Below, piece by piece: positions 1 to 64,000 of a DNA stretch of 64,000 nt. Made by a program: the position numbers and the translations under genes. The notes beneath the pieces are model-generated. The model was not told the DNA's origin. It made no database searches and saw only the letters and a list, made by a program, of their open reading frames with translations. The DNA is from Bispira polyomma. Taxonomy: Eukaryota. The stretch covers positions 11,594,001 through 11,658,000 of the forward strand of contig OZ287753.1 of assembly GCA_965649765.1 (NCBI GenBank), written 5' to 3'. Every line of letters begins with the position of its first letter. Position 1 is the first letter of the stretch.

Positions 1-298
1 TGAAAAACATTCAACTTAATTCTTAATTGTCTTTTAATCGCTGTAGTGTTTATGCTACAATGTACACCTTTATACAAGTAAAAACAAAGAAAGGGAAATG
101 TTCTTCAGTTATTTCTTTCAAATGAATAATTTACTTTGATAATATATTTTAACTGATTTTTTTTTGATTATTGGACTATTTAATGAACTATATATTGATT
201 AATCCTAGAATGCCAAGCAGTATCTTGTGAGGGATTATTTTTTCCAGCAAAACGATGTGTGTCGTATGGACATGATAACCAATAAACACATAAATTAC

Positions 299-493
299 CC
301 AGCATTCCTGGTTCTCCGTATACTTCAGCAGTAGTTCCTGGAGCTTTTCTCCAACACCTCCCTTTTTCCCAAATTTCTCCACGAGATCTCGCGTTTTCTC
401 GTACTGGTCTCGTGGCAGCACAGCCTGGATGGTCAGCAGGTACTTGTCCAGGGTATCAGTGAGTTTGGGTACAGGCAGCTTGGGTAGGCCGGC
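299..493 (-). CDS. ChAT: Choline O-acetyltransferase, coding exon 3 (65 aa, phase 0-0); gene continues beyond left edge
   Basis: Encodes AGLPKLPVPKLTDTLDKYLLTIQAVLPRDQYEKTRDLVEKFGKKGGVGEKLQELLLKYTENQECW, the LPxLPVPxL start of the choline/carnitine acyltransferase domain. Bounded by tttacag| (AG at 495-494) and |gtaatt (GT at 298-297). Same strand as and downstream of VAChT, which favours ChAT over a carnitine acyltransferase. Confidence 0.92.
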
Positions 494-888
494 CTGTAAA
501 GTACACAGGTGTGACTGTGATATAGAAAACAACAGCATATAAAAAGGTCAGCAGGTACTTGTCAAGGGTATCAGTGAGTTTGGGTACAGGGAGCTTGGGT
601 AGGCCAGCCTGTAAAGTACACAGGTGTGACTGTGATATAGAAAACAACAGCATATAGAAAGGTCAGCAGGTACTTGTCTAGGGTATCAGTGAGTTTGGGT
701 ACAGGGAGCTTGGGTAGGCCAGCCTGTAAAGTACACAGGTGTGACTGTGATATAGAAAACAACAGCATATAGAAAGGTCAGCAGGTACTTGTCTAGGGTA
801 TCAGTGAGTTTGGGTACAGGGAGCTTGGGTAGGCCAGTTTGTAAAGTACACAGGTGTAACTGTGATATAGAAAACAACAGCATATAGA
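431..888. repeat. Tandem repeat, 4 x 115 bp, each unit = 52 nt intron end with acceptor + first 63 nt of ChAT exon 3
   Basis: Units start at 431, 546, 661 and 776 and are near-identical. Acceptor CAG is intact at 494-496, 609-611 and 724-726 and mutated to CAA at 839-841. Confidence 0.97.
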
Positions 889-1039
889 GCCAGGGTTAAT
901 ATTGATAATACTGCAAACAACGGAAAGAACTTGGCTCTGCCTTAAAATAATACAGCATTCTGTTAGGTTCAACAATAATTTGTTTTCCTGGACTTGGAAT
1001 GAAAGCAACTAAATGATTGAAACTACTAATACCAAAGGT

Positions 1040-1290
1040 TTTAATCACTGTAATTTTGTCAACAGTACTTAAATGTTGTTTAAATGGCGACTTCAGTAAG
1101 CTGAAGGCCTATCTTTTTGAACAGGCTTTTCCACCTTAGCCATCGCAACCATTTACGGTAGTCTCCCTGGTTACGATTTCCATCCGCCCACTATTTTTGA
1201 TTTTCGATTAACGTTTTGGGTTTGTTGCGCCTTAGAATTTGTTGTACAAAGATTAAGCGCTATAAAAGTACGACTAGATTAGATTAGATT
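1040..1290 (+). mobile_element. L2-like LINE 3' end remnant with (TTAGA)n tail
   Basis: ORF-end-like ctgaaggcctatctttttgaacaggcttttccaccttag and tagattagattagatt tail; a related copy lies at about 48560-48755. Confidence 0.5.
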
Positions 1291-2049
1291 CAATAAAAGT
1301 ATAGTCCGAAAAAATCTACAATTTTACTTTTGTACCGCTGAGCTGAGTATTTTTAACATTAAACATAATACTGTCGTTCAGTTCTTTGACTTGACTAAAG
1401 TTACTGCAGACATCTTCTATGTGTGTTTTTAAATTTGAAAGTTTTGATATTTTTGTAATTTTTAGTAAATAAAGATTACATTTTTTTTTTTTTTGCTTTT
1501 TCTTGTATAATAAATATTTGAATTACAAAATTCCAAGGCCTGTTGGGTATATTATTTCAGAAACTAATAAAACTCGTGTGTATCTTTGATATTTCATAGT
1601 ATTCCCCTGTGATCAAAGATTTACAGGAAAAAAAATGCTTGTTTAGAAAAGTTTTAAAGACATTCCCTCAAGAAATGATCAATAGTTTTAAATTAGGTTA
1701 TGAAAAGTAGTATCTTTACTTTGTGAGAAAAAATACAAACCTCAGTCATGTTATCAATAAAACAGGCCTCATTTAAAAGGATACCATAATTCTAAGATAT
1801 CTATAACAGTTCTATATACTTTTGTAGTCTTGTTGGTTTTGCTTCTCCATATCCTTTTACAAAGGTTATTGATAAAATGAAAAAGACCTGAGTTTTTCAT
1901 GGTTCATTGCAGTTATTTCATTTCCCTTTATTTTTCAAGTTCAACTGAGCCGAGTAAGAATCATTAGAAAAAACACTGACACATCATCAACTGGGGGGTT
2001 TTGAGGAAGATTACAGTAAACCTCCGTAAATATGACTAGTATATTATTG

Positions 2050-2580
2050 AATAACTTTATTTCAGGCATACATGATGGTCCATATGACAAAAGAAAGATA
2101 AGAATATATTAATATATACATAAAGATGCACAACTATTTAAGTTGCTTGAGGTATACACATTATGCTACTTTACTTATATGCATTCATTCCATTGAGCAA
2201 TTACTTTTGAAGATTTATATATGTAACTAAAATAATAGTTACCAACAAACTTGTTATTACAGATTCTGTGAAGCAAACTAGCACAGTTTATTCGAGTTGT
2301 TTCTTGATATGACCTAATACTATGTCGGACAAACATTTCAAATGCACTGTAATGAACTGGATATTTAAGCAATGCCCTAGAACTATTTTTGTAAGGTACC
2401 ACAAGCTTTTTGTAGATACTCTGTCTATATCCACTCCATGGGACAATAATACAAGCTGTACATATAACTCCTAAATAGCATACACTCCACATGAGCAGAT
2501 TATGACCCACTAGACACCCCGGAAACTGCACTAAAAATGTAAGCAATAATTTGCAACAACACCTTTTCTCGAGATGCTGT
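2050..2580 (-). mobile_element. Degenerate LINE 3' end
   Basis: Minus strand ends in tatggacc...tgcctgaaataaag; the upstream frame has remnants resembling a C-terminal Cys/His region. Confidence 0.4.
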
Positions 2581-4160
2581 TGCAAATATTGTGCACAAAA
2601 CGGTCTCGCAAAAGGCTGTCAAACCCATTGTGCACAAAATGGTGTTGTGAAAGGCTGTCACACGCGAACGGTTCATGATCTGTTAACTGGAGTAAATGAA
2701 AAATAAAGTTTTTGTGATAATTAGTTTGTTGTCAATATTTTTTTTTATTGATGAAAATGAAAAAAAAAAATGAGAAGATTGTTAATTGTTAAATAATAAT
2801 TCAAATTGTGATTTCTGAATTGCAGCTAACATCTCAAAACCTTAAGACATAACCCATAGATAAACCTCTAAATATTCTTGGTTAATATTGAATCTAATCC
2901 TGTTAAAAGGTTGACCTTTCTTCCAAAACAGTGCAAGAAATGCTGAAGCAAAACCAACCCATAGGCAGCCAGGGAGAATAGATTATTTGTCACAATTTTC
3001 TGCTGTCAAAAGCCACAGACAACTAAAGCAAATGGGTGAAATACTTCAGGTTTTCTCCCCCCCCCCAGAAAATGTCATCTTTATTGATAAAGCAAGCAAT
3101 GAATTGAGGTCAAGGGAGCATGCTTTCTTTCAAGGGGGGAACATGCTTTATTTTCCGGCCTTACCATTTCTGGAATTGTCTTCATCGATTCTTGCAGTTC
3201 ATTTAAGATTGTCGGGCGATAATAACACATTCTACCAAAAAAAAAAAAAAAAAAAAAACTCTATGGAGAAAAGAACTCCATCTAAGATTTTAGCAATTTT
3301 TTTGAAACAAAATTGTCAATAATATTTTACCAAAGGGAAATATACCATCAATTGGTAACCTCTTTTTGTATGCTGGTCTTTTAATTTTATTTTTTAAGTG
3401 AAGAAAATCTTGGTAGCAGGGGTAACAAGGGAAGGAGAAAAAGTTTATTTTTCTTTGAGGTTAAGCTTAATCCAAAAGCCGTGACAGTGTGGGAAGAGGC
3501 TCTAGGCTTTTTGTCATAATTCAGGCTAGGTCCTGGGGACTCTCTGGAGAACATTCTTGATACAAGGGAGATAAGAGGCTGAATATTCAATTTATTTCCT
3601 ACATTTACGCCCACGTGTCGTAGTGGCTTTTTGTGACTTTATGGTGTCTTTCTTAATATGCTGAAGGGAGAAAACATAACCGGTTATTATGTCGTCAAAT
3701 AAAAAAACCCAGGATTGTTTAGTTTATAGGTTTAATTCATTTGTTGAGTAGTCATTTTGAGTAATTATATGTGTGCTCTTATATTCACACTTAAGATTTT
3801 GCTAAAAATATTAAAGAATAAATAGAAAACAATACAACATGGGGTTACTTTTTGACATTAAGTGGCACCTACTTTTGGCGGGTCTGAGGAAGTCACTTGA
3901 GTCATAAACCAGACGACATTTGGGAGAGGAAGGGCATTACAACAAACCAGACTGCTTTCTGGTAGATCACCATGGGCGATAATGGGATAATTCTAATTGT
4001 TTTGCTTTTGCATTTTTTTGGTTATGAATTATATGCAATGCACAAACTAGATTTTTTTTGGGAGAAATGGAATGTGTATTTGTGTGAATATTACTTTGAG
4101 GTTAAAGTTTAGAAATACAGATATAATAATGAAATACATGTTGATTACTTAAACCTTTAA

Positions 4161-4367
4161 CTCTTTCCATCCCAAGAGAAAACTATCCCAGGGAGCTGAA
4201 GGAAATGTTTTGGAAATAGTTTACATATAGCTGGAGTCACTAAAACAAAAACTGTAGACTACTTCTGGCATTCAAAAATGGTCTCACATATAATTTTTTT
4301 ACAACAATGGGAATCTGTAATATTTTTGGGTGTCAACGACTTGTCAACAACATACGAGTTGAAAGGG
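4161..4367. mobile_element. TTAA-flanked MITE (piggyBac-like ends)
   Basis: ttaa|ctctttcca ... ttgaaaggg|ttaa. The internal ctggagtcactaaaac...agactac segment recurs at about 13830-13960 and 61130-61330. Confidence 0.6.
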
Positions 4368-4489
4368 TTAAGAAACAGAGACAATCACACAATTAACACT
4401 AATTATTGATCATGTAAGAAACTAAGATAAATTTATCCTGTTTCTTTGTTTGTTACTTAGACAAATTTCACTCCCATAATGTCTTCTAG

Positions 4490-5030
4490 GAACTGTGGTC
4501 GCCTATGTATTAGAAGAGTTCAATTCAGAATCACTGGCCATTTAAAGTGGGTTTTAAGATTTGTAGGTTTGAATGTTTGTCAGGTACTTGCAGTAAGTCT
4601 GTGTTTTACAGTACTTCAGCACTGGTTTGATTTAAATCTGGATGTCGTGATATGACCTAATTTGTTAACATTGACGTGAAACCCCACCTCAATTCATAAT
4701 TCTCTTTTAGGCAATATATCATTATTGTATATATCAGAAAATCATGAAGTAACTAAAATATTATATTTTTTGGTAAGAGTGTGTGTACCTGAGTGGGGGC
4801 CACTGTAGTGACTTAGTGGTTTGAAGGGATTGCTTCACAGATACTGGCCTCTAACCAATGTGTCTGTTCGAATACTGTCCCATCCTTTATGTGGCAAAGT
4901 TTTTCAGGTACGTACCGTAGGCCAATGTTTTACACCGTGGCTTCAGCACTGGTTTCTTCCACCATCAAAATCTGGCCGTCGCATTTATGACCTTAGCTGT
5001 TGAAACCCAACTAAATTCAAACTAACTAAA
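4490..5030 (+). mobile_element. Two tandem copies of tRNA-derived SINE family A (V-SINE/RUDI-like)
   Basis: Copies at about 4490-4695 and 4795-5030 with A-box-like tagtgg, B-box-like gttcgaa and body aagtt...caggtac...gcttcagcactggtttcttccacca...tatgacct. Family name is from recall, not a search. Confidence 0.75.
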
Positions 5031-5163
5031 TTCTTAGTTATGAGTAAAACAATGGTATGATGTAGTATAATGACATGCAAAGTGGCATAATCATGTGTCT
5101 GCATTCTCCCAAAATCTTAAACCCACCTTTGAGTCAAGCTCAAACCTAAGACATTTTGTACCT

Positions 5164-5256
5164 CTGGGGTCGTATTCACAAAGGGGCTTAGCCAGGTCTT
5201 AGGCTTAAATCAGTATACTTTTGTGCTAGATTTAAGCCTAAGACCTGGCTAAGTCC
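5164..5256. mobile_element. Palindromic MITE remnant with perfect 25-bp stem
   Basis: 5187-5211 cttagccaggtcttaggcttaaatc is the exact reverse complement of 5229-5253; 17-nt loop; preceded by ctggggtcgtattcacaaag. Confidence 0.65.
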
Positions 5257-5577
5257 TGGTTGACGTTAAATCAGAGTAAAACCTGAACTAAAGAGGGTGC
5301 CCAGGTGTTTCTCCATCACACATTTCACTGACTCTTCTTTTGACTAATGTCTTTGTCTCTTTACTGCTGTAAAAGTGTCACACCATGGTACTATTAATGT
5401 TCCCCTCTCTCCCCCACACACAAAACCTGACATGTCATGAGTCTCCAACCTTTTAACGCCACCCAACGACACAAGACAAACCACTTTGTGTGTCCAATTT
5501 AAGAGAAAAGTAAACAAGTCAACAAGTCCTCTTAGACCTAGACACAGTGTCATACACACAGAGGGATGTACACCAAA

Positions 5578-6320
5578 AAAACAAGAGCTGTCTTTTTAAA
5601 AAGACACAGCCGGACATATCATGAAATACACACATTCATGGATATGGCCACTATTTATACCCAGGCAATTCTGACACCCCCCCTCCCCTCACTTTGGACA
5701 TGTCGATTGATTTTAACCAGTCTATGAAAGGCCTTATGTGCCAGTCCCACCGGATTTACGTTAGGATATATAAGTCAAGCATGGCCTTATAAAATATTTG
5801 ATGCAAAACATGCAAAACTAGAAATTAGCGATTTTCTCCACGTTGAAGGCTTTAACAGAGGTTGAAATTCATGTATTAGTACTTCAAAAGCCTTAAAGTC
5901 TCACAGGGGATGGATAAGTTCATGTCCAAGTATGTATTTAAACCCCCGTATGACATGTATGAGTACGCCAATACACGTAAAAGGACGTCATAATGATGCA
6001 CATTTACACACTGTGACGCATATCCACGTTTCAGTACGTCATACATTTGCATCTCTTGTGTGTCCAAATTTCAAACAGTTTAAAATTATAAATTTCTGGC
6101 ATCTCATCTCTCACCCCAGGTTATGTATGTTTATGTATATTACGTTAACTCCTGCATACTCCATGCAAACCCTACGCAAATACATTTTCTAATGACTCCT
6201 AACATAACATGGCCGGTGGGACCAGGACATTACATATTATTTCTAAGATGGCGGTACCCTTTCCAACATGGCGGCACCTTTTTCAGAATGAAAACAACAT
6301 CAGGTAGTACCTGATACAAA
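5578..6320 (+). mobile_element. Non-autonomous element starting AAACAAGAG and ending in a short stem-loop (Helentron/HINE-like)
   Basis: Shares aaacaagag.tgtctt, atatggccacta and cagaatgaaaacaa..tcagg.....cctga blocks with 29641-29850 (-) and 39258-39480 (+). Confidence 0.6.
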
Positions 6321-6937
6321 GGGCGAGAGTACTTTTATACCCACACCCCAAAGACATGTATACATGTCACTCCTTTTTGTGAGACCCACCCTAAAACTTG
6401 GACAATGGGGATGTGTTGGGGATGCAAATTGCTGGCCTTACTTTAGCTCCCATTTAAACATAAATATGTATTTAATGTGTGTACACTATACAATATCTAA
6501 GCTATTTTATTACCATAGTAGAATATTTATTCTAAACTTAAGAGAAGAAATTGTTACTCCACAAACGTGTCATCTACCTGTAATTGTTTTACATAATAGT
6601 TTTGGCCAGTTCAGTGACATATTGTATTGTATTTTGTATTTTTAATTCGCCTTATTGACGATGAGGTATCGTCTGGAGTGCAACAATATAATCAATTGAT
6701 CAATTGAGAAGTCCATAAGTCATTAGTAGCCAAGGTCTGTAAAGAAATGATGTGGGGGTGTACAGGGAAGTGAACAAACTGTGTAGGTAGAGGAGGCATC
6801 AGCAGTGTAGAGATAACACTTCCCACCTCCACAATAAGGGGTTCGATTCTCAGCTGTAGCATGTAGTATATGTAGAAAATTTGCAAGTAGACTATTATTT
6901 AATTTAAAGCTCAATATAAATCTAAACGAAAATATAT

Positions 6938-7400
6938 ATGAATAGAACTGAACTGTCTGTTAGAAGAAGTTTTGTAATGATAAGGATTTTTGAACAATGT
7001 TTAGGTTTGAGGAGCAACATTGAAAAATCCCTAACATTTGGGAAGAATACAGACATTTGTACAGATTTGAACATGCAATGGGTGAAACAATTTACCTTGT
7101 CAGGAATACACTTTGATACAAACTTGGTAAATATGGTTCATCTCAATTACACATATAAAATCTTAGAAATAGAAAAGGTTTTCTCAGCATTTAAGAAGCA
7201 TAAGCTAAGTATAATAGGGAAAGTAACAGTAGTAAAGACCTTGGGCATACCAAAATTAATCAATGTTTTAACTGTGTTACCTTAACGAAACGGTGAAATA
7301 TTGCAGAATATAGAAAAATGTTGATAAAGAATTTATTTGGAACAATAATGTTTTAAACGAAAATATTTTATAGAGCCATTGACCAGGCTATGAAGATGTT
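6938..7400 (+). pseudogene. L1/Tx1-type LINE ORF2 fragment (post-RT region)
   Basis: LSGIHF...KLSIIGKVTVVKTLGIPKLINVLTVLP motif typical of Tx1/L1 ORF2, followed by stops and frameshifts. Confidence 0.75.
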
Positions 7401-9875
7401 GCATGACTTCAAAGCACTAATCTCATTCTAAAGTAGCCCTTTTATGCCAATCCTCCAACCTCACGCCATTTACCAAGATCTCGTGAGACTTGACCCCCAT
7501 CCTCTCCCGATTTGCAAGTCAGTGACAGGGTTAAGTAGAGTCATTCTCATCATGGGGGCAAATACTAGGTCATACACTCTGTGTGTGTATTGCAGTATCC
7601 GAGTGGCGATTTCCATTAATTTTGTACCTTTAGTCAAATACGATTTCATTAAGTTAGCGATCATATGTAAAGCAAAGACAAACAGCCAATCAAATTACAG
7701 CATCTACATTAAGTACAAAATGTTCCCAGTTGTTTCGGTGAAAACTTAGTGCTCCACGAAAAGTTTCAAAGTGGCTAATCAAATAAACAATGCACTCAAC
7801 GGCTAAAAAATAATTCTCAAAGGTTTGCCACTCGAATAAACAGTATGTCTGTATGTTTCTCTACGTTCCTGTCTGTGTAGATCTCTGTGTGAAACTATGC
7901 CTGTATGTGTACGTGTATAAGTGTAAGATCTATTAACGGTTCCAAATTGATGACATTACTGCGCATGTCTAATATGAACTTTCACCTTAATCACTCCCTC
8001 AAAACCAAAAATAAATGGCATTTAAAAAAATATTTGTGTTTCTAACAGTCAAATTTTAAAGACACTTATCAGGTATTCTTATAATAATTAGCTATTAAAT
8101 ATTATACCCATTGACCCCTTAACTGTTAAAAGATCCATGTGTTAATGTTAATAAAGCATAAGCGGTGGGGTGGTCTGTGGCTAAAACTTAAACTTCCATT
8201 AATTTAGAAATATTGCCTTTATACATTATAAGACTGTATATAAAATAGCTTGCAGCCACAAAAAATATTGTATGAGTAGAATGTACATAAATGAATCAGG
8301 TACATTATAGGAATCGTAGTAGGAGTTTTAAAGGCCAGCTTGGGATATATATATACTTGACCAACATAATATATTGCACAAATTAACAGTTTTTAGCTGA
8401 AACAAAAAAAAAAAAAAAAAATTACAATTAAGTTTGAATATTAGATAATTTTGTGCATATACAGATAAAGATTTTCACTATGAATTAATTTTCATTATTT
8501 AAGCTCACCGTCTGAAATATCTAAACATAAATAAAGACATTAGTAAGTTACAGCCGGTATTGTTCACTTAAAAAGGTATGCATATCTAGACTATAACCAT
8601 TGTTGATGAATTCATTGAATGGATCTATGTAATCTTTGTGTGACGTCACGCTGGTCCTATTTATCCTTAGACTGGTGAGAGATGAGGAGGTGGGGGAGGG
8701 GGGGATCTAGGGGAGGGGGTGTAGTCTTCGGTGGATTAAGACGTGATCCAGTTAACCCCCAGGGGTGGTGTGGGGGGTAGGCTGAAGCTTATTATTAAAC
8801 CTAATTCACGCAAGTCCTATGAGAGGCAGCTGGTAATGTGTCTGTTTGTCAGAGGCTGGGAGCTCTTTTCATGTTAGCCAGACTTTTAATAGACGCAAAA
8901 AGACCAATCTAGCATCAAAACCAAAGATACCAGGGGGGAGAGGCGTTATTTCCTGATATATGTATTGTTTTCGAATAAATGATACTCATGATACCCGATC
9001 TACAGCAAATAACTAACAAACTTTCCCACATGTAGGAACAAACTGTAAAAAGTCCACTGTAAAAGTGGTTGTATTTTTGAAACGAAGCATGGGATAATTG
9101 GGTACATTAATGAATGAAAATTGAAGATATATTATGGTATTATTTGTTTAAAGTTATTTCCTGTAAAAAAATAATATTTTAGGGTAAAGTATTTTTTTAT
9201 CGCTCACTTCTCCCATTTGTAAATAATTGACATTATTGTCAACTGAAATGACCAGCCACATGTAAGAGAGCGACAATGAAAGAATTTTATGCAAAATAGG
9301 TTGGCTATCATCGTAGAGAGCACCGAGAAGTACCGACTTCCATATAAGGAAATATATTTGTTTTTGGCAAACGACTCGGTCTGAACCGCCAACGATGTGC
9401 TACATATTGTTGTATTGACAATGGAAATGACAGGAGGCCACGTATATGAGTAAGTTATTAGTGCTTTATTTATTATGTTAAATGTACGCATCTTATAAAA
9501 TAGGTTAGTATTGATTTAAAAGTTGTCTTTGCGATAATATATTGATATATCGCCAATTATGTACGTGACAGACTTCAGTTCTTTTCTTCGTCAATTTCCG
9601 TTTGTCTTTGGTTCAAAACATGACACAGAATGAAACTTCCATGATGCCGATAATATCTACTTGCCGATAATACCTCGCAAGGCAGTATATATATACATCT
9701 AGACTATCACTGGTGGTAAACTGGTAAAACCAATTTTCTGGTGACTTGGAAAAGGAAGAGTGAATGGTATAGTAATTCTGATATCTTGGAGACCATGAGT
9801 TCCAGAAGGTTGAATACTTACCCTTACTCCACTATGAGGAAGAGGGTGTTGTGACGGTATCTTTTTTGCCTTTTA

Positions 9876-10388
9876 TGTCCTGGTCACACCTATACATTCT
9901 AGAACTACGTTTGTGTCACGTTGTGTTCATTTAGAAAACGGTTTGAAACGTAGTAGGAAGTGGGGATGCCTTCTGTGATCGTTTCTTTACGTTCTGCGAC
10001 GGATAAAATCTTCCCCGAAATGTCTCCGTTTCATCTTTGGAGTGTACTGTTTCAAACTGTTTGGGAAGTCCCAGTAAGTAGTGAGATCGTCTCAACTCCT
10101 CTCCGTTAGTCAAAAACATTTCACTAAGTAGCAGAAGGCAACAAAATGCACCAGTAAGTAGCAGTATAGTAGCTCTACATAGTAGAAGGTAGTGATATCC
10201 TACCAGTAAAGTGTTAGATTTTTACCCCCGCTTTGTGTGTATAAGTCCCAACATCGTCACAAAACGTCACAAAAGATCACAATCGACTCCCTCTTTATGA
10301 AAATGACGTCACTTTAATACAATACCACTATGTTTTTAGTGTATATTGCTTAGGGGGGGCGTTAAGACGTGTAGGTGTGACCAGGTCA
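9876..10388. mobile_element. PIF/Harbinger-type MITE, 513 bp, copy 1
   Basis: TIR tg(t/a)cctggtcacaccta at both ends; 3-bp TSD TTA (9873-9875, 10389-10391); colinear with 57055-57566. Confidence 0.85.
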
Positions 10389-11059
10389 TTAGAAAAGTTT
10401 ATGTGCATGTGCCCGTATTGACAGTGTTCACATGTGCCCAGCAGAGTAGGCAGTGCCAGAAGGGCAGCAGAAGATACTGTAACTTTCCGAAGTCTTACCG
10501 CTCATTAAATCGGCTGTTTCATCTCGGCAAAATATTTCCCCTGAAACTTGTCCATATAAGTTTTTACAGACAGCAACAGATTGAAAAAAGATGGGAACAA
10601 ACAATTACTGGCATGGAAGACATGGAACAGAAATATTTGGAAAAAGAGGGGATCGGGAGGCAAAGTTACAGTAGTGAAATAGAAGTACCCAGAAGTAATA
10701 AGAAAAGAGTGGAAACAGCCATTCAATGTAAGAGTCACAGTAGTAATTTGGCAATACTGGCTCATGGCTAGCAGGTGTTTTCCGCCATTTCCGCCTTGGT
10801 CAAAACTTCCGCCTTACTTTGCACGGCTGACTGCACAAGGTTTGGAAAGGAAAATAAACATATAGATAGGATTATAAATAGGATTCATAGCATTACAAGG
10901 CAATTTTCAAATGTCTCTAACCGACTTTCCTTTCCGTTATAGTGTGATCACTACTTTAACCTGAAACCACTAAGAAGCTGGGACTATTTACCAGGGAGAC
11001 TGGGCGGAGATAAATAGGTTTGAGAATCAAAGACTTTTCTAAATTATTGTGGATGGCAA

Positions 11060-11061
<2 letters not shown>

Positions 11062-11095
<34 letters not shown>
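11062..11095. repeat. (TG)n microsatellite
   Basis: About 17 uninterrupted TG units. Confidence 0.95.
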
Positions 11096-11096
<1 letters not shown>

Positions 11097-12554
11097 AGAG
11101 AGGGTTGTTTGTTGGGAGGGGTGGAAACAATTGTGCTTGTTATTTCATATTTTCTCATGGAAAATCTATGTGGGAAGAAGAGTCTCTTTGAGAAAACTGC
11201 TTATTTTTGAAAAGGGGTGGTTTCTCAAAAACCAACTAGAGATAGAATTTACCAAGAAAGGATTCTTTACCACATTTAGTTTTTATGTCAAACTAATATT
11301 GATTTCCCTTCAAATAAGATAAAACTTGTGTTTTTTCCCTCAAGTTCAAAATAACACATTTTACAATGTTACTGTATACATGATGCCAATATACAAATAG
11401 TTCTATTTTTACAAGGGAAGAAAATGATCTAGCTATAGATTTATGTTGGTAAATACAGCTAGTGCTGTATATTCTCCAGAAAGAAACTTTGAAAACTCAA
11501 ATTCACACACAACTCTCAAATGGAAGATTATATGTGGAAAGTTCTTAGATATGGAAATAACCATTTCTTGTTTGACCATTCAGTACTGGATTAATATATC
11601 CTGTCATATTTGATGTAAAATCACTCCAGCCAGAGATTTTGGGCTTTTGAATAGGAACTCAAATATAGACTTACCTTTCCGATGAAGGACCATATCTGGA
11701 AAGTCCTTATATATGGAAATAACCTGTACTTGTAACCATTCAATATAGTAGAGCTTTTATTGCTGAATTCAAATATGGAGTCACATTTAATGTAATATCA
11801 CTCCAGCTAGACATTTTTGGGTTTTTAAATCTTAAGTCCAGAAATTGCGATTTTTTTTGTGGAGAATACGAACACCCTGGTTTTATAGGGATTGTCCAGG
11901 AGGGAGGGGAATGGGGGACTTAGACAAAGGGGGGCAGGGGGGGGGCAGAAAGCTATATGGGGAGAAAATTGGTAGTAATGTCATTGTCTTATCAAACCGC
12001 CTGTCCCATCTAATCAGGCTTGGAAGTCTATAGGGGAGATACATTTACCCCCCCCCCTCCCCCCACCAACACACACCCCCAAACAAATAACCGCATCCTA
12101 AATCTGATGGTCTGGCAGCCTTTCTGCAGATGGGTGAAAGATAGGGATAGGAATCACTTAAGTGAGGTTCACACTGAGGTTCATACTATGACGGTATTGG
12201 AGGCGGTAAGGGAAGTTTTTAAAAATCATCTTGTAGCATGGCAAACCCTATCTATAACTTTCCCTAAGTTTGGCTTACTTCCTGAACCTTTTTCAGTCAG
12301 CTGTGCGAGGCAGAAGTTTTGAATAAGTTTCACTCCATATCTTCACCTAGATGGATCAGCCGGTATGAGAGGCGGAAATACAAGTTATAATACATTCTAG
12401 TACCTATTGATATCACCTAATACCGCCGACCATACCGCTAAAATGTGAACAGGGCATTAGAACAAGGGAGTACTGTATATGTACAATGGGACGTTATTAT
12501 AGAATTCTTGGGTGCATTTATATACAGAACTACCACTTAATGGTGTTTATAAGA

Positions 12555-12690
12555 ATTTGAATTTAGTTGGGTCTTACAGCGCTTTCAACAGCTCCGGTCA
12601 TATCACAACGGCCAGATTTAATGGTGAAAGAAACCAGTGAATTACAAAAAATACCTGGCAAACTTGAAGCAACAAATAGGATTAGAAACC
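12555..12690 (-). mobile_element. SINE family A, partial
   Basis: gaatttagttgggt...ggtcatatcac...ggccagattt..tggtgaaagaaaccagtg is the reverse complement of the family A 3' half. Confidence 0.7.
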
Positions 12691-25305: not shown

Positions 25306-26807
25306 TGATATTTACAAATTAGAATAAAAAACATTTTGTCTTAAATGTAATATGATTATTTCTGGTTTCGATACCTTATTTGTTAACTTAGTTTCGAAAA
25401 TATCACCTTTTATTGTGCATTCGTCAAGATATTTCATCAAATTTATCCTTGTTGGACTGACACATACATAATTTGCAGTTATTTGCAATTCCAAGGATGT
25501 AAATACACTCACATATAGTGACAAACTACAGCTGCCTAAAACTGTTCACATTCTCTTGGTCACAACTAATCTGTTTTACCATGTTACTGATAAAAAAGAG
25601 CAGAAGAAGAAACCGGAGAATTTCAATTTCCTGGGAAAACTAATAAATGCTTATTTACAGACACAGGTACACATGCTATACATTAACCTGTAAACATAAA
25701 GGGGTGTTAGTCAAAGATGTAGTAGTACATGTACTATGAGATCCTAGTGTTAGTTCAGCTAAACACGGACATCCTAGAATAATCCTGATTGTCACATAAA
25801 CCATTTACAAATGCTCTACATCCGTGAGGGGAATCAGTATTCTGTATTCACAGTTTTATACTAAGCGCATATATCTACCTCGATCTGGTATTCAGAGCGT
25901 TAATTAACCCTTTTCTAAGTGTAACAGTCAAGTGCATCAGTTACTTTCATTCGCCTAACTAAAGATAGAGAGGCTCGAGCATAACCATTTGTCAACATCC
26001 TCAAGGATCTTTAGCCTGACACTGGGGGATAGAACCCAATGATAGATGACTGCCATTTTAAGTGGTCATCCAAGCCATCACATCTTACCCGAGGATGTTA
26101 TCCCACCAAATAAAACTAGCAGCCGGTACCAGGAGTGGAACCTGGGACCTTCTGGTCAAACGACCAGCTCCCTAACTACTAGGTCACGAGGGACCACATA
26201 TTGAGATACGATTTACTAAATATTATAATGTTGATCAGTCATATGGCGTTACTAGTCGATTGACATGCCAAAACTGGTTTATCCTTTTGAATATTGACTT
26301 AGATAGCAGAGCTGCTGGAGGCAACTACTGACATTAGCAGCCCTAGAATATTAGTTGTTCTTGTCATTAAAACATATGTTTATTTTTACCAAGTGTGTTT
26401 ATTTGTTTTTATTTGTTTTTTTTTCAAAGTTAAAGTCTCTACAAAATAAACTGATAATAATGGTAACACCATAACTTTATCAGGCCCTTACAAAAATTCA
26501 ACATGCCTCCATCCTTGGTACTGATTCATGCGTTATACAAACATATAAAGCCCTCCAAAATCATGTTATTGTGTGCTACTATTTATCAGTTCCAGGATGT
26601 TACCTACCAAATTAGAATGTTAATATTGGGGTCCCTAGCTTTATAGTATTGGGATGACGTCAGTTACTGGTACTAGATGGATGCACGTGTGCATTCAAGA
26701 CAAAGGGTAAATAGCCCTCTAAATACCAAAACAAAGGTTAAAAATTACCTGTAATACAAATTGTATCACAAATTGTAACACAAATTTACTTAGCAGAGAT
26801 GAATAAT

Positions 26808-27035
26808 CACCCCTCGGTGGCCTAGTGGTTCGAAATGCCTGCTTTACAATCACTGGCCTCTCACCAAAAGGTATTTTCAAATTTTGTTCGTTCCTTCATG
26901 TACGTAAGTTTGTCAGGTACTTGTCGTAGGTCGGCGGTTTACAGTGGCTTCAGCACCGGTTTCTTCCAGCATTAGATCTGGCCATCGTGATATGACCTAA
27001 GCTGTTGGAAGCGACATCAAAACCCAATTAAATTC
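26808..27035 (+). mobile_element. SINE family A, full length
   Basis: cggtggcctagtggtt...caatcactggcctctcacca...aagtttgtcaggtacttg.cgtaggtcggcggtttacagtggcttcagcac...gatatgacctaagctgtt. Confidence 0.8.
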
Positions 27036-28049
27036 CTAGGTCTGATGATACCCATTTTGACTGGTCTGATGAATACTCGATTAGTGTTTTGGTTTATCTG
27101 TCCCTTAAAATTGTCTTGTGTCATATTTTGGCAGTTCATTGCCTGAGTGAAATCAGGTTAGTTTGGAGTCTGCTCTGCAAACCACTGGTGTTTACGTTCT
27201 CACTGTCAACTTGCCCAGATAAAAGCCAGGATTCATTGGTGTCCAAGATTTGAACCCACAATAACAGAGGTGGGGTGAGTGGCTTTACCACTACACCATT
27301 AAGGATCCTAGATATACTCCTCATTAGGAACTCAAAAAAAATCTTTCATTGACTATCAGGGTATCATATTAAATTCTATCAAAAGAACAAGCAACGGTTT
27401 CTTTAGATAAAATTACTGTTATAACATAATTTATGGGTCCCTATGATTTTCAAATAGATCTTAATCACTGGCTTTTGAAAATTTGTAAAAGCATTCCCTA
27501 AAAAGGTATATCACCCTCATAAATCTTGTCATTTTGTTACTGTTATGATCTATTCTTTCCATAGCATTTGTGTTATTAATTATCTATTGTGGTCATTTTT
27601 AAACACAATAAACCACCCACAGTATTGATCAATAGTATTGAAATTTCTTTTACAAATTAATAACACAGAGACTTTCAGATTAAGCTTGAGTTCTCTCAAG
27701 TTCCTATTAATACAGACATTAAATAATGTGGTGAATATTTTTTAGATTAGGGCCAAATCAGACCGATGCAAGATTCTTTAAGCAAAAAAGTCGGAAGCCT
27801 TTATTTAAAGTCAAACACAAAACAGGCGTTTTATTGTTTAACATTTACGTTACGTATTGATAATGTTTCAATTCTAAAGCGCCACAATTGATGCACCATG
27901 CATCTCTGAGGTGCACATCCAGTCAATTTGAAAAATAATAGTCCAAAAGGAGAAAAGGTTCGTGATCAGAGTTCAGTCGTAACCAGCAGACGAATGGTAA
28001 AACAGAAAAGCAAATTGATACAGATGTGTTTTTTTTTGTTTTTTTTTAT

Positions 28050-28520
28050 AGTAGCCTGTAATCCTGTAACTTTGAATGATTTTGAACCAGCCAGTGTCTT
28101 TAGGTAAAAAGATGCAGAGATTGCTAAGAGACATCATAGATAATAAGTAGGCTGGCTTGCTGCATATGGACAGTCTTAAAAATTAAGGACATTTACTTGA
28201 ATTTGATACGGAACTCAATAGGTAGCCAGTGCAATTATTGAGGCAGAGGTGTTGTGTGGGAGCGCGGACCAGCATGGCATACAATTCTAGTAATCACGTT
28301 GACTTGCCACCAGGGCATTTGCAACTACAACAGCTTTTCCAGAGTTTGGTGTTGACAAAAATTCTCTCGAATGGTGCAGTAGCAGGATCGATAGATGTTT
28401 GAAACATGTTTTTTGAGAGAGAAATGAGAGCCAAAAGTGACTTCCAGGATTTTGGCACTGTTGGCAGCAAGAGTGTTGTTACCAAGGAGAGTTGCTAAAA
28501 GGAACTTTCAAAAGGTTTTC
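28050..28520 (-). mobile_element. Degenerate L2/CR1-type LINE fragment
   Basis: Minus-strand frames give remnants such as LHWLPIEFRIKFK (about 28195-28235), typical of L2 ORF2 C-termini. Confidence 0.6.
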
Positions 28521-29640
28521 CCTCCGCTTTTTGGTACCCGTAAGTAGAATTTTGTTTTGTCAGGGTTCAATGTCAATTTGGAATGATTTATCCAAGATGA
28601 AGGGTGTATTTTTTCAATTGTTAGCAATCCTGTATGTGTATGTCCATAAGCGTCCATGTGTAAACATTTACACCACACTTGTTGTTTATGGTGTGAGTTG
28701 AGCTTTAAGCAGTTTGTAGAGTTTGTTAGCCCTGTACTGTTCAATAATGCATGAATTCTCGCACTCCGGTCCATCCCTACTGAATTGGCTCTCTTCTGTG
28801 TGGGTAATTGGAGTAATTTATTGTTTTCACTGATCTTACGACCAGGGGTTTGGTAACCAGTCTCTCCTTTAAGTCTCAAAAGAGTGAAATTTGCTTCTTG
28901 TCTTTACTATATAGGGGTTTTAAATAAAAAGTAAGTAACAGCCCTGAGCCGTTAAATTGATACTAAACACAGAAAAAAGTTTGAAAACATTTTTTTGTTT
29001 TAAACACAGTTGTTAAAATTTATCAGAAAACTAAATCCAGATTGAGATTAGCTTAGGTTACGCCAGAGAATTAATCAGTACCCAATCTCAGTTGAACATT
29101 CTCCTTTAAATGTCTCACTGACACTCAAATCTTAAATATGCACAGTCTATGCATTTATGTATCTGCTACACAAACCCTTTAGTATTTATATGGTAACTAA
29201 TATAGAATATACTATAAGTATTGATATATTCGCTGGGGTTTTCCAGAGGTTAAATTCAGTTATTTAAGCCATAGTTTAGACCCCGTTTATTGCAGTATTT
29301 AAAAATATGTGACTTTAAGGCTGAGCCCTAACTTAAGGAGTTGGTTGCTGACTGTGTGGGGCAGCCTCACAGATTTGCACTTCATTACTGCTCATTTTGA
29401 TTTCGGCTATTGCCTAATGATTGTCTAATAGCTGTCGGGTGATTAGTACTAGTGCACACTAATGGTTTAAAGGGAGGGCTGCCTTATTTGGTCTTACAAT
29501 AACAACCTTTAAGGAAGAATTGGGGGGGGGGGAGGGGGGGGGGGTTATTAATGATCTATAGATAGGTTGTAAGAGGGCTAATTAAATACAGTACAAGTGG
29601 AAAGTTTAGCTGGAACAAAATGTCACTAATTTTACAATTT

Positions 29641-29850
29641 TTTATCAGGCTCAGCCTGAAATTGTTTTCATTCTGAAAAGTGCTCCGTCATTTTTGAAAA
29701 GGGATGGAAGCAATCGACCCGTGAGTGAAGCTGTGTCAGATTAAAATTTTGAAGAGGTACAAAGTGAGCCTGAGTATATAGTGGCAATATCAATGGCAGT
29801 GTATTTCATACTGTCCGCATGTGTCCTTTTTAAAAGACAACTCTTGTTTT
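29641..29850 (-). mobile_element. HINE-like element, inverted copy downstream of VAChT
   Basis: Reverse complement reads aaaacaagagttgtctttt...tgccactatatactcaggc...cagaatgaaaacaatttcaggctgagcctgataaa. Confidence 0.7.
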
Positions 29851-30298
29851 GTAAGTTTAGTAGAATTTTTTTAGCCAATATTGGCTATTTTTTTTTTCAC
29901 TTACCCAACTTATTCGCTGAAAAAGTTAAAATTAATTGTTAGTGAAAAATTTCACTGACACAGTATATTTTGTTTATCTTATAATTGTCGTTTTATCTAT
30001 CATGGTTTATTTTCATTTAATTTGCGTCTTAAAAGATTAAAAGATAGCAAAAAAAAGTCATGATAATAATAACTATTTCCTAAATAAAATACATTTTTTT
30101 AATTATTAATGTAAGAAATGACAATATTACACATGGAAGGTCTATGGGGATTCAAATGAAGTAATTGCGCTTGCTACAACAATAAGATTTCCAGCTGTTG
30201 TGACTCAGATATCGTGTCCATGTGTATTATGCATTGCAAAGATTAGGTAAGGCAATATGGACTGAAAAACCCGAAACACTGAATTGACAGTATAACAG

Positions 30299-30304
30299 TT
30301 TATT
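30299..30304 (-). terminator. Candidate distal polyadenylation signal for VAChT
   Basis: AATAAA on the minus strand followed about 20 nt later by GT/T-rich ttcagtgtttcgggttttt; implies a 3' UTR of about 2.1 kb. Other AATAAA hexamers lie closer to the stop codon. Confidence 0.4.
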
Positions 30305-30494
30305 TTAACATCACATATACAGCATGTCTTAACACTGATCTTATATAAAGATTTTTTGGAACTTACATACCTAGCTTTATCAGTGAAAACTAAAATATGT
30401 TAAAGCATTATTTACAAACTAAATTCTACATTACACACATGACAAGAAATGAAACCAAAGCCAAATACCAATGAATTAGTAAAACTATGTGTCA

Positions 30495-30680
30495 TTTGAA
30501 TTTTAGGTGGGCTTTTAATATCGTTGTCAACAGATTAGGTCATATTACTATAGCCAGAGTTAATGGTGGAAGAAAACCAACAGCTTAAAGCAAATATACC
30601 TGATAAACTTTCCCTCATGAAGGAATGAAACCCACATTAGTGAGAGGTCAGTGATTGTGAAGCAGGTGTTTCTACTGTCC
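30495..30680 (-). mobile_element. SINE family A copy (within putative VAChT 3' UTR)
   Basis: ttaggtcatat...tggtggaagaaaacca...tacctgataaactttccc...gtgagaggtcagtgattgtgaagc. Confidence 0.7.
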
Positions 30681-32166
30681 TACTGTCTCATTTTCTATGG
30701 GTAAACAAAGCGGTTAGACAATACAACTGATATTATAACAGTAGAAAGTTGGATATCTTGTTGACTTCCTGTAGTTCTTGAAAGTTAGGTAATTTACTGC
30801 CACTGACCAAGTTGAATCAGTTCACATATCCTAGTACTAAATACATGTACATTGTATACTAAGTGTGCATCATTGACGTCATCCAGTCAAATGTTAGAGG
30901 TCAATGTCATAACTCCTACTTATGCTAGATTCGCATTGCTTGCACATGTTCTGAATAATTCTGACATTGTACTATTTTGTGTTCTACTTATAAATCATAT
31001 AAGAATTAGAAATACTGGTCTTATTGATAATAATCCATATTACAACAGTATAAACAATAACATGTTTGATTCAAAAAGGAGAACAAAATTATTTCTAAAA
31101 CAGACAGCATTTCAAAATGAATTACTTTTTTTCAGAGAGTTCACATGCTCAAATTACAGATTTAGCTGCTGGATGTGACCAAATTCAAAATGGGAAAGCA
31201 ACAATATATGAGTGTTCAATAAATTATACAGCATTTGGAGAAAATCCATCACATATTTATATAAATAAAACAAAATATGTATAAACAGTGCACGACAGTT
31301 TTAAGCATATTGCTAATCTTACTGAAAGCAGATTGATGGGCTTCCATATCCCTATTTGCCTACAGAGTAAAAACTAGCATCAAAATGTCCCAACCCCACA
31401 GTCATTAAATAAAATCTGACTATAACCATAACACATCTACACTCCCTAATAAATACTTATACCAAATATAAACCCTTAATTAGCTTCATAGTTTTTGAGA
31501 ACTAGCCCAAAAAATCTTTGGCAGCCACTGCCTGCCAGATAACAATACCCTATATAGAGGCTATGGACAACATACCCATCGTGATGTTTCTTGTAAATTC
31601 AAATTTCCCTAAGGTTTTTGATGTAATTACTCAGGAAATTTTTCTATTTCATTATACTTTTATTATAATAAAACCAGTGAAGAACATTGCCTCTTGATTT
31701 CAATAGGTTAAAGTGTGATGAGCGTTTTAGGGTATACTTACTTTGGAGCAGGATATTTTAAGGGGAGGGTATTGTGATGAGCAATAGTCAGTCTTGGTAT
31801 TGCTGTAATGAATATAGATATTTAAATGCTCATAAGTTACTTTACATAGATCTTTTTTATTGGTAGCTTCTCTACATCAAAATCTAGTTCACAAGTGATC
31901 AAACCCGGGGTCAAAACAAATAAAAAATCTAAATAAGGGGTCAAGGTTTGTATGTTTTAAAAGGACCTCAAATCAAACTTAAGCTTTACTGATTCGAAAT
32001 TGTTAAGAAGACTGTATTTAACAAAAATAATAGCACATAAAATCATTTGGCATTGCTTGGCCACAAATTTAAACAGATCGTAATATGCATTTGATATATA
32101 ACATCATGATAGACATGATTTTTAAATGATTATATAGATACCTATTTGAGCCATTCATTCATAGTG

Positions 32167-32200
<34 letters not shown>

Positions 32201-32392
32201 AGGGGGTGGATGTATATAATCACTATTATTTTGTCTTACATATTTAAGCACTAGGTATTTATTATATATACACACACAAGTATGAAAAAACACTCTCATA
32301 TTTAGCACAATTTGCTAAGATATAATCAATAATTTATGCTAATTTATGCTAATTACTCTTTATTCAATATTCAATATATATATTACAACCAA

Positions 32393-34063
32393 CTAGTGGT
32401 ATGCCTTAAAGTCAGAGTCAGAGTCTTGGTCAGTTGATTGCCTTTTGTAAGAGATGCGCGTTGGTTCCGTTTCACTGGCATACAGAGGGTGAGTGGCTTC
32501 CTTGTGAATGTGCCCGTTCTCCATTCCCGGCTTGTCACCATTCATGTGGTTCATGGCGTAAGTTTTATACTTGAAGTCGGGATCGTTGCCCTCCACTAGT
32601 GTGCTCTCTTCGTTCTCAAAAGGTTTGTACTTGTAGACGTTCCTTAGCAGAGCCATGATGGGGGCGTACAACATGTTGGTGACAAAGATGCCAACGTTGA
32701 GCCAGAGAAATCCTATGGACACCACAACGCTTCCCGCGAGGACCGGGCCGAAGGCGTAGGCCAGGCAGTAGGAGATGTCCGCTATTGCATAGACGCTTCC
32801 ATAGACAGAAGTGTGCCTCACATCTACCAGGTAGCCCAGGGTGGGCAGGACAGCAGTATCTACCAAGGCTATACCGAAGCAATCGATCATCAGTGGCACA
32901 ATGACGGCGCCATACGTTTTACAGAATGGGACGATGAGGCAGCTGAGGCCCTCCAAACCTAAGCCAACAGCAGTGAAGAGCCACTGCTTGGTGGGGTACA
33001 TCTTGCAAAGTTTCACAGTTACATACACCCCCAGCACATGCGGGAAGAAGGCGGGCAGCCAGACAACTCCAATCTCCCATTCAGTGGCGTTCATCGTTTC
33101 CTTCATCCAAATCGCAATGGTCGGCTCTAAGAAGGCTAGCGATAAGTTGGCCATCACTAGAGCACCAGCACAGATGGCAATGTATGGATCTAGGATTAGC
33201 CGGTAGATAGGGGTACCCTTAGGAGCCTCTCCGGCGGCCTTCATCATGTTCCTCTCTTTTCGTACCGGATTCATCACCATCAAGAGCATCACACCGTCCA
33301 ACAATGCAATAAAAGCCAGGACCAAAAACGGGAGGGATTTTCCAGCCACTTCATACATCAAGCCACCAAATGGAGGGGCAAAGAGACTTCCGAAGGATAT
33401 AAAGGCCAATGCAATGGCCATGGCTTTCTGCCTTCCATTTTCTTCCGAATATCTGTCGGCTATCATGGCAAGTCCAGCTGTGTCTGCGAAGGCCGATCCA
33501 AGGCCTTGCAGACTGCGCGCTGCAAAGAGTACAGCATAACTTTGGCCAAAGGCGAAGATGGCAGTAGAGAAAAAGAGGATTGATAAACCTATCACCATGG
33601 GGATCTCATAGCCCACTTTGTCTATCACTGATCCAGAGATCGGGTTCACGAGGAGTTGGACTATGGCTTTGGATGCAAACAACATACCTACACTGGCATC
33701 CTCATTCCGGTTACCATGGTAAACCACCAGAGGAAACAGATGGTTCAGGTGTTTCTTCAGAGTTTCATTGGACTGGGAGAGGTGGTACAACTCCCCAAAG
33801 GTATAGTTGGTGGTCAAGTTTCCTCCCCAGTCAATTTCCACATGATGGTCATCCGGTGGAGGGGCCGAACCCCATTGGTTGATGTCTCGCAAGTACACAG
33901 GTATAATCGGCACGATGACCATGTAAAGCATGTTGTCGAGGAGTAAAGCTATGCTTACGATCACCAACACAAGGCGGCGCTGCGTGTCGGGATTGGTGAT
34001 TTTCTCGTGCCACTTCTCCCTTAACTGTTGCATATCCATGTTTAAAAATGGTATCACCGGCAT
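32393..34063 (-). CDS. SLC18A3: Vesicular acetylcholine transporter (VAChT, unc-17 orthologue), 556 aa, intronless ORF
   Basis: MFS/SLC18 protein with about 12 hydrophobic segments and VAChT-type motifs ALLLDNMLYMVIVPIIP, AFLEPT, WLPAFFPH, ALVDTAVLPTL and YGSVYAIADISY. In-frame TAG 15 nt upstream of the ATG. Confidence 0.97.
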   Translation of the reverse strand: MPVIPFLNMDMQQLREKWHEKITNPDTQRRLVLVIVSIALLLDNMLYMVIVPIIPVYLRDINQWGSAPPPDDHHVEIDWGGNLTTNYTFGELYHLSQSNETLKKHLNHLFPLVVYHGNRNEDASVGMLFASKAIVQLLVNPISGSVIDKVGYEIPMVIGLSILFFSTAIFAFGQSYAVLFAARSLQGLGSAFADTAGLAMIADRYSEENGRQKAMAIALAFISFGSLFAPPFGGLMYEVAGKSLPFLVLAFIALLDGVMLLMVMNPVRKERNMMKAAGEAPKGTPIYRLILDPYIAICAGALVMANLSLAFLEPTIAIWMKETMNATEWEIGVVWLPAFFPHVLGVYVTVKLCKMYPTKQWLFTAVGLGLEGLSCLIVPFCKTYGAVIVPLMIDCFGIALVDTAVLPTLGYLVDVRHTSVYGSVYAIADISYCLAYAFGPVLAGSVVVSIGFLWLNVGIFVTNMLYAPIMALLRNVYKYKPFENEESTLVEGNDPDFKYKTYAMNHMNGDKPGMENGHIHKEATHPLYASETEPTRISYKRQSTDQDSDSDFKAYH

Positions 34064-34859
34064 TGTGATACGATTCTATGGATAATCCCTGTACTGTTGG
34101 TTCTTTTCTTGTGGTTTGTCTATTGTTTTTGAGGGGTTGGATTGTTTTTTCTTTGTCGAATTTTATTTGTTTTTTTCTGTGTTTTGTACCTCTTTTTATC
34201 TCCTGGTCCTGGTCTCTTTTATAAGATCAAGTTACTGATCTCGTTTTTTCTGCACTCTTCAAGAGTCTTGAGGTGGTGGCAAGAGGGTTTATGGGTTTTT
34301 ATTTACTCCTGAGTGGGTGCTGGAGAGTGCAGACACACAAGATTAGAAAACTGTCAGCTGTATTTGGCAGAAATAGAAGCCATTTGAACAACAACTTCCA
34401 AACACTCGAATAGAATATCAGATATTGATCATCAGTTCAGTCTTGGGGGGATTGTTGGCATTTTCTCTCTTTGGTTATATATCTTTCTCTGACGTCACAC
34501 AAAAAGGGAAAGGCAGTGACTCTGTAATCAAACTGTTTGCTCACTTGCTAACAAGACACGGGGCTGTACTTCTTAAGATAATGCTACACACATACAAAAC
34601 ATGTAAGAAATCCACCAAGACACACTCCTGTGTCCTCTGTCTGCTTTCCCACAGAATCCAATATAATCCAGATATTGTTTTAGCCAGTGTCCCTAAAGAG
34701 AGAGTGCTGTGTGTGTATGTATGATGTTTGTGCTGGGGCTGCTGGACTGGTGATCCAAGATCTAGGAAAAGGATGATCTTCCCTTTAATAATTATTATAA
34801 CTGGTTGATGATGAGGAATTAAACACCCTCTTCAGTAGGTAGTGGTGTATATAATCCTT

Positions 34860-35560
34860 TGTTTATATGCTCCTCTCTCCACGTGGGCTTAGATCACTTT
34901 TTGGCGGGAAATCCTGTGAGATGTCGTCTGCGCAGCAGCACTCTTCATCCTTCAAAGAAAGGAGAAATAATCCATATTATATGTTATGTGTGTTTTGTTT
35001 TCTTTTGATAAGTTCAAATCTTTTTTTCTCTTGATAAGAATACATGGTTGTTTTAGGTCTTTTTAAGAAGGAGGGCGGGGCTTATAAACGTTTCTGCGCA
35101 GTGATAAAACAACACACAACACACACTCTCTCTTGGGAACTTATTTTTCTGGCTCTGGAATCCATAACGTTGTCCTTTTTTCATAAAAAAGTTCTTCCCT
35201 GTAAAACACAAAGATCACTGGTACTCTTGGTACCGTTAGAGTCTTTTCCCCTTTTTTCAATGGTAAGCTCTTTTTATACAGGATTTTGTTTTGTGTGGTT
35301 TTGTTCAATGTAACAAACAGCAAGTTGTTATGTGTGTTGGTTTATCAATGTGCAAAGAAACACCCAAAATACATCCAGCATATCATTATTGAAGGAACTT
35401 TTATTCTCTTGTGGGCTAAATTCCAGAATGCACTGGACAAGGGGCCGCCATTTTGAAAGTAATTCTGCCCTCCTATCATAGCATTAAGGATATAGCATTA
35501 CCTTTAAGGTTTAACAATATATGTATTCATACGCCAAATCCAATATGGCCGCTACCCTGA
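34860..35560 (-). promoter_or_regulatory. Candidate VAChT-proximal promoter / acceptor region
   Basis: CATATAAA (34869-34862), CACGTG (34880-34885), E2F-type TTTCCCGCCAAAA (34911-34899), GC box (35073-35081) and YY1-type GCCGCCATTTT (35444-35454). Candidate acceptor AGs at 35200, 34951 and 34763. Confidence 0.45.
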
Positions 35561-38500
35561 CCAGTATTAAAGTAAATTGATAGCAATAGAAAACGAACAC
35601 AAATTGCAAAATACAACATACTTTGTAACCATATAATAATCAAAGCGTACTCGAATACACATAATAATGCTGATTACTTTAGTCTTATGCCTGCAATATA
35701 GCCACTGTGTTAGGCATGAAATAGATAAAGACTTACTTATAGACAAATACAGAAAAAATAGTCTCGAATATTGCATGATTGTATCATTTCAATAAAACTA
35801 ATCCCTTCTAGTCAGTGTGTGGCATGCGACAATAATTCCAAAGCGGAAGAAATTTTTTCATGATGTTTAAAGTATTGCTTTCCAACAAAATGCTTACATA
35901 ATTGGTTCTTATTGGATGAAAGTAGCTATAATTACTAAAGAATTAACTAAAAGGCCTTAAGCGTTACAACATTAGTGTGCTTGGAACTTCACTTCAAGGA
36001 ACACATATTGCCTATATATCAAAGTAACATCAAATGTGTATAAGAAGTAAAATATAATTAACAGTTGAACTATACCTTAAAATACGAGGCAATATACGGT
36101 TATATAGAAGTAATAAAGGAATACAGGTTATAAAAAGCCAATGCAGTATTTAACGCAACCTAAAATTGAAAAACCCTACTGTTCTTAAGACGAAATAAAA
36201 AAAATAAAACTGAGCCCATAGCTTCTTAATGCATAGAGTGATTTGGCCATTCCCCAGCCAATTTGTTCATTAAGAGATGGTTTGTGATCCACATGCACAC
36301 TGAGGCAGAGTCACTAGATATCAGGCCTTAAGCATTGTTTCCATGCATACGTTAAAAAAACATCCGTCCACAAAAATCTGTACACGTCAAAAGTTTTGCT
36401 CATTGTATACATATATTTCTTTAGAGTGTTAACATATATGCCATTGTTATGTTATTCAAGTATTTTGTTTAAAGCCTTTAAGGCAGTCACTAAGTAGTGA
36501 AACAGCTTGTGTTCATTTTGTCACTGTATGATGGAAATGACCGTTGAAACTTCACCAATAAATATTTATTGCAAAGTACAAAATAATATTTTATTTGACA
36601 ATAACTTTTTAACTCTTATATTAATTTTATTATTTTACCTCTGATGGAAGATGATTTTTATCCTCTTCACTTTAAATTAAATCCTGGAAATCAAAATTCT
36701 TAAATTAACAATGACCTTCAAAATATATTTAACACCGCCATTGCTTATTATATTATGTTGAGTAACTTGTAAACATTGACTGCCAAATAGCACATTTTTA
36801 AGAATATGATTTCATACTACAAAAGGAAATTCTAATGTCAATGAAAATAATTCAGAGGCAACACTAAATCTTTTTAACAACTTAGGTTCTTTGTCTGACA
36901 ATCTTAGTGGGAGTATTTCGGGGATATTCTGGATTTTACCAGGTACCAGGCTCTGCTAGAATGTGAGACAACGTGACAAAAGAAACAGGAACCGGAAGTA
37001 CAGATATGGTGGGGGAACAATTAGTTTTGACCTTGGGAAGGTAAATTCAAAAGGAACGATGGTACTATTGGAATAAATTTTTCTTTAAATGATAATAATT
37101 ACCTAAAAATAATATCTAAATTTTTAATATTCTGTTTTTAGTGTTATAGTGTTTTTTAATGCCACCTAATAAAAAGATGGTTATTGAGTTTATTACAGAA
37201 ACAATTGCGTCCAACCAATCCACGAAGGCCTTACATATTTCAAACATGGCCTTGCCCTTTTCAAAGTGAAATCAATTTAGAATGTCAGAAAAATGAACAT
37301 ATAGTTCACAATTGAATAAATTCTACATGGTAATAGATAAATGTCAAACATACGTTTTGCTTATTTATTTATACAGTCTCAACTGAAAAACATTCATTTA
37401 CTGGTATCTGTATGCTAAAAATTTGTTTCTGTCAAATGTGACAAATGTTGTTTTGGAAACAGGCCTTGAAACAAATCCATAGTGGATATTGCTAATCTAT
37501 TGCCATGCATCTCTCCACTCTACCCCTAACCCCCCCCCCCCCCCCCCGCTCCCCACACACAGAGAGTCGCCATCAAACATGGTTACAGTTAAAGTGCTGT
37601 ACAGCTTCAGTTTTCAATGGAGAAGTAGGGTTTCGACCGGCAAGTGGGGTGTTTTTGTAGGAAGTGCTGCTATTTATTTTGATTATATTGTGAGATTATC
37701 GTAATTGAGTGAGATATTGGATCTGAGTACTGGCTTCTTGAGTTACATAGCTAGTTTTGGTAACTGTCTCACACACCCACACACACTAACACAATTGGAG
37801 CTATACCTCTCAACAATATTTTGTGTGCCTTTAAATGAGAATTGGCATATTATTTTTACTAGTATTTATGTTATCAATGACAATTTTTGTATGATGGATA
37901 AGCAGAAAGAGATCATAATTTACCAAAATAATTCCTATCACTGAATCATCAATATGTATTTCTTATGTTATACAGATCCTCGAGAACCTTGTACCTCCGC
38001 CAATATCCTTGAAGTAGGTAAATTTTGAATACGGACATGCAATGATTTATCATGAATTTGTCCATCCCAAAAGCTTACGGCCTTGGCTGTTTTTTTGACT
38101 TCTCGATTGGTTAATCAATTCTGTTATTGTGCTTTAGAAGAAAATTTCGCATCAATAACGCACGTTAAAAATGCAAAATACAATACCCTAATACCACCGC
38201 TATCTGTTTAAAATATGCCTTCAACTGTGTCCAATTATCGCCATACCATTTGGTGACCTTAACTAAAATCTTATTTAACAGCAGCACTAACTTAAAACCA
38301 CGCTCATACATAATTGGGACCATTTTTAGGATGGATGGTAGCAGATTATAAAGCGGATGACAAACCACCTATATCTACATAGCATCTTATGTATTATTGC
38401 ATCGAATGTGTGACTAGGCCATAATTAGTAAATTCATCAAGCATATACCACTGCTGATTATATAGTTTGATTACAAACAGATTACTGATTTGTTTATATA

Positions 38501-39257
38501 TACTATGATCATACATCATATCACAATAGATTATTAAACTGTATATTTGTCATTATTCAGATACTTGCTACTGAATTTTTTAACCTAATCTTCTTCCATA
38601 TGCATCCTCAACTCATTTTTTCCTGGCTTAAATTCATATCATCTAAAAAAAATCAATAGACATTTTCTCCAAATATTTTGATCAGGACTGACATAGCACC
38701 CCCTCCCACCCTCTGCTCCTCCCTCCCCAAAACCAAACATTGCAGTCCCCGCCCTATCCAAACATAAAAGCCAGCTTATCCAGCCCTGGGTTCCTTTTTG
38801 TTCTTTTAATGTCAGAAATGGGCTGTTTTTGTAGTGAGAAAATTGCTAATAAATAGTCCTCAAATCAAGTAAATTGTGTTACCTAACACCCACAAAACAT
38901 GCCCCAGCTGCCTAACAAGGCCACTAATAGAGAAAGGGGAGAGAAGATGGGGGGGAATAGAGGGTTCCAGGAGAAGATTTGCTTTTGGTCAAAGAATAGC
39001 TGCACACAATTCCAAAGTAGATCTTAGGATTTCGCTCACACTGCAACATTTTGAAACCTGTTTTTTTCATATTCTACGGTGGAACGGTGAAAACTGGGTT
39101 AACATCATACCAGATAAACATTAAAAGACTGTAAACTTCTTAAATATTTGCTTATAAAGTTGAAACGGTTAAACCAATATAATATGGTAGGACGTCACTT
39201 GACTGACATAAGAATAACTTGCACATTTTGCATGTAAAGCCATTAGAATATGAAAGG

Positions 39258-39480
39258 AAACAAGAGTTGTCTTATAAAAAACACACAGACTCAACTTTAA
39301 TATGGCCACTATTATATACTCAAGCCCAGGCTGCGCCTGGTGACCACTAAATCTGGTACCCCTCAGTTTGGCCAGGTCGATTACTTCCTAAATAATTTAT
39401 GAAGGCCTTACATATTTTCTAACATGGCGATGTCCTTTATCAGAATGAAAACAATGTCAGGCTGGGCCTGACAAATATCC
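39258..39480 (+). mobile_element. HINE-like element upstream of VAChT
   Basis: aaacaagagttgtctt...cagaatgaaaacaatgtcaggctgggcctgacaaa; a partial copy lies at about 37215-37290. Confidence 0.7.
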
Positions 39481-41374
39481 CCCACCCCCCTCACACACCA
39501 GGGGGGAAACATAAGAAAGACCATGGAGCTTTTAGCAAACAATGCAAGCAGAAATCAAGGTTCGACGTTTTACAAAGAAATATGACTACTCAAAACGTCT
39601 CCACTGAGTCTCCTAGTATTTATTGGGCAGCTCATAAGTAAATAGCTCTTGAAAAAAGTGAGGAGTGAGGGGGGTAAGGCTTAGTAATGGTCCGGGAAGT
39701 GGGGGGGGGGGTGCCTGGAAAAAAGCTGACTCAGCATTCTATTAGTCTCAATGAAGAGTTTTGACAAGATTACAAATCTATACTGCTGCACTTAAGTGGT
39801 GAAAGAAAGAGGGGGTGGGGGTGGGTGGGGGGTGGGGGGGGGGTTGTACAAACCACTATTCTCTTTGGCCATCGACCAAGGTCATTAGATCTAAATTCGA
39901 ATAAAATTAAAATTCTGAGGCAAAAGTAAGTTTGTTTTTCATCACTGGCATGTTTTAAACCTAACACCAAAAACAATATCATTTAACCAATCCAGAAGTC
40001 CAAAACAACCCAGCCTGTTGGTAAGGAAGGATGTGAGTGTGTACAGGGAGGAAATTAAGGGTGTAGGTAAGCCATTTTGAAAAGATAGGTTTTAAGTTTG
40101 CTCCTGAACCCCCAGAAATGTTTCTAGTGATCTAAGGTCAACTGGGAGATTATTAAGTTTACATCCCCCTGCTTTTATTCCTAAAATATCAACACCGGAG
40201 AGAAATAATCTGTCAATATAATCTGTATTAAATCCAGTGTGGTTTACACAAAGCAGTAGTGTTTTCGAAGTTTTCAACAACTTTTTAAATTTTTCAATAT
40301 CTTTTCTGCATCAGACTTTTCTTAACATTTAGAATACCATGGTAAATCCCTAGATATTAAGTTAATAATATAGAAAACAATAATTGAAATGGGAATGTTA
40401 GTTCATTATTTGTGATTTTTTGTGTTTTATTTTGAGGCTACTAAACATTTGCATCTGTCTTATCACTAGTCACCAAATGGCAATATAGCATGTCATCATG
40501 GATATCCCTGTCCAACCTATATTGTCTTTAAACACATTCTCAACTATATATATGTGAAGGGGAAAAAATATGATCACCTCCAGAAAAGTATTTGTAAAGC
40601 TCTTAACCTACAAAGGGCTTATCTCTATAATTAAAGTAAACAATCGGACAGAGGTAGAGGTAGTTTGTGTTTTTAAAGATGTATTTAGAAGAAAAGCACT
40701 TGTTTTGACCGACCGACCATTTTTGGAGATAAAAAGTTAAATTAAAAATCCAGTTTAAAAGATATCAGTAGGCATTGAGCTTGTGGTTCAACTCTTTAAC
40801 GTGATGAGGTGTGTCAAAAGTTTTGGGTATCTAAAGAATGTTATATTATATGCACCAATTGAGTGACAGCAAAACTCTATTATTGTTACTGACGATGTAT
40901 TTGTTCATCAGTGTATATTTACTTGAATTTGAAGAAGGCAAATGAATCTTATTTATGTGGCTGGCCTTTCAGTGTAGCAGCAAAAGAGCCTTCCAATATT
41001 AATTAATGATGATGAGACAAAGTGAGTGAGAAAATATTAATGGTGTACTCATCATGTTCTCAGAGGGGGAGTCACCAAATAAAGTGTGATGGTGTGAGTG
41101 GGGGAGGGGGCTATTGAGGGAGAGGGGTGGATGGTAAGGGGAAGTGTATAATGGGTTGTATTGATAGGTTATTGATCATACAAAATGGCATGGGTGACAA
41201 AAATTAGGAGAAGGGCGTGGGGTGGCTTCGGGGTTAAGGGTTGGGCAGACAGTGATGTTATAGAGTAAAATAAAAGATACAAAGTGAATCATAAATGATT
41301 ATGATTATTATTGAAGCTTTATAAATATATACTCCTTGAAGGCACTTACTGTCCAAAAGGGATATAAATTGAAT

Positions 41375-41945
41375 TGAATTTGAATTTCGTTGGGTTTTGC
41401 GCTGCTTTTGACAGCTTAGGTCATATCGTAACCAGCAGCTTCAATAGTGGAAGAAGCCTCTGTGTAAACCACCCACATTTGGCAAGTACCTGACAAACTG
41501 TCCCATGATGGCCAGACTGAATGGTGGAAGAAACTAGTGTGCTGCATCACTGAAGCCCACCTGCCTATATAGCAAGTACCTTACAAAACCTTTCCCACAT
41601 AAATGAACAAACTGGATTCAAACCCAAATTGGTGAGTTAAATTGAACTGGGATATTTAACGTCCACTCTAGTACCTGTTTAGGTTATATTGGGACGGGTA
41701 GTTGGAAACGCTGGAGGAAACACTGCATACAGTCGGTCAAGGTTCTGCACTGAAACCAGCGGCCCACAGTAAGGAACTATCACCTTTCCCACATAGACAT
41801 CGATGAGATTCAAACTCACATCACCCAGAGGTGAGAGACCAGTGATTGTGAAGCGCAATGCTTGCTAACCACTAGGCCACCGCGGCCCCTCACATTGGTG
41901 AGAGGCCAGTGACTATGAAGCAGGCGCTTCTAACCACTAGGCCCA
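41375..41945 (-). mobile_element. Nested SINE cluster: one SINE (41637-41890) inserted into the head of a family A SINE
   Basis: Flanking direct repeat caaattggtgag (41625-41636) / cacattggtgag (41891-41902); the host SINE resumes with aggccagtgactatgaagc. Confidence 0.8.
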
Positions 41946-44349
41946 TGCAGTATGTTAAAAGGGATTTAGTCTGACAACCATAGCCCAGAACCTCAGCAGT
42001 AGGCGATGGTTTATATTAATAGGGTATTGATCATACAAAATGGCAGAGATGATAGTAAGAGTGTAGGGGGTTTGGATTTTGTAAGAGTGATGGTACAGTA
42101 TAAAATACATTAGCTAATATTTGTATAACAATCAATTGTTATTTTTTTTAATATTTATATAGTGCCCTTTTGGTATATGTTTTCTTGAAGGTGCTCGTTC
42201 TCTCCGAAAGGAATACAACTTTGAGGTCATTGGTAGGCAATGGTGTCTTCACATCTAGCTCAAGGATGTAATACCACAAATGAAACTAGCAGTAAATATT
42301 AGCAGGAGTCAAACCGGGAACCTTCCGATCACCATACCAACTGCCCCAACCAATACTCAAATTAATAACAAATACCAACCCCGCAAATATCCCTTAAGTC
42401 TATGTACTACATTTCCTATTTATTTATTTACATAAATAAAAAAAGGTATTATGCAGAATTATAGCAGAATAAATGGGTACGTATACTACTTTTCTGTCCA
42501 TTTCCAAGGATCAATGGCGATCATTGTTTCTAGTCAGTTAAGTTGCAACAAAATTGCCTTTGATGAAACACTTGCCCTATTTTACAAGTCAAAGGGACGC
42601 GGGAAGTGGCTCATTTCCCGAGAACGAAGCTCTGGGGTCATGTGGCGAGCACCACTTCCTATCTGCTACAGGGGTGACTTTCTGTGTGGGACAGACACCC
42701 TACTTACTTCATTTCCATGGCTTTCTCTGTAGTAAATTGTGCATCATGGATGAATGAGGCCCCAATAAGCTAGTAGCAATTACTACCCACTACCCACAGT
42801 GGCCATTCTAAGGAGGTAACTACATTTAGTGTTAGTGTCATAGTCCTCAAAAACAAGAAGTTGTTACTCTTGTATGGCTCTAAAATTAAAAAAAAAAAAA
42901 AAATGGTGATTTTTGATAGGCTTAATTTGTCTTTATTTACATTAAAAATGTTTGCTAACCTTATTAAAAGTCCTATTACAGAAAGTAAAAGTATCATCAG
43001 TTTCCCTTATAACTAGTTCACACGGTTTCAAATGTGAAGTCAGAAATGCCAATTTTTTGCAGATCTGAGCTAGTGAATTGGCATTATTACTAAGCAATGC
43101 AAATGCTAAATGGTCAAACTGAGGTAATACCATGACATTTTATATTTAGACAAGTTGATGTATATATGGGTGCAAATAGCTGCTAAAATATAGCCTTAAA
43201 AAAGTTTTTGAAAGTCAAAACACGAATTGCAGTCAGACCATGGTATTGCAAAACCCACATCCCAAAATAACTACATCTTCCAAATATTTCAAGTTGTAAG
43301 TGTATTAATATGGAAAACTACCTAAATTTATAGCCAATAGTAAAAATTAGTGCAAATAATACTTCTCAAAAAAATGTGAACTAGTGACATTTTCTTCTTA
43401 CTGAAAACTTCCACCTCCTTGGTACACAAATCCTATGAATTTTTGGGTGACATTTCATCATCTTTACATAAATAAAAAATTTCAAGACTGAGCAAGAAAT
43501 CAAACCCAAAATAGGATCAAACCATTATGGAATTGTTTTTTTTTTTTCATTAGAAGGTTCATTTGAATATTAGCCTTTAAATCATGAACTACATTTACAT
43601 AGCGTCATTCTTTATTTCCCTTATACCCCCCCTCACCCCCCACCCCCCCTCTTTACTCCCTCGCCCCTCCTCTGTGTAGGACGTAGATACCAGTCTCCGG
43701 TGTGACCGTGGTAACCACACACAGAATCACACAACCTCATCATCTACCCTTCTTTCTTCCAGAACTTTCCTACCCCCCCTCCTACCCCCCTCCCTACCCT
43801 TCTCTACCTCTCATATACCCCCATCACCAGCTATCGGACTCAAGCACTGATGTTATCGCCGTCATGGTTCCTTGCTAACGATACCCCTGGGTCCGTCAGG
43901 AGTCCCGGCCAAGTCACCATTGATTTCCCATCTACTGCTCCATCGTGGCCCCCCTAGGGGACCCGAAAGATGTGTCCCCATAGGCCAGCAGAAACCCCCG
44001 GATCCAATACATCAATAGCCAACCGCTCTGTTATGTTTGGTTGGGGCGCTTTTTTTAGTGTGTTTTTGAGAAAGATTTGTTCAACAAAAAGAAAAAGAAA
44101 ATTCATTTTTGTTTCTAGCTTATCTCTTAATCTAACATCAAAGGGGAAACTTTTATAGCTTGCTTTTTGAAATAAATAGAATTCTTCTTTGGTTTCTAAG
44201 AACTACATATTGTGGAAGTTAACTTTATCCCTGCATAACAAAATACCCAGACCTATATGTGGCTTACAAGTCAATTTTTAACCCTTAACATGAGAAGGTG
44301 TGAAATGGTTGAGTAAACGTCTAATTTTTCACTTGATATATTTTTGTAT

Positions 44350-44503
44350 AGGTGTACTGGTTAAGGCACTCACACCCACCTCATTCGTGGGTTCGAATCT
44401 CAGCTGCGGCATTATGTGGGAAAGGTTGGCAGTTACTTTCCACACCAGTAAAACTGCACCTTGTGATAATATGTGACCCATACATTGTTAAACCGTTAAA
44501 CCG

Positions 44504-44542
<39 letters not shown>
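44350..44542 (+). mobile_element. tRNA-derived SINE with (AATC)n tail
   Basis: gggttcgaatctc B box, tatgtgggaaaggttggcagttactt body, then about 9 AATC units. Confidence 0.7.
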
Positions 44543-44544
<2 letters not shown>

Positions 44545-47500
44545 TATACATATTCATATTTGCAAGCATTTGATATTATAAACATTTAATTTTTTTTTGG
44601 ATTGGTTTGAATTGTTTCTGTAATACAGCAAATAAAATATTATTAATACTAAACAAACAAACAAGGACTTTGGCCATTCATTCATGGAAGCTTTTCTTCT
44701 TATTGACTATTTGGTAAGGCAGATGTCTTTTCCTGTGGGGGATTATGTGTAGGTTCCTGTGTAAACTAGAAGTGATCCCTGGTCTTTTCCTGGGTCAATA
44801 TTTTAATTCCTTGAACACCAGAAGATCATTACCGGCAAGAAATAGGAGCAAAAAAGACCTAATTACACAAGCATTTTATTGAATTCCATTCATTGTTTGC
44901 TGTTTTTTTGTGTGTAGTACAGTAAAGTGCTAAATGAAATGAACCAATGGATAAAAAAAGAAAAGAAAGTGTTTTTTTGTTTTTTTTAATCAATTTTTCA
45001 GTGGGCGAAATACTGAATGGACTTTAATCACCTTTCAATGGGTTTGTAAAGTACTATAATAAATAACTGATTTCTATTTTATTTTTCTCACCAATTTCTA
45101 ATTTTTATTATTTTGGGATAATTTTATCAACATATAACATTTGTCCTGTGTATATCGTCCCTATGTTACATCTGTAGGATAACATATTACAGATAACATC
45201 TTTTAAGGACATAAAGCATAGTTTTTAGGTATTTTTTTTACCCAAATCAGACAAAATGCATTCAATTAAAATTTGATATCTTCTTCATGTATGGTCAAAC
45301 CTCACTTTTTATGAAGGATAAGTTTTGTGTCTGAGATGAAGAAAAGAGGTTAAACTTTTGCAGTATATACTGTATTAAGGAAAGCCGACATGCTGATATC
45401 TTTAGTGAAACAACATCCCCTCCATTGATCACTAGGGCTGGTTTTGTGTAACTGTGTCATTTCAACCCAAGGGGTGTTTTTGTGTTGGAGTCCAACAATA
45501 TTTGCCAGTCATAAGATAGGCTATATACCCCATAACCTTCAAGATGTCCTAAGTTTTGGCAGTCAGCAACACTTTAAGTTAGACCCGATTTAAGTTTGAC
45601 CAACCCAACTGTTGGAACCCAACTTAGGGTTTTACCAATATTTAGATGGTTTATTTACACCCAATTCAAGGTATCCTATGTTTTAGTAGCCACAAAGACG
45701 GTTGGAACCCAACTCAGGAGTTTTAGTCAGTCTTCTGCCACCACAACTCCAATCTGCAATCAGTGTTATTCCAATACGATGGCCAGTTGAAATGAGATAG
45801 GAATTTGTATATAATCTCTATAGTGTCTAGATCCCAAGGTACACGTCCACACAATTAATTCACAATGAAGGAGAGCTTATAATGTTAATAAATTATTTTT
45901 TATACATACAATGTTTACCTTTTTTTTTCTAGTCTAACATATTTTAACTTCTATGCTTTGTTTTATAATTTATATTATTAAAAAAGTACCTATTGGAACT
46001 ATAGTGTTATTGGAACTATAGTGTTATTCTACTAGGGTTATCTGTGACACATTGTCTTTGCATGCAGCAAGACGATGACGTCATCAGAATATCGGATTCA
46101 AATATTGTAACTGAATTAACCAAAATATAGTAGCCGAAGATATTAAAATGGCAATTTGGGTGCCGTTTCTTCTAAAACAACTGCTTATAACTTTAATTGT
46201 AACTTTAATTGTAAAGTGATTTTCAAACTATCGATTTTTTTTTTGCTTTATAAAAAGTGCTGCAAAATGCATTTTATTGATGAGTACTGTAATATGCCTT
46301 TACAAACAAAACGTTATACCTGCTTCCTGATGTTTTGATGACGTCAGCAGACATGCGTGCAGCCGTACTTCCGCTCTAGAGTTGATATGATCCTTATTAT
46401 TTTCACTCAAGTAACAAAATTTATTAGTCTGTATTGATGACTCTGCTGATGAAATGGTTAATACCAAAGTGCATGCCATCATGTAATAGAGTTATTCCCG
46501 TTTTGGTAAATAGATATGACAAATTATGTACTAATTACCGTTGACTCAAACAAGCCAAGTCATCCCTTTTCTATGGCTACATTTATGAACCAATAAACCA
46601 AAATATTTTTTGGTTTTTAGTTTATTATTATTTTGTTTTATTTTTTTTTTTGGTGGGGGATAAACTCTAAGATTATTTATTGCCTAGAATTTACATGAAT
46701 GAGTAAACATTACTCATTGTGAATAGTAAGTATTATTATTTATTTATTGTTTATGCTTTGTAAGAATATGTTTGATTTTTTTTTCTTAATTTTAGGGTAT
46801 TTAAACCTTTCAACTCCGATGTTGTGACTCCCAGCACCAGAATGTAAGGTCCAAAAATCATGATCATATTCAAGTCTCGCAACATCGTTTTTTTTTTTTT
46901 GAAGGAAGGAGGTCGTATCCCAGGAGACGCCGGAATGAATATGTAACTAGGGAGGGAAAGCCTTGGCAAACAAGTATGTCTTAGGTTTGCTTCAAAAGGA
47001 TGACAAGGTAGGAGCAGCACGAATACACCACATCCCAGACACATTGGCCTATGGCTATTTCATGGCTTGCTCTCTTTCTAAGCCGTTACTAAGGATCTCC
47101 TGATTAAACCCCTACTTATAGGTAAGTGATACCAAACCAAGTGAGCAGGCTTAAACTATTGCTTTGACAAGAACTTGCACTTGAAGATGTAGACACAATC
47201 CCTCTGTAATCATTGTATCAGAAACCAAAAAAGACTAAAAGTCAGATATACAAAATCCTAAACCATGAATTATATAAAATTAAAAAACAACAAAAACATT
47301 TTATTTCAGCGGTAGTCAACAATTAACAACACCAAAAAGATACCCCAGTTGGTCGTATGTTTGTTCTTGCAGAAAGTAAGCTTAGATAAATGTATATTGT
47401 ATTGTGGATTTTTAATGTGCCTTATTGATGCAAAGCATCTTCTAAAGTACAACCACAAAATGGGTTAACCGACAGATAAGTGTAAAATCAGTTGCCACAG

Positions 47501-47919
47501 TGGCAATGAAGGAAACGAGAGAGTGTTTCAAGTGATCTAGGCTCAACAGGCAGACTATTGCATAAAATAGGGGCAGCAATAGAGAAAGCTCTAGATCCAG
47601 CCCTCTTGGTAGGTTTACCAGAGGAAACAGAAAGTATCTTGCCTCTTTTTAAGGTTACTGAAGGCAAGATGAGTAGCAAGGTAGGTGAGCTATTGAGAGA
47701 CACCAGCTTTGAAAGTAGTTACGTGAATTTTAAACAATATACGATAGTGAACGGAAAGCCTTCTATCTCTTTTAGAGCCTTTTTTTAATAATTAATAAAG
47801 TTGGTGTCAGTACTCAAAAGTTTAAATATTTGCAAAATCCATTCAAATTGAGCAAAGAAAATATAGTGGATATATATTTTTATCACCCATCGAGTGGGCA
47901 GGGTAAATGCACAGAATCT

Positions 47920-48068
47920 ATTTGACTTTAATTGGGTTTTATGTTGTTTTCAACAGCTAATGTAATATCGTGACAACCAGATTCAATTGTGGAAGAAACG
48001 GGATTCAAACCAACATTGGTGAGAGCCCCGGTGAATATAAGGCTAAAATACTTCTAACCACTAGGCTT
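47920..48068 (-). mobile_element. SINE family A, internally deleted
   Basis: ttgggtttt...caacagcta...atatcgtgac..ccagatt...ggattcaaacc..cattggtgagag...ctaaccactaggc. Confidence 0.65.
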
Positions 48069-51000
48069 CTGGAATACTGTCGTGTATAAAAAGTACTTAT
48101 TCAGGTACTTCTACTTCTATTTACCTTCATTCCAATATGTGAACCCATTCTAACATCTCAAAAAAAGAATACCATGAACCTTCTTCTCTAAAAGTCCTAG
48201 CCATAAGATATCATGCGATATATTTTTGTCAACATGCCTATTTGATGCCAGGCATCTTCTAGAGCGCAACATCATCGACAAAGTGGCCAAAATCACCATT
48301 CCTTTGCAAAACAAGTTTGTGGTCGTGGAGGGCGATGTAGATGAACACAAATTACTATAGGTAAGGGTAAGCAGGATTGAAGAGGTGAGTTAGTTAATGT
48401 TGCTAGTTGAAAGCACAGAGGGTAATACTCTGGGGTGTGATATTATTGGCTGGTAAATTGTTCTATAGTAAAGACGGCATAAGAATTTTCAATCTGTTTA
48501 CTGGTTCTAGTATGCGTATCTATTTTTTATTGTAAACCTATGCAAGGTTAGGTTACTACTTTAAAACCAAACCTAAGACATATTTGTTTGCCAAGGCTTT
48601 CCATCCTTAGTTTCATATTCATTCTACTGTCTCCTGAGATATGACCACCTTCCGGAAAAGGACTTTTAAGACTTGAATAAGATCATGATATATGTACTTT
48701 AGAATCCACCTTAATCAATATTAAGCACAATAAAAGATTAGATTGGGTTAGATTAGGTATATATGTGTAACAGATAATGTGTTTGATGTTTTCTATTTTA
48801 AAGTGACACCAATAAAAAACCTATATTGGCTGGGTACTAATGTTATTTGTATAATTTGGTTTTATAAATGTACTGGTCAGTACTGTACTCTGGCTGACTA
48901 TATTACATTATACTGACTAACTGTCATAAAGAATCATTTATCTTTTTCATCTTAACCCTCCATAACCATCTGATGATCCCAGAAATGGCCAGCACTTAGG
49001 TGTCACGTGACTACTCTTTTTAACCCATTATTTTTCCTGCAATTATTTCCTAGACACAACCACCTCAGTAATTATCTCTGTCCATGCCTGTTTCTAGTTT
49101 TTTTGTGTGTGTGTTTTTTGTCTCTTCCCTTTGACAGACGTCTTATCATGTTTTTCTTTGCCTTGTCAGAATGTTTATTATTATTATTACTATTATTTGT
49201 TTGTTGTTTTTTGTGTCCAGGAGATGTCCACCTGGTTTAACATGCTGGCACAAATAACTCTCTTTCCACCATCACGCCTACACAGGGTAACCTATGTTTA
49301 CTACAGTAAAACCCCCTTAGACAAAGACCAACACAGCCAGAATTGTTATCTCAGCATGATTTTCAGATGGCTAGATAATTTGTTTGTAATATACATATAT
49401 GCAGACATATTCACATGTTCCATTAAATTTTTAACAGTCAGCCTTATTAAGGCTTAAAATAAAGTTAGCTTCAAAACGAGATAACAATTTCAGTCATAAC
49501 TCCTGTGCAAAAATTTAACACCATTTATGTATATACCTATCATTTTGTTAAACTTAACTGGATCAAGGTTTCACGTGTGAAGCCAAGAAAGCGACCATTA
49601 ATCATGGCCACAAGTGATGGCAATTGAACATTAGTATATTAGTATATCAAATTTACAAAGAGATTGTTTTTTTTTTTATATTCGATTTAAAAATAAAACA
49701 ACGAAAAAAAATAGAGGCTAAATATCTATGGCGAGGGTTTTCATTTCAAAACACCGGTCGCCGCAAATTTTTGGAATAATACACCACACATAAAATTAGG
49801 TAGAAGGTATCAGACATTTCTCACCTTGTCACGATCTGGAGGACAAAAAAAAAAAATCACACAGATATTCTCTGGTAGTGTTTTATAATTACTCACCAAA
49901 TAACCCCTGAGTAATTGGTGGTCATTGGGAAGGCATAAACACACCTTAATTGGGCTTGGGGCTACTAATAAGATAATAAGCCGTACAGGAATTGAAGGGT
50001 GAAAAAACACAGATTTACAGTATCACCCCCCCCGCCACCCCTTTCTAACACCAACATATATGTATGGTTTTTGGTTTCTGATAATTTTCATTTATTTATT
50101 ATATGAGCATACAATATATATAATAATCAAAATTTCTTTCCAGCCGTCTTTTCGCTTTATAAGTCACTACAATAGTTTGATTTTACGCCGATTTTTGTAG
50201 GTTTTAAAGATAGATACATGATTTGAACATGGGTACCTACACTTATATTATATTCAACACAACCGCAGGATCAAAGAGTGTACATATTATTGGACAAATG
50301 TTAAAATATCTTAGAACATATTTTTAAGATGTACAGAATCTGAAGAAAATTTCACATACAGTGAACACATAATAGTGACATATGTTTACAATTCATACAG
50401 AATTATAAGCCCCCCCCCCCCCCCCCCCTCCACAAGCCCTAACCCCTCTAACCCTTGCCTAATTCCTATATATGTAAGATTACATACCCCCGGGGCGGGG
50501 ATATTTAGACATCACTGCATACATCAGTGCACACGTGGTGATTTAAAACTCTTTACAGTTAGTTATAAGTATGTTTGAGAAAGTGTAAGGTTTGAGTATT
50601 TCCATAACAGTTAAATATGTATTTTACACGTCAACATAAGAGATAATATGTATAATAAAGTCATTATGTAAACATTAATTGAATTTAAGCATCGATTATA
50701 TTTGAAACTGAATGTAATGTAACTTATTAACCTCTGATAGGCGTTGGTGAACCTTAAATATACGTATTGTAATAAATAGTTATAATATTCTGAGTTTAAA
50801 CACAGATTTGTAAAAAAAAAAAAGACTTTGTATGTACATTATAAAGTTCTGTTAGCTAATCAGATTGGATACAGATATTATCTACAAGTATCTATGCATT
50901 ATAACATGCATATGATAGTACAAGTCTATTTAGACTAGAACACTGCCGTTAGCTTCAAATTGCATATCAATGTATTCCCTTATTTGTCCATGTAAACTAT

Positions 51001-52190
51001 AAATGTGATAATTATAAACTCTTTTAATATGACATATTAAGATAGAATGAGATATTATAAGACTAGTAGTAATAGCTTGAAGACCAAATTGGACATATAA
51101 AATTAAATATACATTTATAGAATGAGTAGATGTGAAAATCTACTTACCAAGTTGTATATTGACTCTGTCCAAGCAAACCTTCACAAGTTTTATATGCATA
51201 TGTTTCTCACTTGAGCAAAAACGTCATATCATCTGCATACTAATCCCATATTTATAGATATATAAATATCTATACACAAGCTTTCCACTTAACAAGAACA
51301 CACTTAAACTAAATTAATTTGTTTGATCAAAATTTAATCTCTTTTTCTTAAAGAAATAAAGTATAACTGACTTCACAGTTTTTTTTTTAACAATTTTTCT
51401 CAACAGAAACAATAAAAAATAAACACATCTGTATATATGTATATATAGGCCCTTCTCAAGATAACTCTGCCTTCAGCAGTCGCAACAGCAGTTAATCATT
51501 GCTATTCTACCCAAGAAAGACAATAAATTTGTGATATTTAGAGGCTTCAAGAATTCTCTAATTCCCCAAAAGACCAAACAAGTAACCCCGAAGACCTTAG
51601 CAGATTGAGCAGACTGTGACTACCATACAAACAGCATCAGGTTTGAAATTTCTATGTCCCTTTACATCCTTAGATCCCTTTTTTTATAATACAACTTTCT
51701 TGTATCTTACCTTAGTCATTCAACATAACAATTTTAATCCCCCACCCAAAAAACCCTTCCAGTGTTTTTTATAAAAGAAAACTATAAATCTATATTTTCA
51801 AACCAAGAAGAATAACCCCCAAAACCAAAACTCGGTTACTTTACTCAAAGAGAAAACACACACACAATCAGACAGTCACACACATAAGGGTGCACACAAA
51901 ATAGTAAAATAGATTACATGTATTATTTTTCTTACCTTGACAACTGACAGAATGATTCCAATTGTATTTGTAGCCCAGCTGTTTTTTTGGGGGTCTATTG
52001 TTTATTATAAAGGTGTTTTTAGATGCTTTTCTGGGTGTGTGATTTTTTTCCCCGCCGCTGCAGACCCTCTCCAACCAAAGTCATTCCGTGTCCCTTATTA
52101 CTATTTTAGTAAATCTTTATCGTCGTTCCTGGAAAAGTTTCTCTTCCCGCATCAATAGCCAATCCTGATTGGTCACGAAGTAGCACTCAC

Positions 52191-52250
52191 CCGATGAATA
52201 TTCATACGGCTGTTTAACTTCCGCCGATAGTCGCTCACATCAATATACAT
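52191..52250 (-). CDS. ChAT: Candidate first exon of the cholinergic locus, coding part (MYIDVSDYRRKLNSRMNIHR)
   Basis: Two in-frame ATGs (52250, 52205), 20 stop-free codons ending CGG|gtgagt (GT at 52190-52189), phase 0 and in frame with exon 2. Upstream in-frame TAA; adjacent core-promoter-like motifs. Confidence 0.62.
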
Positions 52251-52394
52251 GAGTAGAAATTGAATATTGTCTCCTAGCTTTTTCTTTCTCCACGTTTCTT
52301 CGTAGGAAAATTTAATTGTATAAGGACCGAGGCTACTGTGTGTTTGACCTATTTATCCCTCCTAAAACTGCCGTCCTCCAAAACAAATCTAGCT

Positions 52395-64000: not shown

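What the first reader, a model, noticed from the sequence alone, without database searches (positions are those of the whole stretch)
431..888. ChAT exon 3 acceptor is quadruplicated: two intact decoy 3' splice sites precede the productive one
Seen: four 115-bp units each carry the intron end plus the first 21 codons (AGLPKLPVPKLTDTLDKYLLT). In transcript order the first unit has lost its AG (CAA, 839-841), the next two keep an identical tttacag|G (724, 609), and only the last (494) continues into the full exon. Either decoy reads on to ...FLYAVVFYITVTPVYFTG..TQTH* and stops. Inference: the spliceosome must skip two acceptors of equal strength, perhaps via enhancers in 299-430, or some ChAT mRNA goes to nonsense-mediated decay. 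If copy number varies, this VNTR could tune ChAT output independently of VAChT.
Basis: partly seen in the sequence, partly recalled or inferred. Interest (0 to 1): 0.8.

Follow-up and report, generated by a model that had tools for sequence, protein, structure and literature searches.

The report
Splice-junction minisatellite in annelid ChAT gene
The start of a choline acetyltransferase exon, with the end of the intron before it, really is repeated four times in tandem, but this is one of many such junction repeats in this worm genome (a type known from amphioxus as "mirages") and nothing shows that it regulates the gene.

Summary
Window 431-888 holds 4.0 tandem copies of a 115-bp unit (97% identity). 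On the minus strand each unit is the last 52 nt of an intron plus the first 63 nt (21 codons) of the first acyltransferase exon of ChAT. The copy furthest upstream in the transcript has lost its AG. The next two keep an acceptor identical to the productive one, and using either gives a stop after 50 codons.

The regulatory reading is not supported.
- ChAT alone has at least six arrays that straddle an exon end, plus one displaced copy of a donor junction.
- Eight paralogous acyltransferase genes have 13 more.
- Arrays straddle exon ends more often than random placement predicts (P about 1e-4 in the paralogs, about 1e-5 in ChAT).
- A related annelid (VAChT 93% identical) has a single copy of this junction and no arrays at the 18 ChAT exon ends compared.

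This is therefore a young, lineage-specific junction minisatellite. It matches the amphioxus "mirages" and the human F7 intron-7 VNTR, where the extra sites stay silent.

No RNA data could be found, so use of the decoy acceptors is untested. Short-read contigs of three runs break exactly where the array predicts, so an assembly artefact is unlikely. Other first-reader notes of this scan report the same pattern elsewhere in this genome.

The parts
431..888 (-). Tandem array of 4 x 115 bp. Each unit is 52 nt of intron tail plus the first 63 nt of the exon. Units on the plus strand: 431-545 (unit 4, productive), 546-660 (unit 3), 661-775 (unit 2), 776-888/890 (unit 1).
   Evidence: TRF; alignment; per-unit differences; unique in the genome.
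296..493 (-). Productive ChAT exon (66 codons, AGLPKLPVP...ENQECW), phase 0. The donor GT follows at 295-294.
   Evidence: Translation; Pfam Carn_acyltransf positions 1-61, E 2.9e-14; best PDB match is ChAT; ortholog in the relative.
494..495 (-). AG of the productive acceptor. It is the exon-proximal one and the last in transcript order.
609..610 (-). AG of the decoy acceptor in unit 3. Its -20..+2 sequence is identical to the productive site. Its use adds 115 nt and gives a stop after 50 codons.
724..725 (-). AG of the decoy acceptor in unit 2. Its use adds 230 nt and gives a stop after 50 codons.
838..840 (-). Dead acceptor of unit 1. It reads caa|A instead of cag|G. It keeps the +1 A seen in the relative (cag|ACT), so the AG was lost by one G-to-A change.
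17787..17900 (-). Upstream ChAT exon with the start codon (ATG 17885-17883, 33 codons, phase 0). The donor GT is at 17786-17785. This exon is spliced to exon 296-493 across a 17.3-kb intron.
   Evidence: conserved ortholog with a single acceptor in the relative.
17879..18046 (-). Second junction array of 2.7 x 63 bp, covering the acceptor and first about 20 nt of the ATG exon. A short 21-bp array lies beside it at 18065-18125.
   Evidence: TRF; sequence; absent in the relative.
32393..34063 (-). Single-exon VAChT ORF (556 aa), upstream of ChAT on the same strand. This is the cholinergic gene locus arrangement.

Best explanation
The array is a young, lineage-specific junction minisatellite of the 'mirage' type. 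A 115-bp segment spanning the intron/exon boundary of the first acyltransferase exon of ChAT was duplicated in tandem, probably by replication slippage or unequal exchange. First there were two copies. The upstream copy then lost its AG, and the downstream lineage, marked by G at exon position +1, expanded to three. Only the copy nearest the exon continues into the rest of the exon and its donor 198 nt downstream. I infer that this copy is chosen because a 3' splice site before a 17-kb intron is recognised together with the nearest downstream 5' splice site (exon definition). The decoys would define exons of 313 and 428 nt. The upstream copies are intronic passengers. If they are used at all, they yield frameshifted transcripts with a stop after 50 codons, which nonsense-mediated decay would be expected to remove. 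The array belongs to a genome-wide tendency of this annelid to build tandem arrays on exon-intron junctions. It is not a ChAT-specific control device. Shown here: the structure, the gene identity, the recency, the absence from a relative, the genome-wide pattern and the intact state of the decoys. Inferred: the duplication mechanism, the choice of acceptor and the silence of the decoys.
For: Structure and uniqueness.

The same architecture at other ChAT exon ends. Acceptor arrays lie at the ATG exon, at L002 7305-7549 and at L002 6692-6847. Donor arrays lie at L002 6152-6506 and 2211-2509. A displaced copy of a donor junction lies at L002 7680-7972.

Paralogs: 13 of 136 exon ends in eight genes carry such an array. 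Thirteen of 24 arrays of 80 bp or more straddle a junction, against 5.0 expected (P about 1e-4). In the ChAT 30 kb it is 6 of 9 against 0.73 expected (P about 1e-5).

Relative with 93% identical VAChT: a single copy of this junction and none of the ChAT arrays.

Decoy sites: 99 of 107 keep AG or GT, and the dinucleotide is not degraded faster than its flanks.

Reads: contigs of three short-read runs end at window 521 (= 491+30) and begin at 808 (= 838-30). That is exactly where k=31 graphs must branch if the unit-specific bases of units 4 and 1 flank shared repeat sequence. Word depth is about 1.5-2.4 times higher over units 2-3.

Literature: amphioxus mirages in Adh3, TnC, globin and PGBD5 duplicate splice sites without producing aberrant mRNA (PMC3087553, PMC3902484). 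The human F7 intron-7 VNTR spans the exon 7 donor, and its pseudo-sites are functional but silent (PMC1557585).
Against: There is no RNA evidence at all for this locus (one search found nothing). The two decoys match the productive acceptor over -52..+2, apart from one base at -49 in unit 4, and they share the first 63 exon nucleotides. A 5'-to-3' search from a branch point, or co-transcriptional 'first come' choice, would therefore favour them. Unit 1, the only unit with native intron sequence upstream, is the one that lost its AG; that could be a trace of selection against decoy use. RT-PCR in amphioxus could have missed transcripts removed by NMD. Copy number in individuals was not measured; the short-read contigs do not resolve the middle of the array.
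Confidence: 0.68

Rival explanations
1. One reading: the decoy acceptors are used at an appreciable rate, part of the ChAT pre-mRNA is diverted to frameshifted NMD substrates, and array copy number sets ChAT output independently of VAChT.
For: The decoys are identical in sequence to the productive site and lie upstream of it. Their use gives a premature stop. Unit 1 has lost its AG, which would be expected if decoy use is costly. Length variants of the analogous human F7 VNTR have been linked to factor VII level; I recall this and did not check it here.
Against: The same architecture occurs at about 10% of the exon ends sampled in unrelated genes, with up to 28 intact decoy acceptors before one exon. 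That would be very costly if decoys were used freely. Decoy AG/GT dinucleotides show no preferential decay. The array is absent from a related species. In amphioxus and in human F7 the extra sites are silent. No expression or copy-number data exist.
Confidence: 0.2
2. Assembly artefact: the genome has a single unit, and the assembler created the repeat.
For: Tandem repeats are a known source of assembly error. The three runs come from one study and may include the assembled individual.
Against: The units differ at unit-specific bases, 1 to 9 differences between pairs, which artefactual copies would not. Independent k=31 contigs from three runs break exactly at 491+30 and 838-30. They carry both the caa|A copy joined to the upstream intron and the cag|GCC copy joined to the exon. 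Depth is raised in between. Nineteen similar arrays occur elsewhere.
Confidence: 0.03
3. Junction arrays are kept because they do something useful. For example, repeated U2AF/U2 or U1 binding sites next to the real site could raise the local concentration of splicing factors, or protect long introns from premature cleavage.
For: Arrays are enriched at junctions. Counted per copy, decoy AG/GT dinucleotides are more conserved than their flanks: 4.2% against 12.4% mismatches.
Against: The conservation signal disappears when columns are counted instead of copies: 7/38 against 101/342, P 0.19. The arrays are absent from the relative, whose ChAT exons are otherwise conserved. No functional data exist.
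Confidence: 0.07

Closest known systems
[quoted passage not shown] 2002, as cited in PMC3087553 and PMC3902484)
   Same: A tandem array whose unit spans a splice junction. Both acceptor-side and donor-side forms exist. Units are tens to about 160 bp, with 2-6 or more copies. Most copies keep AG or GT. Several arrays can sit in one gene. The pattern looks like a general property of the genome. The BflGb6 globin case is a direct parallel: the 3' end of an intron plus the 5' part of an exon, in 3-6 units of 150-160 bp.
   Different: The host here is an annelid, not a cephalochordate, according to the VAChT tree. Normal splicing and length polymorphism, both shown in amphioxus, could not be tested here. 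I could not read the original 2002 paper, so the definition comes from later papers that cite it.
Human F7 intron 7 37-bp VNTR, whose first unit spans the exon 7 donor (PMC1557585)
   Same: A minisatellite seeded on a splice junction, giving several pseudo-sites identical to the authentic one. Only the exon-proximal site is used.
   Different: The F7 array is on the donor side, where the authentic site is also the first one met by 5'-to-3' scanning. Here the array is on the acceptor side and the authentic site is the last one, so scanning cannot explain the choice.
Intron gain or intron sliding by tandem duplication of a segment with an AG|GT proto-splice site (Rogers model; cases in PMC4974935 and PMC2891723)
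   Same: A local tandem duplication creates extra splice signals inside a gene.
   Different: Those duplications lie within exons and create a new intron. Here an existing junction is multiplied, and no new intron or exon is evident.
NAGNAG and other short-range tandem acceptors
   Same: Several acceptors compete for one exon.
   Different: NAGNAG sites are 3 nt apart, share one branch point and tract, and change the protein by one residue. Here whole 3' splice sites are 115 nt apart, and using another one shifts the frame.

Membership tests
Mirage-type junction minisatellite | Head-to-tail tandem repeat in the minisatellite size range | tested here: met
   Period 115, 4.0 copies, 97% identity, no indels.
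Mirage-type junction minisatellite | The repeat unit spans an exon-intron boundary and includes the splice signal | tested here: met
   Each unit has 52 nt of intron tail ending in cag (caa in unit 1) plus 63 nt of exon. The exon is verified by Pfam and by its ortholog.
Mirage-type junction minisatellite | Extra copies lie on the intron side, and the authentic site is the exon-proximal one | tested here: met
   All three extra copies lie upstream of the productive acceptor. The same geometry holds in all 11 acceptor arrays and 8 donor arrays examined. This partly follows from how the exons were defined.
Mirage-type junction minisatellite | Does not disturb normal splicing (RT-PCR in amphioxus) | not testable with these tools
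   No RNA run holds the locus. The protein word search with the exon found nothing.
Mirage-type junction minisatellite | Length instability or polymorphism between haplotypes | tested here: inconclusive
   Contigs of two samples are identical at the array edges but do not resolve its middle. A relative has one copy, which shows turnover between species only.
Mirage-type junction minisatellite | Recurs at many junctions of the same genome | tested here: met
   Six arrays straddle exon ends in ChAT, plus one displaced donor copy, and 13 occur in eight paralogs. Enrichment has P about 1e-4 and 1e-5.
Choline acetyltransferase (ChAT) within the cholinergic gene locus | Carn_acyltransf domain complete across the exons | tested here: met
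   Ten exon matches on C6 minus strand cover profile positions 1-573, except about 326-368.
Choline acetyltransferase (ChAT) within the cholinergic gene locus | Choline-type rather than carnitine-type substrate residues | tested here: met
   GRVDNIR and IDNHL match rat and human ChAT chains. Carnitine transferases have GRTDTIR/GRTETVR and FDRHL. E-values favour ChAT by 7-10 orders of magnitude for those exons. One other exon scores better with CrAT.
Choline acetyltransferase (ChAT) within the cholinergic gene locus | VAChT gene upstream on the same strand | tested here: met
   A 556-aa MFS ORF at 32393-34063 (minus strand) has named VAChT proteins as its best hits. A shared 5' non-coding exon was not looked for.
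   No population long-read or expression data were within reach. The only runs are k=31 contigs from one study.

The most novel reading that the evidence does not exclude
This annelid lineage has, or recently had, a process that seeds tandem duplications specifically on exon-intron junctions. About 10% of the exon ends sampled are affected, with up to 28 intact decoy sites at one exon, and a relative has none at the 18 ChAT exon ends compared. If the excess at junctions is mutational, for example breaks or template switching coupled to transcription, splicing or exon-positioned nucleosomes, rather than a product of selection or detection, it would be a new kind of mutational hotspot. The genome would then be a natural library of competing identical splice sites. 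It would also extend 'mirages' from cephalochordates to a protostome, which implies independent origin or a widespread overlooked phenomenon.
Probability: 0.3. Interest if true: 0.75.

Novelty: new member of a known kind. Interest (0 to 1): 0.42.

Why it matters
For ChAT itself the finding is probably of little consequence: the array looks like a tolerated passenger. The wider pattern has more value. Acceptor-side junction arrays place several sequence-identical 3' splice sites in front of the real one, so the usual sequence-based rules cannot explain the choice of site. A genome in which about one exon end in ten carries such an array, while a relative lacks them at the orthologous gene, is a ready-made system for testing exon definition against scanning. 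It could also be used to measure how much unproductive splicing a cell tolerates, and to watch junction duplications as raw material for intron gain or sliding. Gene predictors will also tend to mis-annotate exon starts and ends in this genome.

Tried and rejected
RNA evidence:
- The single run search returned only three DNA-like contig sets from one study and no RNA.
- A word search of the protein collection with the 66-aa exon found no candidate, so no transcript-derived fragment across the exon 2/3 junction could be recovered.

Copy number from reads: Logan contigs break inside the array, so they show only its edges and a raised word depth.

Selection against decoys: the per-copy count suggested that decoy AG/GT is more conserved than its flanks. 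This is pseudo-replication, and the column-level test is not significant. I therefore claim only that there is no preferential decay.

Naive enrichment: array coverage is flat at 7-10% over the first 700 nt of intron. The simple 'array within 15 nt of an exon end' rate (13/136) equals that coverage. Enrichment appears only when arrays are re-placed at random under the constraint that they may not duplicate more than one unit of exon.

Synonymous-only differences between units: three of the four variable exon columns are third codon positions. That has a chance probability of about 0.11, so it is not evidence that decoys are translated.

Other checks:
- Rfam found nothing in the window.
- The 20-bp x 26 array at 18908-19423 is not derived from a junction. 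It sits between inverted terminal repeats, like a foldback or MITE element.
- The original mirage paper (PMC117041) is not held.
- The N stretch inside 16263-16733 (420 N in the window) was left as it is.

Full report
**1. The observation**

TRF reports one array at window 431-888: period 115, 4.0 copies, 97% matches, no indels. On the minus strand each unit consists of the last 52 nt of an intron (ending tttacag) and the first 63 nt of an exon coding AGLPKLPVPKLTDTLDKYLLT.

Unit positions on the plus strand:

| Unit | Coordinates | Note |
|---|---|---|
| 4 | 431-545 | continues into the exon |
| 3 | 546-660 | decoy |
| 2 | 661-775 | decoy |
| 1 | 776-890 | AG lost |

Units 2 and 3 differ at one base. 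Unit 4 differs from them at four bases. The unit occurs nowhere else in the 1.035-Gb genome, so it is not a transposable element.

**2. The gene**

- Exon 296-493 matches the first 61 positions of Pfam Carn_acyltransf.
- Nine further exon matches follow on the same strand just outside the window, at C6:11585088-11593707.
- Two of these exons carry GRVDNIR and IDNHL, as in rat and human ChAT. Carnitine transferases have GRTDTIR/GRTETVR and FDRHL. The PDB E-values favour ChAT by 7-10 orders of magnitude. One other exon scores better with CrAT.
- A single-exon 556-aa VAChT ORF lies upstream on the same strand at 32393-34063. This is the classical cholinergic-locus arrangement.
- The exon with the start codon is 17787-17900, with its donor after 17787.
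- A VAChT tree places the genome among annelids, with moderate support.

**3. Is the array real DNA?**

Three runs from one study (two samples) hold 81% of the sampled words of 250-950. Their k=31 contigs match the assembly with no differences. They end at window 521 and resume at 808 (L004 position = window + 3600).

These are exactly 491+30 and 838-30. That is, each contig runs for k-1 bases past the last base specific to unit 4 and to unit 1 respectively. A de Bruijn graph must branch there only if the sequence in between is shared by several copies.

One contig joins the caa|A copy to the upstream intron, and another joins the cag|GCC copy to the exon. Word depth over units 2-3 is about 1.5-2.4 times that of the flanks. 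The units also differ from each other, which artefactual copies would not. I put the artefact reading at about 3%. The exact copy number in individuals remains unmeasured.

**4. The array is not alone**

The acceptor of the ATG exon is itself covered by a 63-bp x 2.7 array at 17879-18046. In the 10 kb downstream (L002), TRF finds arrays that abut exon ends:

| Place in L002 | Period x copies | Junction repeated |
|---|---|---|
| 7305-7549 | 53 x 4.8 | acceptor gtttttag\|TTCTTCT |
| 6692-6847 | 72 x 2.2 | acceptor plus the first 13 nt of the exon |
| 6152-6506 | 46 x 7.7 | end of that exon plus its donor |
| 2211-2509 | 50 x 6 | exon end plus CAG\|GTAAGG |
| 7680-7972 | 65 x 4.5 | copy of the donor junction of the exon at 8591-8767, displaced about 600 nt into the intron |

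ChAT thus has six arrays that straddle an exon end, plus one displaced junction copy.

To test generality independently of this locus, I fetched every exon match of eight paralogous acyltransferase genes with 700-nt flanks (109 kb in all).
- Thirteen of 136 exon ends carry an array that straddles the junction.
- Stacked by period, the units are plainly junction copies. One exon has 28 copies of a 41-bp acceptor unit. Another has 13 copies of a 62-bp donor unit. A third has a 115-bp x 6.8 acceptor array.

A naive coverage comparison shows no excess, because intron sequence near exons is 7-10% array throughout. I then re-placed the arrays at random, under the rule that they may not duplicate more than one unit of exon.
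- Paralogs: 13 of 24 arrays of 80 bp or more straddle a junction, against 5.0 expected (P about 1e-4).
- ChAT 30 kb: 6 of 9 against 0.73 expected (P about 1e-5).
- The ChAT figure is inflated by ascertainment, because the locus was chosen for its arrays. The paralog figure is not.

Other first-reader notes of this scan describe the same pattern in other windows of this genome. I treat those as leads that agree with my own test, not as evidence.

**5. Age and origin**

A related annelid assembly (ENA ERZ22147071; VAChT 93% identical) was walked from VAChT through ChAT.
- Its ATG exon has one acceptor and no array.
- All four of our units align to one single place in the relative. There the junction reads ccag|ACT and the intron tail is recognisably conserved.
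- Seven further ChAT exons were found in the relative, at 86-100% amino-acid identity. With exon 3 (83%) and the ATG exon that makes nine exons (18 ends), none with a junction array.

The arrays are therefore specific to our lineage. Unit 1 keeps the ancestral A at exon position +1 and lost its AG through one change. Units 2-4 share G at +1. The simplest history is one duplication, loss of the upstream AG, then expansion of the downstream copy to three. Unit identity ranges from 97% here to 73-88% in the other ChAT arrays, so the process has run over some time.

**6. Are decoys selected against?**

In 19 arrays I found 107 decoy junction copies, and 99 keep AG or GT. Counted per copy, the dinucleotide mismatches less often than its flanks (4.2% against 12.4%). 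Copies are not independent, though. Counted per column the difference is not significant (7/38 against 101/342, P 0.19). So there is no preferential decay of decoy sites. Exons preceded by up to 28 intact acceptors argue that the decoys are largely ignored.

**7. Mechanism**

Shown here:
- the decoys are equal to the productive site over -20..+2;
- they share the first 63 exon nucleotides with it;
- they differ from it only in what lies further downstream.

Inferred: with a 17.3-kb upstream intron, the 3' splice site is recognised together with the nearest downstream donor across the exon. The productive site defines a 198-nt exon, and the decoys would define 313-nt and 428-nt exons. Enhancers in the unique part (299-430) would also act best on the nearest acceptor.

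This agrees with the amphioxus mirages, where RT-PCR found regular splicing. It also agrees with human F7, where identical pseudo-donors are functional but silent. The acceptor-side case is the harder one, because 5'-to-3' scanning would pick a decoy first. Low-level decoy use hidden by NMD cannot be excluded.

**8. Comparison and verdict**

The structure meets the sequence-level features that define mirages: a tandem array, a unit spanning a junction, extra copies on the intron side, and recurrence across the genome. Normal splicing and length polymorphism could not be tested.

It is a new member of a known kind, in an annelid rather than a cephalochordate. I found no report of mirages outside amphioxus in four full-text searches. 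The idea that this array tunes ChAT output is unsupported.

The more interesting, still open question is why junctions are preferred sites for arrays in this lineage.

Noticed in passing
window 17879-18046 and 18065-18125: The acceptor, 5' UTR start and ATG of the upstream ChAT exon are repeated 2.7 times at 63-nt spacing. The relative has a single acceptor there.
   Followed up: partly
L002 (C6:11584001-11594000) 2211-2509, 6152-6506, 6692-6847, 7305-7549, 7680-7972: Five further arrays derived from junctions in the downstream ChAT exons. One of them is a copy of a donor junction displaced about 600 nt into its intron.
   Followed up: yes
L014 844-2083; L031 2284-3141; L024 1401-2264; L021 1934-2421: Paralogous acyltransferase genes on C9, C8 and C1 carry large junction arrays. 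Examples are 28 decoy acceptors of 41 bp, 13 decoy donors of 62 bp, and a 115-bp x 6.8 acceptor array.
   Followed up: yes
window 2981-3239, 3446-3618, 1856-2034, 11961-12050, 13404-13552, 15166-15285: Non-coding islands inside the 17-kb ChAT intron are conserved with the relative at 70-85% identity. The best (85% over 261 nt) is more conserved than the coding exons. All have stops in every frame. They are candidate cholinergic enhancers or other regulatory elements.
   Followed up: partly
window 18908-19423: A 20-bp x 26 minisatellite sits between inverted terminal repeats (gtataagcgcc...ggcgcttatac). It looks like a foldback or MITE element with an internal array, and it is not derived from a junction.
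   Followed up: partly
window about 1001-1400 (L004 4601-5000), and L004 1601-2000, 2401-2600, 3401-3600: k-mer depth rises to 1e4-1e6 in the short-read contigs, which marks very abundant interspersed repeats. One lies just upstream of the array. Loose-end consensus at L004 3432 resembles a tRNA-derived SINE head.
   Followed up: no
L008 17071-20183 and 18666-18719: In the relative, a retroelement (414-aa ORF plus an RVT_1 ORF) sits inside the ChAT gene. A partial second copy of one ChAT exon (18 aa, 83% identity) lies next to it.
   Followed up: no
G000 C2:65.79-66.01 Mb: A cluster of at least six tandem Carn_acyltransf paralogs lies on contig C2.
   Followed up: no
window about 897-905, upstream of the array: A TATTAAC motif, resembling a branch-point consensus, is conserved with the relative. 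It lies just outside the repeated unit, so it exists once, upstream of the dead unit 1. The productive acceptor must therefore use a branch point inside the array.
   Followed up: no
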